Positions 1-64,000 of a stretch of 64,000 bases of DNA are shown here, piece by piece; the stretch's first letter is position 1, and the number at the start of each line of letters is the position of its first letter. The notes beneath the pieces are model-generated. The model made no database searches. It worked only from the letters and a program-made list of their open reading frames with translations, and was not told the DNA's origin. Origin of the DNA: a bacterium (GTDB lineage: Bacteria > T1Sed10-126); NCBI GenBank assembly GCA_003554945.1, contig PWHN01000102.1, positions 240-64,239 of the forward strand. Direction: 5' to 3'. Made by a program: the position numbers and the translations under genes.

Positions 1-1
1 C

Positions 2-718
2 AATGTCCTCTTTCCCAACGACGCCTTTGGCCAGCACTACGCAACCGCCCACCGTTTCAACGACCAGGTTAACCAGGAGGAGCTGTGGCAGGAGGCGCTC
101 AAATACTACGTCAACATTCTCACCCCGTTCAGCGCCCTGGTCAAGCGAAAAATTGAGGAACTTGAGGAGCTGGACGTGCCCGTGGACGTGATCGCCCCCA
201 GCCATGGCGTTATCTGGCGCGAGGAGCCGATGCAGATAGTTGAAAAATACGCCCAGTGGGCCGAACAAGAGGCCGAGGAACGGGTCGTCGTTCTCTACGA
301 CACGATGTGGGAGGCAACACGGAAGATGGCCGATGAAATTGGTCGCGGCGTCGCCGAAACGGGCGCGGATTGCAAAGTGTTGCCCGCCGCAACCAGCGAC
401 CGCAACGACTTGCTTGTGGAAATTTTCAAAGCCGCCGTGGTAGCAATCGGCTCCCCGACTTTGAACAACGGCGTGCTACCGACAATTACACCGCTACTGG
501 AAGACCTGCGGGGGCTTGGTTTCAAGAACAAGCAGGGGGCGGCATTCGGTTCCTACGGCTGGTCCGGTGAATCGATTGAAGAGATTGAGGACCACTTTGA
601 GAAAAGCAAAATTTCGCTGGCCGCAGAGGGGTTAAAGTGCAAATGGCAGCCAGACGATGAAGACCTGGAAAGGTGCCGCGAATACGGACGGAAACTGGGA
701 AAAAAAGTACTTGATTAA
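2..718 (+). CDS. Flavodiiron protein (FprA / rubredoxin:oxygen oxidoreductase type), C-terminal part; 5' end lies outside the window
   Basis: The frame is open from the window edge (nt 2) into listed ORF 176..718. NDAFGQHY and APSHG strings of the diiron domain are followed by a flavodoxin-like domain (VVVLYDTMW, GSPTLNNG, FGSYGWSGE). Confidence 0.85.
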   Translation, partial: NVLFPNDAFGQHYATAHRFNDQVNQEELWQEALKYYVNILTPFSALVKRKIEELEELDVPVDVIAPSHGVIWREEPMQIVEKYAQWAEQEAEERVVVLYDTMWEATRKMADEIGRGVAETGADCKVLPAATSDRNDLLVEIFKAAVVAIGSPTLNNGVLPTITPLLEDLRGLGFKNKQGAAFGSYGWSGESIEEIEDHFEKSKISLAAEGLKCKWQPDDEDLERCREYGRKLGKKVLD

Positions 719-948
719 CCGCCGCCGGCGGGCAGATAAAGAAAGAGCTCGTCACCGTCTGAAAGTTCATCACGGCGACTCGCCTCTTCCTCGTTTACAA
801 AAGGGGTAATATGGCGCTGGGCGGTTTTATCCAGTCCCAGCTCCTCCAACACGTCTCGCACCTGCGCATTGTCTTCAACTTCAATTGTCGAGTTGTTCTT
901 CTCTGTCGGAATGTCGAGGAAACTAACAAACTCAAGCTTTATTTTCAC
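715..948 (-). CDS. MoaD/ThiS-family ubiquitin-like sulfur carrier protein
   Basis: 77 aa ending in LPAGGG (C-terminal Gly-Gly). Size and terminus are typical of the family. Its stop overlaps the convergent flavodiiron stop. Confidence 0.55.
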   Translation of the reverse strand: MKIKLEFVSFLDIPTEKNNSTIEVEDNAQVRDVLEELGLDKTAQRHITPFVNEEEASRRDELSDGDELFLYLPAGGG

Positions 949-1118
949 ATTTTCACTCCTTGCTGTTTTTGCTTAAAAAATCACATAATTTAACAGGATT
1001 TGATATATCCAAAGGCTCTGTTGAAATCCCTGCCGATGACGGTCTAATCAATTGCTCTCTAAGATAGTAAAAAGGATTTCAAAAGGGCCTATCAGGAGAA
1101 GAATTTCAGAAGAAATAA

Positions 1119-1544
1119 TTAGTCTACATCGTAGAAATTAAGGAGAAAGTGCGGGTCAAGTGCCCGGGGGTTTTCTTCGGGAATATCACCATCACTCATG
1201 TGGATTTTCAGACGCGCAATAGGAACACCACCCTGCATCTCAACACCGTTATAAGAGCTTGCTCCCCAGGGACTAATTTCCTGAGTTTCTTCAGCATCAA
1301 TCAGATAGAAGTAGTCGTAACCACGTTCAGCGGTCAGCTCCGCGGCACGATAGAGAGCCAACTCACGAGCTTCCTCCCGCCTCAGAGAAGAATTACCCTG
1401 GAATTTTACAAGAAAAACATCCGGACGGATTGCCTGCTCGCTGTAGCCATACCCGCCATTGGAGGCAGGCCGGTAGCGGTTCGCACAGCCAGCTAACAAA
1501 AGCAATAAAAAGAGTGGTAAGAGAAAATATTTTAGCTGCTTCAT
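1119..1544 (-). CDS. Lipoprotein of unknown function
   Basis: The internal ATG at 1544 gives MKQLKYFLLPLFLLLLLAGC, a signal peptide with an LAGC lipobox, preceded by a GGGA-type RBS. The listed ORF start at 1583 is probably an upstream extension. Confidence 0.6.
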   Translation of the reverse strand: MKQLKYFLLPLFLLLLLAGCANRYRPASNGGYGYSEQAIRPDVFLVKFQGNSSLRREEARELALYRAAELTAERGYDYFYLIDAEETQEISPWGASSYNGVEMQGGVPIARLKIHMSDGDIPEENPRALDPHFLLNFYDVD

Positions 1545-1638
1545 CCCTGATCCCTTATCAAAAAAAATAGTCCCATTTTTCACATCCCTGCCTTACTCAA
1601 AAGGTAACACAGACAACTTCATAAATCCAGAAATATTT

Positions 1639-1962
1639 TTAACTTTTCACTACTTCTCGCAGCCAGACCCCATAATCTTCCGAAACTTCATCAACCTCAA
1701 GAGACAATACTTCCGGACAGTCGTAAGGATGATTGGTCTGCAAAAAATCCTCGACCGCCTCACGGCGAGAATCTGTTGTCTTTATAAGCAGAGGGTATTC
1801 TTCATCTTCAACAACCTCACCCTCCCATGAATAGACGGAGGTGACCGGAGAGCTAACGCTCACACAGGCGGCCAAATTTTCTTCGACAAGCTCACGGGAA
1901 AGCTTACTCGCCACTCCCTGTTCATCAACAGTTGTCATAACCAGGATAATTGGAGAACCCAT
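1639..1962 (-). CDS. cutA: Divalent-cation tolerance protein CutA
   Basis: CutA1-like sequence (LAACVSV..., YSWEGEV..., EEYPLLIKT, HPYDCPE). I chose the start at MGSPIILV (1962) because the upstream gene stops at 1970. Confidence 0.85.
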   Translation of the reverse strand: MGSPIILVMTTVDEQGVASKLSRELVEENLAACVSVSSPVTSVYSWEGEVVEDEEYPLLIKTTDSRREAVEDFLQTNHPYDCPEVLSLEVDEVSEDYGVWLREVVKS

Positions 1963-1969
1963 TATCGCA

Positions 1970-3154
1970 TCAGTAGTAGGTGAGCTGGTTGTACATAGTA
2001 GCCTCGCCACGGATGTAACCAAGACGCTTTTCGGCAAGAACTTTTACCATTGAGTGACGGTCCTCTTCGAGGTTTAAGACTTTGTAAAGTTGTTCCCGGG
2101 CACGATCCTCCTCGCCGTATTCGTGCAGGGCAAAGGCAAGATCGTAACTGGCACGGGAATCCTCGGGCGACTCTTCGACACGCTGCTCAAACATTTCTAT
2201 AATTTCACCGGCACGTTCATAACCGGGATCCGCCTTGATGGCGCGGGCGTAGTGTTCGCCGGAAACTTCATCCAGGTCTAAATAATCATAGACGCGGCCC
2301 AGTTGATACTTGGCTTCCGGGTTTCGTGGATCTATTCTGAGAGCGTCGCGGAGATATCGTTCTGCGTAAAAATAAGCCGGGGGAGCAGAAGTCAACGCAC
2401 TGAGCCGCCGGTATTGCAACTGCGTCCGGTTAAGTAAATTGGGCAGCTCCAGCATCGCGTCATAGACGGAAGAAGCAAGCCGGGGCTCCTCCCCGGCATC
2501 AGCGGCGGCTGTCTCTGCCTGACTTTTTAGCTGTTCAAGGGCAGCGATATAATTGCTCCGGTGGGCTTCGTATCTATCGAGCGTCTCGGAAAACTCCTCC
2601 CCGGGGTCCAATTCTTCCAGCAACTCGTCTGCCCGCTGCTGTCGTTCAAGGTTACGTTCAGCAAAATTTACAAGTTCAGAATATAGAGCAGCGACCTCAG
2701 CCCGGCGCTGGTCAAGCTCGCCGTCATGCCATTCCTGCAGTTGCGGCGGTATCTGTTCGCGCCAGTCGTCGGGCAGCTCAAAATGAAAACTCTGGTCGAG
2801 AAAACGTTGTTCCAGCTCAGCGTCAATCTCCTCCGCTCGACCGTCCATGCTCATCTGTTCAAATAGCCAGTCACGTTCCTGCGCCACCTCAACAACCATT
2901 TCTTCCAGCTCCAGCGTAGTAGGAGTAATTTCTGCAGAAACAGTGTCTGCCCGGTCGAGAATATAGGTTGCCTCAGCGACACGCATGTTTGAATGACGGC
3001 GCATAGATCTCCCGAACCAAAAGAGAAGAGCGGAAAGAATAAGAAAGATTACCCCAAACATTGCAAGAGTCCACTTGAAGTCAACCCGTATATACTTGAC
3101 GTAATCTTCAGTTGTAAGAAGGGACTCTCTGGGGTCTGGATTTTCCGAGCTCAT
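1970..3154 (-). CDS. Membrane-anchored coiled-coil / TPR-like protein, function unknown
   Basis: 394-aa ORF with one N-terminal TM helix (LAMFGVIFLILSALLFWF), an acidic coiled-coil middle and C-terminal TPR-like repeats (AKYQLGRVYDYL, YARAIKADPGY). Confidence 0.6.
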   Translation of the reverse strand: MSSENPDPRESLLTTEDYVKYIRVDFKWTLAMFGVIFLILSALLFWFGRSMRRHSNMRVAEATYILDRADTVSAEITPTTLELEEMVVEVAQERDWLFEQMSMDGRAEEIDAELEQRFLDQSFHFELPDDWREQIPPQLQEWHDGELDQRRAEVAALYSELVNFAERNLERQQRADELLEELDPGEEFSETLDRYEAHRSNYIAALEQLKSQAETAAADAGEEPRLASSVYDAMLELPNLLNRTQLQYRRLSALTSAPPAYFYAERYLRDALRIDPRNPEAKYQLGRVYDYLDLDEVSGEHYARAIKADPGYERAGEIIEMFEQRVEESPEDSRASYDLAFALHEYGEEDRAREQLYKVLNLEEDRHSMVKVLAEKRLGYIRGEATMYNQLTYY

Positions 3155-3228
3155 ATTATCACCTTGGGATGGTAACGGAGATCGCGGTCAGCTTGCTACC
3201 TAATTATAGGATAAATTGACAAAAATTT

Positions 3229-6200
3229 CTATCGTCCGCAGCAGTGTTTATATTTAGCACCACTACCGCAGGGACAGGGGTCGTTGCGACCGACGTCTTT
3301 GTCTTTGACAAAGGTTTTAGTGCCGGCTGATGATTTTTCTCCCCCGGCACTACCGGAACGAACCGCTTTCTGCTGTTCGGCTGCCGTGCTGTCAGAAACA
3401 AGATCCGACAACCCGCCGATGCTATCGTGTTTATATTCAGCAACATCCGGGGCACGGACAGCCGTTTTTTCCTCGGCCGCTTCAATCTGATAGATAAAGC
3501 GTAGAAAATCCTCCCGAATCCGAACCTGCAGTTCGTCAAACATGCGGAATCCCTGGCGTTTGTATTCAACCAGCGGATCCTTCTGGGCCATGCTCTCGAG
3601 CTGAATTCCCTGCTTGAGACTGTCCATGGCATCTATGTGTTCTTTCCAGTGGGTGTCAATAACTTTTAGCAAAAGCTGTTTTTCCATCCGCCGGGCCATT
3701 TCTTCCCCCAGTTTCTCATGCCGCCGTGAGCGATAATCAAGCAGTTTTTCAAACAAAAGCGGCTCCAGCTCTTCCGCTCGAAGCTGTTGCCACTCCTCAA
3801 CCTCCTCCTCGGGGGGAGACCAGGCGATTAAATTTTCAATATCATCAAGCAGTTCGGAGAGCGGCCAGTCCTCGGCCGGCCGCCGGTCCTCGGCGTGATA
3901 ATCTATCCAGTCCTCAACCTGGATTTTAATGAAACGCTCAACTTCATCCGAAAGATCCTCCTCATGCAGAGCCAGGTTTCGCTCCCGAAATATAATTTTG
4001 CGTTGCCGGTCAAGGACATCGTCAAATTCAAGCAATCTTTTTCTAATCTCAAAATTACGTGACTCCACTTTTGACTGCGCTTTTTTAATCGACCGACTAA
4101 TCAAACCGTGTTCAATCCGCTGACCCTGTTCAAGCCCCAGCTTCTGCAGCATACCCGATATACGATCTGAGCCAAACAAGCGCATCAGGTCGTCCTCAAG
4201 GGAGACAAAGAAGCGGCTGGCACCGGGATCCCCCTGGCGGGCCGTACGTCCGCGAAGCTGATTATCGATGCGGCGTGACTCGTGTCGTTCAGTCCCTACA
4301 ACATGCAGGCCACATATGGGCTCGTGAGGACAAAAAGGGGCCTCGTCTGGATTTTCGGGTTGCTCCGGACACTCTTCTTCAATCACGCCATCCCCCAGCA
4401 CAATGTCAGTGCCACGTCCGGCCATGTTAGTAGCAATCGTAACGGCACCGGGCTGACCGGCCTGAGCAACTATAGCCGCCTCACGCTCGTGATTTTTAGC
4501 GTTTAATATCTCATGTTCAACGCCCCGCCGGCTCAACTTATGACCCAGCAACTCACTTGTATCAATATCAATTGTACCAACAAGCACCGGTTTCCCATTC
4601 TCATGCAGACGTTCTATTTCGTCAATGACAGCGTTATATTTCTCCTGCTTGGTGCGATAAATCGCATCCTCTTTATCAACCCTGATATCGGGCTTATTGG
4701 TGGGCACAACCACCACGTCGAGGTTATAAATTTCTTGAAACTCCTCGGCCTCGGTGTCGGCGGTTCCTGTCATACCGGCCAATTTGTCATACATGCGGAA
4801 GAAATTCTGGATAGTAATTGTACTCAGTGTCTTGTTCTCCCGCTTTATCTTAACCCCTTCCTTAGCCTCAATCGCCTGGTGCAGGCCATCACTGAAGCGG
4901 CGGCCGGGCTGTAGCCGGCCAGTAAATTGATCGACAATAATTACCTGATTATCTTTAACCACATATTCAGCGTCACGAGCGAAGAGCTCGCGGGCTCGAA
5001 TTGCCTGGTGAACGTGGTGAACAAGTTCCATATTGGCAGTGCTGTAGAGATTTTCGATATCAAAAGCTTCCTCAACCCGATCACTACCGGGATCCAGAAG
5101 GCTGACAGAATTTTTCTCTTCATCAACCTCGTAATCGCGCTCATTTTTTAATTGAGCAACGATTTTATCGACTTTTTTGTAAAGGCTGGCCGGTTTACCT
5201 GCTCGTCCACTGATAATCAACGGAGTTCGTGCTTCATCTATCAGGACACTGTCAATCTCATCAATAATTGCATAATTATGACCCCGTTGAACCATATCTT
5301 CAGGGCGAACCGCCATATTATCGCGCAGATAATCGAAGCCAAACTCGTTGTTTGTGCCGTACGTAATATCGCACTGATACTCGGGAGCTCTTTCTTCCGG
5401 CTTCATACCGTTCTGAATCAGACCGACGCTAACCCCGAGACGCTCATAAATTTCTCCCATCCAGCGGGAGTCACGCTGGGCCAGGTAATCGTTGACAGTA
5501 ACCAGGTGAGCCCCTTTACCAGTGAGTGCATTCAAATAAAGCGGCATAGTGGCGACCAGAGTCTTCCCCTCACCTGTTTTCATTTCAGCAATGCGCCCCC
5601 TGTGGAGAACAACAGCACCAATCAACTGAACGGGATAGTGACGAAGACCAAGCCGGCGGTGGGCCACCTCACGGACCATGGCAAATGCTTCCGGGAGAAC
5701 AAACCAGAGATTTTTAGCTTCCTGCTCCTCCGGCGCTTCGCTGACGAAATGGTCCCAGAGCTGATTAAACTGTTCAAGTAGCTCATCGACGTCTTCAGCC
5801 TGCCAGCCCCGCAAGCGCTCAGCATACGCCTGCTCAAGTTTTTTTACATTTTTTTCAGCAAGCGGTGATTCGATTGCTCCGAGGAAAGCGTCGCCATCGT
5901 ATTTTTCGGTTAATTCAGCGCGATTTTCGCGCAGTAGATCAGCAAATTTTCGGGCGCTCTCTTCCACGTTTACTCCCGTCAGCTTCTCCTGGGCGTCACG
6001 CAGTATTTTTTCGTAATACTGGCGACGGTCGCCTGGTCCTTCCCCTTCTTCTATAAGTTCACGCAGTTCTGCAGTGCGCTTCTCGAACCACTCCTGCGGA
6101 CGGTTGTGAACTGTCCTTTCTAACAAGCCTATTAACTCGGCGATCGGGCTTAACCTTTTAAGGTCACGCTCCTGCTTGGAACCAAAGAAAAATCGTAATA

Positions 6201-6231
6201 TTTTGTCAATGAAAGGTATAAAATTTCTCAT
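3229..6231 (-). CDS. secA: Preprotein translocase ATPase SecA
   Basis: 1000 aa with Walker A MKTGEGKTL, a DEIDSVLIDEARTPLIIS DEAD-like box, TNMAGRGTDI, and the C-terminal zinc motif CPCGSGAKYKHCCG. Confidence 0.97.
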   Translation of the reverse strand: MRNFIPFIDKILRFFFGSKQERDLKRLSPIAELIGLLERTVHNRPQEWFEKRTAELRELIEEGEGPGDRRQYYEKILRDAQEKLTGVNVEESARKFADLLRENRAELTEKYDGDAFLGAIESPLAEKNVKKLEQAYAERLRGWQAEDVDELLEQFNQLWDHFVSEAPEEQEAKNLWFVLPEAFAMVREVAHRRLGLRHYPVQLIGAVVLHRGRIAEMKTGEGKTLVATMPLYLNALTGKGAHLVTVNDYLAQRDSRWMGEIYERLGVSVGLIQNGMKPEERAPEYQCDITYGTNNEFGFDYLRDNMAVRPEDMVQRGHNYAIIDEIDSVLIDEARTPLIISGRAGKPASLYKKVDKIVAQLKNERDYEVDEEKNSVSLLDPGSDRVEEAFDIENLYSTANMELVHHVHQAIRARELFARDAEYVVKDNQVIIVDQFTGRLQPGRRFSDGLHQAIEAKEGVKIKRENKTLSTITIQNFFRMYDKLAGMTGTADTEAEEFQEIYNLDVVVVPTNKPDIRVDKEDAIYRTKQEKYNAVIDEIERLHENGKPVLVGTIDIDTSELLGHKLSRRGVEHEILNAKNHEREAAIVAQAGQPGAVTIATNMAGRGTDIVLGDGVIEEECPEQPENPDEAPFCPHEPICGLHVVGTERHESRRIDNQLRGRTARQGDPGASRFFVSLEDDLMRLFGSDRISGMLQKLGLEQGQRIEHGLISRSIKKAQSKVESRNFEIRKRLLEFDDVLDRQRKIIFRERNLALHEEDLSDEVERFIKIQVEDWIDYHAEDRRPAEDWPLSELLDDIENLIAWSPPEEEVEEWQQLRAEELEPLLFEKLLDYRSRRHEKLGEEMARRMEKQLLLKVIDTHWKEHIDAMDSLKQGIQLESMAQKDPLVEYKRQGFRMFDELQVRIREDFLRFIYQIEAAEEKTAVRAPDVAEYKHDSIGGLSDLVSDSTAAEQQKAVRSGSAGGEKSSAGTKTFVKDKDVGRNDPCPCGSGAKYKHCCGR

Positions 6232-7631
6232 TTTCGGTAGAACTTAAACGCCTCCCTGAGGTGTGGTATTAGTTTGTCGGGTCCAATTAATTCAATATTT
6301 CCCTGCTCGGCATAGGCCTCAGCGCTGGGCCGAAAGCCGCGAAGTGAAACAAAAATTCCCTTGTCAAAACGCTTTTCAAGCATCTCAATTTCAAATTCCT
6401 TCAGTGGCCACTCGGCGACTATCTGATCCCACCTCTTAAAAGTAACCAGGATCCGATCCATCTTGAACATTTCCGTTTCGTCGTGAGCGACCACGTTTAC
6501 CTCGTCCGAACCAAAAGAATCGCTGTTGATAACCTTATAACCGAGACTGCGAGTAATTTCCTCGGCCATCCGCGCAAAATCTTCTCTATCCATGGCCATT
6601 AACTGCTCCAGAAAATCCTCCTCGTCCATCCTCTTTATCTCTTGTTCAAGTATTTTTTCTACGTTTTTGAAGTCAGGATTTTTATCATAAATAGTCTTGT
6701 AAATATCAAGCGCTTCCGCGTGTCGACCTTCTTTCTCCAGCCAGAGTGCTTTACAGTAAAGAAAATTCAACTCGTATTTTTTAGGCAATTCACCGGCCCG
6801 ATAATACTCGTCAAGCTCGTCTAATAATTCTTTGGCCTCCTGAATTCGATCGCCGTTAAGATCAATTCTGATCATAGACAGAATAGCGCGGGCAAAGTAA
6901 ACGCTGTCCCCTTTATCGCGAACAACGCTGTAGAAACTCCGGGCGACCGAATAATCGTCTTTTTCCTCAGCCACGCGCCCGGCTTCAAGTATAGCGTCAA
7001 GATCCCGCGGCGCAGCCTCCATATAGTCCCGGTAAGCGTCCAGTGCCCGGGAGAGGGAATCGAGACGGTAATAGCTGCGTGCAAGGTAAAGAGAAGTTTT
7101 AGTTGGTGGACGATCAAATTTGTCGCGCAGCGTCTGAAAATCCTCCACCGCCCGCTCAAAACGATTTGCCCGGTAGAAAAACCTACCTCGATCAAGATAA
7201 TGGTCGGGATTATCCGGCTCGATATCCAACAGCCGATCAGTAACTTCTATGGCACGGGTTAAGTCATTTGCTTTGTCATACAGGTTTTTTAACCGGCGAA
7301 GTGCTTCAGTTTTTGAGACACTATAAGGCAGAGTGTCGTTGTTAAGACAAATTTGATACTGGCGGGCCGCCCCCCTGTAGTTGCGAGCAACCTCCAGAAC
7401 TCGACCCAGCATCCAGCGGGCCTTGGGATTGGCTGGATTCAAGTCTAAAACCTGGGAAAGCAATGAAGTGGCCTCGTCTTTTTCGCCCTCGGCTAATTTT
7501 TCCTCCGCCTCCTCAATTAATTCGTCCTCACGGCTGAAAAATTGGGCTATTACAAGAGCTAAAGCCCCGAATATGATAATGACCAAAAAAATTAGTAACA
7601 GGCCGGGAAAATCCATAACTGCTCGGGCCAC
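6228..7631 (-). CDS. Membrane-anchored TPR protein with C-terminal Mrr-like (restriction endonuclease fold) domain
   Basis: N-terminal TM helix (LLLIFLVIIIFGALALVIAQFF) and several TPR-like repeats. The C-terminal roughly 110 aa follow the Mrr_cat pattern (LGYKV..SDEVNVVA..ILVTFKRW..GIFVSLRGF..IELIGPDKL). Its stop overlaps the secA start (ATGA). Confidence 0.6.
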   Translation of the reverse strand: MARAVMDFPGLLLIFLVIIIFGALALVIAQFFSREDELIEEAEEKLAEGEKDEATSLLSQVLDLNPANPKARWMLGRVLEVARNYRGAARQYQICLNNDTLPYSVSKTEALRRLKNLYDKANDLTRAIEVTDRLLDIEPDNPDHYLDRGRFFYRANRFERAVEDFQTLRDKFDRPPTKTSLYLARSYYRLDSLSRALDAYRDYMEAAPRDLDAILEAGRVAEEKDDYSVARSFYSVVRDKGDSVYFARAILSMIRIDLNGDRIQEAKELLDELDEYYRAGELPKKYELNFLYCKALWLEKEGRHAEALDIYKTIYDKNPDFKNVEKILEQEIKRMDEEDFLEQLMAMDREDFARMAEEITRSLGYKVINSDSFGSDEVNVVAHDETEMFKMDRILVTFKRWDQIVAEWPLKEFEIEMLEKRFDKGIFVSLRGFRPSAEAYAEQGNIELIGPDKLIPHLREAFKFYRK

Positions 7632-7689
7632 CTTTAATCAATTTGAATCGAACCTAAATATTTTAACACAAATGAGAGCAGGTCGTAAT

Positions 7690-10536
7690 TTATCCGGGAC
7701 TTAAACCATCAATTAAAGGAGAAGCCTGGGAATGAGAAGTAAATTTGTGCTCAGAATCAAGAAACCAGTAAGAGGGACTGGAGGCAACTCGATCAACAAG
7801 CTCAACTATTTCAGGGTGGGCCGTGAGTATAAAGGTCTGGTTGCGCCGGGCAAGCTTTTCAAGCACAACAGCGGTTCGTTCGCGATGTGAAGGATCAAAA
7901 TTAACGGCCGAATCGTCAAGCAATACCGGCAGTGACGGTTCAATATTAAAAATACGGGCAAGACGAACGGAGAGAAACAACTGTTCTCTGGTGCCGCGAC
8001 TCAGTTCACCTGTTAACTGCTTGACCTGATCAGCACGTTCGGCATAAAACTCCAGTTTTTCGGGGTCTTCCTCGCAGGGACTGACCCCCAGGTAATCCTC
8101 ATCCGTTAATTCAGCAAATATTTCACCGGCATCCTCCAGCAGGCCACTGCGAGTGCGACGAACATAACGCCTGTAAAGACGATTAGAAAGCCGGGCGGCA
8201 ATTTTATTAACGGCGTATTCTTCAAGCCGGGGTAAAATTTTACTGCGGGCCTCATTGATCCTGCGGTTTGCCTGACGCAACTTCTCGTCGGTCGCCAGTT
8301 CCTCCTTCTGCGTACTTAACTGCCGTTTTTCCTCACAGAGCTGCTTAAGCTCTTCTTTCAACTCCTCAAGCTCCTTCTTGACTTCCGACTGCTCTTCTTT
8401 CACCTGGGACAAACGCGAGTATTTTTGCCAGAATTTATCAAAAGCCGACAGTAGCTCTGAGCTATCACCCGGTTCATCGAAGGCAAGTCGCGCACTCTCT
8501 TGATTTAGAGCTGCTTCCAGCTTCGCCATGGCTTTCTTTTTTCTCTCTTCTATAGCCCCCAGCTTCTCCCGCCGCTCGCCCAGCTCTTTAAATTCAAGCA
8601 ACCCCTCACGCAGTTCCTCAGCCGACCAGTTGTCCCCCTCTTCCAGCTCCACTCCGGGGGCGCGGCGCAGCAATTTTTCCACACGATTCTTAAAATTATC
8701 CCACTCTTTCTCAACCACACACAGCTCATTATGCACCTCAAGTAGTTCTTGTTTATTCTCAATTCCCCGGAAAATTTCTTCCGCCCCGTCGATAACATTT
8801 TCCGGCAGAGACGTCCCAGAAAAACAGTTCAGTAACTTTACTGCTGCAGAAAGCTCTTCCTTCAGACTGCGGCGCTCCGTATTAATTTTTTCTTCCAGAC
8901 TTTTCAGGGCGTTGTAACTTTCTCTGGCCTCATTAATCTGTCTGCAATATTCATCTACCCGGTCAGGAGCAACGTTTTCAGGTAAGTTAAAATCCGCGGC
9001 CATTTTTCTAAACTCTTCTTCCAGCCCGGAGAGTTCTTTCTTCCCTTCGGCCAGAGCTTTTCGATATTGCTCTGCAGCTTTTGTAAGTTCCTGGCGTCGA
9101 AATTCAAGTTCCTGACACAGACGACGTTTCTCAATTTGACTGTAGCTGCGCCAGCCGAAATAAGCGATTAGAGCAGCCGCGACAACGGCAGCACCTCCCG
9201 CCCAGAAAGGAAACATAGTTACAGCGGCAAATAGAGCAAGCAAAAATATAAATAAGGCCGAAAAAGCAGCAATGGGATAAAATGATGAAGCCTTGTCTGG
9301 ATCTGATTCGGGCATGCGTTCGAGTTCATCCTCGGCTTCCCTCAGATCTCTCTCGAGAGAGCTGATTTCATCCGACATCTTTTCATACTTGCAACCAAGG
9401 GCGGCCAACTTCTGACGCTTTTCAAAATCAAGCTCCACCTCCTCCAGTTTTTCCGGCTGCTGTTGCCACTGGCTGCCCAAAAACCTTAGCTTCTTCTCAA
9501 GTTCATCCTGATTATGTTTGTAATCACTTTCATATTCACGCAGATTTTTTAATTGTTCACGCCACCCGGATAAGGTGCGGTTGAACTTTGTTATCTCCTC
9601 ACCTCTCTCAGCAAGAACGTCTCTAATTTCACCAGCAGCAGAACCCGGTGACACCTGTTCCCAGTTTTGACGTTTATTTTTTAGTCTCTCCCATAAATCG
9701 GACAGCTCGTCCAGAAGTTCCTGCACAACACTAACTCCGCCGGGCGGGTACTGTTCAAGTAACTTCATCGCCTCGTCGTCCAGTTGCCCCCGGGCCTGCA
9801 GGTAACTGCTGTAAGACTCATAGTTATCAGCCAGAACAGTCAGCCTGTTTCGCTCCCGTTCACGTTCTTTTTTCAGTTCTTCAAGCTCTTTAATACGGCT
9901 ATCTTTTTCCGCCAATTCTTCAATTGTCTTCCGGTATTCTTCTACCTGATTGCGGGCTGCTTCCCGCCGCTGAATTGCCTCCGTAAGAGCAGTTCCGAGC
10001 TCTTTCAATTCGTAAGAAAAATCTCCCCGTTTACCGGCTATTTTTTTCGCCTCTTTTTCGAATTCTTCCTTAATACGAGGCACACGGACAACATCAGCCC
10101 AGCCGCCGCCAATTAAAACCGCCTGCAGTTCCAATTCTTCGCGATCCGCTGCCAGCGGCGGCACTCGCTGCAACTCTTCCAGACTAATTGTGAAAAGCAG
10201 CCTGTATCTTAACCCGGAAAGACCTCCGTAGACTTGCTCCAGTGAGTGGTCGATGCCTGTTATATCCGGCCGTTTATTCCCGCTCCGGTTGAGATGCGCT
10301 GTATCCTCGTTGACTACCAGGTCAGCTTCTACTCTGTAGCCACGTTCTTTATCGGTGGGCGGTGGAACGTTAGCCTGTGGAGGAATATCATAGCCCAGGT
10401 ATCGAATGACCTCCCGAAACGTTGACTTACCCGCTCTCTGTGGACCGGCAATTACGTTCAACCCGGGAGAAAAACCCTCAATATTCTCGTGTCGGTAGCA
10501 GCCAAAATCTTTTAGGAATAAATTTTTAATCCACAT
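7690..10536 (-). CDS. YhaN/SbcC-like AAA ATPase with long coiled coil and two central TM helices
   Basis: N-terminal Walker A GPQRAGKST, about 700 aa of E/K/L-rich coiled coil, and C-terminal SRGTREQLFLSVRLA plus LLDDSAVNFD (signature and Walker B). Hydrophobic pair at FYPIAAFSALFIFLLALFAAV...GGAAVVAAALIAYFGW. I chose the start at MWIKNL (10536), 1 nt after the upstream stop. Confidence 0.8.
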   Translation of the reverse strand: MWIKNLFLKDFGCYRHENIEGFSPGLNVIAGPQRAGKSTFREVIRYLGYDIPPQANVPPPTDKERGYRVEADLVVNEDTAHLNRSGNKRPDITGIDHSLEQVYGGLSGLRYRLLFTISLEELQRVPPLAADREELELQAVLIGGGWADVVRVPRIKEEFEKEAKKIAGKRGDFSYELKELGTALTEAIQRREAARNQVEEYRKTIEELAEKDSRIKELEELKKERERERNRLTVLADNYESYSSYLQARGQLDDEAMKLLEQYPPGGVSVVQELLDELSDLWERLKNKRQNWEQVSPGSAAGEIRDVLAERGEEITKFNRTLSGWREQLKNLREYESDYKHNQDELEKKLRFLGSQWQQQPEKLEEVELDFEKRQKLAALGCKYEKMSDEISSLERDLREAEDELERMPESDPDKASSFYPIAAFSALFIFLLALFAAVTMFPFWAGGAAVVAAALIAYFGWRSYSQIEKRRLCQELEFRRQELTKAAEQYRKALAEGKKELSGLEEEFRKMAADFNLPENVAPDRVDEYCRQINEARESYNALKSLEEKINTERRSLKEELSAAVKLLNCFSGTSLPENVIDGAEEIFRGIENKQELLEVHNELCVVEKEWDNFKNRVEKLLRRAPGVELEEGDNWSAEELREGLLEFKELGERREKLGAIEERKKKAMAKLEAALNQESARLAFDEPGDSSELLSAFDKFWQKYSRLSQVKEEQSEVKKELEELKEELKQLCEEKRQLSTQKEELATDEKLRQANRRINEARSKILPRLEEYAVNKIAARLSNRLYRRYVRRTRSGLLEDAGEIFAELTDEDYLGVSPCEEDPEKLEFYAERADQVKQLTGELSRGTREQLFLSVRLARIFNIEPSLPVLLDDSAVNFDPSHRERTAVVLEKLARRNQTFILTAHPEIVELVDRVASSPSYWFLDSEHKFTSHSQASPLIDGLSPG

Positions 10537-10537
10537 T

Positions 10538-11893
10538 TTATGTCGACTCCCCATAAAGCTCGTCCACTACCCGATCACGCGCCCGTAGAATAAACTGCTG
10601 GAGTAATTCAGAACTGAGCTGAAATTGGTCAGCGGATAGATCCTCAGCCTCTTTGGTATATTTCCAGCGACTGCCGCAGACATCGGCAAGTTCACAATGT
10701 GCCTCTTCATTTTCCAGGAGCTGACTTACAATCTCTTCAAGCTCAGCATAGACCTCGTCCTCTTCAATCAATTCATCAATTTCAGGCAAATGTCGAGCAG
10801 TATTAATCTCTATGCTCTCCGGCAATACAAAAGGACTACCGCCCGCATATTCACGCTGCAAATAAGCACCAATTTCCTCACGTAACTCCGCTTTTTGCTC
10901 CTGTAACTGCTGATGCAGCTCACATCTTCCCCGCAGTTGCCAGCGAACTGCATAGCCGGCTGGCTCAAAATCTCCGTTCTTATAACTAATTCCCTCAGAA
11001 ACAGCGCGCTCGTGCAGTAGCTCTTCAAACTCCTGTGCAATTATTTTCTCCGTCTCCCCGGCAAGTAAGTCCTGAAGATCACCTATGTTTTGGAGTGGCT
11101 CCTCCGTTTCCCCCAGATTAATTGTTTTTTGAAGCCAGATAACACGACCGGTTGGTAAGAAGGTTAACCGCGGACTTTTATTTCCCTCCACTTCTACCAG
11201 CAGACAACCAGCGACACCGGTTTCCAGCGGAGTCAATCCCTGGGAAACTCCGGGATAGGCAATGAGTGGTTCACCATCAAAAACTTCCAAGAAATGTCTG
11301 TGTCCCAGCGCCCAGTAATCAATCTGTTTCATTTCTCTTAAATCAGTTGGACTGCAGGGGACGTAACGATTACTGTCTCGTTCCAGGGAGGTGTGCAGAA
11401 GAGCCAAACAGGGGAGTGAAGGCTCGGAAGGGGTAAAATTTTCAAACAGGGGTTGTGACTCGTGGCGGGAACCGTAGGACTGACCTAAAATTCGAGCAAC
11501 CTCTTCTCCCTCTTTTTTTACAACTAATTCTTCCACTTCAGCGGCACTAAAGCGAACCACATTGGAAGGAAATTCAAAAAATTCGTGACCGCGGTCCATC
11601 GGGTCATGATTGCCATAAATCAGGTAGGCGTATATATCCTCCGCCCTCAGCCGTTCAAATTGCTCAATTAAAAAACGATTAGCCCGCACCGAACGGGACT
11701 CCCGATCGTAGATATCGCCACTCAAGAGGACAAAATCCACCGCTTCGGCAATCGCCCGATCAACAATTTGCTCGCAAGCCCGGTAGGTTCCGTGGTCAAC
11801 AAACTCACGCAACCGCCTGTCGTCTCCGGCGTCAACCTTCAGCGGCGCACCAAGATGTAAGTCCGAGGCATGAATAAATTTAACTTTCTCCAT
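10538..11893 (-). CDS. YhaO/SbcD-like metallophosphoesterase (DNA repair exonuclease family)
   Basis: Calcineurin-like motifs HASDLHLG, GDIYD, GNHD and GHRH, directly upstream of the SbcC-like ATPase. Start taken at MEKVKFIH (11893). Confidence 0.8.
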   Translation of the reverse strand: MEKVKFIHASDLHLGAPLKVDAGDDRRLREFVDHGTYRACEQIVDRAIAEAVDFVLLSGDIYDRESRSVRANRFLIEQFERLRAEDIYAYLIYGNHDPMDRGHEFFEFPSNVVRFSAAEVEELVVKKEGEEVARILGQSYGSRHESQPLFENFTPSEPSLPCLALLHTSLERDSNRYVPCSPTDLREMKQIDYWALGHRHFLEVFDGEPLIAYPGVSQGLTPLETGVAGCLLVEVEGNKSPRLTFLPTGRVIWLQKTINLGETEEPLQNIGDLQDLLAGETEKIIAQEFEELLHERAVSEGISYKNGDFEPAGYAVRWQLRGRCELHQQLQEQKAELREEIGAYLQREYAGGSPFVLPESIEINTARHLPEIDELIEEDEVYAELEEIVSQLLENEEAHCELADVCGSRWKYTKEAEDLSADQFQLSSELLQQFILRARDRVVDELYGEST

Positions 11894-12125
11894 TTGCCAC
11901 TCCCGCCTGCTAATACCTGAAATTTTTCGGCCGTCAAAGCATCTTATGGACATTTTTCGTGAATTATGAGATTGTCTATTTCAACAGCCGAAACATAAGA
12001 CCCAATTACTTTCATTATATACTACCACTTTACCTCGGAGGTTGAAAGTTTGAAAATCTTCAGAGTATGGTTGGTTTGAGAAATTTACGCAAAAGTAATT
12101 ATATTTTTACGAGAGGGTGATTCTA

Positions 12126-12500
12126 ATGGAAGCGGCACTGGGACAAATCACAGCCTACATACTCTTTTTCACCGGAATATTTCTGCTGCTTCGTTTCCGA
12201 GAGTTTTCAACTCTGGTGGAGGAGCTGTTAGAGATAAAGAGTCTCTTTTATCTTATCTGCGGTCTTTACGCCAGCGCCGGGCTTGTAATCATCAGCCTCC
12301 ACAACGTCTGGGTTTACGACGGCCGACTGCTGCTCACTCTTCTTGGATGGGCCATGGCACTTGAAGGAATGGCTTACTGTTTGCTTCCCTTCCCGATTGT
12401 GCGCCGCTGGGCGCGCAAATTTTACCACCCAGCCTGGTGGTTTCTCTGTGGCATCTGCGCAATTATCATAAGCTTCTTTTTACTTTCGGTCTTCGTCTGA
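12126..12500 (+). CDS. Small integral membrane protein, function unknown
   Basis: Four predicted hydrophobic helices. The ATG at 12126 is preceded by GAGAGGGTGAT (Shine-Dalgarno-like). Confidence 0.5.
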   Translation: MEAALGQITAYILFFTGIFLLLRFREFSTLVEELLEIKSLFYLICGLYASAGLVIISLHNVWVYDGRLLLTLLGWAMALEGMAYCLLPFPIVRRWARKFYHPAWWFLCGICAIIISFFLLSVFV

Positions 12501-12662
12501 AACAGCTCCACTTTCGGGCGAATAGGTCATTTCCTCAGACGACAGATCGATGAAGTTTGACTCCTCGAGCACGCACCCTTTTTGGCCCGGGTCACAACTT
12601 CGCTCCAGTCTGTAACAATAATCACGCTCGGGGTCCCGGTGCGGACAATCAAAAGATCCCAT
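12480..12662 (-). CDS. Small Cys-rich protein (60 aa), function unknown
   Basis: The ATG is preceded by AACAGGGTGATTTAACC (SD-like). Five Cys lie in the first 30 aa, followed by an acidic tail. Its 3' end overlaps the convergent membrane-protein gene by 21 nt. Confidence 0.45.
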   Translation of the reverse strand: MGSFDCPHRDPERDYCYRLERSCDPGQKGCVLEESNFIDLSSEEMTYSPESGAVSDEDRK

Positions 12663-12804
12663 GGTTAAATCACCCTGTTGCTTTCAAATTTTTTCAAAAA
12701 ATCAATTTTTGTTTATTCCAACAGAACTCTTTAATTTATCAAACGATAAAGTTAAAGTATATAGCTTAAAGAAACTAAACTATATTTTAACAGGGTGATT
12801 TTTT

Positions 12805-13908
12805 ATGTGTATGCAGCAAAATTTCAAACGTGTTCACAACTTTTTTGCCGGACCGGCAGTACTGCCCGAACCGGTTATAAACGAGGTTCAGAGAGAATTT
12901 GTAAATTTTAAGGACATGGGAGCTTCTGTTCTTGAAATAAGCCACCGTTCTGACGAATGGGAATCGACTATTGCCGGCTGTGTTGAAAAGATACGAAACC
13001 TCCTTTCCGTTCCGGACAACTACCATGTTCTCTTCCTGCAGGGTGGTGCCAGCACCCAGTTCGGGATGGTGCCTATGAATATTGCGCCAAAAGGTGGGCC
13101 GGTTCAACTTGTCCACACCGGACGCTGGTCGGAGAAGAAACTTACTGAGTTAAAGATTCAGAACATCGATTACGATATCATTGCTTCCAGTGAAGAGACA
13201 AACTACGATCGGGTACCAGAATTTGACCCGAGCAACATAAACCCAGATGCGGAGTATTTCCACATCTGTTCTAACGAAACCATCGGCGGTGTCCAGTGGC
13301 AGCAATACCCGGAGACCGGCGATGTGCCCCTGGTTGCTGACATGTCTTCGGACATCATGAGTCGGCCGTTGGATATTGAAAAATTTGGACTGATTTATGC
13401 CGGCGCCCAGAAAAACGTCGGTCCCGCCGGTGCAACTCTGGTCATCATCCGTGACGACCTTGTCCAGCGCACACCGGACGATGTGCCGACAATGCTCCGC
13501 TATGAGACTCACGTCAAGAAAGACTCCATGTACAACACTCCGCCTGTCTTCTCCATTTATGTCGTCGACAAGGTAATGGAATGGCTTCAGGAACAGGGCG
13601 GTGTCGAAGCTATGGCGAAGAAAAATGAAAAGAAAGCCAACCTTGTTTACAACGTAATTGACGAGGACGATTTCTATCGTGGTGCCGCTCACCCTGACAG
13701 TCGCTCTAAAATCAACATCACGTTCCGACTGCCCAGCGAAGAGCTGGAGGAAAAATTCGTTGCTGAAGCGGAAGCTGAAGATCTGGTTGGCCTAAAAGGT
13801 CACCGCTCCGTGGGCGGTTGCCGGGCTTCCATGTATAACAGTCTTCCTGTTGAAGCAGCCGAAGCGCTCGCCGAATTTATGAGCGACTTTCGTAATAAAA
13901 ACGGCTAA
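12805..13908 (+). CDS. serC: Phosphoserine aminotransferase
   Basis: FFAGPAVLPEPV N-terminus, FLQGGASTQF, YAGAQKNVGPAG (PLP-lysine region), and a length of 367 aa. Confidence 0.9.
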   Translation: MCMQQNFKRVHNFFAGPAVLPEPVINEVQREFVNFKDMGASVLEISHRSDEWESTIAGCVEKIRNLLSVPDNYHVLFLQGGASTQFGMVPMNIAPKGGPVQLVHTGRWSEKKLTELKIQNIDYDIIASSEETNYDRVPEFDPSNINPDAEYFHICSNETIGGVQWQQYPETGDVPLVADMSSDIMSRPLDIEKFGLIYAGAQKNVGPAGATLVIIRDDLVQRTPDDVPTMLRYETHVKKDSMYNTPPVFSIYVVDKVMEWLQEQGGVEAMAKKNEKKANLVYNVIDEDDFYRGAAHPDSRSKINITFRLPSEELEEKFVAEAEAEDLVGLKGHRSVGGCRASMYNSLPVEAAEALAEFMSDFRNKNG

Positions 13909-13910
13909 CT

Positions 13911-14576
13911 TTGAAGGACAACGATAGGGGCAATAACTCTTCTGGCCCAGAAAAACCAGAAGAACAACCACCGGAACAGAGGGTGTTTGCCAACCGGCTG
14001 ACAGTGACGCTCATTGTTTTCGAGCTCGCCGTTGGAATTTTCGGGCTGGTCGGTGGCCACCTGTCAGGCGTTGATTGGCCCTATTTTTTTCGTTTTGAGA
14101 ATGAAGCTATCAGCCTGGGGGTAGTTACCGGAGCCGCCATTTTTGGCTTCAACGCTCTGGTTCTTTTCTCCTGGGTTGAACGTAACCCGCTCTATCGCTG
14201 GGTTTATGAGCCCTTTGCCCGGGCTCTGCTCAAACCGCTAAAAATGCTCAGCATAGAAGACATCATCTTCATATCAATTCTTTCGGGAGTTGCAGAAGAG
14301 CTGCTCTTCCGCGGCTGGATTATGGGAGTCTTTTTCATGTTTGACCGGCCCTGGCTGGGACTTGTAGTCTCCAGCGTCGTCTTCGGATTGATACACATCT
14401 GGGGGCGGCAGGGAATTGGTTACGGAGTTTATGCTACCGGGATGGGATTTGTTCTGGGATTGCTGTTTATTTTTACCGATGTTATCTGGGCGCCTATCCT
14501 GGCGCATGGGGTTAACAATCTATTCAGCATGATATCGATGAAATACGGACTAACTCCAGCCCCCCCGGAAAAATAG
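13911..14576 (+). CDS. CPBP-family intramembrane glutamic endopeptidase (CAAX protease-like)
   Basis: Polytopic membrane protein with EELLFRG, FGLIH and HGVNN motifs. A TTG start 3 nt after the serC stop is assumed. Confidence 0.8.
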   Translation: MKDNDRGNNSSGPEKPEEQPPEQRVFANRLTVTLIVFELAVGIFGLVGGHLSGVDWPYFFRFENEAISLGVVTGAAIFGFNALVLFSWVERNPLYRWVYEPFARALLKPLKMLSIEDIIFISILSGVAEELLFRGWIMGVFFMFDRPWLGLVVSSVVFGLIHIWGRQGIGYGVYATGMGFVLGLLFIFTDVIWAPILAHGVNNLFSMISMKYGLTPAPPEK

Positions 14577-14608
14577 AAATTTATGGCTCTATTGAAGTTT
14601 TTGGTCAA

Positions 14609-14630
14609 GTAGGGATTGGACCCTACTTTG
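14609..14630 (+). terminator. Weak hairpin plus short T-run after the CPBP gene
   Basis: GTAGGG-ATTGGA-CCCTAC followed by TTTG. The stem is only 6 bp and the T-tract is short. Confidence 0.3.
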
Positions 14631-14646
14631 TAAAAGAGAAACGGTA

Positions 14647-14805
14647 GTTCTGAGAACCGATGTGTTTCTGACGTATTTATAAATACCTCAAACCCCAGGA
14701 TGGGGTTGTTTTGAGGTCTTTATACCTCGGAAGTGGCCCCGAGGGCCACGAGAATGATGTCAGAAATATATCGGTCCTCAGAACGGGGAAACTGCGAAAC
14801 TTTAG
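14647..14805 (+). ncRNA. Unclassified structured element, copy 1 (candidate ncRNA or structured mobile repeat)
   Basis: A 26-position closing helix (14647-14672 with 14759-14784) has one mismatch and two G-U pairs valid only on the plus strand. It encloses two internal hairpins. The tail is 30/33 identical to the reverse complement of 31357-31389. Confidence 0.45.
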
Positions 14806-14845
14806 TATTATCAAAAAGAGCGAAATAATCTATAATTAGTGCATG

Positions 14846-14874
14846 TTGAATTGATTAGCAGTAACTTTTAAATT
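14846..14874 (+). promoter_or_regulatory. Candidate sigma70-type promoter of rpsT
   Basis: TTGAAT, 17 nt, TAATT-like hexamer TAAATT, ending 18 nt before the rpsT ATG, with a GGAGGTG RBS in between. Confidence 0.4.
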
Positions 14875-14892
14875 TTAGTGGAGGTGTATTTA

Positions 14893-15150
14893 ATGCCAAC
14901 TTCAAAATCAGCGGAAAAACGTATCCGCCAGAATGAGAAAAAACGTCAGTATAACAAGCAATACCGCACCACAATTAAGAAAGCCCGGCGCGAACTTGAA
15001 GAGGCCGTGGAAGCTAAAGCCGACGAAGAGAAAATTGATGAGCTGCGGCGAGAAGCACTCGGTTGCGTTGATAAAGCAGCGAACAAAGGGGTTATTCACC
15101 GTAACAAAGCTGCACGCCTTAAGTCACAGATTGACCGGCTCGCCTCTTAA
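14893..15150 (+). CDS. rpsT: 30S ribosomal protein S20
   Basis: MPTSKSAEKRIRQNEKKR... is a typical S20 N-terminus, in a basic 85-aa protein. The ATG at 14893 follows GGAGGTG. Confidence 0.93.
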   Translation: MPTSKSAEKRIRQNEKKRQYNKQYRTTIKKARRELEEAVEAKADEEKIDELRREALGCVDKAANKGVIHRNKAARLKSQIDRLAS

Positions 15151-16193
15151 TAACTTCTCAAATACCTGTATTGCCTGGTAAGAAAACGTGAGAGGATAAG
15201 CTCTGCTTGCTCTGGACTGCCGTATTTTATTGAACAGGAAGTTCGATAAGATTCACGGAAGAAGTTTTCAGGATAACGGCCGGTTATATTTTTAAGTGCC
15301 TGCTTATACTGTGTCATGATTCCTTTAGAGGTTGGAATATTCATTTCTCCAAGGATTTCTTTCAGGCGACGGCCTCGACGTCTCTCTCTCTGTAAAATTC
15401 GAACCTTGCTTAAAAAACTGAAAATTATTGAGAAAATCTTGTAAGGATCCTCGCCTTCCCGCAGCAAATCCTGCAGAACGATGAGTATCTCCTCAAGGTT
15501 TCCCGTTGATATTTTTGCTTTCAACTCCTGGTATGCGTCGTCTGCACTCTCATCGCTTATAATCGCTTCAACGTCCTCCGGGCCGATATTTGGTTGACCA
15601 AACTGAATCAGTTTATCGGCTTCCAGCTGTGCCCGTGCCAACTTACCTTTTGTCTTTTCCAGCAGACGCTGCAGAGCGGAAGGTTCTATCTTCACCCCGG
15701 CATCCTCTATCCGAGATCTAATACGTTGACGCAGGGAGTTTTCGAACGGCTCCCAGAAGACTATGACCCAACCGCCGGCCGACTCAACAGATGCGGCCAG
15801 CTTACCCAGTTTTCTACCTTTTTTATAGGGATGGTCGGCGTCCTCAATAATTAAGTGGGTATTTGGTTCAGGAGTGGAAAGGAAATCTTCAATGGCTTCG
15901 TAATGTTTCTCCAGTCCCGTCCGCCCACCGTCTTTCCGTTCCATCTGCTTTAAAATTAGCCAGGTTGTTGACTTAAAGAGACCGGGTGAACGCAGCTCCG
16001 AGATTAACTCGTCAGCCTCGATCTCGTCGGCATAGACTTTTATTATTTCTCTTTCCGGATCTGGAAAATTTGTCTCCAACTCTTCTAAAAATTCTGTCTT
16101 GAGCTGCGCCTCAGGACCGCTGGCCAGGACAACCGGTGGAATTTCTTTATAGCTCCCCCGGCGCCAGCTGTCATAGGCCTGTCCTAACCCCAT
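15147..16193 (-). CDS. holA: DNA polymerase III delta subunit
   Basis: 348 aa with a HolA-like layout, immediately downstream of an LptE-like lipoprotein (the classic lptE-holA pair). Confidence 0.7.
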   Translation of the reverse strand: MGLGQAYDSWRRGSYKEIPPVVLASGPEAQLKTEFLEELETNFPDPEREIIKVYADEIEADELISELRSPGLFKSTTWLILKQMERKDGGRTGLEKHYEAIEDFLSTPEPNTHLIIEDADHPYKKGRKLGKLAASVESAGGWVIVFWEPFENSLRQRIRSRIEDAGVKIEPSALQRLLEKTKGKLARAQLEADKLIQFGQPNIGPEDVEAIISDESADDAYQELKAKISTGNLEEILIVLQDLLREGEDPYKIFSIIFSFLSKVRILQRERRRGRRLKEILGEMNIPTSKGIMTQYKQALKNITGRYPENFFRESYRTSCSIKYGSPEQAELILSRFLTRQYRYLRSY

Positions 16194-16194
16194 T

Positions 16195-16713
16195 TTAACC
16201 GGAGATGTAGGGCCAGCCCTCGACCGTGCTTGTTAGAACGTCACGTCCAAGTTGACGTATAATACGATCCTGGGCCTGGTATTCAGTTTCACGGGGAGGA
16301 ATTACTTCTGAGAAAGTAGTCTCTCTAAATATATTTTCAAATCCACGAATCATCTCGCCGGTTTCAACATCTATCAACTCAAGTGCGATTTCAACCCGTA
16401 ATTTGTATTGTTCCACCACATCCCGCTCACCAAAAGCAAGTGGAATTTTAAGATACTCGTTTATTTCACCCTTAATTTTTACGTCCGCCTGTTCGGGAGC
16501 GACAAGCCGCAGCTCCCCGTGAGCTATTAGCTGGTCATACACTTCATCCGTAAGCCGTCGCTCCAGATCAGTTTCACCGGTGTTGTTCTCAAACGTAGAC
16601 AGGGCTACATGACTCATTTCTGGGGGAATACTGGTCTTGCCGGCCAGACCACAGGAAGAGAGCAAAATTACCAACAGCAGTAAAGAAGCTATCCAACCCT
16701 TTTTAATATTCAT
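16195..16713 (-). CDS. lptE: LptE-like LPS-assembly lipoprotein
   Basis: Signal peptide with a LLSSC lipobox, about 170 aa, positioned directly upstream of holA. The assignment rests mainly on synteny and size. Confidence 0.5.
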   Translation of the reverse strand: MNIKKGWIASLLLLVILLSSCGLAGKTSIPPEMSHVALSTFENNTGETDLERRLTDEVYDQLIAHGELRLVAPEQADVKIKGEINEYLKIPLAFGERDVVEQYKLRVEIALELIDVETGEMIRGFENIFRETTFSEVIPPRETEYQAQDRIIRQLGRDVLTSTVEGWPYISG

Positions 16714-17419
16714 AGTCCCTTAATTTGTTTCTCCTTTTTCGCCGCTCTTTTTTTATTTTGCGCAGGTAGTCCATCCCAACCTCGCGCCACCGCTGCTCGC
16801 GTCCCTCATTTTTTAACCACTCAGCGTATTCTATTGCTTCATCAAACTGCCCCTCCCGCGTCGCTATTCGGACCATGTGGAAGGCCGCCTCGCTCTTAAA
16901 ACGGTGCGAATCGTCACTGTCAAGAATATCCTCAAACCACTGGCGGGCTTTTGCCTCTTCGCCCGCTTCAACTTCAATTGTACCACGATTCAACCGACAC
17001 TCGGCCCGAAAGTCAGGTTTAACGTCAAGTTCAAGCAAACCGTCCAAAAGCTCACGCGCCCGATCGTGCTCACCGGCCAGTGCAAGCGCCTGCGCTTCGA
17101 GAAGCTGACATTCTTTTTCGTCCTCCGGACGATGACGGGCTGCCTTTCGAAAAGCGCGAGCCGCCTCCTCGTAATCTTCCATTTTTATTAAATTAAAACC
17201 GAGAAGCTGATAACTGCGGTCATCTTCTGTCTCTTCCAGCCAGCGCACCACTTCCTCAGGTTCATCCAAACGAAAATAGGCCGTCGCCAATCCATAGGAG
17301 AGCTTTGACTTTTCTTCTTCGGTGGGCATTTCTTCTTCCAGAAAGGCAATCGTTTCTTTGATACCTTCGGCCGGGTCGTCGGCTTCCAAAGCGGCCAGAT
17401 AATCCTCAATTCTACTCAC
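16703..17419 (-). CDS. TPR-repeat protein, function unknown
   Basis: 238 aa of acidic TPR-like repeats with a basic tail (KKERRKRRNK). It overlaps pth (4 nt) and lptE (11 nt), so it sits within the operon. Confidence 0.6.
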   Translation of the reverse strand: MSRIEDYLAALEADDPAEGIKETIAFLEEEMPTEEEKSKLSYGLATAYFRLDEPEEVVRWLEETEDDRSYQLLGFNLIKMEDYEEAARAFRKAARHRPEDEKECQLLEAQALALAGEHDRARELLDGLLELDVKPDFRAECRLNRGTIEVEAGEEAKARQWFEDILDSDDSHRFKSEAAFHMVRIATREGQFDEAIEYAEWLKNEGREQRWREVGMDYLRKIKKERRKRRNKLRDYEY

Positions 17420-18018
17420 GAAAAATCAACCCCGTTCCAGCTATCCATCGCCTTTTTTATCCCCTGCTCTGCTATCAGTTTAACAATTGACGGCATTTTA
17501 GCAAAGATCGCCGTATAAATTTCCCTGTCCGCATTTGTAATTTTGGAGAGCACAAAATCTCGACCACTCATATTAGTGGGTGTTGGTCCTATGCCCACCC
17601 GTAACCGGGGAATTGCTTTGGTTTTCAAGGCTTTAATTATGCTTTGCATGCCCCGGTGACCTCCGGCACTACCTTCCGATCTTATTCTAAGCCGGCCAAC
17701 ATCAAGATCTAAATCGTCATAAATTACTAAAATCTCATGTGGTTCAAGTCCAAGTTCCCCCAACCAGGCAGAAACCGCCGCACCGGACCGATTTACATAG
17801 GTGTTGGGTTTGGCAGCATAATCTAACGGCGACTGTTCTTCACAGCGCATCAGCCAACCAAGCTCATGCTGGGTAACATCGGCATTAAATTGCTCACATA
17901 TACTGTCAACAGCCCAGAAACCCAGATTATGATATGTGTCTCTATATTTAGCGCCGGGATTGCCAAGACCAACCACTAATTTTAAGGAATTATCGCCGCA
18001 AGCTGAAGCCTTCGCCAT
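17416..18018 (-). CDS. pth: Peptidyl-tRNA hydrolase
   Basis: LVVGLGNPGAKYRDTYHNLGF and GGHRGMQSI motifs. Confidence 0.93.
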   Translation of the reverse strand: MAKASACGDNSLKLVVGLGNPGAKYRDTYHNLGFWAVDSICEQFNADVTQHELGWLMRCEEQSPLDYAAKPNTYVNRSGAAVSAWLGELGLEPHEILVIYDDLDLDVGRLRIRSEGSAGGHRGMQSIIKALKTKAIPRLRVGIGPTPTNMSGRDFVLSKITNADREIYTAIFAKMPSIVKLIAEQGIKKAMDSWNGVDFS

Positions 18019-18749
18019 TAACCGGTCTCGTCCTCATCAGCCTCCGCTTCACCTTCGGCAGATTCGACTTCTTCGCCCTCCTCGGCTTCTACTTCTTCTC
18101 CTTCGACCTCTTCAGCCTCCTCAAGGGCCTCTTCAACAGTTTCTTCAATGAGGCCAACTCCGGCGGCAGGTGTTACTTCAAGATCAAATTCTTCCGGCGG
18201 TTGAACACTGACCACGACCCGCTGCGGATCAGTCAGAATATCAACTCCCGCGGCAACTTCAATATCTTCAACAAATATTTTATCGCCAATCTCCATCTCG
18301 GCGATAGAAACTTCAATCTGTGGGGGAATTTCACTGGCCTGACAATCAATTCTCAAGGTTCTTATTGGCTTGTCTAAAATTCCATCCTCCTGCTCCACAC
18401 CGGGAGATTCACCGGTTAATTTAACAGGAACTTTAACCTGGACTCTATCTTCGGGACTGACCTGGTGCAGATCAACGTGAAGTAGTTCACTGGTCACCGG
18501 ATCAAGATCTGCATCTTTTATCAATACCTGTCGTTTTTCGTCATCACTGGCAAGCTGCAGGTCAACAAGAACATTGCCTCGTGCACCTTCACGCAGTAAT
18601 TCACTGATTTCATGAACGTCCAATAGAAGATTTTTAGGCTCAACCTCGCGGCCGTATAATACCGCTGGTATCAATTCTTCCTTACGATAGCGTCCACTCG
18701 GACCACTACCGGTTTCTTCTCTAACTTCGGCTGTCAACTGATGTTCCAT
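18018..18749 (-). CDS. rplY: 50S ribosomal protein L25 / general stress protein Ctc, with acidic C-terminal tail
   Basis: Ctc-form L25 (IPAVLYG, two beta-barrel domains) between prs and pth. It carries about 45 aa of E/A/G-rich tail. Confidence 0.85.
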   Translation of the reverse strand: MEHQLTAEVREETGSGPSGRYRKEELIPAVLYGREVEPKNLLLDVHEISELLREGARGNVLVDLQLASDDEKRQVLIKDADLDPVTSELLHVDLHQVSPEDRVQVKVPVKLTGESPGVEQEDGILDKPIRTLRIDCQASEIPPQIEVSIAEMEIGDKIFVEDIEVAAGVDILTDPQRVVVSVQPPEEFDLEVTPAAGVGLIEETVEEALEEAEEVEGEEVEAEEGEEVESAEGEAEADEDETG

Positions 18750-18893
18750 TGTAAATCCTCCTGTAAAGTCTAAAATTTCTGGATAATTCTAACATTATTC
18801 GGCACTCTATAAAAAATTCGATTCCCTCGTTTTTTCTGGAATGAGCGCTTAGCAGGACTATTAATTATACTCTATCGTTCAGTCAGGCTGTGC

Positions 18894-19844
18894 TCAGACA
18901 AACAGTTCCTTGATACTTCTCTCCTCGTGAATACAACGGATTGCTTGAGAAAATAGTTCTCCGGTTCCCAGCAACTTAATCATATCGCTCTGTCTTGCTT
19001 TTCCTTCCAGTGGTATTGTATCACAAACATAGATTTTATTCAGGGGCGAATCTTCCATACGATCGACGGCATCCCTGGAAAAAATAGGATGCGTTGCAGC
19101 AGCAGTCACCGAGCGCGCACCATTTTCAATTAAGGCCTCAGAAGCCGTAATTAAAGTTCCCCCCGTATCAATCATATCGTCAACCAGTATACAGTCCTTC
19201 CCTTCAACATCGCCGATTACGTTTATAACTTCGGCTCTGTTTGGCTCCGGACGCCTTTTGTCAATGATGGCCAGGGTAAAATCGAGTCGCTTGGCCAGTG
19301 CCCGCGAACGATTGGCCGCACCGGCGTCCGGACTGACTATCACCGATTCTTCAGCGTCAAATTTTTTGCTTAGACAGTCAATTAAAATTGGCGCCGAATA
19401 GAGGTGATCAACCGGAATATCAAAGAATCCCTGTATCTGGTCGGCGTGCAGGTGCATGGTCAAGACCCGATCAGCTCCTGCTTCCTCAATTAGATTAGCA
19501 ACCAGTTTGGCCGATATAGGCACCCGCGGACGGTCTTTTCTGTCCTGCCGGGCATAACCAAAATAAGGAATAATCGCAGTAATTCGAGCTGCCGACGCTC
19601 GCCGTGCGGCATCAATCATCAACAGCAATTCCATCAAATTATTGTTGACCGGACGACATGTGGACTGTGTGAGAAAAACGTCCACACCGCGCACGGTCTG
19701 GTTAAATTTAACCCTGATTTCGTCGTCAGCAAATCTGTCCACTCTCAGATTTCCAGTTGATTCCCCCAGCCGCTTGGCAATGTCGGAGGCCAGCCCCGGG
19801 TTAGAATTTCCCGAATAAATTTTGAAGTCTCTGAATCTACTCAC
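18894..19844 (-). CDS. prs: Ribose-phosphate pyrophosphokinase
   Basis: FSGNSNPGLA, YFGYARQDRK and DLHADQIQGFF-type strings, plus the PRPP-binding loop VDDMIDTGGT. Confidence 0.95.
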   Translation of the reverse strand: MSRFRDFKIYSGNSNPGLASDIAKRLGESTGNLRVDRFADDEIRVKFNQTVRGVDVFLTQSTCRPVNNNLMELLLMIDAARRASAARITAIIPYFGYARQDRKDRPRVPISAKLVANLIEEAGADRVLTMHLHADQIQGFFDIPVDHLYSAPILIDCLSKKFDAEESVIVSPDAGAANRSRALAKRLDFTLAIIDKRRPEPNRAEVINVIGDVEGKDCILVDDMIDTGGTLITASEALIENGARSVTAAATHPIFSRDAVDRMEDSPLNKIYVCDTIPLEGKARQSDMIKLLGTGELFSQAIRCIHEERSIKELFV

Positions 19845-21238
19845 TGATCATTCTCCTCTTTTTTACGTGGTTTCCAGGTCTCCGTGACCCAGTCCTGTTT
19901 CGTCACCTGTTTTGCTCGTGATAAAGCCAGAGAAAACGAAGGTACGTCCTCCGTAATTGTCGAGCCGGCACCAATCATGGCACCGGTTTCCACTTCCACT
20001 GGAGCAACGAGCTCACAGTTGCTACCAATAAATACGTCGTTCCCAATTACTGTTCGGTGCTTCTCATAACCGTCGTAGTTACATGTTATTGTCCCGGCAC
20101 CAAGGTTACTGTTTTGACCGATCTCGGCGTTGCCCACGTAAGCCAGGTGAGAGACGTTAGTATCCGAATCAATCCTGCTTGCTTTAATTTCTACAAAATT
20201 TCCCAGACGAACATCAGAATCTATTTCAGTCTCCGGGCGTACGTTGCAATAAGGACCAATCCGCACGCGGTCACCGAAACTGGCATTATTTACGTAGGAC
20301 CGGCGCACAAAATTGTCCTGTCCAAACTCGGCGTTGTAGGCAAAGACCGGTCCAATGAACCGACAACCTCGGCCCAGTTTTGTCTCGCCCCAGAGAGTCA
20401 CTTCATTCTCCAGCTCAACGTCCGACCCTAACTCCACCCAGGGACCAATTTTAACCCTGTCCGGGTCGTGCACGGTCACGCCGTTTTCGAAGGCCCTTTC
20501 TACCTGCTTCTGATAACCCTCCCGCTCAAATTGAACCAACTGGCGGCGGGTATTTACACCTCGCACCTCCCACTCGTCCTCAACAACCTGCGTATCAACT
20601 GTCCGTCCCTCATCGACCAACAGTTCAACCAGGTCAGTTAAATAATACTCGCCTGCTGCGTTATCCGCCGATAGTTCGGGAAGTCGGTCGCGGAAAGTTC
20701 CCGCACGTCCACACATTATCCCGGTGTTTACAGTTTTTATCTCTTTTTCGCGGGAAGTTGCATCCTTTTCTTCCACTATCTTGATGACGCTATCGTTTTC
20801 TGTGACGATTCTTCCGTACCCCGTTGGATCGTCGACTTCCGTCGTCAATAGCGTCAACTCCGTCGGACTGCTTGAAAAGTTATCCAGTAGCCGTCCATAA
20901 GTACTTGGTCTAACACCGGGCACATCCCCACAGGTTACAACCAGGGGAATATCATCCGAAATTTCTATCTTTTCCAGCGCCGCTCGCAAAGCGTCGCCGG
21001 TTCCCAGTTGCTCCTCCTGCACCGCTCTTTTTACCTGTGAATCCAGCAGTTCCTCCACTCGCTCACGTCCACTTCCCACGACAACCGTGATCTCAGAAAA
21101 ACCGCTTATTTTAAGTCCCCTCTCGACATGTTTTATCATTGGCTCACCAAAACAGCGGTGACATACTTTTGGCAGTTCGGAATTCATACGTGTTCCCTCG
21201 CCGGCCGCCAGAACAACTGCTACTCCTTTATTTTCCAT
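19841..21238 (-). CDS. glmU: Bifunctional UDP-N-acetylglucosamine pyrophosphorylase / glucosamine-1-phosphate N-acetyltransferase
   Basis: LAAGEGTRM N-terminus and C-terminal left-handed beta-helix hexapeptide repeats. It overlaps the prs start. Confidence 0.92.
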   Translation of the reverse strand: MENKGVAVVLAAGEGTRMNSELPKVCHRCFGEPMIKHVERGLKISGFSEITVVVGSGRERVEELLDSQVKRAVQEEQLGTGDALRAALEKIEISDDIPLVVTCGDVPGVRPSTYGRLLDNFSSSPTELTLLTTEVDDPTGYGRIVTENDSVIKIVEEKDATSREKEIKTVNTGIMCGRAGTFRDRLPELSADNAAGEYYLTDLVELLVDEGRTVDTQVVEDEWEVRGVNTRRQLVQFEREGYQKQVERAFENGVTVHDPDRVKIGPWVELGSDVELENEVTLWGETKLGRGCRFIGPVFAYNAEFGQDNFVRRSYVNNASFGDRVRIGPYCNVRPETEIDSDVRLGNFVEIKASRIDSDTNVSHLAYVGNAEIGQNSNLGAGTITCNYDGYEKHRTVIGNDVFIGSNCELVAPVEVETGAMIGAGSTITEDVPSFSLALSRAKQVTKQDWVTETWKPRKKEENDQ

Positions 21239-21291
21239 TCTTTCTCCCTCGCTGAATAACTTATCATTTTCTTTTTCCTTATATGTCTACG

Positions 21292-21360
21292 GTCTTGAAC
21301 GATAACCGTTTAAAATTCAAGATGGATTCCGGGTCTCCGCTTCGCTTCGCCCGGAATGAC
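21292..21360. repeat. Family-1 intergenic repeat, 3' module (hairpin-rich)
   Basis: 21292-21332 is identical over 41 nt to 30428-30468. It is followed by an ATTCCGGG...CCCGGAAT hairpin ending in GAATGAC, as in the other copies. Confidence 0.8.
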
Positions 21361-21411
21361 GTCAAGTTCAAGAACATGAACAAGATTATGAGCACTTAAT
21401 GAATTTGAATT

Positions 21412-21446
21412 AGCTTTCAGCTTTTGGCTTTGAGCTTTAAGCTGGT
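21412..21446. repeat. Degenerate 7-nt tandem array AGCTTTN x5
   Basis: Units are AGCTTTC AGCTTTT GGCTTTG AGCTTTA AGCTGGT. The same word array recurs at 63489-63516. Confidence 0.7.
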
Positions 21447-21578
21447 GTATTCCGGGTTACTCTCTCTACAGTCGCTTGCCCGAAATCTATGATACACACA
21501 TAGAAACAGTTAATTTTACAATACATCTTCAGAAAATTCATCCCTTTTGAATCATAACCCAGAACCTACCGCTTTCCT

Positions 21579-21606
21579 GTCATTGCGGTCTTGACCCGCA
21601 ATCCAT
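21579..21606. repeat. Family-1 intergenic repeat, 5' module
   Basis: GTCATTGCGGTCTTGACCCGCAATCCAT has the same GTCATTGCGG...CCGCAATCCAT hairpin as 24644 and 30346. Confidence 0.7.
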
Positions 21607-21611
21607 CAGAA

Positions 21612-21722
21612 GTTCGGTAATCAGTAATCGGTGTTCGGCAATCGGTTTTGAAGTTACTGACCATTACTGAATACTGGTTACTGATTACTGCTCTTTACTG
21701 AATACTGACTACCGATTACTGC
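21612..21722. repeat. Inverted pair of degenerate heptamer arrays (5 x RWTCRGY, then 9 x TTACTGA-like)
   Basis: Left array 21612-21646 is GTTCGGT AATCAGT AATCGGT GTTCGGC AATCGG. Right array 21654-21722 has TTACTGA/ATACTGR units, which are the reverse-complement word. Confidence 0.7.
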
Positions 21723-21775
21723 TCAACCATCGATCCCAGATCGGAGGCCGGAATAACCGCGAACAAATTAGGGGT

Positions 21776-21804
21776 TTGACTTTCCAAATTTGTTCTAATA
21801 TAAT
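21776..21804 (+). promoter_or_regulatory. Candidate sigma70 promoter for the tRNA-Gly/tRNA-Cys unit
   Basis: TTGACT, 17 nt, TATAAT, ending 17 nt before tRNA-Gly. Confidence 0.6.
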
Positions 21805-21821
21805 TCTATTGCTCACTAATT

Positions 21822-21893
21822 GCGGGTGTAGCTCAGGGGTAGAGCGTCTCGTTGCCAACGAGAAGGTCGTGGGTTCAAATCCCATCACCCGCT
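21822..21893 (+). tRNA. tRNA-Gly (anticodon GCC)
   Basis: Folds by hand into a cloverleaf: acceptor GCGGGTG/CACCCGC, anticodon arm TCTCG-TTGCCAA-CGAGA, T arm GTGGG-TTCAAAT-CCCAT. No encoded CCA. Confidence 0.93.
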
Positions 21894-21894
21894 T

Positions 21895-22010
21895 TGGTTA
21901 GTTGGCTAGTTGGTTAGTTGACTAGTTAGCTAGTTGATTAGGGGGAACTTTCAGCAAATTTTGCTTTTCAACCAGCTAACCATCCTACCAGTTAACTATT
22001 TTAACTAACA
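21895..22010. repeat. Inverted arrays of a degenerate 8-nt word (TGNNTAGT) filling the tRNA-Gly/tRNA-Cys spacer
   Basis: 21895-21940 reads TGGTTAGT TGGCTAGT TGGTTAGT TGACTAGT TAGCTAGT TGATTAG. 21970-22010 carries the reverse-complement word (ACCAGCTA ACCATCCT ACCAGTTA ACTATTTT AACTAACA). Confidence 0.7.
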
Positions 22011-22084
22011 GGAGGCGTAGCCAAGTCCGGTCAGGCAAGGGCCTGCAAAGCCCTCATACGTCGGTTCAAATCCGACCGCCTCCT
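22011..22084 (+). tRNA. tRNA-Cys (anticodon GCA)
   Basis: Acceptor GGAGGCG/CGCCTCC, anticodon arm AGGGC-CTGCAAA-GCCCT, T arm GTCGG-TTCAAAT-CCGAC, an A13/A22 mismatch as in bacterial tRNA-Cys, and discriminator T. Confidence 0.9.
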
Positions 22085-22116
22085 CCTTCTCTCATCTTTT
22101 TGCCGGTGATTATTTA

Positions 22117-23757
22117 ATGGCTCGTATAAAAAGCTCTGTTCGGCACACTCTTGTCGCTCTTTTAGTCTTTGTAATACTGGGAGTCAGCGCCTTTATAATT
22201 GTCGAATCTTTCCAACAAACAGATACCGATTTTACTCCACTGCGCCAGGTCAAAGAATTAACTATTCTTCACACCAACGATATCCACGGTCAGATAACGC
22301 CCAGTGAAGTTGAATGGCCGAGCGACTTTCCCGACGATCAAGCCGGAGGAATGGCCAGCCTTGGGACTTTTTTAAATCAGGAGCGGGCTGCTGCCGATCG
22401 GGAGGGTAGAACCGTCCTCTATATGGACGCCGGCGACTGGTTTACCGGCACCCCCGAAGACGACTTGCTTGAAGGAAAGTTAACTATTCTTGGCTTCAAC
22501 CAAACGGGCCTCGACTATACAACCCTTGGCAACCACGAATTTGATATCGACACTCCCGTCCTTAAAGACCGGGTAGAAGAACTGCAGGCCCCCGTCATTT
22601 CATCCAATATTCGTTACGGTGACGAGGATACCCCTTTCCCTGGAACCCGCAAGTGGAAGGTAGTTGAATACGATGGCGTTGAAATAGGACTGTTTGGGCT
22701 TGTAGAACTCAGCTATATTCCTGAACTTCCCGGACTCGGAGAGGTCTTCTTTATCGACGAAACCGAGGCGGCCAGGGAGGCCGTCGAGCAGCTCAAAGAG
22801 CAGGACGTTGACCTGATTATAGGAATAACTCACATCGGAGTAGACCCTGACAAACAACTCGCACGGGCTGTCGACGGTATTGATGTCATTGTCGGTGGCC
22901 ATTCTCACACGCGGCTTGAAGAACCTGAACGAGTTGACGATACCCTGATCCTGCAGGCCGGTAATGATCTCACTTCAATTGGCCGGCTCGATCTAAACCT
23001 TGACGCTGAATCCAATCAAATACTTGAATATAAAAGCGGGCTGGTAACCCTCTACCATGAACTTTACCCGCCGGATCCCGCGGTTGAAGAAACACTTGCT
23101 CCCTATATAGAAGAGGTTGGTCCCGAGGTTGCTGAAATTGTCGCCACCACTACTGCGAGCATAGAACGACCACCCGGTCCCGGTTCACCGCTGGGTAATC
23201 TTGTTACCGACGCCATGCGAGCAGCGGTTGACGCTGATATCGCTTTTCAGAACAGCTTTGGCATACGAGACAGCCTGCCCGAAGGAGAGATCACCCGGGG
23301 AGATATTTACAGCGTTCTTCCTTTCCGGAACTATCTTGTAGAAATGACGCTGACCGGTGCTCAGATAGAAAATATTCTCGAGAGTGAAGTCGCCAGTCCT
23401 GACGTAGTAATGCAACTCAGTGGCCTTGAGGTTAAAACCGAATCTATTTCCCCCTCACAGGCCAACCTGGTCGAGGTAAAAGTAAATGATGAGCCGCTGG
23501 AAGCTGACCGGGAATACAGCGTTGTTACTTCCAACTTCCTGGCTGAGACCCGCAGTGAATTTCAAGTTGTTGAAGACACTTTTATTCGTCATGAGGATTT
23601 ATTGCTCTGGCAAACGCTTGAATCTCATCTACGAGAACTAAGTCCCGTAGAACCCCTGCTTGAAAACCGTTACCCAGGACTTGAAGACTTTATCGACAGT
23701 GACGTTCCCAAAGACGAATACACAGACCGGTCGCTACGGCTGCTTCACGCCGCCTGA
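22117..23757 (+). CDS. Bifunctional metallophosphatase / 5'-nucleotidase family protein (exported or membrane-anchored)
   Basis: N-terminal hydrophobic anchor, with motifs HTNDIHG, GDWFTG, GNHEFD and GGHSH plus a C-terminal nucleotidase domain. Confidence 0.85.
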   Translation: MARIKSSVRHTLVALLVFVILGVSAFIIVESFQQTDTDFTPLRQVKELTILHTNDIHGQITPSEVEWPSDFPDDQAGGMASLGTFLNQERAAADREGRTVLYMDAGDWFTGTPEDDLLEGKLTILGFNQTGLDYTTLGNHEFDIDTPVLKDRVEELQAPVISSNIRYGDEDTPFPGTRKWKVVEYDGVEIGLFGLVELSYIPELPGLGEVFFIDETEAAREAVEQLKEQDVDLIIGITHIGVDPDKQLARAVDGIDVIVGGHSHTRLEEPERVDDTLILQAGNDLTSIGRLDLNLDAESNQILEYKSGLVTLYHELYPPDPAVEETLAPYIEEVGPEVAEIVATTTASIERPPGPGSPLGNLVTDAMRAAVDADIAFQNSFGIRDSLPEGEITRGDIYSVLPFRNYLVEMTLTGAQIENILESEVASPDVVMQLSGLEVKTESISPSQANLVEVKVNDEPLEADREYSVVTSNFLAETRSEFQVVEDTFIRHEDLLLWQTLESHLRELSPVEPLLENRYPGLEDFIDSDVPKDEYTDRSLRLLHAA

Positions 23758-23773
23758 GAAATGTTCTAATCTC

Positions 23774-24523
23774 TTGTCCTTACTGCTAAATTTTCTCCTC
23801 TATTCTGCTTTTTTTATTGTCGCTTTCCTTTACGGAAGTGTCGGCCTCGGAGGCGCTACTGGCTATCTGGCCGTTCTTGCCCTTTTTGGCATCACCGCCG
23901 CCTACATTGCTCCCGCTGCTCTCACCCTCAACCTCTCAGTTGCCGGCCTCAGCTTCTGGCACTTCTTTAAAGCCGGTCACTTTCAAGCGCGCTATTTTGT
24001 CCCATTCGTGGCCATTTCAATTCCCGCCGCTTTCCTCGGCGGACTGCTCCCCGTCGGTGAAAATCTGTTTCGCTTTGTACTTGCCGCAGTTCTTGGCTCT
24101 GCCGGCCTGCGCATGCTTTTGTTTCCCACCGCCGACCCTGAAAATCCCCGCTTTTCTAGTGGACCGCTTTACTGGAGTTTTAGCCTTGCAATCGGCCTTG
24201 TTATTGGTTTCCTCAGCGGAATCACCGGTACCGGCGGCGGGTTTATTCTCATCCCTGTCCTCATCTTTATTTTTAAACTGCCTACCCACACCGCTTCCGC
24301 TTCTGCCGCCGGCTTTGTTTTCATCAACTCCGTCGGCGGGCTTTCCGGGCACCTGGTGCGCGGTAATTTCAATCTCACGTTTACTCTTCCATTCCTGCTT
24401 GTCACGATTGCCGGGGGTTTCTTCGGCTCCAGATACGGCTCCCGCCGCTGGTCACCTCAACTGGTTCAACGGACTATTGGTGCTATTGAAGTGCTCGGCT
24501 GCATAAGGTTAATACTCGGTTAA
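23774..24523 (+). CDS. TauE/SafE-family sulfite exporter-like membrane protein
   Basis: Polytopic protein with repeated GxGGG strings (GSVGLGGATGYL, GITGTGGGFILIP). The listed ORF start at 23660 overlaps the previous gene by 98 nt, so a TTG at 23774 is proposed. The start is uncertain. Confidence 0.7.
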   Translation: MSLLLNFLLYSAFFIVAFLYGSVGLGGATGYLAVLALFGITAAYIAPAALTLNLSVAGLSFWHFFKAGHFQARYFVPFVAISIPAAFLGGLLPVGENLFRFVLAAVLGSAGLRMLLFPTADPENPRFSSGPLYWSFSLAIGLVIGFLSGITGTGGGFILIPVLIFIFKLPTHTASASAAGFVFINSVGGLSGHLVRGNFNLTFTLPFLLVTIAGGFFGSRYGSRRWSPQLVQRTIGAIEVLGCIRLILG

Positions 24524-24643
24524 AATAGAGAAAATTCGGGGGTTTATTGAACTGCTCCGTTTGTTTGTTTATAACTGTTTTGGCCACCGGAATTATTATG
24601 GTCTTGACTCAATAATTGTCGCTGCGGGCTTGCCCTAACGCCC

Positions 24644-24753
24644 GTCATTGCGGACCACGATCCGCAATCCATTTTTTCACCCCCTTTTGGCTTTCCTCCC
24701 TTCAAGGGGGGAAAAGGAAAGGGGGGTAGATTCCGGCTTGAGGACCGGAATGA
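24644..24753. repeat. Family-1 intergenic repeat, full copy A (about 110 nt, MITE/REP-like)
   Basis: Termini GTCATTGCGG ... CCGGAATGAC form an imperfect terminal inverted repeat. Three internal hairpins: ATTGCGGA/TCCGCAAT, CCTCCCTTCAAGGGGGG, ATTCCGG/CCGGAAT. Homologous to 30346-30486. Confidence 0.8.
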
Positions 24754-24806
24754 CAGAACACGGAATATTTGAGCGAACATAATCAATCTTCTTCGGGTGA
24801 AATACG

Positions 24807-25913
24807 ATGAAAAAAGTTGTTATTTTTGTTTTCCTGATCGCTGCAGCTCTTGCCGGCAGCTGGTATTACTGGTCGGCCGATGAAGCAACCGGTGAACAGA
24901 ACCCCCACCAGAGGCAAACTGTCGAACGAGGCGACATCCAATCCAGCGTTACCGCAAGCGGTAGCGTCGAAGCTCTGCGTGAGGTGGAGATAATGAGCAA
25001 GGCCAGCGGTGAAATTTCGGAACTTCCGGTCGATGTCAGCGACCATGTCGAACCCGGTGATCTTCTCGCCCGCTTAAATCCTATCGACGAACAACGTCGC
25101 ATGCGCCAGAGCCGCATCCAGCTTGAAACTGCCGAGGCGGCTTACGATGATGCTCGCGCCCGCGAGCAGCGTCAGAAGGATCTCTATGACGAGGGAGTAG
25201 TTAGTTATGAAGAATACCAGAGCGCACGCTTGGACAAAATCAGGGCTCGCGCAGACCTTGAAAACCAGGAAATTGAACTGGAACTTGCCCGGCAGCGGCT
25301 CGACGATACCGAAATAAGCGCCACTTTCGAAGGACTGGTGGCCGAACGACTTGTCCAGGAGGGAGAAATAATTACCTCCGGACTCGGAGAAGCCGGGGAC
25401 GGCACTCCCATCCTCCTTATTGCCGACCTCTCAAAAATGTACGTCAACGCTGCAGTCGATGAGAGTGATATCGGCGAAATTAGACCGGGCCAGAAGGCGG
25501 TAGTTACCGTCGACGCTTATCCACTGCGAGAATTTTCCGGCGAGGTGGAGCGTATCGCTGTTAAAGGGGTGGTCGAGGGAGGCGTTGTAACTTACGACGT
25601 TAAGGTTAATATCACTGACGAAGATGCTTCCGAATATCTCAAGCCCGAAATGACAGCCGATGTTGAAATAATCACCGACCAGCGCCGGGACGTTGCGCTC
25701 GTCAACGCCGCCGCGCTTCACGGCCAACCGGGGAACTATCAGCTCCTGATTTCGGTGGAACCGGAGCAGGATCTGCTCCCCGTTGAGGTCGGTCTACATG
25801 ACGGTGAAAAAGCCGAAATTACTGACGGTATTGAAATCGGGGACAATTATTATCTGCCCGCCGAAGGTGATGCCGGTGAGTGGAGTCGACCCGAAGGTCG
25901 GGGGCTGTTTTAA
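24807..25913 (+). CDS. Efflux transporter periplasmic adaptor subunit (HlyD/MacA family)
   Basis: N-terminal anchor, lipoyl-like and coiled-coil hairpin segments, then a beta-barrel. It is followed by an ABC ATPase, an FtsX-type permease and TolC. Confidence 0.85.
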   Translation: MKKVVIFVFLIAAALAGSWYYWSADEATGEQNPHQRQTVERGDIQSSVTASGSVEALREVEIMSKASGEISELPVDVSDHVEPGDLLARLNPIDEQRRMRQSRIQLETAEAAYDDARAREQRQKDLYDEGVVSYEEYQSARLDKIRARADLENQEIELELARQRLDDTEISATFEGLVAERLVQEGEIITSGLGEAGDGTPILLIADLSKMYVNAAVDESDIGEIRPGQKAVVTVDAYPLREFSGEVERIAVKGVVEGGVVTYDVKVNITDEDASEYLKPEMTADVEIITDQRRDVALVNAAALHGQPGNYQLLISVEPEQDLLPVEVGLHDGEKAEITDGIEIGDNYYLPAEGDAGEWSRPEGRGLF

Positions 25914-25915
25914 CC

Positions 25916-26614
25916 ATGCCGCTTATAAAGTTGAAAGACGTCGTAAAAACCTACCGCATGGGCAGTCGCGAAATATTTGCCCTGGACCACGTGAACCTGG
26001 ACATTGAATCAGGTGAATACCTGGCTGTTGTCGGCCCCTCCGGCAGTGGCAAGTCCACGCTGATGAACATTATCGGTTGTCTCGACCGTTTTGATGCCGG
26101 CACCTACCGGCTGGCCGGCGAAAACGTCGATACCCTGAACGACAACGAACTGGCACGTATTCGTAATCGAAAAATTGGTTTTATCTTCCAGACTTTCAAT
26201 CTGCTACCACGAATGACAGCTCTCGAAAACGTCAAACTACCGCTGCTTTACCGGGGAACCTCCAATCCCCGGTCGCAGGCTGAAGCAGTCCTTGAAGACG
26301 TCGGCCTCGGGGACAGAATAGACCACCATCCGAATGAACTTTCAGGGGGCCAGCGCCAGCGTGTTGCAATTGCCCGCGCCCTTGTAACCGACCCTCAGGT
26401 CCTGCTTGCTGATGAACCGACCGGTAACCTTGACTCCGCTACCGGGGAAGAAATCCTTGAACTTTTCAACAGACTTCATAGTAATGAACGAACAATTATT
26501 GTCGTCACACATGAAAAAGAGCTTGCTCAACGCTGTCCCCGACAAATTAACCTCAGGGATGGAAAAATTACACAAACGGAGGCCCGGGTCGATGCTGCTC
26601 TGGAACACGCTTAA
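25916..26614 (+). CDS. ABC transporter ATP-binding protein (MacB/LolD-type, separate polypeptide)
   Basis: Walker A GPSGSGKST, signature LSGGQRQRVAIARAL and Walker B LLADEPTGNLD. Start at MPLIKL, 3 nt after the adaptor stop. Confidence 0.93.
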   Translation: MPLIKLKDVVKTYRMGSREIFALDHVNLDIESGEYLAVVGPSGSGKSTLMNIIGCLDRFDAGTYRLAGENVDTLNDNELARIRNRKIGFIFQTFNLLPRMTALENVKLPLLYRGTSNPRSQAEAVLEDVGLGDRIDHHPNELSGGQRQRVAIARALVTDPQVLLADEPTGNLDSATGEEILELFNRLHSNERTIIVVTHEKELAQRCPRQINLRDGKITQTEARVDAALEHA

Positions 26615-27803
26615 AATAGCCGGCCGCAGCCTGCTGGGCAGCAAGCTGCGCACAGCCCTTGCGATGCTTGGTATCGTCATCGGCGTCGGCGCCGTCATTG
26701 CTATGCTCGCCATCGCCGCAGGGGCTCAACAGGAAGTTATGCAGCGGGTTGAGCGCATGGGAGTCAACCTGCTCACAGTTCAACCCGGTGAAAGAGGCTG
26801 GCGCGGGCGCTCCGCCGGGGCAGCAGACGTCTTGACTGTCGACGCTGCCCGCACTATTCTCAACCGCGTTAGCAATACTAGCGCTGTCTCTCCTGTCGTT
26901 AACACTAATATCGAACTCATCTATGGCAATAATAACACCAACAGCTCTCTTTACGGTGTCGCTCCCAGCTACTTCAATATCCGCGACTTTAAGCTTAGCG
27001 ATGGACGCCTATTTACAGATGACGAAATATTACGCCGGGCTCGCGTTGCAGTTATTGGCGCTGAAGCAGCCGAAGAGCTATTCGGACCCGTTAACCCGGT
27101 TGGTGAAACCATTCGCGCCGGCCGCCGACGGGTGGAGATTATTGGCCTGCTCGAAGAGATGGGGGGCGGTGGCTGGTTCAATCCCGATGATCAGATCATC
27201 ATGCCCTACTCAACCGTTAAAAACCAGTTCGCCGGCCAGGACCACCTCGACCAGATCCTTGTCCAGGGGGTTGACCGCAGCCACCTTGCCAGCATCGAAG
27301 AGGAGGTTACTTCCCTTCTTAACAGCTATCTAAACCTCAATCCTGAATCCGATCCGGAAGAGTTCCACGTCCGCAACCAGGCCGACTTGATAGAAGACGC
27401 CGACGCCATGGCCTGGACTTTCACTTTCCTGCTCGGCGGCGTCGCAAGCATTTCACTAATTGTGGGAGGAATTGGTATTATGAACATTATGCTCGTCACC
27501 GTTACCGAACGCACCCGTGAAATCGGTGTCCGCAAAGCTATCGGCGCACGAAAACGGGACATCTTAACTCAATTTTTACTTGAAGCCGTCTTCATGTGTT
27601 CGCTTGGCGGCCTGCTAGGAGTTCTGCTCGGCCTCGGCGTCTCTCAGACCATCAGTCGCTTGACTGAATTTACCACCGTCGTTCAGCCAATTGCTGTCCT
27701 TATCGCTTTTGGATTCGCAGCAGCCGTAGGCCTCTTCTTTGGCTACTATCCGGCCCGCAAAGCGGCCGCTCTCCCACCAATTGAGGCGCTCCGCTATGAA
27801 TAA
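26592..27803 (+). CDS. ABC transporter permease, MacB/FtsX family
   Basis: MacB_PCD-like periplasmic domain between TM1 and TM2, and a C-terminal FtsX-type four-helix region ending ...ALRYE. The start at MLLWNTLKIAGRSL overlaps the ATPase by 23 nt. Confidence 0.88.
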   Translation: MLLWNTLKIAGRSLLGSKLRTALAMLGIVIGVGAVIAMLAIAAGAQQEVMQRVERMGVNLLTVQPGERGWRGRSAGAADVLTVDAARTILNRVSNTSAVSPVVNTNIELIYGNNNTNSSLYGVAPSYFNIRDFKLSDGRLFTDDEILRRARVAVIGAEAAEELFGPVNPVGETIRAGRRRVEIIGLLEEMGGGGWFNPDDQIIMPYSTVKNQFAGQDHLDQILVQGVDRSHLASIEEEVTSLLNSYLNLNPESDPEEFHVRNQADLIEDADAMAWTFTFLLGGVASISLIVGGIGIMNIMLVTVTERTREIGVRKAIGARKRDILTQFLLEAVFMCSLGGLLGVLLGLGVSQTISRLTEFTTVVQPIAVLIAFGFAAAVGLFFGYYPARKAAALPPIEALRYE

Positions 27804-29316
27804 ATTTATCCGCTTATCGACGATCATTCTCTTTCTCTGTATTGCACTTAATTATTTGCCGGCTAACGCTGATGACAATTCCCTGGTCCTCGCTACTGCC
27901 GCAAACAATCTTGAATTACCCGAAAAAATTACCATAGATGATGTCATCGAAATTGGCCTAAGTCGTAATCGCGACCTTGAGACAGAAAAATTAAATCTGA
28001 CAGTTGACCGGGCGCAGATTGAAAGAGAACTGGCCGATTTTGACTACACCTTCGGCCTCGACTTTGACGCCTCAGCCCGCCGCGAGGAAGAGACTTATGA
28101 GGCCGAAGACCGCGGCGACGTCTACGTTACCCGACGCGAAAGTGAAAGCTTCTCCGCCGGCCTCGACCGCCAGTTCTTCGACGGCACCACCCTGGGGCTC
28201 GATTTTAGCAGCCGCCGCACTGAGACCACTCGCGTTGACGAACGTTTTCGTTCACAGGTCGGTCTCGATCTCCGACGCCCCCTCCTGCAGGACGCCGGTC
28301 GCGAAATTACACAGCTTTCTGTCAATCAAGCCGAAAAAGATTTAGAAATTTCTGAACATCAACTGCGCGGCTTCGTCTCCTCGCTGGTCCGTGACCTCAA
28401 GGAACATTACTGGAATTTCTTTCTCGCTCATAAACAGCTACAAGTCCATGAAGATGCACTGGAGCTCGCCCGTGAACAACTGCAGGAAGTTAAAAAAAGA
28501 ATTGATGTCGGCACCCTGCCCCAACTGGAACTGGCCGCCGCTGAAGCCGACATGGCACGGCAGAAAGAACGTCTTATCGACGCCCGCACTCGCCGCGATC
28601 TGGCCCGGCTCGAACTGCTTCACCTGATGAATATTGATCCTGATGAAAAAAAGGACAACCCGCAACCCGCTACATCGCCTCAACCTGAAGTTGAAGAGCT
28701 GTCCAAACAACAACAATTACTGGAATACGCACTTACACATCGCCCTGAACTTGACGAGTCGCTGCTCCGTCTTGAAAATCAGGAGCTGAACGTCGTCCGC
28801 ACGGCTAACGGACTTTTGCCACGCCTTGATTTCTTTGTCAACCTCGGCCAGACAGGCTTTGCAAACTCTTTCTCACGCTCTATTGATGACCTCGACGGCG
28901 ATAATTATAGTCTTTCCGGCGGCCTCAACTTTGAATACTCATTTGGCAACCGGGCCGCTGAATCTCAACACGAACAGGCGGAAACGCAGAAAGAACAGCA
29001 ACAACTGGCCCTCGCTAACCTGCGCGACCTCGTCACAAAAGACGTCCGTAGTTCCAACTTAGAGGTTGAACGAGCCCGCCGGCAGGTTGAAGCCACCGAA
29101 GCCACACGCCATCAGAATCAGCGCGCTCTTGAGGCTGAATTGACAAAACTTGCCCACGGCCGCTCTACTTCCCGCCAGGTCGCCAGTGCCCGCCAGGACC
29201 TGACCGAAAGCGAACTCTCCGTCCTCGAAGCACACGTCGACCTTAACCGCGCACATACGGCTCTCCTCCACCACTCGGCACAGCTCCTCTCCCACCAAAA
29301 CATCCAGCTCCCTTAA
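27796..29316 (+). CDS. TolC-family outer membrane efflux protein
   Basis: Signal peptide MNKFIRLSTIILFLCIALNYLPANA and two OEP repeats with long coiled-coil segments. Its start overlaps the permease stop (ATGA). Confidence 0.88.
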   Translation: MNKFIRLSTIILFLCIALNYLPANADDNSLVLATAANNLELPEKITIDDVIEIGLSRNRDLETEKLNLTVDRAQIERELADFDYTFGLDFDASARREEETYEAEDRGDVYVTRRESESFSAGLDRQFFDGTTLGLDFSSRRTETTRVDERFRSQVGLDLRRPLLQDAGREITQLSVNQAEKDLEISEHQLRGFVSSLVRDLKEHYWNFFLAHKQLQVHEDALELAREQLQEVKKRIDVGTLPQLELAAAEADMARQKERLIDARTRRDLARLELLHLMNIDPDEKKDNPQPATSPQPEVEELSKQQQLLEYALTHRPELDESLLRLENQELNVVRTANGLLPRLDFFVNLGQTGFANSFSRSIDDLDGDNYSLSGGLNFEYSFGNRAAESQHEQAETQKEQQQLALANLRDLVTKDVRSSNLEVERARRQVEATEATRHQNQRALEAELTKLAHGRSTSRQVASARQDLTESELSVLEAHVDLNRAHTALLHHSAQLLSHQNIQLP

Positions 29317-29400
29317 CAAAACAGACCGGTCGTCTCCCCCCACCCCGCTCAACTTTTTTCCTCCCCCTTGATCAATTCCCCCAGTAAATCTTATTTTTCA

Positions 29401-29434
29401 GTGATATGATTAAGCTAGAACTTAATCAAATTAC
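29401..29434. promoter_or_regulatory. Upstream operator-like site related to the 29554 palindrome
   Basis: GTGATATGATTAAG-CTAGAA-CTTAATC has 7-bp inverted arms. It shares the word GTGATAT.GNTTAAG ... CTTAAT with the proximal palindrome. Confidence 0.4.
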
Positions 29435-29553
29435 TAAAAACTTATTTTGTATATATTTTAGCTTCAACATCACTAAAAAGCTCATAAAGGATATATTAGT
29501 TAGTTACGGCAATATTTTTCACAAAAAATTTTGTTTTCATCTAAAGATTTTAT

Positions 29554-29587
29554 GTGATATAGTTAAGTTGTAGCTTAATTATATCAC
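29554..29587. promoter_or_regulatory. 34-bp near-perfect palindrome immediately upstream of the ArsR-like gene (candidate operator)
   Basis: In GTGATATAGTTAAGTTGTAGCTTAATTATATCAC, 14 of 17 positions pair. It ends 16 nt before the ATG and abuts the GGGAGGG RBS. Confidence 0.55.
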
Positions 29588-29603
29588 ACGGGAGGGATTC
29601 GAG

Positions 29604-30152
29604 ATGGAGGCTGAGGATGATTTTGAGGGGGTTAGGTTGCGGAGTATGTTGAAGGCGCTGGGGGGAAGGATAAAATTTAAGATAATCCAGCAGCTTGATA
29701 AATCGCCGGCTTATCCGAAGGAGCTGGCGGCTGAGTTTAATTTGAGTCGCAGTGACGTCTCTCAGCACCTGAAAGAACTCAGAAAACTGGGTTTTGTGGA
29801 GTGGGATCACCCGTTAGATGACGACGATCGTTTTCGACTCTACCAGATCCAGCAGCCGCTCCCCTCCCTAAAGCATCAGGTATTGATTGAATTATTAAGC
29901 ACCGCCGAGGAAGAAGAACTGGAACAGCGGGAAGAATCAAAAGTTGAAGAGAGAGCAGCCCTGCAAAAACAGATTGAAGCAAAAAAGCGAGAAAAGTTAA
30001 GGACTACGTTAAAAGCAATAGCAGCACACACGCAGCTACCGGCGGGAATGTTTGGCAGAGCACAGCAAGAACTGCGAAACGAATTGCGCGAACTAAAGGA
30101 TGAGATCGCCCGGCTTTCCGCAAAAGAATTTGAAATTTACGACAGCACATGA
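29604..30152 (+). CDS. ArsR-like winged-helix transcriptional regulator with C-terminal coiled coil
   Basis: The N-terminal about 70 aa follow the ArsR/SmtB HTH pattern (RIKFKIIQQLDKSPAYPKELAAEFNLSRSDVSQHLKELRKLGFV). No metal-site Cys pairs are seen. The C-terminal half is E/K-rich and helical. Confidence 0.6.
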   Translation: MEAEDDFEGVRLRSMLKALGGRIKFKIIQQLDKSPAYPKELAAEFNLSRSDVSQHLKELRKLGFVEWDHPLDDDDRFRLYQIQQPLPSLKHQVLIELLSTAEEEELEQREESKVEERAALQKQIEAKKREKLRTTLKAIAAHTQLPAGMFGRAQQELRNELRELKDEIARLSAKEFEIYDST

Positions 30153-30345
30153 GGTTAAATTGTAGTTGCCCGGAGATACTCCGGCCTGTCAAATCTCCGA
30201 ATTATTAAAATTAATGACCAGCCCCCTCCAGGGCTACTAATTTTCTATCAGCCCGACTTCGAAGGAACTAAAATCTGCTGACAGATTTCAAAGGATCGTA
30301 AGTGTTTAGCGCCCACAACGTTAGTGCGGGTTTGATCCCATGATC

Positions 30346-30486
30346 GTCATTGCGGACTACGATCCGCAATCCATTTTTTCCCCCCTTTGTCTTTCCCCTC
30401 TTCAAGGAGGGAAAAGGAAAGGGAATAGTCTTGAACGATAACCGTTTAAAATTCAAGATGGATTCCGGCTCGGGGGCCGGAATGAC
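30346..30486. repeat. Family-1 intergenic repeat, full copy B (141 nt, carries the extra 41-nt module)
   Basis: Same termini and hairpins as copy A, plus GTCTTGAACGATAACCGTTTAAAATTCAAGATGGATTCCGG, which is identical to 21292-21332. Confidence 0.8.
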
Positions 30487-30511
30487 AAGCTGTTTAAAGG
30501 GACCCGATTAT

Positions 30512-31315
30512 TCAGTCAAGTAATTTTGAGGCAGAGGTTGCAGTTTCACCTTCGTGAACGATGGCAGCGATCGCCCGCAGCATGGCCTGGGGATTCGCAT
30601 GTTGAAAGACATTGCGGCCAATGCTTACACCGGCGCCTCCGGCTTCCATAGCGGCTTCAACCATCCGCAAAATATCGATGTCTGTGTCCATTTTTTCGCC
30701 GCCGGCAATTAAGACCGGAATCGGGCAACCCTCTACCACCTGACGGAAACTTTCAACCTCGCCGGTGAACGAAACCTTTACCAGGTCAGCACCCAGTTCC
30801 GCAGCTATTCGGGCGGCGTGTTTTACATTTTTTACGTCATGCTCGTCTTCAATCTCAGGACCACGGGTGTACATCATAGCAAGCAGAGGCATCCCCCATT
30901 CGGCGGCACGACAGGCGACTTCACCGAGATCCTTAAGCATTTCGGCTTCTTCACGGGAGCCAATATTAATATGAACGCTGACCCCATCCGCCCCCGTTTT
31001 CACTGCTCGCTCAACAGTGTTAACCAGAACCTTTGCGTTGGGATCCGGCCCCCAGACAGTGCTGCCGGAGAGGTGCAGAATAAGCCCAACATCCTTGCCA
31101 TACTGGCGGTGACCATGCAGCGGAAGCCCCTGGTGACCGAGCACAGCATCAGCGCCGCCCTTGACAACAAAATTAACCATCTCCCGCATGTTTTCAATAC
31201 CGGGGATAGGACCAACGGTCACACCGTGGTCCATGGGAACTATGACAGCCTTTTTATTCTCGCGATCCATCAGACGTTCCAGACGAATATTTTTACCAAT
31301 CATTTTATTAAACAC
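30512..31315 (-). CDS. MJ0400-family class I aldolase (2-amino-3,7-dideoxy-D-threo-hept-6-ulosonate synthase AroA' / DhnA-type FBP aldolase)
   Basis: Close resemblance along its length to the archaeal-type family as I remember it (VIVPMDHGV, GADAVL, GLILHLS, DGVSVHINIG, MPLLAMMY, GADLVKVS, GAGVSIGRNVFQH). Confidence 0.8.
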   Translation of the reverse strand: MFNKMIGKNIRLERLMDRENKKAVIVPMDHGVTVGPIPGIENMREMVNFVVKGGADAVLGHQGLPLHGHRQYGKDVGLILHLSGSTVWGPDPNAKVLVNTVERAVKTGADGVSVHINIGSREEAEMLKDLGEVACRAAEWGMPLLAMMYTRGPEIEDEHDVKNVKHAARIAAELGADLVKVSFTGEVESFRQVVEGCPIPVLIAGGEKMDTDIDILRMVEAAMEAGGAGVSIGRNVFQHANPQAMLRAIAAIVHEGETATSASKLLD

Positions 31316-31356
31316 CCCTATTTATTAAAATATAGAAAAATGTAACTGTTCACCTA

Positions 31357-31611
31357 CTGAAGTTTTGCAGTTTCCCCATTCTGAGGACCAAGTTTACGCT
31401 ATTTAGAAGCCACCTGCAAATGTTTTTCTCATTCTCGGTTGCCCTCCAGGCAACCTCTGAGGTATAGCCGGTTGCAAACCAGGCCCTCGTGGCCTGCAAC
31501 CGGCTATAATTCCGAAAAACCCCTGCCGGTAACTTCCTGTGTGCTTCCAAAGATTCATCTTCACTCTTTTGTAGCGGTTTTTCCTTGTATGCTCGATTAA
31601 GTGCTCAGAAG
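31357..31611 (-). ncRNA. Unclassified structured element, copy 2 (expanded variant of 14647-14805)
   Basis: The minus strand carries the same order of closing helix, hairpin 1 (31463-31508), TATACCTCAGAGG joint, hairpin 2 (31437-31455), GAGAATGA joint and the 33-nt tail (30/33 identical). Confidence 0.45.
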
Positions 31612-31676
31612 AAAGAGAAAATAAGATATGGGCGATCCTGCTTGCAAAACAGAAAACTCTAGCAAAATATAAAAAT

Positions 31677-33059
31677 TTAATCTTTCTCTTTCGGCTCGGC
31701 AAACAGGTAGCGGTAAGAGAGTATCTCATCCAGACGATCAATCCCGCGGCCAACGCCGTAGTAATCGAATCCCATCTCAATCAGCTCTTCCATGGGCAGA
31801 CAGTTGCGGCCGTCAAAAATTACTGGCCGCTTCAGCCATTCTTTCACCTTCTTATAATCCAGCTCCAGAAACTCGTCCCATTCAGTGAACAAAATCAGTG
31901 CGTCCATTCCCCGCAGGGCTTCTTCAGGCGATTCAGCCCAATCAACGTCACGAATCACCTGCCGGGCATTTTCCATCGCTATGGGATCGTAGGCGCTGAC
32001 CTCGATCCCCTCGGCCTGCAAATCATGAATAATATCAATTGAAGGCGCCTCGCGCATATCATCGGTCTCCGGCTTGAAAGCAACTCCAAGCGCACCAACC
32101 TGTAGGTCCTCTTCTTCGGGCAGGGTACTGACAATTTTGCGGGCGAACCGTTTACGCTGGGCGTGGTTAACGCCAATAACCGAGTTCAATATCTGGGACT
32201 GATAGCCGGCCTGACCGGCAATTTCAACCAGTGCCTCAGTATCCTTGGGAAAACAACTGCCCCCATAACCAATACCGGCACCGAGAAAGTCACGGTTTAT
32301 CCGGTGGTCCAGTCCCATACCTTCAGCAACTTCAACAACGTCAGCGCCGACCATCTCACAGACGTTAGAAATTTCGTTAATAAAAGAAATTTTAGTGGCC
32401 AAAAATGCGTTGGAGGCGTATTTGATCATCTCCGCCGTCCGCAGACCTGTCTTGAGCACAGGACAGTCGAGAGAGGAGTATAGTTCCGCTGTGAAATCGC
32501 AGGCCGAACCGTCTTCTGAACCAACTATGACCCGATCGGGTTCCATAAAATCACCAACGGCCGACCCCTCGCGTAAAAACTCAGGGTTGGAGACTACTTC
32601 AACCTTAGCCTCAGTATCAGACCGTTCTTCAAGAGCAGAGTTGACCTGTTTGTAAACAAGTTCCCCGGTTCCCACGGGCACGGTGCTTTTGTTTATGACT
32701 ACGGTATCGGACTCTATGTTAGCGCCGATCATCTCGGCAGCACTGAGCACATACTGAATATCACAGGAGCCGTCGGCTCGTTTTGGCGTTCCAACGGCAA
32801 TAATTATGCCGTCCTGGCCGGTCAAAGCTTCCGCCTCGTTAGTGGTAAAATTTAGATTTCCCGACTCCACGGCGGGCGACAGGATATCCTCCAGCCCGGG
32901 CTCATATATTGGTATTTTTCCCCGGCGCAATTGCGCCACTTTTTCCTCATCTACGTCAAACAGAGTCACCTGCGCACCGAGGTCGGCAAGGCAGGTTCCG
33001 GCAACAAGGCCGACATAGCCGCTACCCATAACAGCAATCTTCTTGTCCAAATTGAACAC
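31677..33059 (-). CDS. ugd: UDP-glucose 6-dehydrogenase
   Basis: The N-terminal Rossmann fold (IAVMGSGYVGLVAGTCLA), GGSCFPKD catalytic Cys region and overall layout match the UDP-glucose/GDP-mannose dehydrogenase family. Confidence 0.9.
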   Translation of the reverse strand: MFNLDKKIAVMGSGYVGLVAGTCLADLGAQVTLFDVDEEKVAQLRRGKIPIYEPGLEDILSPAVESGNLNFTTNEAEALTGQDGIIIAVGTPKRADGSCDIQYVLSAAEMIGANIESDTVVINKSTVPVGTGELVYKQVNSALEERSDTEAKVEVVSNPEFLREGSAVGDFMEPDRVIVGSEDGSACDFTAELYSSLDCPVLKTGLRTAEMIKYASNAFLATKISFINEISNVCEMVGADVVEVAEGMGLDHRINRDFLGAGIGYGGSCFPKDTEALVEIAGQAGYQSQILNSVIGVNHAQRKRFARKIVSTLPEEEDLQVGALGVAFKPETDDMREAPSIDIIHDLQAEGIEVSAYDPIAMENARQVIRDVDWAESPEEALRGMDALILFTEWDEFLELDYKKVKEWLKRPVIFDGRNCLPMEELIEMGFDYYGVGRGIDRLDEILSYRYLFAEPKEKD

Positions 33060-33163
33060 TCCTTTACTTGGTGATTAATTTAAGACAGAATTATAACGAT
33101 TAATCTGATTTTAGTCAGCGTCTTTATAGGTTTTCGCAAAATCTACCGCAGGGTTCCAAAATT

Positions 33164-33216
33164 CCTTCCCCCCCTGGAGGTGGAAGGTTAGGATGGGGGG
33201 ATAAAGGGTGGGGAAA
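33164..33216. repeat. G/C-run hairpin element related to family 2
   Basis: CCTTCCCCCCCTGGAGGTGGAAGG followed by GGATGGGGGGATAAAGGGTGGGG. It resembles the CCCTCTCCCCTGGAGGGAGAGGG...GGGTGAGGGGG elements at 40242 and 53233, but is diverged. Confidence 0.35.
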
Positions 33217-33268
33217 TTTTTTGAAGTACACTCAATTCTTATTTTTGTACGCTGCGAGGTGTTACAGA

Positions 33269-34552
33269 ATGTCAAAAAAGTTAACCTTTGTTCTAACTTC
33301 AGCCGTAATAATTTTTCTTTTATTTTTTTCTGCCGCAAACCTACAAGCCGAAGACAACGAAGTTGTTCTCTATTATTTTTGGGGTGACGGTTGCCCGGTC
33401 TGCTACGAACAGGAACAATATCTCGATTACTTAGAAGATAAATATCCGAATCTAAAAGTAGAAAGATTCGAAGTCTGGCGCGACGAAGAAAATCGGGAAT
33501 TTTTCCAGGAAATGTTGGCGGCGCACGAGATCCCGAGGGACGCCGTCCCCCAGACATTTATCGGCGATCAGCACTGGACCGGCTTCCGCCCTCAGATGCT
33601 GACGGGGATGGAATACGCCATACAATACTGTCAGGAAGCAGACTGTCCCGACCCGCTGGAAAAAGTTCCCGGCCATGAAAAAGCTGTCGAGCACCGGCGA
33701 CCCGACCCGCTTGAGCTCCCTTTTATTGGGGAGATAGAGCTGGACCAGCAACCGCTCTGGCTGGCGACCACGCTTATTGCTTTCGTTGACGGCTTCAATC
33801 CCTGTTCTCTCTGGGTGCTTACCCTTCTGCTGGCGTTAGTTATCCAGACAAAGTCACGTTCGCGCGTGCTGATTGTAGGGATCACATTTTTAATCATCAC
33901 AGCCTCCGCCTACGGCGCTTTCATCGCTGGAGTTTACACTGCTTTTGACTATATTGACCAGCTATTTACAATACAGCTCGTCGTCGCCGCTCTGGCTCTT
34001 CTCTTCGGCTTAGTAAACATCAAGGACTATTTTGCTTATAAAAAAGGAATCAGTTTCACTATACCACAACGATTTCAGCCAAAAATTTACCGCGGCATTC
34101 GCCGACTCTCAAACCCGCGTAAATCAGTCCCCGCTTTGATAGTTACCACAGCGATAATGGCATTGGGAATAACTCTGGTTGAACTCCCCTGCACGGCCGG
34201 ATTTCCTGTCATCTGGAACGGCCTGCTAACGCTTCATGGAACTGGAACGACCGCCTTCCTCTTCCTGCTGATCCTCTACGTATTCATTTACTTGCTAATA
34301 GAACTGATAATTTTCCTTTCCGCCGTCTTCACACTTGACGCAACCCAGATGCAGCAAAAACACGGCGAGGTGCTCAAGCTATTCGGAGGCACGATAATGC
34401 TTGCCCTCGCCGGAGTTCTGGTCTATGACCCCCACCTGATGAACGAGCTGGCCTTCACTCTTTACCTTTTTGCCGGCTCCGTTGCTGTCGCCTTATTCCT
34501 CGTCAGCATTCGCAAATTTTTCTTTTCCAAACCCGAAGCTAAAAGCTCGTAG
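33269..34552 (+). CDS. Thioredoxin-fold domain fused to a DsbD/CcdA-like polytopic membrane domain
   Basis: Signal peptide, then WGDGCPVCY (CxxC) in a thioredoxin/glutaredoxin-like domain, then a membrane domain with Cys in TM segments (FNPCSLW, ELPCTAGFP) as in CcdA/DsbD electron conduits. Confidence 0.55.
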   Translation: MSKKLTFVLTSAVIIFLLFFSAANLQAEDNEVVLYYFWGDGCPVCYEQEQYLDYLEDKYPNLKVERFEVWRDEENREFFQEMLAAHEIPRDAVPQTFIGDQHWTGFRPQMLTGMEYAIQYCQEADCPDPLEKVPGHEKAVEHRRPDPLELPFIGEIELDQQPLWLATTLIAFVDGFNPCSLWVLTLLLALVIQTKSRSRVLIVGITFLIITASAYGAFIAGVYTAFDYIDQLFTIQLVVAALALLFGLVNIKDYFAYKKGISFTIPQRFQPKIYRGIRRLSNPRKSVPALIVTTAIMALGITLVELPCTAGFPVIWNGLLTLHGTGTTAFLFLLILYVFIYLLIELIIFLSAVFTLDATQMQQKHGEVLKLFGGTIMLALAGVLVYDPHLMNELAFTLYLFAGSVAVALFLVSIRKFFFSKPEAKSS

Positions 34553-34557
34553 TTTTC

Positions 34558-35871
34558 ATGCTAAAGCTCTGGAAGCTGGCCTGGCCGGTGATGATTCTCG
34601 GCGGCACGCGGGTGGCCATGCGGACCGCCGATATAATAATTGTTGGGTTTCTTGGCTCCTGGGCGGCCGCTTCGGTGGGATTGGGAGACGTCTGGCTGCG
34701 AGTTATACTTTTTTTTGGTATTGGTCTGGGAGCGGGCACAGTGGCGCGGGTCTCACAGGGGCTGGGAGCCGGCCGTAACAAGCAGGCCGACGCCGCCATG
34801 ACCCAAGCAATACTTATCGTCTTCATCTTCGGTCTGCTAACCACGGCTATATTCTGGTTTTTCAGCCATCACCTGATAATCCTGCTGGGCGGAGACGACG
34901 TCCTGGTTAAACATGCCGGTGGTTACCTGCAAATAGTCGGGCTCTCTGCCATCCCCCGGCTTATCTACCTGGTCTGTTTCCGGGGCATGACCGGCTCACA
35001 GGACTCAATCACCCCCGCCATCATTGGCTCAATTACGACGCTCATAAACATCTTTGCCACCCTCGTGCTTGTCTTTGGACTCTTTGGTCTGCCGGCTTTA
35101 GACGTCGCGGGCGCCGCCTGGGGAACTTTTATTGGCAACACACTGGCCGGGCTCTCCTGCTTCTGGCTGCTCGCCTTCTCCAATTACCGACTCAACTTTA
35201 ATTTCAGTGACTTGAAAAAAGTGAATGAAAGTTTAAAAATTATCCGCATCGGAATCCCCAGGGTATTAAACGGCAGCGTCGATGCAATCGGCAACCTGCC
35301 CCTGAACGCTATTCTGCTCTGGTTTGGCACCGAAGCTGTTGCCGCCTATCAGATTGCTTTTCGGGTCCAGATGCTTGCCATGATGCCTAACTGGGGCATT
35401 GCAGAAGCCGCCGGAGCTTACAGCGGCTACCACCTGGGAGGAGATGACCCCCACCAGGCCGCCGCCCAGGGTTGGGAGGCGGTTAAGTTGTCGCTGCTGG
35501 TCTCGGGGCCGGTAGCACTGGGCCTGGTGCTGCTCCGCCATCCAATTGCTTTCTTATTTATTCGAGAACAGCCCACTCTCCAGATAGCTTCCGAGTTCAT
35601 AACCGTGGGCGGACTGGTTATTCTCTGTTTCTGTATCTACCATTCGCTCGAAGGAGCTCTCGAGGGAGCAGGCCACACCGCCGTGCCAATGCTCTCGGCG
35701 GTCGCCGGAAAGGGGACACTACTGATTCTGGCCGCTTTGCTGGGTGGTTGGATGGGGATGGGGCTGCGGGCAATATATGCCGCTTTTCTGATCGGTTACC
35801 TCCTCCGTTTACTACTCGTCTGGGCCTGGTATGAATATTACCGCTGGGGCGAGCACCCGGCCCTATCTTAA
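34558..35871 (+). CDS. MATE-family efflux transporter
   Basis: 437 aa, about 12 TM helices, with a MATE-like N-terminus (LWKLAWPVMILGGTRVAMRTADIIIVG). Confidence 0.8.
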   Translation: MLKLWKLAWPVMILGGTRVAMRTADIIIVGFLGSWAAASVGLGDVWLRVILFFGIGLGAGTVARVSQGLGAGRNKQADAAMTQAILIVFIFGLLTTAIFWFFSHHLIILLGGDDVLVKHAGGYLQIVGLSAIPRLIYLVCFRGMTGSQDSITPAIIGSITTLINIFATLVLVFGLFGLPALDVAGAAWGTFIGNTLAGLSCFWLLAFSNYRLNFNFSDLKKVNESLKIIRIGIPRVLNGSVDAIGNLPLNAILLWFGTEAVAAYQIAFRVQMLAMMPNWGIAEAAGAYSGYHLGGDDPHQAAAQGWEAVKLSLLVSGPVALGLVLLRHPIAFLFIREQPTLQIASEFITVGGLVILCFCIYHSLEGALEGAGHTAVPMLSAVAGKGTLLILAALLGGWMGMGLRAIYAAFLIGYLLRLLLVWAWYEYYRWGEHPALS

Positions 35872-35965
35872 TCGACTATTACCGCATATTTTTGATAAAA
35901 TAGTTAACCGTTCGATAAACTACGACAGCAGGTCAAATTTAAAATTGCGACTGGAGTGAAAACAA

Positions 35966-36610
35966 TTGTTTATAACCTTTGAGGGCCCCGAAGGATCGGG
36001 AAAAACCACACACGCAAACTTATTAAAAGAATATTTACAAAATAATGGTTACGAGGTCGATCTTACACGGGAACCGGGAGGAACCCCGCTAAGTGAAAAT
36101 ATTCGTGAAATACTACTTGACCCCTCTCACAACATCATGAACGAGCGCACGGAATTACTTCTATACGAAGCCGCCCGGGCACAACATATTGCCGAACGAA
36201 TTAAACCGGCTCTTGAGACGAATAAAGTCGTAATTTGTGACCGTTTTGCTGACGCCTCAGTAGTCTACCAGGGAATAGCCCGCGGCCTGGGGGAGGATAA
36301 GGTCCACTGGCTGAATGAATTTGCCACCGAAGGACTTATGCCCGATTTGACCTTCATAATGGACATAGCAATTAAAGACGGCCTGGAGAAGGCTCGAAAC
36401 AGCTCCCGTGCTAAATGGAATGAAGATACCGGAGATCGAATTGAGCAGGAGAACCTGGAGTTTCATCGGACCGTAAGAGAAGGTTACCGGAAACTGGCCA
36501 AGAAACATAAGAACCGCTGTCACCTGCTGGACCTGAGCAACTCGATTGATGATGTGCAGGAAAAAATAGAACAAATAACTGTGGAGGCACTGGAAAAGTT
36601 TGGAAATTAA
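35966..36610 (+). CDS. tmk: Thymidylate kinase
   Basis: FITFEGPEGSGKTT P-loop, DRF and LID-region strings. TTG start. Confidence 0.9.
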   Translation: MFITFEGPEGSGKTTHANLLKEYLQNNGYEVDLTREPGGTPLSENIREILLDPSHNIMNERTELLLYEAARAQHIAERIKPALETNKVVICDRFADASVVYQGIARGLGEDKVHWLNEFATEGLMPDLTFIMDIAIKDGLEKARNSSRAKWNEDTGDRIEQENLEFHRTVREGYRKLAKKHKNRCHLLDLSNSIDDVQEKIEQITVEALEKFGN

Positions 36611-37115
36611 AAAGACCGTTGACAAGCAGCTCAAAGACTCATTAAGTGGTTTTAAAACAACGGAAGGCGGAGAAACCGGTGCCACCGCTGCGCCAGGCGA
36701 AGAGGCCGAGGACTTTAAAAAAACAATTAAGAAACGTGAGTTTGAGCTCCTTGACATGGAGGTTCAGGATCTGGTTGAGGAGGTCACAACTCGAGGTGAG
36801 CGGTTAAAAGAAAACCAGACGCCGGAAAACGCTCACCGCTACAAGCAAGCGCTGGCCTCCTTCATGAAAAAAGCTCTAAAACTTTCTCGCAAGGTCGAAG
36901 TAAAACGGGGCAAGCGTTCACTTTCGCTCTCCGACCTGCAGAAAAACGATGAGAAAAAACACCGCATAGTTGAAAAGATAGATAAACGCATGGATGAATT
37001 AACAAAAGCAGTTGTTAGCCGACAGGAAGAAAATATCGACGTTGCGGGTCATGTTGATCAGATCAAAGGACTTGTGATTGACCTGGTAAGCGCAATTAAG
37101 GAGCCGGCCCCATGA
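36600..37115 (+). CDS. YaaR-like (DUF327) protein
   Basis: About 170 aa of charged helical protein ending ...QIKGLVIDL, sited between tmk and holB as yaaR is in Firmicutes. The assignment rests on synteny plus the C-terminal pattern. Confidence 0.5.
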   Translation: MEIKKTVDKQLKDSLSGFKTTEGGETGATAAPGEEAEDFKKTIKKREFELLDMEVQDLVEEVTTRGERLKENQTPENAHRYKQALASFMKKALKLSRKVEVKRGKRSLSLSDLQKNDEKKHRIVEKIDKRMDELTKAVVSRQEENIDVAGHVDQIKGLVIDLVSAIKEPAP

Positions 37116-37963
37116 AACTACCAGTGACCCTGCAAAACGCTTATGAGAAGAATAGGCTGGCTCACGCATACCTTTTTTACGGCCTGCCGCCGGGTAAATA
37201 TCATAATTATGTTAAACATTTTTTTCAGTTGCTTGCCTGTGATTCCGAGCAGTCCCCATGTGGCGACTGCCTGGAATGCAAACAGATAGAGCAGCTCATT
37301 CACCCGGATCTACTGGTGTTGAACGAACAAAACGAAAAGATAACTGTGAAAAAAGTAAGGGAAAAAATCATTACGAGAGCGGAGCTAACTCCGGCACGAG
37401 GCGCGCGCATCTACTTCTGGATCAACGACATCAGCCGCCTTACTGATTCCGCTTCCAACGCCCTGCTGAAGGTGCTTGAAGAACCGCCCGGCGAGGCGAT
37501 ATTCTTACTCACAGCACGCTCGCGCTGGCAGTGTCTGCCAACTATTCGTTCTCGCTGCCAGTGGATTCGTTTCACCACCAGTAGACAGCGACCAAACTCA
37601 CCCCTGGAAGCACTGCAAAACTTCTGGAACGAGACAACGCCCGACGACGAGGAAGTTGCCGGCTGGAAACAGCTACTGACGGGGGAAACAACTTCTGATA
37701 AAATAAGCTGGAGTCGAAAAAAAGCGCGAAATTTTTTGAGTTTTTTACTCGCCTGTGTACACCTGGGATACACCGAACCTGAACTGGAGGACAGCTATAA
37801 AAATATTATTGAACAGCGTAATTTAACTTACCGACTGGTTCCCGCCATCCTTGAGCGACTCGCTGAACTTGAACAGGGCGGACAACCGCTGTTGATAGTA
37901 AATTCAATACTGGAAGAAATCTATTATCCCGAGGAGAATCAACAATGGCTAAACGTTATCTAA
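37112..37963 (+). CDS. holB: DNA polymerase III delta' subunit
   Basis: LAHAYLFYG, a Cys cluster (CGDCLECKQI), HPD, and ALLKVLEEPP with a SRC-like motif (IRSRCQ). Confidence 0.88.
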   Translation: MKLPVTLQNAYEKNRLAHAYLFYGLPPGKYHNYVKHFFQLLACDSEQSPCGDCLECKQIEQLIHPDLLVLNEQNEKITVKKVREKIITRAELTPARGARIYFWINDISRLTDSASNALLKVLEEPPGEAIFLLTARSRWQCLPTIRSRCQWIRFTTSRQRPNSPLEALQNFWNETTPDDEEVAGWKQLLTGETTSDKISWSRKKARNFLSFLLACVHLGYTEPELEDSYKNIIEQRNLTYRLVPAILERLAELEQGGQPLLIVNSILEEIYYPEENQQWLNVI

Positions 37964-39453
37964 CTACTCCGATTTATTATGTGAACGCCGAGCCACATAT
38001 CGGCCACGCTTATACAAATATTGCCACCGACAGTCTAGCTCGATTTTACCGAACGATGGGCGACGATGTCTATTTTTTGACCGGTACTGACGAGCACGGC
38101 GAAAAAGTTGGTAGAACAGCTAACGAAGAAGGAAAAGAGCCACAAGAATTTGTAGACGAGGTAGTTAAAACTTTTCGCCGGCTATGGCAGGACCTAAAAC
38201 TTTCACACGACGGTTTCATTCGCACCACCGATCAGCGGCACGTTGAAGCAGTCCAGCACGTATTCCAGCAACTCTACGATCAGGGAGACATTTACCTCGA
38301 CACCTACGAGGGTCCTTACTGCGTCCACTGCGAAACCTACTGGTCTGAAAATAAGTTAGACGACCAGGGAAACTGTCCGGAATGTAACCGCGCCGTCGAG
38401 TATATTAGTGAAGATAGCTATTTCTTCCGACTGACAAAATATATTCCTGAACTGCGCAAACACCTCGAGGCCAATCCAAAATTTGTCAGTCCAGAAAGCC
38501 GCTACAATGAAGTCGTCAATTTGTTGAACGAAGGGGTTCAGGACCTCAGTGTCAGCCGAACAAAGTTCGACTGGGGAATTCCAGTTCCATTTGACGAAGA
38601 TCACGTTGTTTACGTCTGGTTTGACGCCCTGCTCAACTACTTGAGCGGTATCGGTTATCCGAACAAAAAATTTGAAGATTGGTGGCCGCCAAAAGTTCAA
38701 TTTATCGGCAAAGATATTCTTAGATTTCACGCTGTCATCTGGCCCTGTATGCTGATGGCTCTCGACGTTGCTCTCCCCGAAAGGGTGCAGGCCCACGGCT
38801 GGTGGACTTTAGAGGGGGACAAAATTTCCAAGTCAAAAGGTAACGTGGTTGACCCGCGAGAGCTGGCCCACCAGTTTGGGCGGGACGCCCTGCGTTATTT
38901 TCTGCTGCGTCGTATCCCGTTTGGTGAAGACGGGGTAATGTCCGACGAAGGATTGGTTGAACTAATTAATGGTGAACTGGCCAACAACCTCGGCAATCTG
39001 GTCAACCGCTCGCTGTCCATGGTAGAAAAATTTGCTGACGGAATCGTCCCGAAACCGGAAGAATTAGAAACTGATCTCGAAAGTCCGGCTGATTTTGCCG
39101 CACAGCACCGCCAGAACTTCATTGAACTTATGGAAGACTTAAAATTCGACCGGGCCCTCAAGGAATTAATGCTTTTTACCTCAAAGACCAACCGCTGGCT
39201 CCAGGAAGAGGCCCCCTGGAAACTTGACCGGGAGGAGAACCGGGAAAGAATCAACGCCATCCTCTATCAACTCTGCGAAGCACTTAATGAAATCTCCTAC
39301 CTGGCTGAACCGGTTATGCCCGAAACTGCCGCTGAAATTAAAAAAAGACTTGAAGTTAGCGAGCAGGGCAACCTGGAAACACGACGCTGGGGAGAACTAA
39401 AAGGTGGCGAAAAAGTCACAATTGGCGATCCCCTGTTTCCACGGATTGACTGA
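37945..39453 (+). CDS. metG: Methionine--tRNA ligase (short form)
   Basis: HIGH motif (PHIGHAYT), a Cys knuckle (CVHCETY..CPECN) and KMSKS as KISKSKGN. Confidence 0.95.
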   Translation: MAKRYLTTPIYYVNAEPHIGHAYTNIATDSLARFYRTMGDDVYFLTGTDEHGEKVGRTANEEGKEPQEFVDEVVKTFRRLWQDLKLSHDGFIRTTDQRHVEAVQHVFQQLYDQGDIYLDTYEGPYCVHCETYWSENKLDDQGNCPECNRAVEYISEDSYFFRLTKYIPELRKHLEANPKFVSPESRYNEVVNLLNEGVQDLSVSRTKFDWGIPVPFDEDHVVYVWFDALLNYLSGIGYPNKKFEDWWPPKVQFIGKDILRFHAVIWPCMLMALDVALPERVQAHGWWTLEGDKISKSKGNVVDPRELAHQFGRDALRYFLLRRIPFGEDGVMSDEGLVELINGELANNLGNLVNRSLSMVEKFADGIVPKPEELETDLESPADFAAQHRQNFIELMEDLKFDRALKELMLFTSKTNRWLQEEAPWKLDREENRERINAILYQLCEALNEISYLAEPVMPETAAEIKKRLEVSEQGNLETRRWGELKGGEKVTIGDPLFPRID

Positions 39454-39455
39454 AC

Positions 39456-40238
39456 GTGATTGATAGCCACGCCCACCTTTTTGAACAGTATTATGGCAAC
39501 GATTTAACGACTCTTCTCCAACAACTGCAGGAGACTATGGAGGCTGTATTAGTAGTTGGAGTTGACCGTAAAACCAGCGAGGAAGCTCTACAGATAGCGG
39601 AAAAATTTGACTACGTTTATGCCGCCGCAGGTATACATCCCCACAAAGCTCGCCCGCTAAATAAAAAAGAGTTAGCCTGGTTTGAACAGATAGGCAAGGA
39701 AGAAAAAGTAGTTGCTCTTGGGGAAACAGGTCTTGATTACTTCTACGAAAATAGCCCTAAAGCAGAACAGAAGAAACTTTGTCGCCAGTTTCTTGAGCTT
39801 ACCGGAGAAATAAATCTACCTTTAATCCTTCACGTTCGACCCGCCGCTGGAAAAAACGACGCCTTCAACGATATCTTTAAAATTATTGAGACCACCGGTA
39901 GAAAAGAATTTGACGGAGTTTTTCACTGTTTTTCCGGGAATTCAGAAAACGCGCACAAAGCAATTAAGTTCGGGTTTTACTGTTCATTCGCCGGCAATTT
40001 AACATTTGCTAACGACCCTGAATTGGAAAAAGCGGCGCGACAGATACCAGCTAAAAGACTCCTTGCTGAAACAGATTCTCCCTACCTGGCACCACAGCCA
40101 AAACGGGGCAGACAAAATCGTCCTGACTTTGTCAAACATACGGTCAAAAAGCTGGCAGAATTAAAAAATTTACCCTTCGATAAGCTTAGCAATAGATTGA
40201 AAGATAATTTTTTCTCACTCTTTTGCGGTAAAAATTAG
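39456..40238 (+). CDS. tatD: TatD-family metal-dependent hydrolase
   Basis: IDSHAHL N-terminus, GETGLDY, HVR, FHCFSG and ETDSPYL motifs. GTG start. Confidence 0.9.
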   Translation: MIDSHAHLFEQYYGNDLTTLLQQLQETMEAVLVVGVDRKTSEEALQIAEKFDYVYAAAGIHPHKARPLNKKELAWFEQIGKEEKVVALGETGLDYFYENSPKAEQKKLCRQFLELTGEINLPLILHVRPAAGKNDAFNDIFKIIETTGRKEFDGVFHCFSGNSENAHKAIKFGFYCSFAGNLTFANDPELEKAARQIPAKRLLAETDSPYLAPQPKRGRQNRPDFVKHTVKKLAELKNLPFDKLSNRLKDNFFSLFCGKN

Positions 40239-40241
40239 CGT

Positions 40242-40312
40242 AACTACTCAACTTATCTTTCCCCCTCACCCTATCCTTCTCCCTCCAGGGGAGAGGGAAT
40301 AGATGAGTAGTT
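40242..40312. repeat. Family-2 intergenic repeat (71 nt, terminal inverted repeat AACTACTCA/TGAGTAGTT)
   Basis: Its reverse complement aligns with 53233-53315: AACTACTCATCTAT.CCCTCTCCCCTGGAGGGAGA.GG ... GGGTGAGGGGGAAAGAT. Confidence 0.75.
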
Positions 40313-40744
40313 AAAAATCAGCAATACAAGGTATTTTTTGTTTTTACTTTATGTGAACTATTTTTTTCATAATGGTAATTCATTTGCAAAATTTAAAATT
40401 AGTTCAAAAAATTTTTGCTCCTTGATATCAAGTGGTTTCAGCCTGCTTTTTACCAAAAGTTAAAATTAGAAAAATAAGGTTCTCCCCCGCTAAAAAATTT
40501 ATTATTCACCAGCAAATTAATTTAGATTCAATATACTTAGCCCAGCTATGAAAATTATCATTCGCACCCCCCCTTCAAAAAATAAATTAATTAGATGCGA
40601 GTTCAAATCACAATACGGACCATTCAAACCGGTAGAATTCGGGGGAGATTTTTCTTCTTGACCGGCCTTTGATAATCCGATATATTTTTACCGCTTAAGT
40701 TGGGAGGTCAGGAAAAACCAATCGCACTATAAATGTTGATTAAT

Positions 40745-40753
40745 TGTGGATAA
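40745..40753 (-). promoter_or_regulatory. DnaA box (perfect TTATCCACA on minus strand)
   Basis: The plus strand reads TGTGGATAA. Confidence 0.7.
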
Positions 40754-40978
40754 GTCAGACCTTTTTCCGAAGCTATTAACACGGTGGGAATTATTCTACA
40801 CACAAAGTGAATACAAGCACTTTCAGAATACTATCTCAGGGGAATGATTTTCTAAAAATGGCTAAAATAAGGTCTTTTTGAATGATTTAAGTTATTTTTT
40901 CCTGAGATAATGGCTTGAGCTCTTTAAAATTTTTACAGGCTCAATCGGGCGTTCAAGTTATATCTATTAATTTCCGGT

Positions 40979-40998
40979 TGTGGATAACTTGTTGATAA
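40979..40998 (-). promoter_or_regulatory. Tandem DnaA boxes just upstream of dnaA
   Basis: TGTGGATAA (perfect, 40979-40987) then TGTTGATAA (1 mismatch, 40990-40998). Confidence 0.7.
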
Positions 40999-41008
40999 CT
41001 TTAGTGGA

Positions 41009-42436
41009 GTGATTAATTTGGCCTTATCGGAAAAAAATAGTTCCTATCGTAAACATAGTCAAAAAATGGATAAAAGATGGGATAACTTTCAGGAAATTTT
41101 TCGTGAGCGTATCGGAGACCGGCAGTTCCAGGTTTTTGGAAGCATGCTTGAATTGGTTGACATCAACGACAACAAAGTTGAAATGAAAACTCCTCAGGAT
41201 TTTCACCGGGACTGGTTGCTTGAAAAACATCGAGACGCTTTTGAAGAGAGTTTCGAGCTAGCCTTTGGCCCTGAAAAGGATTATAAAATCAACGTTGATA
41301 AATCAACTACAACTGAGGTTGGCAAAACAATTTCTTCCCCGGAAACAACCAGTGCCCCTCAATCTACAAATTCTCAAAAGGAAAAAAAAGTTTTTCCTTT
41401 TGCTAAGAAAAGACAGTTAAACCCTTCATACACATTTGAAAATTTTGTCGTTGGAAATTCTAACAACTATGCCTATTCAGCCGCGCAAGCGGTGGCTGAA
41501 AATCCTGCTGAAGGTTACAATCCTTTATTTTTACACGGCGACGTCGGCCTGGGCAAGACCCATCTGCTCCAGGCTATTGGTCATCGGGTAAGCGATCTCT
41601 GGGAACAGGCAGCGGTAAAATATGTATCAGCTGAAAAATTCACCAACGAAATAATTCAGGCAATTCAGGAGCACAACCGCAAGGAATTTAAATACCGTTA
41701 CCGTAATATTGATCTGCTTCTGGTCGATGACGTTCAGTTTTTTGCCCAGACAGAACGGGCTCAGGAGGAGTTTTTTCATACTTTTAACGCACTTTATGAA
41801 AGCGGCAAGGGAATAGCCCTCTGTAGTGATCGACCTCCCCAGGAGATTTCTTTACTTGAGGAGCGCCTGCGGAATCGGTTTGAAATGGGCTTTATTGTCG
41901 ACATCCAACCCCCTGATTATGAAACGCGAGTTGCTATTCTACGAAATAAAGCCAATCAGGCGGGCATTGCTCTCTCTGACGAAATAATTCATACAATTGC
42001 TGAGAACATAACTAATAACGTGCGTGCCCTGGAAGGCAGCTTAAACCAGCTTACTATCATGAGCTCCTTTTCAGACGAGGAGATCACTCCAAATATGATT
42101 AAGTCCAGGCTGGCCAGTTTTATGCAGGCTGATCAACGACTCCAAACTGAAGTTGTTACCGTTGACGCCATACAGGAGGCGGTGGCCGAACACTTCAGCG
42201 TCTCAATTGCTAATTTAAAATCCAAAAAGCGAACCAAAGCTATTGCTTATCCTCGACAGATAGCAATGTTTCTCTGCCGGGAGCTAACTGACAGCTCCTA
42301 CGCTGATATTGGCGAGGCCTTTGGTGGTCGTGATCACTCGACCGTCATTCACGGTGAGAACAAGATTTCCGATGAACTGGAAAACAATAACGTAGAAATA
42401 AAATCGCACCTGGAAAAAATCAAATCTCTTCTTTAA
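41009..42436 (+). CDS. dnaA: Chromosomal replication initiator DnaA
   Basis: AAA+ core (LFLHGDVGLGKTHLL, LLVDDVQF), sensor motifs, and the C-terminal DNA-binding domain (RQIAMFLCRELT, GGRDHSTVIHG). The start is uncertain: GTG at 41009 or ATG at 41066. Confidence 0.95.
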   Translation: MINLALSEKNSSYRKHSQKMDKRWDNFQEIFRERIGDRQFQVFGSMLELVDINDNKVEMKTPQDFHRDWLLEKHRDAFEESFELAFGPEKDYKINVDKSTTTEVGKTISSPETTSAPQSTNSQKEKKVFPFAKKRQLNPSYTFENFVVGNSNNYAYSAAQAVAENPAEGYNPLFLHGDVGLGKTHLLQAIGHRVSDLWEQAAVKYVSAEKFTNEIIQAIQEHNRKEFKYRYRNIDLLLVDDVQFFAQTERAQEEFFHTFNALYESGKGIALCSDRPPQEISLLEERLRNRFEMGFIVDIQPPDYETRVAILRNKANQAGIALSDEIIHTIAENITNNVRALEGSLNQLTIMSSFSDEEITPNMIKSRLASFMQADQRLQTEVVTVDAIQEAVAEHFSVSIANLKSKKRTKAIAYPRQIAMFLCRELTDSSYADIGEAFGGRDHSTVIHGENKISDELENNNVEIKSHLEKIKSLL

Positions 42437-42439
42437 TTC

Positions 42440-42887
42440 TGCTCTTTATTTCTAATCCTCCCTCTAACAACTATTTTTTGCTCTAACAGGTTGCATTCCA
42501 CTTGCGCAATGTAATTATAAAATCTACAATTTAACGGCTGGGTAAAATTTTTTTAGACAGTCGTAAATTATTTCTGAACTATCGATGTCAAAAGACTTTT
42601 CAGCAGGCCAAAAATCCAGGTTTTTGGCTATAAATTTATACATTTTTTGACTGTTTAAAATATGTGCAAAACTGCTGTTAACAGATTGGGGATAACCGTG
42701 GACAAGTTGCTATTTTGGTAACTTTCCCACAATTGGTCGTTTTTATCCCCGGTAATGTTAATACTTTACTAACAGAAATTATTCGCAAATTACGCTACTT
42801 AGGACATTTATCAACTAATCCACAGGTACTACTACTACTGCTGTTTATATAAATAAATTAGAAGTTAGTAGTAAAAGGAGGAGAAAA
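42440..42887. other. dnaA-dnaN spacer with degenerate DnaA-box-like words
   Basis: TAATCCACA (42816-42824, 1 mismatch), TTATCCCC and CGTGGACAA-type words in AT-rich sequence. A second oriC half is possible, as in bipartite origins. Confidence 0.35.
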
Positions 42888-44006
42888 ATGAAGTTTTCAG
42901 CAACAAGAGCCATACTTGAAGAAGCACTCACAACGATCAGTGGAGCGGTGACATCATCGAGCAGTTTACCAGTTCTTGAACACGTATTAATTGAGGTGGA
43001 CGGGAACAATCTCATTTTAAAAGCAACAGATCTTGAACTGTCACTTGAGACAGAGGGAAAAATTAGTGGTGAAAGTGACGGCAGCTGTTCAGTGCCCGCC
43101 AGGAAATTTCAAAATCTTGTCCAATCTTTGCCTTCAGCGGAGACGGAACTATCTTTAGAACTTACTGATGATGAACAGGTAAAGATGACTGTAGATGAAA
43201 TCAACTCAGAGTTCCTTCTGCCAGTCCTGCCCAGTGACGAGTTTCCGGGGCTTCCGGAACCTGAGTCGCAAAATCTTGAGCTTAACTTTAAACTCTCCTG
43301 CGACAAGCTAATCGACATGCTGCGAAACACTCAATTTGCCGCCTCAACGGATGCCACCCGTGGTTACCTTGGCGGAGTTCTATTTGACCTTGGTGAAAAA
43401 GAGCTAACTGTAGTCGCAACCGATTCTCACCGGCTTGCCCTACATAAGCTTGAGTACAGCGAAAAAGCCCCGGCCAAAGGATCAATTTTAGTCCCGGTTG
43501 GCGCTATAAAGGAGCTTGTCAAAATTCTTCCCGAAGAAGGGGAAGTTAAAGTGGTAAGCGACGGCAATTTAACTGAATTTATCTTTGACGGTTCTCGGCT
43601 CGTCAGCCGCTTGATCAACGAAGAATTTCCTGACTATCACAGGGTTATACCGGATGATTACGAGAATCGTACGACTATAGATTGCAGACGTATGCTTGAC
43701 GCGGTAAAGCGTGTCTCGCTGGTTGCTGACGAGAAGACCCGTCGGTTGATTCTTGACTTCTCAGCCGGTGAGCTTACCGTGAAAGCCGAAAATACTGAAG
43801 AAGGCCAGGGTGAGGAAAAATTGAGTATTGACGGCAATGCTAACCTGAAGATTGCCTTTAACGGTGATTATCTTGCCGAAGTCCTCAAACATATAAGTGA
43901 CAACCAGATTCATCTTGACTTGATTTCCGCTGACAGTCCAGGGACGTTTCGTCCCATGGAAGCCGAGGATTACCTCTATATTGTAATGCCCATGCGGCTT
44001 ACCTGA
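42888..44006 (+). CDS. dnaN: DNA polymerase III beta sliding clamp
   Basis: 372 aa, strong AGGAGG RBS, three-domain clamp pattern ending ...YLYIVMPMRL. Confidence 0.93.
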   Translation: MKFSATRAILEEALTTISGAVTSSSSLPVLEHVLIEVDGNNLILKATDLELSLETEGKISGESDGSCSVPARKFQNLVQSLPSAETELSLELTDDEQVKMTVDEINSEFLLPVLPSDEFPGLPEPESQNLELNFKLSCDKLIDMLRNTQFAASTDATRGYLGGVLFDLGEKELTVVATDSHRLALHKLEYSEKAPAKGSILVPVGAIKELVKILPEEGEVKVVSDGNLTEFIFDGSRLVSRLINEEFPDYHRVIPDDYENRTTIDCRRMLDAVKRVSLVADEKTRRLILDFSAGELTVKAENTEEGQGEEKLSIDGNANLKIAFNGDYLAEVLKHISDNQIHLDLISADSPGTFRPMEAEDYLYIVMPMRLT

Positions 44007-44017
44007 TTCGCGACCTT

Positions 44018-45094
44018 GTGCCTTTACGTAAGCTTTATATTTCACAATTTCGTAATCACAGCTTTAAAGAGGTAAAATTCCCCCCGGGGTCGAGTGCACT
44101 TACTGGTAACAATGGCAGCGGCAAGACGGCTATTTTAGAAGCAGCAAGATATTTATCCGTCGGTCGAAGTTACCGCTCCCGTTACGATCACGAAGTAATA
44201 AAGTGGGGCCAGAACAATTTTACTGTCCGCGGGGAATTTGAAGATGCTCCCGTGGAAAGTATTGCTATTCGTTATCACTATTCCTCGACTAACCGCGGTC
44301 AGAAACAGGTCTACGTTGATGATGAACAGTTGACCCGGCTTTCAAAATTGCAGGGTCTCTTTCCCACCGTTATTAATTATCCTGAATTAACCCGTCTGTT
44401 AACCGGTTCTCCTGCCGGAAGACGAGAGTTTATGAACGCTTTACTCGGTCAGATTTCCCTTGATTACATCGATAACCTCAAATCTTATAAGCAGGCTTTA
44501 AATCAACGTAACTCTCTTTTGAAACAGTCGCAGCCGGACGAGCTTCTGCTTGCTCAGTATGAGGAGCGTCTTGCTACCTCTGCGAAAATAATACGCGAAC
44601 AGCGGAATCAGCTCTTAAACTGGCTGGAGAAACGATTGATAAAAGAGCAGGAATTTTTAGCGGCTGATCTACTGCCCGAGCTGAGTCTGGTTTACGACGC
44701 CGGACTTGATGAAAAGGATATTCGTCTTCAGTTTGAACGTGAGCGACCAAAAGCTATGCGCCGCAGCTACACGACTATAGGGGTTCAGCGTGACGACTGG
44801 AAACTGGTCGACAGCTCCGGCAGGGAACTGAAAGAATTCGCGTCGCGCGGCGAGTTGAAGTTGATTCTTGCTGCTCTTAAATTTGTTGAGGCTCGTTTTC
44901 TGGAAGAAAAAACAGGCCGTCGTCCCACTTTTCTGGTTGATGATTTTAGCGCTGAGCTTGACGTTCGTCATCAAAAAAAAGTGCTCTCCAGAAATAGAGA
45001 GTTAAACTATCAGTTCTTATGCAGCGGAGTTAAAATGGCTTCAGAAGTTTCAGTGAACCAGGTCATAAAGGTGGAAGATTTTAATGGTAGATAA
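44018..45094 (+). CDS. recF: DNA replication and repair protein RecF
   Basis: FRNH..., Walker A GNNGSGKTAILEA, signature-like SRGELKLILAALK and Walker B FLVDDFSAELD. Confidence 0.92.
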   Translation: MPLRKLYISQFRNHSFKEVKFPPGSSALTGNNGSGKTAILEAARYLSVGRSYRSRYDHEVIKWGQNNFTVRGEFEDAPVESIAIRYHYSSTNRGQKQVYVDDEQLTRLSKLQGLFPTVINYPELTRLLTGSPAGRREFMNALLGQISLDYIDNLKSYKQALNQRNSLLKQSQPDELLLAQYEERLATSAKIIREQRNQLLNWLEKRLIKEQEFLAADLLPELSLVYDAGLDEKDIRLQFERERPKAMRRSYTTIGVQRDDWKLVDSSGRELKEFASRGELKLILAALKFVEARFLEEKTGRRPTFLVDDFSAELDVRHQKKVLSRNRELNYQFLCSGVKMASEVSVNQVIKVEDFNGR

Positions 45095-45365
45095 GCTGGG
45101 AGATGTTCTCGAAGAAATGCTGGCAAAGAAAAATATGCGGGAAAAGATCGATGTCGCCCGGCTTACGGAGGAGTGGGAAGAAATTGTCGGTGGGCTCTTC
45201 TCTGCACACGTGGAGGTTGTAAAAATTACCAACGGCCGCTTGCTTCTGAGGGCCTCCGACCCGGGCTGGAGTCACCAGGCGGAAATGATGAAGCTGAACA
45301 TAAAGAAGGCGATAAACAATCATTTTGACTACCAGCTTGTAAAAGAAATAAGAGTTGTAAATTAG
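45084..45365 (+). CDS. DUF721-domain protein (YaaB/RemB/DciA-like)
   Basis: 93 aa between recF and gyrB, the conserved position of DUF721 genes. It has a W..IVG...A.H........G.L.v......W..el pattern. Confidence 0.7.
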   Translation: MVDKLGDVLEEMLAKKNMREKIDVARLTEEWEEIVGGLFSAHVEVVKITNGRLLLRASDPGWSHQAEMMKLNIKKAINNHFDYQLVKEIRVVN

Positions 45366-45478
45366 TGGAGATTGCTGGACTTTTCCCGCGCGTACATATA
45401 CAATTATGTGCGCAATCGCGGGCGGAAATTGATTGCGTTCACAGTAAAAAATATCCTCAGAATATCGGACTGATTTAA

Positions 45479-47374
45479 ATGGCAAAAACAGAGTACGCTT
45501 CTGACAAAATTAAGGTGCTTGAAGGCTTGGAAGCGGTTAAAAAACGTCCCGGGATGTATATTGGTTCTACTGATCAGCGGGGCCTGCACCACCTGGTCTA
45601 CGAAGTAATCGACAACAGTATTGACGAGGCGATGGCCGGTTACTGCGATAATATTGAGGTAATTATTGACGAGGAGAACCACGTAACAGTCTCCGACAAC
45701 GGCCGCGGTGTGCCGGTCGACGAGCATCCGAAATATGGAGTCTCGGGCGTTGAGGTGGTAATGACACGTTTGCACGCCGGTGGCAAATTTGATTCCAGTT
45801 CTTATGAAATCAGCGGTGGTTTGCACGGCGTTGGTGTTTCGGTGGTAAATGCTCTTTCTTCCGAGTTGGAGGTAACTGTAGAGAAAAATGACAAAAAATA
45901 TTATCAGAAGTTTGAAGAAGGACATCCTGTTGACCCTCTTGAAGTAATCGGCAGCTCGGAAAGCCGTGGGACAACAGTCCGTTTTAAACCCAATCCTGAG
46001 GTCTTTGAAACTCTTCAGTTTAACTCCGAGACGCTGGCCAAAAAATTTCGCGAAATTGCCTACCTGAACAGCGGCTTGCGGATTACATTCCAGAATGAGC
46101 TGGATGACACTGACGAAAATTTTTACTACGAACGTGGAATTAGTGAGTTTGTGGAGTATTTGAACAGAAATTTTGATCCGCTGCACGAGGAAGTAATATT
46201 TTTTGATGATGATGTCAACGGAATCAATGTTAAGCTGGCTTTTCAGTATGCGGTTGATTCTTACAAGGACCGCATATTCGCCTTTGCCAACAACATTAAC
46301 ACCCACGAGGGTGGGACCCATCTTACCGGTCTAAAGACTGCCCTGACCCGGGTGGTTAACCGTTATGCAGAGGCTAACAATTTACTCGACGACGAGAGTT
46401 TAAAAGGCGAAGATATTCGTGAGGGACTTACGGCAATACTCAGTGTTTTAATTCCTGAACCACAATTTGAGGGTCAGACAAAGACAAAGCTGGGGAACAG
46501 TGAAGCACGCGGGGCTGTTGAGTCGGTGATCAGTAATAAGCTCGAGATATATCTGAACGAACAGCCCTCTGTTGCCAAGAAAATTGTTCAGAAAGCTAAG
46601 GCCGCCGCTGAAGCACGCTGTGCCGCACAAAAAGCTAAGAAGTTAACACGTCGTAAGTCCGTCCTGCGGTCCACTTCCCTGCCCGGTAAGCTGGCTGACT
46701 GCTCGAGCCGGGATCCGGAGGAGTGTGAGTTATTCATTGTCGAGGGAGATTCTGCAGGCGGTAGCGCCAAGCAAGGACGCAACCGGGAGTTTCAGGCTAT
46801 TTTACCGTTGAAAGGAAAAATACTTAACGTCGAGAAGGCCCGTATTAATCGCATACTGGACAATGATGAGATCCAGGCGATGATTACCGCCCTGGGCACC
46901 GGTATAGGCGAAGAGGAGTTTGACATCTCTCGGCTCCGTTATCACAAGATAATCATAATGACTGACGCTGACGTTGACGGTGCCCATATTCGAACACTTC
47001 TGCTCACTCTTTATTTTCGCTACTTGCGCGACCTGATTGAAGAGGGCTATCTTTACATAGCACAGCCGCCTCTTTATCGAGTTGCTAAAAATGGTCGTGT
47101 CCAGTACGTTTACAAGGAAAAACATCTTGCCGAAACGCTGGATCAGTTTAACGGTAAGCCAAAAATTCAACGTTATAAGGGGCTGGGCGAGATGAATCCC
47201 GGCCAGCTTTTAGATACAACGCTTGACCCTGAGAAACGAGTTCTAAAACAGGTGAGGCTTGAAGATGCGGTGGAAGCCGACGAGCTGTTCACGACGTTGA
47301 TGGGGGATGACGTTCAGCCCCGGCGGGAATTTATTGAAAAACATGCAAACGAAGTTACTAACTTAGACGTCTGA
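45479..47374 (+). CDS. gyrB: DNA gyrase subunit B
   Basis: GHKL ATPase motifs ([30 protein letters not shown]), Toprim [16 protein letters not shown], and a DADVDGAHI tail. Confidence 0.97.
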
Positions 47375-47384
47375 GGGATATATA

Positions 47385-49847
47385 ATGACAGTTGAAGCAG
47401 ACCAGGCCGGCGGTGGCCGTATAGAAACCGCCTACGTTGAAGAAGAGATAAAGGATTCCTACATTGATTACGCGATGAGCGTTATCGTTGGGCGAGCTTT
47501 ACCCGACGTTCGCGATGGGTTAAAACCGGTCCATCGCCGTATTTTATACGCAATGAATGAACTCAGTCTCTACTACAATCGGCCCCACAAGAAGAGCGCC
47601 CGTATTGTCGGTGAAGTGCTGGGTAAATTTCACCCCCACGGTGATACCGCCGTTTACGACACCCTGGTTCGCATGGCCCAGGATTTTTCTCTTCGTTACC
47701 CACTGGTCGACGGCCAGGGGAATTTTGGCAGCATTGACGGCGACAATCCGGCTGCCATGCGTTACACCGAGGCCCGCCTTGCTAAAATTTCCAATGAAAT
47801 GCTTGCTGATATCGAAGAGGAAACGGTAGAGTTCAGACCTAATTTTGATGAGTCCATGCATGAGCCTGAGGTGCTGCCGGCCCGTCTGCCCAACCTGCTG
47901 GTTAACGGTTCTTCGGGGATAGCCGTTGGCATGGCAACTAACATTCCTCCTCATAACCTAACCGAGGTCCTGGACGCTGTCGACTACCAGTTGCATAATC
48001 CTGACTGCTCGATCGAGGAGCTGATGGATTTTATTCCCGGTCCTGATTTTCCAACCGGTGGTCTTATCTGTTCTAAAAAGGGTCTGCGGGAGATGTACGA
48101 GACGGGACGTGGCAAAATTATTATGCGCGGCATAGTTGAGGTGGTTGAGCGTGATGGTAAGTCGGACAGAATAATCATATCCGAGATTCCTTACGGCGTG
48201 AACAAGGCGAAGATGATTGAAAAGATAGCAGATCGAGTCAAAGCTGAAAAAATTGAAGGAATAAGTGACGTTCGTGACGAGTCTGATCGCCATGGAATTC
48301 GGGTCGTTGTTGAACTCAAGCGTGGAGCTAATCCCGAGGTGGTTCGTAATCAGCTTTTTAAATACACCCGGCTTGAACATACCTTTGGTGCTCAGATGCT
48401 GGCGCTTGTTGACGGTGAACCGGTTGTTCTCAGTCTGAAGCAGATAATTGGTCACTTTATCGAGCATCGTTTTACCGTAATTCGACGCCGCACCCGCTAC
48501 CGGCTGGAAAAAGCCAGACGCCGCGCTCATATTTTAGAGGGTTACTTAATTGCTATCGCCAACATTGACGAGGTAGTAAAAATTATCAAACAGTCTGCGG
48601 GTCCGGAAGAGGCTGGCAAAGAACTTCAGTCAACATTTGAGGTAACGGAGGAGCAGGCGACAGCTATCCTGCGCATGCAGTTGCAGCGCTTGACTTCGCT
48701 TGAGGCTGAAAAAGTTGAGTCCGAACACGAACAGTTACTGGCTGACATTGAAGATTACGAGGATATTCTTGGCGATGACAACCGGGTGAAAGAAATTATT
48801 AGCGAGGAGCTGTCCGAGCTTGAGGAAGATTACGGCGACGAACGGCGCACTCAGTTCAGTGATCAACCGCTGGACGTGACCAAAGAGGATTTGATTGATG
48901 ACAAGCCCGCCATTTTTACGCTCTCCGATCAGGGCTATATTAAACGCACTGATCCCAATAAATTTCGTCTCCAGCGCCGCGGTGGTCGTGGTATATACGG
49001 TGCTGATCCAAAAGAGGGCGACTATATAAGTCGAGTCTTCTCCGCCTACACGCACGACTATCTGCTCGTCTTTACATCCCGCGGTATATGTTACTGGCTC
49101 AAGGGCTACGATGTTCCTGAAGGCGGCCGCCGCACCCGGGGAACTCCAATAATTAACCTGATTGACATTCGGCCTGACGAGGAAGTCATGGCCATGATTC
49201 CCCTGGCTGAATTGAACGAGGGTTACCTTGTCATGGCAACTGCTTCCGGTCGTGTGAAAAAGACCGATCTGAAAGCCTATAGCCGTCCCCGCCGCGGTGG
49301 AATTATAGGTATAGATTTAACAGATGATGATGCCCTTGTTTCCGTCTGTAGAACCAGTGGCACCGATGATTTGCTGCTGGCCAGCGCCGGTGGCTACGCC
49401 ATTCGGTTTTCGGAAAAAGATGTTCGCCCGACCGGGCGTGGCACCCAGGGAGTTAAAGGAATTAATCTGCAGGCCGGTGACCGGGTCGTCGGTGTTGCAC
49501 CTGTCCAGGCTGATAAAGAGCTTTTAACTGTCTGTGAAAACGGTTATGGTAAACGTACAGCTTTTGATGAATACCGGCCTCAGACCCGCGGTGGTAAGGG
49601 ATTGGTTAACCTGAAGAATAAAGAGCGCACCGGTGATGTGGTTACTGTTCGTTCTGTTGCTTCTGATGACGAGTTAATCTGTATTTCTGATCGGGGCATC
49701 ATCCTGCGCATGGAAGCTGAAGAAGTCAGTCAGATTGGTCGACCCACCCAGGGTGTTAAGGTGATGCGAGTCATGGAAAATCAACGTATCACTGACGTTT
49801 CAGTGGCCGTGCGAGAACGTCAGGAGGAGGAAGAGGAGAATGAGTGA
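47385..49847 (+). CDS. gyrA: DNA gyrase subunit A
   Basis: [12 protein letters not shown], the active-site region [10 protein letters not shown], a GyrA-box-like QRRGGRG, a beta-pinwheel C-terminal domain and an acidic tail. Confidence 0.97.
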
Positions 49848-50088
49848 AGCTGAGCTAAAATACTACCGGCACGAACAGGAAATTCCTGAAGTGGGTAAAG
49901 CAATCAGTATTTATGAGTGTGAAGTTAGCGATTCTGCGCTACTTGTTCAACGTTTTGTCACTCATGTGCCCGAGAGCGGTGATTATGATCGGATGACTGT
50001 TGACTGGGCGATGGAACTTGTCCGTGATGATGTGGTCGAAGTAAGCGCTGAGGAGTTTGAGCAGCTATGGGAGCTGGACGGTGAGTGA
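49840..50088 (+). CDS. Small acidic protein (82 aa), function unknown
   Basis: The ATG overlaps the gyrA stop (ATGAGTGA) and follows an AGGAGG in the gyrA tail. Its stop overlaps the proposed hpnC GTG start. I recognise no motif. Confidence 0.45.
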
Positions 50089-50968
50089 CCGGCGCTCCCT
50101 AGATTTAAAAGTTGAAGATATAGATGCCGCCCGGCGTCACTGCCGTCGCCTGGCCTCCAGTCACTACGAAAATTTTACCGTAGTCCTACCCCTGCTTAAC
50201 TCGAAGTTACGGCAGGATCTCGCCAATATTTACGCTTACTGTCGCTGGGTTGACGATCTTGCAGACAGGGATTTACCGGCTGAAGAAATACTTTCAGACC
50301 TCGATAAATTTGAAACCATGCTTGTCGCCACTGTTGACGGCTCCCCTCCGACTCATCCTGTTTTTCTTGCCCTGCAGGAGACGATAGAACGCCGTCGTCT
50401 CAAAGCCCGGCCATTTTATGATTTGATCTCCGCTTTCCGTCAGGACCAGCAAAAAAAAGAATACGAAACTTTTACCGAACTGGTCGATTACAGCCGCCGC
50501 AGCGCCGCGCCGGTTGGCCGCCTGGTGCTCGACTGTTTCGAGGCCCGCAGCGATTTAACCGAGCATTACGCTGACGCCACTTCGATTGCACTGCAGCTTG
50601 TTAATTTCTGGGCCGACGTCCCGATCGATCTTGACCTTGGTCGTATTTATCTCCCCCGCGCGGACCGCCGCCGTTTTGGTGTCAGCCGCCAGGAGCTGGA
50701 AGCCGGCAAAGTGAACGATTCTTTCGCCCGACTGATGTCCTTTGAAATCGAACGCACCCGTGACTGGTTGCGCGTAGGATGGGAGCTGGTTGATCAACTG
50801 GACTTTCCCCTGTCTCTGGCGGTTCAGCTCTTCAATGCCGGAGGTTGGAAAGTGCTGGATAAAATTGAAGCTAACGGTTACGATGTTTTTAGCCGCCGCC
50901 GGACTTTAAATAGGCGCGATAAAATTATCCTTCTCTTGAAGGGAGCGTGGGCCTCTCTTGTCGGATAA
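50081..50968 (+). CDS. hpnC: Hydroxysqualene synthase HpnC (squalene/phytoene synthase family)
   Basis: SSHYENFTV signature and YAYCRWVDDLAD aspartate-rich motif, followed by hpnD and hpnE. I prefer the GTG at 50081 (GTGA overlap); the listed TTG at 50057 is also possible. Confidence 0.8.
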   Translation: MSDRRSLDLKVEDIDAARRHCRRLASSHYENFTVVLPLLNSKLRQDLANIYAYCRWVDDLADRDLPAEEILSDLDKFETMLVATVDGSPPTHPVFLALQETIERRRLKARPFYDLISAFRQDQQKKEYETFTELVDYSRRSAAPVGRLVLDCFEARSDLTEHYADATSIALQLVNFWADVPIDLDLGRIYLPRADRRRFGVSRQELEAGKVNDSFARLMSFEIERTRDWLRVGWELVDQLDFPLSLAVQLFNAGGWKVLDKIEANGYDVFSRRRTLNRRDKIILLLKGAWASLVG

Positions 50969-51839
50969 TTCTGATTATCCATCTGAACTGCAGGAAGCAC
51001 TTGTTGAGTGTCGTCGCCGCAGTCTCGAGGCGGATAGTACTTTTCATTTTGCTCTCCGTTTTTTGCCGTCCGAGGACCGCGATGCTCTTCATGTGCTCTA
51101 TTATTTCTGCCGCCGGGTTGACGATGCAGTTGATGAGCCGCGCGAAGAGGAACGGAGCCGCGAGCTGCTTGCGCAGCTTCGCAGTGGCCTGACCGGTGAT
51201 GAGGAGGGAGAACTTTGGACCGGCGTTCACTGGCTGCAGAGTCAATACGAGCTGCCTGAAAAATATTTTTATGATCTTATAAAAGGGGCGGAAACTGATC
51301 TTGGCTCAGTTCGTATTGCTGATCCTGAAGAATTGCGTCAGTATACTTATCGGGTTGCCGGAACGGTTGGTCTCTCGATGCTGCATATTTTTGGGCTAAC
51401 CGGTGAGCGGGAGAAAAAACTGGGCAAAAAGATGGGACACGCTTTTCAACTTACCAATATATTACGGGATATCGACGAGGATCGGGAGCGAGACCGCTGC
51501 TACATCCCGACATCGCTCTTGCGCCGTTACAATGCAGTTGAGGCCTGGCAGGAGGGGGAGATGACGGAAGGGTATCATAGTGCGCTTCTTGCACTGGCCA
51601 GCGAAGCTGAACGGAGCTACAGCGAGTCAGTTGAGCTGTTAAAGGAGCTCAGCGGCCGCCGACGCTTCACCCTGGCGCTGATGAATGCCGCATACAGCCT
51701 TTACCTGGCCCGCCTTTACGACGTAGATTTTGTTGCTTCACGAACTAACATGAGCATTGGCCGTCTGACCGCTCCGCAGCTCCTCTGGCGTGGTCTCAGA
51801 GCTCTGCTGGGAAGTCCGCATCGTTGTCTCTACGTGTAG
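50958..51839 (+). CDS. hpnD: Presqualene diphosphate synthase HpnD (squalene/phytoene synthase family)
   Basis: STFHFALRFLP, YYFCRRVDDAVDE and NILRDIDEDRERDRCYIP motifs. It overlaps hpnC by 11 nt. Confidence 0.8.
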   Translation: MSDNSDYPSELQEALVECRRRSLEADSTFHFALRFLPSEDRDALHVLYYFCRRVDDAVDEPREEERSRELLAQLRSGLTGDEEGELWTGVHWLQSQYELPEKYFYDLIKGAETDLGSVRIADPEELRQYTYRVAGTVGLSMLHIFGLTGEREKKLGKKMGHAFQLTNILRDIDEDRERDRCYIPTSLLRRYNAVEAWQEGEMTEGYHSALLALASEAERSYSESVELLKELSGRRRFTLALMNAAYSLYLARLYDVDFVASRTNMSIGRLTAPQLLWRGLRALLGSPHRCLYV

Positions 51840-53122
51840 CTGTCCTTGGTGCCGGCCTGGCCGGCATGATCGCGGCGGCTGACCTGCTTTGTTCGAATGG
51901 TGATGGAGATGATCTGTCTGTTGAGCTTTACGATGTTGCCCCCCATCCCGGCGGCCGCTTAACTTCCTGGGACGTTCCCGGATTTGATTCTAAACTTGAT
52001 AACGGCCAGCATATTCTAACCGGCAGTTGCCACAGCAGCATTCAGCTTTTTCAGTCGCTTGATGAGGATGCTCTTTTTTCCACCGGACTGCCGGCACTGC
52101 TGACTGAAGCAGGTCGAGTCAAAAAATTTTTTACTCTACCTCTACCCCGTCCTCTTCATCTTTTACCGCTCTTTTTAGGCTATGGCCAGGGATTCTTTGC
52201 GACGCTGCGGGGGGGACTGCAGATTCTCAGCCTGCGCTCGCAGGCTTCTTCTGATTGTGATACCCTGGCCGAGTGGCTGCAAAAAAATCAGCCGCAGGTT
52301 CTGATTCAGCGCTTTTGGCGTCCTTTTGTGGTCAGCGTCTTTAATCGTTCCCCGGAAGCGGTTGAGTTTGAACATTTTCGAAGTTGGGCACGTGAAACTA
52401 TTTTCTCAGATCGTGATTGTTTGGAAGTCTATAGCTTTACAAAACCGCTTTCCCGCTTGAGCGAGCTCCTGGCTGAACGTCTGCAGCAGCGCGGCGGTCT
52501 ATTTAAAATGAACTCTCACGTTACTGAAGTTGATCTTAAAACTGGCGCCATAACGGTGGACCGTTCCGCGAATGGCACTGCCGATATCTTTGTCTTTGCG
52601 CTCCCCCCCGACCAGACGGCCCGACTCCTTCAGAAAAATGTGGCCGACAATACTGAATATCTTGATCACTTCACTGCCTCGCCTATCCTGACAGTTCATC
52701 TACTTTTTGACCGGGAGCTGGAGCTGCCAAGATTTATCTCTCTTCCCGACTCTGAATACGATTGGTATATAAATCCCGCTGCCGGGCCAGGGCGGCTGGT
52801 ACAGTTTATGGTCAGCAACGCTGCAAGTCAAATCGACATGCCGGATTCGAAATTGCTTAACGAGTGCCGGCGTCTGTTGGCTCAATTGTCGGGCGATTCT
52901 CCGCCTCGCATTGTCTGTCACCAGATTTTTCGCAATCGCCGCGCCACTTATCATCTTCCCCCGAACAACTTCTCTCCGGGCAAGAATTTTTGGCGTCCCT
53001 GTGAAAATGTTGTTCTGGCCGGCGATTGGACCTATCCCCAGTGGCCCGCCACTATTGAGGCAGCCATACGCAGTGGCCACCGTGCGGCCCGTGAAGTCAA
53101 AAAAATTATCGCCCCTGAATGA
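51824..53122 (+). CDS. hpnE: Hydroxysqualene dehydroxylase HpnE (FAD-dependent amine-oxidase fold)
   Basis: N-terminal dinucleotide fold VAVLGAGLAGMIAA...GGRL, C-terminal LAGDWT, and third position in the hpnCDE order. Confidence 0.75.
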   Translation: MSLRVAVLGAGLAGMIAAADLLCSNGDGDDLSVELYDVAPHPGGRLTSWDVPGFDSKLDNGQHILTGSCHSSIQLFQSLDEDALFSTGLPALLTEAGRVKKFFTLPLPRPLHLLPLFLGYGQGFFATLRGGLQILSLRSQASSDCDTLAEWLQKNQPQVLIQRFWRPFVVSVFNRSPEAVEFEHFRSWARETIFSDRDCLEVYSFTKPLSRLSELLAERLQQRGGLFKMNSHVTEVDLKTGAITVDRSANGTADIFVFALPPDQTARLLQKNVADNTEYLDHFTASPILTVHLLFDRELELPRFISLPDSEYDWYINPAAGPGRLVQFMVSNAASQIDMPDSKLLNECRRLLAQLSGDSPPRIVCHQIFRNRRATYHLPPNNFSPGKNFWRPCENVVLAGDWTYPQWPATIEAAIRSGHRAAREVKKIIAPE

Positions 53123-53232
53123 TGTCGTATTCGCTTGTATGAGGCCAGTTCCGATGAGGCCGGAATTTTGATTCAAAACCCTTAACCGGCTTTAAAACAT
53201 TGGTTTCAATGCCATACACAATAATTAATCAT

Positions 53233-53315
53233 AACTACTCATCTATCCCCTCTCCCCTGGAGGGAGAGGGTCAGAGCCTGCCCCGGACTCGATCCGGGGG
53301 TGAGGGGGGAAAGAT
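53233..53315. repeat. Family-2 intergenic repeat (83 nt, with extra internal hairpin)
   Basis: AACTACTCATCTATCCCCTCTCCCCTGGAGGGAGAGGG + CCCCGGACTCGATCCGGGG + GTGAGGGGGGAAAGAT, inverted relative to the 40242 copy. Confidence 0.75.
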
Positions 53316-53361
53316 GCTGCTATCTCACTCTGGCTTCTAAGTTCTGAAGTTTTTTGTATAC

Positions 53362-53391
53362 TTGATAAATATCCAGCTTGCTCGGTATAAT
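53362..53391 (+). promoter_or_regulatory. Candidate sigma70 promoter of the permease gene
   Basis: TTGATA, 18 nt, TATAAT. This would give a leader of about 170 nt. Confidence 0.5.
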
Positions 53392-53451
53392 TCGAATCAC
53401 TGCCTTGCTTTTTATTTCACTTTCTCTGCTTGGCGGCTAGCAGGGGGATGA

Positions 53452-53479
53452 TTTCCCCCCGTCAAGGGGGGAAGTTTTT
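53452..53479 (+). terminator. Intrinsic terminator-like hairpin inside the permease leader (candidate attenuator)
   Basis: TTCCCCCC-GTCAA-GGGGGGAA followed by GTTTTT. An upstream GGGGG run (53443-53447) can pair with the same C-run instead. Confidence 0.5.
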
Positions 53480-53569
53480 GGAGTGGACTCAGTGGTAAGC
53501 ACAAATAATTTTGTTGCGCTTTATCGAGAGGGCCCGCAATCTCATTTTTAAAGACAGGAGTGAAGCATA

Positions 53570-54790
53570 ATGGCAGCTAAGCTGGCCGAGCAGTGTGATG
53601 TTGGAGAATTTTCAATCTGGCAGAAGATATTTTTAGGTCTGCAGCATACGATGGCTATGTTTGGTGCAACAATTCTGGTACCAATAATTACAGGTTTAAA
53701 CGTGTCAGCGACTCTCTTTGCCGTCGGTCTTGGAACATTAATTTTTCATTTCTTTACCAGCGCCAAAGTCCCGGGATTCCTCGGTTCTTCCTTTGCCTTT
53801 ATCGCCCCACTGGTCCTGGTGGCCGAATCAAGCGAATTAACACTTCAGCACGCCCAGGCGGGGATTATTGGAGCCGGGCTTGTATATCTAATTGTTGGTT
53901 TTATTGTCCAGCTTGCCGGTCCTGATAACGTCGCCAAAATTTTCCCCCCCGTTGTCACCGGTCCCATAATCATGGTTATTGGACTCGCTCTGGCCCCGGT
54001 TGCCCTGGACTGGGCTTCCAGCAATTGGACAGTAGCACTGGTAACATTGGCGTTTACTATTGCAATGGCTGTTTTTGGTACCGGTTTTCGTCGGGTAATA
54101 CCTATCCTACTCGGGCTTATCTGCGGTTACTCTGCCGCAGTGATCGCCGATGTTGTCGTTTTTAAAGAAATTGGTGAAGCAGCCTGGCTTGGTTTCCCCG
54201 GTTTTACACTACCGCTGTTCAGTTGGGAGGTTGTCCTTATTGTAACTCCTGCGGCAATTGTCTCAATTGTGGAGCATACCGGGGATATACTGGCGATTGG
54301 TGATACAATCGGCCGTGACGTTTTACGTGACCCGGGTCTGGCTCCGACTTTTTACGGTGGTGGTGTCGGTACAATTATTTCCGGCTTATTAGGTGGACCT
54401 TCATTAACGACTTATGGCGAGAATATTGGCGTTCTCGCAATCACTGGCGTTTATTCTACTTTTATCGTTAGTCTCGGTGCTGTCTGGGCAATTGTCCTCT
54501 CCTTCATTCCCAAGGTTGAGGCACTTATAGAATCTATTCCTGATTCCGTCATCGGTGGTGTCTCTATCTTGCTTTATGGCATGATAGCTGCTGTCGGTGT
54601 CCGTACGATGGTCAGCAACCGGGTTGATCTCAAGGAAGCTCGTAACCTGATCATTGCCAGCGTTATCCTGGTTATTGGAGTGGGGCTGGATAAAATCATG
54701 GTCCTCGACCGGGTTGAGATGAGCGGCATGGTGATCGCCGCGGTCATCGGTATTTTGCTCCACCAGCTTCTGCCGGAGGATATTTGTTGA
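53570..54790 (+). CDS. Uracil/xanthine permease (NCS2 / SLC23 family)
   Basis: 406 aa, about 12-14 TM helices, with the family-typical start (QHTMAMFGATILVP) and ...TYGENIGV... motif. The substrate cannot be fixed from sequence. Confidence 0.85.
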   Translation: MAAKLAEQCDVGEFSIWQKIFLGLQHTMAMFGATILVPIITGLNVSATLFAVGLGTLIFHFFTSAKVPGFLGSSFAFIAPLVLVAESSELTLQHAQAGIIGAGLVYLIVGFIVQLAGPDNVAKIFPPVVTGPIIMVIGLALAPVALDWASSNWTVALVTLAFTIAMAVFGTGFRRVIPILLGLICGYSAAVIADVVVFKEIGEAAWLGFPGFTLPLFSWEVVLIVTPAAIVSIVEHTGDILAIGDTIGRDVLRDPGLAPTFYGGGVGTIISGLLGGPSLTTYGENIGVLAITGVYSTFIVSLGAVWAIVLSFIPKVEALIESIPDSVIGGVSILLYGMIAAVGVRTMVSNRVDLKEARNLIIASVILVIGVGLDKIMVLDRVEMSGMVIAAVIGILLHQLLPEDIC

Positions 54791-54825
54791 ACTTTTTTAC
54801 TGGTAAAATCTGATGCAGAACGGTA

Positions 54826-55563
54826 ATGTTGACAGTAAAAGGGGGGTTACTTTTGACGGATGACCTGATCAAGAAACACGGTGGCTACCGTAATCTCAAG
54901 AGCTTCCAGATAGCTCGCCTGGTCTATGACCTGACGAAGCGATTCTGTGACCGCTATATTGACAAGTACAGTCGTACCCACGATCAGATGGTGCAAGCGG
55001 CCCGCTCCGGAGTACAGAATATCGCTGAAGGAAGTAAGGCCAGCGGAACGTCAAAGAAAACCGAGATTAAACTGACCAATGTGGCACGGGCCAGCCTGGA
55101 GGAGCTAAAGCTTGACTACGAGGATTTCCTTCGGCAAAATGGAATGAAGCATTGGCCTAAAGAGGATTCCCGCCGTCAGGATCTCATCGATATTCGTCCC
55201 GAGAAGGTAGAAGATGTTGTTCGCTGGGTGCATCGAATACATGATCTTGGTCTGGGTGGACAGGGTGGACCAACTGGACAGCGTGGACAGAAAAAATCAT
55301 CAAATACACCTGGCCAGACTCCTCCCAAACCCGAGCCTCCTGAATCAGAAGCTTCAGGATCCACTAAGTCCACGGGGTCCACTAAGTCCACGGAGTCCAC
55401 CGGGTCCACCACCTACCAGGAAATTGCTGCAAATGCTGCCCTGGCCTTGATAAGCGTGGCCCCAGCACTGCTTGATCGACAGATTCAGGCCCAGGTAGAG
55501 CAGTTTGAGCAGGAGGGTGGATTCACCGAACGAATGTATCATCACAGGAAAAAGAAGCGGTAG
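54826..55563 (+). CDS. Four-helix-bundle protein (23S rRNA intervening-sequence protein / Avd-like family) with low-complexity insert and C-terminal suffix domain
   Basis: The N-terminal about 110 aa match the family pattern (YRNLKSFQIARLVYDLT..., DQMVQAARSGVQNIAEGS). A G/Q/P/S/T-rich linker follows, then a helical C-terminal segment. Confidence 0.65.
   Translation: MLTVKGGLLLTDDLIKKHGGYRNLKSFQIARLVYDLTKRFCDRYIDKYSRTHDQMVQAARSGVQNIAEGSKASGTSKKTEIKLTNVARASLEELKLDYEDFLRQNGMKHWPKEDSRRQDLIDIRPEKVEDVVRWVHRIHDLGLGGQGGPTGQRGQKKSSNTPGQTPPKPEPPESEASGSTKSTGSTKSTESTGSTTYQEIAANAALALISVAPALLDRQIQAQVEQFEQEGGFTERMYHHRKKKR
55360..55413 (+). repeat. In-frame 9-nt tandem repeat x6 (TCCACNNNG) within the four-helix-bundle gene
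   Basis: TCCACTAAG TCCACGGGG TCCACTAAG TCCACGGAG TCCACCGGG TCCACCACC, encoding STK STG STK STE STG STT. Confidence 0.85.
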
Positions 55564-55733
55564 CCCCCCGCAGGAGACGTTACCTTCTCGGCAGCCTCAA
55601 ATATAGAAGAGGTTCTTTGCTTGACGTTGATCCGTCTACCGTCAAAACCTTGATATCTGCCGAATGGATATGTACTATTTTAAGTAGAGACTGCATCATT
55701 GAAGGCTATGTTACTCGAAAAGGAGCTACGGTC

Positions 55734-56345
55734 TTGGAAGTTTTTGATAAAGCCGTCGATAACTTAAGAAAACTGCCGGGGATTGGTAAAAAATCGGCCC
55801 GGCGTTTGGTTTTTCATCTGCTTAACGTCTCACGTGCAGAGGTGGAAAATTTAGCTGAATCTTTACTCAAAGCAAAAGACCAACTCGGCTACTGCAAAAA
55901 ATGTTTTGGACTGGCCGAGGCGGACCTCTGTGAAATCTGTTCGGATCCTGGCCGTTCATCCCGTCAGCTATGTGTCGTCGCTCAGCCGGAGACTGTCTTT
56001 CGTCTCGAAGCAAGCGGCGAGTTCGAGGGGCTTTATCACGTGTTGAGAGGTCTTATTTCTCCGCTTGACGGAGTCGGGCCTGAGCAGCTAACAATAAAAG
56101 ATTTGATTAATCGAATTGAGACTGAAAAAGATATCGAAGAGATTATTTTTGCCTTTAACCCCACAAATGAAGGCGAAGTTACGATGAACTACCTAAAGAA
56201 GCTGCTTGCTGACTACGAGGTAAAATTGACCCATCTCGGTTACGGTCTACCGGTGGGCAGCGATCTTGAATACACCGACCGTCTGACTTTGAACAAGGCT
56301 TTTGAAAATCGAGTAAATCTCGCCGGGGAGCCGCCGCCGGGGTGA
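55734..56345 (+). CDS. recR: Recombination protein RecR
   Basis: HhH (LPGIGKKSARRLVFHLL), C4 zinc finger (CKKCFGLAEADLCEIC) and a Toprim domain. A TTG start at 55734 lies 8 nt after AAGGAG; the listed ATG at 55617 would add a non-homologous 39 aa. Confidence 0.9.
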   Translation: MEVFDKAVDNLRKLPGIGKKSARRLVFHLLNVSRAEVENLAESLLKAKDQLGYCKKCFGLAEADLCEICSDPGRSSRQLCVVAQPETVFRLEASGEFEGLYHVLRGLISPLDGVGPEQLTIKDLINRIETEKDIEEIIFAFNPTNEGEVTMNYLKKLLADYEVKLTHLGYGLPVGSDLEYTDRLTLNKAFENRVNLAGEPPPG

Positions 56346-56983
56346 CCACAGACAGTCGATTTGTTGTTATATTAGTCTCCACTTTTTTACTGGGCGCAGC
56401 CCTTACCTACCTGCTAATCCCACCTTTACCACCTGAAGTTCACCAGACTGTAGTCGAAACGCCGTCGTCCGCTGAATCAGAGGAACCAGACCATGAGCAG
56501 GAGAGCGTTAGAACCGTGATTCGAGGAGCCGGGGTAAAAAATCCGGGCAGTTACCATCTCTCCGCTGACAGTGAGGTAAAAGATTTGATTGAGAAAGCCG
56601 GGGGGCTTACCGACGACGCAGTTGCCCCCGGTCTACCTGTCTATGACCAGGTATTTGACGGGCTGGAAATCACAATTCCCAGTGAAAGTAGATTTGAAGA
56701 AATATTAGCGGGGGAGAGACCGCTAACGGGTGAGGATCTGATCGTAATGCATGATCTGCAGCCACCTGACGAAGCCGCCGCGGATGACGATCTAATCGAT
56801 CTAAACTCCGCTTCGGCGAAGGAACTACAATTGCTTCCCGGAATTGGTGAATCCTTCTCTGAACGGATCGTACGCAATCGGGAAAGCGATGGACCTTTTG
56901 ACGAGCCCTGGGACGTTAAGAGAATTGTTGGTATAGGAGAAAAGAGATTTGACCGAATTGAACCATACGTTACGGCGCGCTAA
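56342..56983 (+). CDS. comEA: ComEA-family DNA-binding protein (SLBB + helix-hairpin-helix)
   Basis: N-terminal TM helix, SLBB-like segment (GAGVKNPGSYHL), and a C-terminal double HhH (DLNSASAKELQLLPGIGESFSERIV..., IVGIGEKRFDRI). Confidence 0.8.
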   Translation: MTTDSRFVVILVSTFLLGAALTYLLIPPLPPEVHQTVVETPSSAESEEPDHEQESVRTVIRGAGVKNPGSYHLSADSEVKDLIEKAGGLTDDAVAPGLPVYDQVFDGLEITIPSESRFEEILAGERPLTGEDLIVMHDLQPPDEAAADDDLIDLNSASAKELQLLPGIGESFSERIVRNRESDGPFDEPWDVKRIVGIGEKRFDRIEPYVTAR

Positions 56984-57003
56984 TCAGAACCTCTCACCAA
57001 TTT

Positions 57004-58392
57004 TTACTTGCCAATGCAAAAATTCGAAAAAATTTCGTCAAGTATATCCTCGCTGGAGATCTTTCCGGTTATTTTTCCCAGCTCCTCTGAAGCCAGTCTC
57101 AAATCCTCGGCGACAAGCGTATACTCGACACCGGTCGCCAGGTTACTTATAGCCTGGCCGAGGTGGCTAATAGTTCGTTTTAGTTGGTTAATTTGGTGGG
57201 TGTGAGTAACAATCGGATTTGGGGTATGTAGTTCCCGACCACTAATTTTCTTAACTATCTTATCTTCCAGTTCTTCAATCCCGTTGTGTTCCAATACACT
57301 TATTTTACAGTCTACCTGCCGGTCAAGTTCAGCTTCAACATCGCCGCAAGTAATTTTCTGTTCAAGATCCAACTTATTTAATACCAGTACGGCGGGGGTG
57401 CTGCTTTCTTCGAGCATTTGATTTACCTGTAAGGCTTCTGACTCCAGTTTTTGGTTAGCTTCGAGCAAGAATATAGCCAGATCGACGTCGCGTAGAGCAG
57501 TTTCACTGCGGCGAATTCCCTCAGCTTCAATTAAACCGGGGGTATCATGGATACCGGCCGTGTCATGCAGAGTAATTGGTATTCCAGAAATTGAGATATT
57601 TTCGCGCAGGATATCGCGGGTGGTGCCGGGTTGCGTCGTAACTATTGCCCTGTCCTTCTGCAAAAGCAGGTTGAAGAGGCTTGACTTGCCGACGTTTGGC
57701 GGTCCGACAATGGCAACTTGACAGCCCGAGGTTAACAGCTCCCCTACTTTTCCGTCCTCTACCAGCTTGGAGAGTTTTTCTTCGATTTTCTCTATTTCTG
57801 ATTTTAGTGCATTCTGGTTAACTGCTTTAACATCTTCTTCATCGCTGAAATCAAGATTAGCCTCAACCTGTGAGCGTAAATTGATAGTTCGCTGCCGGAT
57901 ATCTCTAATAGTTTCAAACAGTTCACCTTTGAGCTGGCGAGCCGAGGCTTTTAGCGCCGCTTCCGAGCGAGCGGAGATCAGGTCACCAACTGCGGCTGCC
58001 TGGGTGAGATCAAGCTTGTCGTTGCTGTAGGCCCGGCGGGTGAATTCTCCGGGCTGAGCCAGGCGTACGGATTCAGTTTCAAGTAATTTTCCCAACAATT
58101 TCTGCAGTAGTATGGGGCTACCGTGACAGGAAATTTCAACGACGTCTTCACCAGTGTATGAGCGAGGAGCGGGAAAATAAGTAAGAATTGCTCTGTCGCT
58201 AATTGACTCCTCGTTAGTAATAATAAGCTCTACAAGGTGGGCGTGTCGCGGTTTCAGTTGTTTTGGTGGATTATTACAGAGAGAAAGGACTGGATTCAGT
58301 GCCTCGGGCCCGCTCAGTCTTATTATCCCTACCCCTCCCTCGCCGGGTGGCGTGGAGATAGCAGCTATAGTCTCCTCCATAATGTTGCTCAT
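57004..58392 (-). CDS. mnmE: tRNA modification GTPase MnmE
   Basis: IAAISTPPGEGGVGIIRLSG N-terminus, G-domain GPPNVGKSSL, DTAG, NKLD, and the C-terminal FCIGK. Confidence 0.95.
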   Translation of the reverse strand: MSNIMEETIAAISTPPGEGGVGIIRLSGPEALNPVLSLCNNPPKQLKPRHAHLVELIITNEESISDRAILTYFPAPRSYTGEDVVEISCHGSPILLQKLLGKLLETESVRLAQPGEFTRRAYSNDKLDLTQAAAVGDLISARSEAALKASARQLKGELFETIRDIRQRTINLRSQVEANLDFSDEEDVKAVNQNALKSEIEKIEEKLSKLVEDGKVGELLTSGCQVAIVGPPNVGKSSLFNLLLQKDRAIVTTQPGTTRDILRENISISGIPITLHDTAGIHDTPGLIEAEGIRRSETALRDVDLAIFLLEANQKLESEALQVNQMLEESSTPAVLVLNKLDLEQKITCGDVEAELDRQVDCKISVLEHNGIEELEDKIVKKISGRELHTPNPIVTHTHQINQLKRTISHLGQAISNLATGVEYTLVAEDLRLASEELGKITGKISSEDILDEIFSNFCIGK

Positions 58393-58395
58393 GGT

Positions 58396-59034
58396 TTAAC
58401 TTTTCCCGCGTGGTAGAAGTTCAACCCGCCGGCGAGAGCCCTCGCCAATATTTTGACTGCTTACCCCTTCAATATCCTGAACCACGTCGTGGATTACCTC
58501 TCTTTCTGCTTCAATCATTGGGCTTAATTCGAAGCTCTCGCCGGACTCTTTGACCTGCTGGGCATAATACATAGCTTTTTGTTCTAAATCCTTACGCCGT
58601 TTTTTTCGAAAATTATCGCAGTCCAGGATTACCTTGAGGGGTTCTTTTGAGACCTCGTTTATCTGCTGTTCAACCAGATACTGGGTGGCGTTGAGTGTTC
58701 GTCCCTGGGGACCGATTAGACTGTCACAGTTCTTTTCCGGCTGAATATTAACCCGGTAGAGTGCTTCCTCGACCTCGATCTCCAGCTCAAATTCGCCAAG
58801 CTCCAGTAAATCAAGCAGACTGCGGAGATTTTTTTCCAGCAGTTCTTCCAGGTCGGGGCCGTCTGCCGCCAGTTGCACCCTGGCTTTCTGAGAGGTCTGG
58901 TTGAAAAGCCCGGGTTGTTCCTGCTGGAGAATTTTTATTTCCGTCTCATCACGCTCTTTACCCAGACGGTTGAGCCCTTTTTCGATTGCTTTTTCGACAT
59001 TTTCGCCTTCAACAACAATAATCTGTTTTGGCAA
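58396..59034 (-). CDS. jag: Jag/KhpB RNA-binding protein (Jag_N, KH, R3H)
   Basis: 212 aa between yidC and mnmE, with KH-like LIGPQGRTLNATQYL and a C-terminal R3H-like region. Confidence 0.85.
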   Translation of the reverse strand: MPKQIIVVEGENVEKAIEKGLNRLGKERDETEIKILQQEQPGLFNQTSQKARVQLAADGPDLEELLEKNLRSLLDLLELGEFELEIEVEEALYRVNIQPEKNCDSLIGPQGRTLNATQYLVEQQINEVSKEPLKVILDCDNFRKKRRKDLEQKAMYYAQQVKESGESFELSPMIEAEREVIHDVVQDIEGVSSQNIGEGSRRRVELLPRGKS

Positions 59035-59035
59035 C

Positions 59036-60709
59036 TTAATCCTCCATTGAGCGGTTGATAAGCCAGTATTGACCGAGAGTCGCGAGGGAGTTGGTCAAAA
59101 AGTAAATAACCAGACCGGCGGGTAGGTTCATAAAAATAAAGACGAAGACAACGGGCATAATATAAGCCATTGTTTTTTGCTGACCGGCTCCACCTGAAGC
59201 CATCTGATAGGATTGTTGAACAAACATAGCCAGGCCCATGGCGATCGGTAAAATATAATAGGGGTCGCGGGAAGAGAGGTCGCCGATCCAGAACAGGAAA
59301 TGGGCTCCCCGCAGCTCGATACTGTATTGCAGCGTCCGGTAAAGGGCGAAGAAAATAGGCATCTGCATCAGCATGGGCAAACATCCACCCAGGGGGTTTA
59401 CTCCCTCCTTCTGATACAGCTCCATCATCTTCTGATTTAGCTTTTCCTTGTCGTCGGAATACTTGTCCTGAAGTTCCTTCATTCGCGGTTGTATCTTTTT
59501 CATCTGCTGCATACTGGTCAGGCTTTTCTTTGTTAACGGATAGAGAATAGCCTTGATCAGCAGGCTGATAATTATTATCGCTACGCCGTAGTTTGGAATA
59601 ATTGCGTAAACGTAATTAAGCGACCAGAGCAGCGGCAGGCTAAGGAAAGTAAACCAGCCGTAATTTTGAGCAGCTTCGAGACCGGGCGCCAGTTCCTGCA
59701 GGACCTCGTAGTGTTTCGGACCTAGATAAAGGCGAAAGTTTTTTCGTCTCTCTTCGCCCGCTTCCAGGCTAAAATCACTGTAGCCGGCCCAGGCGGTGTA
59801 GCTTTCTTCGTCCCCGGTTCCCCGGTTCAAAAATATCATGTTAAAAGAGTTATCGGGAATAATAGCGCTGATGAAATAGCGATTTGAGATGCTCATCCAG
59901 TCTATTGGACCGCGAGAAAATTCGTAGCGCTGGTCGTCCTCGTCGCCTGTAAAACGGTCCCAGAATCCCGCCCCTTCAGCAGCAAAATAGCTGGAAGATC
60001 CCTCTTTTCCGTAGTGGACGTAATCGCGATCAAAACGGGTCTCTTCCCGGCGATCCGGTCCAAAGTCAGGTCCCCAGCGCAGCGCCTGCCCTCCCCTTCC
60101 GGCCCGTCCGCCGGCCGGAAAATCAAGTCTGTTCAGCTCCACCTTCGACTCGCTCTGATTAATCAGTTCAACCGAAAGATCCATTTCGTAGCCCTGTTCC
60201 GGCAGCAGGTCGTATTTTTTTCGAACCACCAGTCCGTCATCCAGTTCGCTCTGAAAGACAAATTGATGTTCCTCTTCGGTTTCAAGCTGACTGAATTTTT
60301 TATTTGATAGTTGTAGTTCGGGAAAAACATTTTCCAGCCGGAGGCCGCCGCCGTCGTCGGCAACAAAGTTAAAGAGCTTGTCATCTTCTCCCAGTAAAGG
60401 GTGATTCGGTAGTTTTATCTCTGCCAGCTCCGCCCCCCGCAGGTTGAAATGCCCCTGGTGATAGTTAGTCTGGAAAGGAATGGTTTCACCGGGTTCGTCA
60501 ACTTCAGCAATCTCTACCTCTTTCGCTCCCGTTACGGGTTGTGGTTCTTCTTCCTCAACCTCTGCATCCGGCTCTTCCACCGGCTCGACCTCCGTCACTT
60601 CTTCGTCCACAGCCTCGTCTACAGGCGGTTCTTCTGGCTGCTGAAAATATGAAAATCCAAACACAACCAGCATCGATAGAGCTAAAGCTAAATACATTCG
60701 TTTTTCCAA
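59036..60709 (-). CDS. yidC: Membrane protein insertase YidC (long, diderm type)
   Basis: N-terminal TM helix, a large periplasmic domain, and the conserved C-terminal core (GVAIIIISLLIKAILYPLT, GGCLPMLMQMPIFFALY). Confidence 0.93.
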   Translation of the reverse strand: MEKRMYLALALSMLVVFGFSYFQQPEEPPVDEAVDEEVTEVEPVEEPDAEVEEEEPQPVTGAKEVEIAEVDEPGETIPFQTNYHQGHFNLRGAELAEIKLPNHPLLGEDDKLFNFVADDGGGLRLENVFPELQLSNKKFSQLETEEEHQFVFQSELDDGLVVRKKYDLLPEQGYEMDLSVELINQSESKVELNRLDFPAGGRAGRGGQALRWGPDFGPDRREETRFDRDYVHYGKEGSSSYFAAEGAGFWDRFTGDEDDQRYEFSRGPIDWMSISNRYFISAIIPDNSFNMIFLNRGTGDEESYTAWAGYSDFSLEAGEERRKNFRLYLGPKHYEVLQELAPGLEAAQNYGWFTFLSLPLLWSLNYVYAIIPNYGVAIIIISLLIKAILYPLTKKSLTSMQQMKKIQPRMKELQDKYSDDKEKLNQKMMELYQKEGVNPLGGCLPMLMQMPIFFALYRTLQYSIELRGAHFLFWIGDLSSRDPYYILPIAMGLAMFVQQSYQMASGGAGQQKTMAYIMPVVFVFIFMNLPAGLVIYFLTNSLATLGQYWLINRSMED

Positions 60710-60777
60710 GTTAGATCATCCTCTGTTGAATTAGTCCAAACTATTCAGTCAAACTTTCCGTCATCTATCTTTTTTGG

Positions 60778-61533
60778 TCAATTGCGTAATTTCCAGCCTA
60801 TTTTAAATAAGTGAATGGCAACTCCAGTTGTGACTAAGAAGAGCACAAGTATAACTAAAAAAGAGAGCCAGGGCGAGACATCCGAGATGTTGAGCATTGA
60901 ATAACGGTAGCCGTCGACCATGTAGAAGAGCGGATTAAACTTACTGATCTGCCGCCAGGTGGGAGGAAGTTGCTCAATGCTATAAAAGACACCGCCAAGG
61001 AAAATTAGCGGTGTGATCAAGTAATTCAGGAAAACAGCGATATTGTCCCAGCGCTCGGCCCAGAGTCCGACCAGCAATCCAAAGGAGCCGAAAGTAGCTG
61101 CGGTTAATGCCAAAAATATAATCATGACAAACGGATTGGCGACTGGCAGGTCAACAAAAATCAGACCAACCAGCAGGGTTAGCAGCCCGACAATCAACCC
61201 GCGGCAGGTGGCGCCAATAATGTAAGCACTGACAATTTTTAGATAAGATAGCGGTGAAACCAGCAGGTCCTGGATAAAATTTTCATAGCGGGCGATAAAC
61301 AGCGATGTCGTCGAGTTGGCATAGCCGGAGTTAATCACTCCCATCATGATCAAGCCGGGGAGAATGTATACGACATAAGGAAACCCGTTGATTTCGCGGA
61401 TGTCCCCGCCCAGCGAGTAGCCGAAGATAAGTATGTAAAGTAATGCCGTCATAACGGGCGGGAATATTGTCTGGTTGGGAAGGCTTAAAAAGCGTCTCAA
61501 CTCTCGTCTTGTCAGTGTTATAAAATCACGCAT
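60778..61533 (-). CDS. ABC-2 type exporter permease
   Basis: 251 aa, six TM helices, ABC-2 family layout. It overlaps the upstream ATPase gene by 8 nt. Confidence 0.8.
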   Translation of the reverse strand: MRDFITLTRRELRRFLSLPNQTIFPPVMTALLYILIFGYSLGGDIREINGFPYVVYILPGLIMMGVINSGYANSTTSLFIARYENFIQDLLVSPLSYLKIVSAYIIGATCRGLIVGLLTLLVGLIFVDLPVANPFVMIIFLALTAATFGSFGLLVGLWAERWDNIAVFLNYLITPLIFLGGVFYSIEQLPPTWRQISKFNPLFYMVDGYRYSMLNISDVSPWLSFLVILVLFLVTTGVAIHLFKIGWKLRN

Positions 61534-62467
61534 CTGTTCCGCCTCCCTTGATCTTGTTCAAAAATATCTCCTCCAGTGGTGTCTCGTCGACTCGCATCTC
61601 TTTGATTGTTACATTTTCGCGCATCAAGGTCGTAAGCAGGTCGTTAATCTCTTCGTCAAATCGATGACCGTTGGCCCGCAGTGATGAGTTTTCGACGTTG
61701 ACAAATGAGTATTCCTGGCAGACTCGACGGGCTGTTTTCTCTTTCAGTCCGCGCACTTTGAAAACACAGCTGTAGCGCCCGTAACGGCGCATAATGTTCT
61801 CAACACTGTCTTCAAGCAGTAAGCTGCCCTCATCTAAAATAGCTACCCGGTTGGCCAGTGCTTCAACTTCTTCAATGTAATGGGTGGTCAGCAGAATTGT
61901 TTTTCCCCGCCCCTTCAAACGCCGTAGGTAGTCCCAGAGCTTGTGCCGCAGTTCTACGTCAAGCCCTGCCGTCGGTTCGTCAAGGATTACAATCTCCGGG
62001 TCGTGAATTACCGCTTTGGCGAGCAGAAGTCGTCGTTTCTGTCCCCCCGAGAGGTCAGGCGGTTTGCTGTCTATTTTGTCCGTTAGTTCAAATAACTCCA
62101 GCAGCTCCAGTGCTCGCTGGCGTGCCTTGTCTGGCGCCAGACCAAAATAACCGCCCTGGTAGACCAGGCAGTCGAGCACTGAAAAAAAACGGTCAAAGTT
62201 CGGCTCCTGGGGCGCCAGGCCCACAAGTCGCCGCGCTTTTGTGTAATCGTTGACCACGTCGTTTCCCTTGATTTTTATCCGTCCTGTGCGCAGTTTTGCC
62301 AGTCCGGTGGCCAGGTGGATGGCTGTCGTTTTTCCGGCACCGTTTGGTCCCACCAGGCCCAGGAAGTCCTCCGGATATAGTTTGAGACTAAAATCTTTAA
62401 GGGCAGTCAGATCACCATATTTTTTTGTTACGTTTTCATATTCAAGCATTGGTTTTTGCTCGTTCAT
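61526..62467 (-). CDS. ABC transporter ATP-binding protein (DrrA/NatA-like)
   Basis: Walker A GPNGAGKTT, signature LSGGQKRRLLLA and Walker B ILDEPTAGLD, with a C-terminal extension typical of ABC-2 partners. Confidence 0.9.
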   Translation of the reverse strand: MNEQKPMLEYENVTKKYGDLTALKDFSLKLYPEDFLGLVGPNGAGKTTAIHLATGLAKLRTGRIKIKGNDVVNDYTKARRLVGLAPQEPNFDRFFSVLDCLVYQGGYFGLAPDKARQRALELLELFELTDKIDSKPPDLSGGQKRRLLLAKAVIHDPEIVILDEPTAGLDVELRHKLWDYLRRLKGRGKTILLTTHYIEEVEALANRVAILDEGSLLLEDSVENIMRRYGRYSCVFKVRGLKEKTARRVCQEYSFVNVENSSLRANGHRFDEEINDLLTTLMRENVTIKEMRVDETPLEEIFLNKIKGGGTDA

Positions 62468-62575
62468 TCGCTGTCATCTCCGTTAAGGTTGAAAATAAAT
62501 TTGAATAGCTGGCAGGAAGGTTTTCTGCTTCTCCGAATCAGCTCAGGTTAATTTTTCTTTATAGTCGGAATTTTT

Positions 62576-63385
62576 CTATTCGAAAAGCAATTGACTGTCT
62601 ACATCCTCAATTACGGTGTCATCAGCCGGTCTGAATTTAATTTCATCCCCAAGCTTTAAACCCCAGTCGGTCATTACAATTCGAATATCGTTGTTAAAAT
62701 TTGCCAGTCTGGGCAGATGCTCTATGACCAGGTTCTGGGTCTGTTCGTAAGGATTTTCCGCCTGAATTTCATCGGGCTGGCGGCTGACTATCTCAATCCA
62801 GGCGTTCAGCAACTCCTGAAAACTGGTCAGTGTATGTTGTTGATTCTCACTCAGTTTTACCGGAGGTTGTTTGAGCAGTATAGCCTTTCCCCGTTTTTCA
62901 CTGTTCACGCTCAAAGTGACGCTGTCTGCCTCAAACCCCTCCCAGCTTTTTGTACCTTCTTCATCAAACTTGACCAGCGGTGGTGAGTCTAAATCTATTG
63001 CTTCAAGATCGGGCATGCTCTGAAGGAACGTCTCTCGTTGTTCATCGCTCATACCTGCCAGCGAATATTCGAGCTGTTCACGTATCTCTTCGAAACGGAT
63101 GTTAAAGTGTGCTGCGATTCGCTCAAGACCTGAGCGGGTAAAACGGACAGCCTCTTTATTTTCCTGGAGATAAATAGCCGCCGGCGAGGTGTCCCCCCGG
63201 TAGATTATTGAATGTAGTTCGTCGTTTGCAGCAAAATCAATCCTCAAATTTCGAGCATCTACATGTAGATTAATATTGTCAGTCTCATTGAGGGTATATT
63301 CAAAATGAGCGACGTCTCCGGCCAGTAAAAAGTTAGCCGGAACCGTAAGTGTCACCAGTAAAAAAATAAATAACAACTTTCGCAC
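62576..63385 (-). CDS. Exported protein of unknown function
   Basis: 269 aa with a signal peptide (MRKLLFIFLLVTLTVPANFLLAG) and an acidic body. I recognise no motif. Confidence 0.55.
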   Translation of the reverse strand: MRKLLFIFLLVTLTVPANFLLAGDVAHFEYTLNETDNINLHVDARNLRIDFAANDELHSIIYRGDTSPAAIYLQENKEAVRFTRSGLERIAAHFNIRFEEIREQLEYSLAGMSDEQRETFLQSMPDLEAIDLDSPPLVKFDEEGTKSWEGFEADSVTLSVNSEKRGKAILLKQPPVKLSENQQHTLTSFQELLNAWIEIVSRQPDEIQAENPYEQTQNLVIEHLPRLANFNNDIRIVMTDWGLKLGDEIKFRPADDTVIEDVDSQLLFE

Positions 63386-63427
63386 TTTAAACCACTCCCG
63401 GAGTAAAAACCTCTCCCAAATCCGATC

Positions 63428-63468
63428 TCAATCCGAACTCCATCCGTGTCCCATAAGAACTTGAATTT
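63428..63468. repeat. Direct repeat, copy 1, flanking tRNA-Ser
   Basis: TCAATCCG[AACTCCATCCG]TGTCCCATAAGAACTTGAATTT matches 63638-63667 (about 24 of 27 in the core). Confidence 0.7.
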
Positions 63469-63488
63469 GATGTTGAACTTACGGTTTT

Positions 63489-63516
63489 AGCTTTCAGCTT
63501 TCAACTTTCAGCTGAA
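63489..63516. repeat. Degenerate 7-nt tandem array AGCTTTC x4 abutting tRNA-Ser
   Basis: AGCTTTC AGCTTTC AACTTTC AGCTGAA, the same word as at 21412-21446. Confidence 0.7.
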
Positions 63517-63520
63517 CTAA

Positions 63521-63609
63521 CGGAGGGGGTGGGATTCGAACCCACGATGCCCGCAAGGGCATACCGCATTTCGAATGCGGCGCCTTCAGCCGGACTCGGC
63601 CACCCCTCC
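63521..63609 (-). tRNA. tRNA-Ser (anticodon CGA)
   Basis: The minus strand reads GGAGGGGTGGCCGAGTCCGGCTGAAGGCGCCGCATTCGAAATGCGG + long variable arm TATGCCCTTGCGGGCATC + GTGGGTTCGAATCCCACCCCCTCCG. This is a class II cloverleaf with anticodon loop TTCGAAA. Confidence 0.92.
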
Positions 63610-63637
63610 AGGTTGTTTGCTTCCAAAAAAATCAGAA

Positions 63638-63667
63638 TTCAATCCGTGTCCAAAAGAACTTGATTTT
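63638..63667. repeat. Direct repeat, copy 2, flanking tRNA-Ser
   Basis: TTCAATCCGTGTCCAAAAGAACTTGATTTT; see copy 1. Confidence 0.7.
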
Positions 63668-63701
63668 CCATTTTTCCAGTTTTCCACTAATTATAACATA
63701 C

Positions 63702-63908
63702 CTACTTCTCCGGTAGAGGGTCGTAGCCATGGTCGCCGAAGGGATGACAGCGCAAAATTCGTCTGATTCCCAGCCAGCCGCCTCGCAGCAGTCCAAACTT
63801 ATTTATTGCCTCACGCATGTATTCGGAACAGCTGGGTCTGTAACGGCAGTGGGCTCCCAAGAATGGCGATAAACAGCGCTGGTAAGCGGTTAGAAGCAAA
63901 CTAATCAT
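63702..63908 (-). CDS. yidD: Membrane protein insertion efficiency factor YidD
   Basis: YQRCLSPFLGAHCRYRPSCSEYMREAI..., RCHPF...GYDP. The start at MISLL (63908) overlaps the rnpA stop (ATGATTAG). Confidence 0.9.
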   Translation of the reverse strand: MISLLLTAYQRCLSPFLGAHCRYRPSCSEYMREAINKFGLLRGGWLGIRRILRCHPFGDHGYDPLPEK

Positions 63909-63999
63909 CTTCTTCAAGAACCTTCGCCTCCTGACAGAGCCGTTTGACGAGCGGGTCAAAATCCTGGCGTTTAAGGTTTGGTGTTGCGCGGCGCGTTGC
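63901..63999 (-). CDS. rnpA: RNase P protein component, C-terminal fragment (5' part outside window)
   Basis: The frame is open from the window edge to TAG at 63901-63903 (...ATRRATPNLKRQDFDPLVKRLCQEAKVLEEDD). The call rests mostly on conserved rnpA-yidD synteny and the overlapping stop/start. Confidence 0.5.
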   Translation of the reverse strand, partial: ATRRATPNLKRQDFDPLVKRLCQEAKVLEEDD

Positions 64000-64000
64000 C

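What the first reader, a model, noticed from the sequence alone, without database searches (positions are those of the whole stretch)
14647..14805. Unclassified structured element upstream of rpsT, one of a covarying pair
On the plus strand, 14647-14672 pairs with 14759-14784 over 26 positions: 23 Watson-Crick pairs, one A/C mismatch and two G-U pairs. The G-U pairs exist only if the plus strand is the RNA. Inside lies a long hairpin (14678-14692 with 14710-14724), with an inner CCCCA/TGGGG helix and a 4-nt 3' bulge. A second hairpin is GTGGCCC-CGA-GGGCCAC (14733-14749). The 33 nt at 14773-14805 (GGTCCTCAGAACGGGGAAACTGCGAAACTTTAG) are 30/33 identical to the reverse complement of 31357-31389. 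The joints TATACCTC(G/A)GA(A/G)G and GAGAATGA are also shared. The helices between them differ in sequence but keep the same architecture in the other copy. Conserved single-stranded joints with helices kept by different sequences are what a functional RNA fold looks like. I cannot match it to any riboswitch, leader, 6S, SRP, tmRNA or RNase P consensus I know. No U-tract follows, and a plausible rpsT promoter lies downstream (14846-14874), so it is probably not simply the rpsT leader.
Basis: seen in the sequence. Interest (0 to 1): 0.7.

Follow-up and report, generated by a model that had tools for sequence, protein, structure and literature searches.

The report
Structured mobile repeat (MITE), not a riboswitch
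The folded element upstream of rpsT is one copy of a small mobile DNA repeat family from uncultured soda-lake bacteria, and its central three-armed fold is kept by selection on one strand; this kind of element is already known, and this family is a well-preserved new example.

Summary
14647-14784 (+) and 31405-31537 (-) fold as the same three-way junction, and no Rfam family matches.

It is not an rpsT leader and not a unique pair. Scans of public genomes and metagenomes found at least 22 copies on 17 contigs. They fall into five core lineages (A-E) and sit next to unrelated housekeeping genes.

Full-length copies are 236-405 bp and non-coding. They end in terminal inverted repeats, (C)TAAAGTTTTGCG...CGCAAAACTTTA(G). 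Four of 11 are flanked by 6-9 bp direct repeats.

The core is still unusually constrained:
- 97% of pair cells are paired, and 35 of 54 pairs show compensatory changes.
- G-U pairs outnumber A-C pairs 69 to 6, so one strand is selected.
- J23 and J31 are invariant.
- The core is 93-100% identical among A copies, against 73% for the right terminal repeat.
- At one orthologous locus the element is 95-98% identical where the flanking DNA, mostly coding, averages about 80%.

Best reading: a structured MITE family, analogous to bcr1 or Correia elements, that probably acts as co-transcribed RNA. The function is unproven.

The parts
14598..14805 (+). Copy A: a 5'-truncated A-type element. It lacks the left terminal repeat and the X hairpin. 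It is homologous to positions 55-260 of the 261-bp full-length A element at L054:1561-1821.
   Evidence: blastn gives 92.8% identity over 207 nt. It is 88-94% identical to nine other A copies.
14607..14628 (+). Small upstream hairpin AAGTAGGG-ATTGGA-CCCTACTT, part of the element's left module.
   Evidence: It is present in most A copies, with compensatory differences (for example L007 AAGTGG...CCACTT). Mean pairwise identity is only 0.61.
14647..14672 (+). P1 5' arm of core A.
14673..14677 (+). J12, GTATT here and GGAWT in the other copies. In the other copies its GA can pair with the UC of CCUC.
14678..14724 (+). P2 hairpin. The base is UAUA/UAUA, the apical loop is CAGGAUG, and there is a 4-nt 3' bulge.
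14725..14732 (+). J23, CCUCGGAA. It is invariant in all 10 A copies.
   Evidence: identity 1.000
14733..14749 (+). P3 hairpin, GTGGCCC-CGA-GGGCCAC.
14750..14758 (+). J31, GAGAAUGA(U). It is invariant in every complete core of lineages A-C; the D and E copies are cut off before this point. It contains an AUG 8-10 nt downstream of an SD-like GGAGG/GAGGG in P3.
   Evidence: read directly from the sequences
14759..14784 (+). P1 3' arm of core A.
14785..14805 (+). Right terminal inverted repeat, GGGGAAACTGCGAAACTTTAG. It is the reverse complement of the left end CTAAAGTTTTGCG... found in full-length copies.
31357..31662 (-). Copy B: a full-length composite B-type element of about 306 nt, bounded by both terminal repeats.
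31645..31662 (-). Left terminal inverted repeat of copy B, CTAGAGTTTTCTGTTTTG.
31405..31537 (-). Core B, a three-way junction. P1 is 31514-31537 with 31405-31428, P2 is 31463-31508, J23 is 31455-31462, P3 is 31438-31454 and J31 is 31429-31437.
   Evidence: cmsearch scores 119 bits; fold; coordinates
31357..31389 (-). Right end module of copy B, GGTCCTCAGAATGGGGAAACTGCAAAACTTCAG. It equals the outer half of an A-type P1 3' arm plus the right terminal repeat.
   Evidence: (I2)
14808..14836 (+). Context, not part of the element: a sigma-70-like promoter for rpsT (14893-15150), directly downstream of the element.

Best explanation
[quoted passage not shown] Elements are 236-405 bp, non-coding and AT-targeting, and they occur in one or a few related uncultured soda-lake bacteria.

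Anatomy (shown). Each element has terminal inverted repeats, (C)TAAAGTTTTGCG...CGCAAAACTTTA(G). Inside is a 133-140-nt core that folds on one strand into a three-way junction: a long P1, then P2, then P3. Two junction strands are invariant, CCUCRGAR and GAGAAUGA.

Spread (inferred). Copies were presumably spread in trans by an unidentified DDE-type transposase that duplicates 6-9 bp of target. Elements also nest into and recombine with each other, so core modules are exchanged within the same terminal-repeat frame.

Selection after insertion (shown). The termini decay but the core stays under purifying selection for its single-stranded fold.

Mode of action (inferred). The core most likely acts as RNA when the element is read through as part of neighbouring transcripts, as a 5' leader, an intercistronic spacer or a 3' UTR. 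In that role it would be a very stable duplex and junction that alters processing, stability or translation of adjacent cistrons. This is how transcribed Correia, ERIC and bcr1 elements are thought to behave.

In the window, copy A has lost its left terminal repeat, so it is an immobile relic with an intact core. It lies between the stop of a CAAX-protease gene and the rpsT promoter.
For: Multi-copy and dispersed:
- One motif scan of species-representative genomes found 5 true copies (3 in one MAG) among 18 hits.
- One metagenome scan found 15 more copies on 13 contigs.
- cmsearch added 4 further copies.

Terminal repeats and size.

Target-site duplications: direct repeats of at least 6 nt flank 4 of 11 full-length copies (L031 TTAAGAATT, L054 ATAAATTA, L041 ATATTTA, L034 TAACAA). 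Only 1 of 108 mismatched-flank controls reached 6 nt.

Assembly behaviour: short-read contigs carrying rpsT break inside the element.

No gene specificity: neighbouring genes have no common theme, and close aldolase orthologues lack the element.

Nesting and module exchange:
- L007 (A core) and L013/L023 (B core) occupy the same orthologous site with the same terminal repeats.
- A and B copies abut in L049, L025 and L048.

Fold under selection:
- 97% of pair cells are paired, against 33-46% when partners are slid.
- 35 of 54 pairs show changes on both sides, and 0 of 500 shuffles reach the observed values.
- Lineages D and E add further compensated P2 helices.
- G-U occupies 69 cells at 23 sites, A-C only 6 cells at 5 sites.
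- The forward strand scores 120-149 bits and the reverse strand 19-42 bits.

Core more conserved than the rest:
- Among A copies the core is 93-100% identical and J23 and J31 are 100%, against 73% for the right terminal repeat and 44-76% for the left modules.
- At the orthologous nifU locus (L020 versus L025) the element is 95-98% identical where the flanking DNA, mostly coding, averages about 80%.

Transcription is likely at some loci. The element ends 16-50 nt from start codons, leaving no room for a promoter (L024 rbfA, L020/L025 nifU).

Precedent. The MITE definition, and bcr1 with compensatory changes that keep a cruciform-like RNA with two stem-loops, are described in PMC3184786.
Against: - No transposase with matching terminal repeats was found in the window or in the loci held.
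- 7 of 11 full-length copies show no convincing target-site duplication.
- No exact empty site was recovered for this family.
- In a classical MITE the terminal repeats are the best-conserved part. Here they are the worst-conserved part.
- Transcription was not measured.
- No convincing internal promoter or terminator was found.
- About a third of copies lie antisense to both neighbouring genes. That is awkward for a purely read-through RNA role.
- The high core identity could partly reflect gene conversion among copies rather than selection.
- The covariation rests on only about five lineages.
Confidence: 0.7

Rival explanations
1. A family of independently transcribed small RNA genes. On this reading the core is a trans-acting or protein-binding sRNA with its own promoter. 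The terminal repeats are incidental, or only the vehicle that copied the gene around.
For: - The junction strands are invariant, the helices covary and the fold is strand-specific.
- The core outlasts loss of the terminal repeats (window copy A).
- Copies antisense to both neighbours would need their own promoter.
- An A-rich -10-like box (TGTAAAAA in A, GGTAAAAC in C) ends about 7 nt before P1 (read from the sequences).
- The hairpin loops carry GGA motifs (CAGGAUG, UGGAGG) like those of CsrB/RsmZ-type RNAs. That comparison rests on established knowledge and was not tested.
Against: - The consensus scan finds no sigma-70 promoter inside either window copy and no terminator after P1.
- The putative promoter region is much less conserved than the core (0.61-0.76). 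It is replaced by unrelated sequence in L049.
- Terminal repeats, target-site duplications and nesting are best explained by transposition.
Confidence: 0.15
2. A relic of a transposase translation-initiation region. On this reading the junction is the 5' UTR of the parent IS elements, with the Shine-Dalgarno sequence in P3 and the start codon in J31. It was selected in the parent mRNAs, and the MITEs merely inherited it.
For: - GGAGG or GAGGG in the P3 loop and 3' arm lies 8-10 nt upstream of the invariant AUG of GAGAAUGA in lineages A, B and C (sequences).
- ACCUC in J23 resembles an anti-Shine-Dalgarno sequence.
- This reading would explain lineage-level covariation together with near-identity within each lineage.
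Against: - P1 pairs the two sides of the deletion-derivative and itself covaries with a G-U bias. That implies selection in the MITE form.
- The short ORFs that start at the AUG are not conserved (24, 9 and 3 codons).
- No parent IS was found.
- The core stays conserved while the terminal repeats decay.
Confidence: 0.1
3. A DNA-level element. On this reading the palindrome acts as a cruciform or as a single-stranded DNA hairpin. It would be recognised by a REP/RAYT-like or IS200/IS605-like HUH enzyme, by an integrase, or by a DNA-binding regulator.
For: - Both strands fold stably (z = -9.5 for the reverse strand).
- G-T wobble pairs are also tolerated in single-stranded DNA.
- The strand asymmetry alone cannot distinguish RNA from single-stranded DNA.
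Against: - Terminal inverted repeats with 6-9 bp target-site duplications are not features of REP/RAYT or IS200/IS605 elements.
- There is no conserved GTAG 5' tetranucleotide.
- Unpaired junction strands that never vary are not needed for a cruciform.
Confidence: 0.04
4. A gene-specific cis-regulator: an rpsT leader or a riboswitch.
For: Position upstream of rpsT, on the same strand.
Against: - A sigma-70-like promoter lies between the element and rpsT.
- The same core sits next to at least 9 unrelated genes and in antisense orientation.
- It is absent from close aldolase orthologues.
- No Rfam family matches.
Confidence: 0.01

Closest known systems
bcr1, a group A interspersed repeat of the Bacillus cereus group
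   Same: [quoted passage not shown] Compensatory base changes maintain it (PMC3184786).
   Different: There is no sequence similarity, and the host is an unrelated uncultured lineage. bcr1 is about 155 bp with 5-bp direct repeats, whereas these elements are 236-405 bp with 6-9 bp direct repeats. Here at least five core lineages share invariant junction strands, and cores are exchanged inside a common terminal-repeat frame. Transcription is shown for bcr1 and is untested here.
Correia / NEMIS elements of Neisseria
   Same: Both are small MITEs bounded by terminal inverted repeats, inserted close to genes and co-transcribed. Their RNA folds into long hairpins that affect mRNA processing. This is the mechanism I infer here.
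   Different: Correia elements are 100-155 bp with 26-bp terminal repeats and a TA duplication, and they form simple hairpins. They have no conserved three-way junction. The Correia properties are from established knowledge, and were not tested here.
BOX and ERIC/IRU modular repeats
   Same: They are mosaic or modular in composition, form stable RNA structures when transcribed, and lie in intergenic and intra-operon positions.
   Different: The sequences and architectures differ. BOX elements lack terminal inverted repeats and target-site duplications. ERIC is a single imperfect palindrome.
REP/BIME elements
   Same: They are abundant extragenic palindromes that act as RNA hairpins in 3' UTRs.
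   Different: REPs are about 35 bp, carry a conserved GTAG, are mobilised by RAYT transposases and have no terminal repeats or target-site duplications. These defining features are not met here.

Membership tests
MITE (prokaryotic miniature inverted-repeat transposable element) | Small (under about 400 bp) with no transposase gene | tested here: met
   Full-length copies are 236-405 bp. The longest ORF starting at the internal AUG is 24 codons, read directly from the sequence.
MITE (prokaryotic miniature inverted-repeat transposable element) | Terminal inverted repeats | tested here: met
   The ends are (C)TAAAGTTTTGCG...CGCAAAACTTTA(G). In some copies the repeats extend to about 40 nt. They form the outermost helix in the folds.
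MITE (prokaryotic miniature inverted-repeat transposable element) | Flanking target-site duplications | tested here: inconclusive
   4 of 11 copies have direct repeats of 6-9 nt or more, against 1 of 108 mismatched-flank controls. The other 7 copies show none.
MITE (prokaryotic miniature inverted-repeat transposable element) | Many dispersed copies at non-homologous sites | tested here: met
   At least 22 copies on 17 contigs: 2 in this 64-kb window and 3 in one MAG.
MITE (prokaryotic miniature inverted-repeat transposable element) | Presence/absence polymorphism at orthologous sites | tested here: inconclusive
   The element is absent upstream of 84%-identical aldolase orthologues, but the upstream synteny is different there. 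At the L007/L013 site the core is swapped rather than absent.
MITE (prokaryotic miniature inverted-repeat transposable element) | A cognate autonomous IS with the same terminal repeats | not testable with these tools
   No such IS lies in the window or the held loci. The plasmid and phage collections gave no match.
Any Rfam family (riboswitches, leaders, 6S, ribozymes, omega-RNA/HEARO and others) | Match to the family's covariance model | tested here: not met
   The only gathering-threshold hits in the window are 3 tRNAs. At E <= 10, only noise-level hits overlap either copy.
Hammerhead ribozyme | A three-way junction with core strands CUGANGA / GAA / H in that cyclic order | tested here: not met
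   The junction strands are G(GAUU) / CCUCRGAR / GAGAAUGA. Neither their lengths in cyclic order nor their sequences fit on either strand, by inspection. There is also no Rfam hit.
Ribosomal-protein leader / riboswitch for rpsT | A conserved position in the 5' UTR of one gene family | tested here: not met
REP/BIME | A palindrome of about 35 bp with a 5' GTAG, and no terminal repeats or target-site duplications | tested here: not met
CsrB/RsmZ-type protein sponge | Multiple GGA motifs in hairpin loops, and binding by CsrA/RsmA | not tested
   GGA is present in many P2 and P3 loops (CAGGAUG, UGGAGG) but absent from the B-type P2 loop. Binding, and the presence of csrA in the host, were not examined.

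The most novel reading that the evidence does not exclude
The 133-140-nt three-way-junction core is a previously undescribed functional RNA class. It could be a protein- or ribosome-binding module, or a small self-processing RNA. MITE carriers would have copied it around the genome, and the host or the element would keep it after the carrier's termini decay. That would make it a mobile RNA gene rather than a passive palindrome.
Probability: 0.22. Interest if true: 0.65.

Novelty: new member of a known kind. Interest (0 to 1): 0.35.

Why it matters
- **Annotation.** The element should be labelled as a repeat or MITE, not as an rpsT regulator or a candidate riboswitch. That prevents a false 'novel riboswitch' call.
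- **Biology.** The family is a clean natural example of a mobile element whose internal fold, not its termini, is the conserved part. The junction strands are invariant across five lineages, and the fold is clearly selected on one strand.
- **If the core has a function.** It would show how structured RNA modules can be spread to many promoters and operons by transposition in an uncultured lineage.
- **Practical point.** These repeats break short-read assemblies and can mislead binning. One copy sits on a contig labelled Thermoplasmata.

Tried and rejected
- **Rfam.** I ran gathering thresholds on the whole window and E <= 10 on both copies. Only tRNAs and noise came back.
- **Hammerhead and other ribozyme cores.** I compared them by inspection. 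The junction strand order and sequences do not fit.
- **Third copy at 12029 (TTTACCTCGGAGG).** This is a chance motif. An unfiltered cmsearch of the window finds only the two copies.
- **Genome-contig motif scan.** 13 of the 18 hits were chance matches in coding DNA. I expected about 27 by my own calculation.
- **Viral contigs.** There were 2 chance hits only.
- **Plasmid and phage collections.** BLAST with full-length A and B elements found nothing.
- **Synteny search for an empty site.** blastn of the window against all loci matched only repeats. The aldolase orthologues lacked the element but also lacked the upstream synteny.
- **Transposase.** I looked for terminal-repeat pairs 0.8-4 kb apart and ran Pfam on 30 window ORFs. 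Neither turned one up.
- **Internal promoter.** The consensus scan found none inside the elements. A Bacteroidota-type -33/-7 reading of TTTG-N20-TACTTTG was rejected because the genes here have strong Shine-Dalgarno sequences and sigma-70-like promoters.
- **My own error.** The first rpsT look-ups used a frame shifted by one base. I corrected this.
- **Functional theme among downstream genes.** There is none.

Full report
**1. Observation**

- 14647-14672 pairs with 14759-14784 over 26 positions: 23 Watson-Crick pairs, 2 G-U pairs and 1 A/C mismatch.
- The hairpin 14678-14724 has the inner CCCC/GGGG helix and the 4-nt bulge.
- GTGGCCC-CGA-GGGCCAC lies at 14733-14749.
- 14773-14805 is 30/33 identical to the reverse complement of 31357-31389.

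Both copies fold far better than shuffled sequence (z = -7.4 and -6.1). Both adopt the same three-way junction. Its order is a long P1, then J12 (GGAWU), then P2 beginning UAUA, then J23 (CCUCRGAR), then a short GC-rich P3, then J31 ((C)GAGAAUGA), then the P1 3' arm.

Rfam gives nothing at the gathering thresholds, and nothing but noise at E <= 10.

rpsT is real: 14893-15150, Pfam S20p, E = 2.2e-23. A sigma-70-like site, TTATCA-17-TATAAT, lies at 14808-14836, between the element and rpsT.

**2. It is a multi-copy family, not a pair**

The window comes from a soda-lake sediment metagenome, JGI 3300000557.

I scanned one genome per species with TATACCTCRGARG-N(10-34)-GAGAATGA. This gave 18 hits, and by my own calculation about 27 would be expected by chance. 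Inspection showed that five are true homologues:
- three near-identical A-type copies in one MAG (L007, L010, L020);
- one copy whose helices are all different (type C, L008);
- one B-type copy (L013).

The same scan of metagenomes gave 15 further true copies on 13 contigs, mostly from one sample, Ga0207421.

I built a covariance model from 18 sequences (R1). It scores the known copies at 119-149 bits. It also found two more lineages cut off by contig ends (D at L024:13574-13676 and E at L024:1-113) and two B variants. In the window there are only the two copies, even with the filters off.

**3. Anatomy of the whole element**

I aligned the flanks of all copies and ran BLAST with full-length examples. 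The conserved unit is much larger than the reported feature.

Full-length elements are 236-405 bp. They begin with (C)TAAAGTTTTGCG... and end with ...CGCAAAACTTTA(G). These are terminal inverted repeats, and they form the outermost helix when the element is folded.

- Window copy B (31357-31662, minus strand) is full length and has both termini.
- Window copy A (14598-14805) lacks the first 54 nt or so, including the left terminus.

Flanking direct repeats of at least 6 nt occur at 4 of 11 full-length copies: TTAAGAATT, ATAAATTA, ATATTTA and TAACAA. Only 1 of 108 controls that pair unrelated left and right flanks reaches 6 nt.

Short-read contigs carrying this rpsT gene end 127 nt upstream of the ATG, inside the element. 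That is what a repeat does to an assembly.

These are the defining features of a MITE as reviewed in PMC3184786.

**4. Not gene-specific**

Copies that point the same way as the downstream gene precede rpsT, an ADH-synthase-type aldolase, nifU, rbfA, an icd/leuB-type dehydrogenase, aroC, a nitroreductase, a Mut7-C RNase and a HAD hydrolase. Other copies lie antisense to both neighbours.

Orthologues of the aldolase at 84% identity have ordinary promoter regions without the element. A 96%-identical strain has it.

**5. Nesting and module exchange**

L007 and L013/L023 are the same locus in related genomes, with flanks 85-89% identical. Both carry the same terminal repeats. The interior is an A core in one and a B core in the other.

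The B unit has its own inverted repeat (GAGCACTCAATCGAG...CTCGATTGAGTGCTC). It occurs in both orientations relative to the end modules (L032 versus L013).

A and B copies abut head to head in L049. Fragments of one type lie next to the other in L025 and L048. The left end module contains, in reverse complement, GAGAATGA followed by a helix arm. It therefore looks like half of yet another core.

So the family evolves by insertion into, and recombination between, its own members.

**6. The core is nevertheless under unusual constraint**

*Structure counts.* On the 18-sequence alignment (A3), 97% of pair cells form standard pairs. With partners slid by 1-3 columns the figure is 33-46%. 35 of 54 pairs show changes on both sides, and 0 of 500 column shuffles reach the observed values. 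RNAalifold on its own recovers the same helices. These counts rest on only three lineages. Lineages D and E add two further fully compensated versions of P2, and D adds one of P3.

*Strand specificity.* G-U pairs fill 69 cells at 23 site-lineage combinations. A-C, which would be G-U on the other strand, fills 6 cells at 5. The model scores the reverse strand 100 bits lower. Elements lie in both orientations relative to their neighbours. A mutational strand bias is therefore an unlikely cause, and selection on one single strand is the simplest reading.

*Which parts are conserved.* Among the ten A copies, mean pairwise identity is as follows:

| Part | Mean pairwise identity |
|---|---|
| J23 | 1.00 |
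| J31 | 1.00 |
| P2 | 0.97 |
| P1 arms | 0.93-0.98 |
| P3 | 0.89 |
| Right terminal repeat | 0.73 |
| Left modules | 0.44-0.76 |

This is the reverse of what a recently active, purely selfish MITE should show.

*Comparison with neighbouring genes.* At the orthologous nifU locus (L020 versus L025), the element and the 45-nt spacer to the start codon are 95-98% identical. The flanking DNA, mostly coding, averages about 80%.

Window copy A has lost its left terminus but keeps an intact core.

Gene conversion among copies could contribute to this pattern. It would not, by itself, explain unpaired junction strands that never vary while the stems do.

**7. How it most likely works**

Shown:
- a dispersed, non-coding element bounded by terminal repeats;
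- partial evidence for target-site duplications;
- nesting;
- a strand-specific, covarying three-way junction with invariant junction strands.

Inferred:
- The element is mobilised in trans by an unidentified DDE-type transposase. Terminal repeats with 6-9 bp duplications suggest this. None was found in the window or the loci held.
- The fold acts as RNA.

Several copies end 16-50 nt from a start codon, with only a ribosome-binding site between (L024 rbfA...CTTTAG-CAGGAGGTATAATC-GTG; L020/L025 nifU). Both window copies lie between co-directional genes. These copies are therefore probably transcribed as leaders or intercistronic spacers.

A near-perfect 24-27-bp P1 duplex closed by a compact junction is the kind of structure that blocks exonucleases or recruits double-strand-specific RNases. 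That is the role proposed for transcribed Correia and ERIC elements and for bcr1 (established knowledge).

I found no convincing internal promoter or terminator. That weakens the free-standing sRNA model, but the antisense copies keep it alive.

One feature remains unexplained. GGAGG or GAGGG in the P3 loop and 3' arm lies 8-10 nt upstream of the invariant AUG of J31 in lineages A-C, and J23 contains ACCUC. This looks like a sequestered translation-initiation region. The ORFs that follow are 24, 9 and 3 codons long and are not conserved.

**8. Comparison with known elements, and novelty**

The closest analogue is bcr1 of the Bacillus cereus group. It is a MITE-like repeat with short direct repeats and it is transcribed. 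Compensatory changes preserve a cruciform-like RNA with two stem-loops.

Correia, ERIC and BOX elements share the co-transcribed structured-repeat logic and the modularity. REP/BIME elements, hammerheads, ribosomal leaders and every Rfam family fail their defining tests here.

There is no sequence similarity to anything in the plasmid or phage collections or in viral contigs.

I therefore file it as a new member of a known kind, a structured MITE. Two aspects are unusual: five core lineages share invariant junction strands, and the core outlives its termini.

**9. Verdict**

Interest is 0.35.

About one chance in five remains that the core is a new functional RNA class spread by transposition. 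That would be considerably more interesting.

Noticed in passing
window 24623-24723, 30325-30423, 53452-53473; also L007:600-700 and L041:6950-7202: A second, unrelated repeat family (TGCGGG...CGTCATTGCGGAC...TTTTTTCCCCCC..TTCAAGGGGGGAA), 83-86% identical between the window copies. It also occurs in the related MAG and metagenome contigs, sometimes right next to the A element.
   Followed up: partly
window 21292-21335 and 30428-30471 (extended matches 21291-21455 and 30332-30486 to L041): A 44-nt direct repeat, 98% identical and 9 kb apart, which is part of a third dispersed repeat of about 160 nt.
   Followed up: no
window 29317-30511 compared with L057:3292-3361: A strain whose aldolase is 96% identical (protein level) lacks the ArsR-family gene (29604-30152) and both repeat-rich spacers. 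This is an indel of about 1.2 kb bounded by repeats.
   Followed up: partly
L007:342-645 compared with L013:1487-1496: About 300 bp is present in one genome and absent at the orthologous site of the other. This is a filled/empty site for another repeat family, so MITE turnover is active in this lineage.
   Followed up: partly
window 40275-40313 and 53232-53270: A 39-nt inverted pair, 95% complementary and 13 kb apart (CCTTCTCCCTCCAGGGGAGAGGGAATAGATGAGTAGTTA). It is probably another dispersed repeat.
   Followed up: no
window 21610-21721: A cluster of short TTACTGA/TTACTGAATACTG direct and inverted repeats, about 100 nt upstream of two tRNA genes (21822-21893 and 22011-22084).
   Followed up: no
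L013 (PWHR01000048.1, labelled Thermoplasmata archaeon T1Sed10_119m): This 5-kb contig carries a B-type element and is 85-89% identical to contigs of a bacterial MAG (L007). It is probably a binning error caused by, or at least linked to, the repeats.
   Followed up: partly
window 14750-14758 and 31429-31437; P3 at 14733-14749 and 31438-31454: The invariant J31 strand GAGAAUGA contains an AUG 8-10 nt downstream of an SD-like GGAGG/GAGGG in P3. J23 contains the anti-SD-like ACCUC. The ORFs that start at this AUG are short and not conserved.
   Followed up: partly
window 15147-16193 (-): holA (DNA polymerase III delta subunit, TIGR01128, E = 9e-47) converges on rpsT and overlaps its stop by 4 nt. 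The window otherwise holds ordinary chromosomal housekeeping genes (secA, pth, the L25 ribosomal protein gene, prs and a GlmU-like gene), and no transposase was found among the 30 ORFs scanned.
   Followed up: yes
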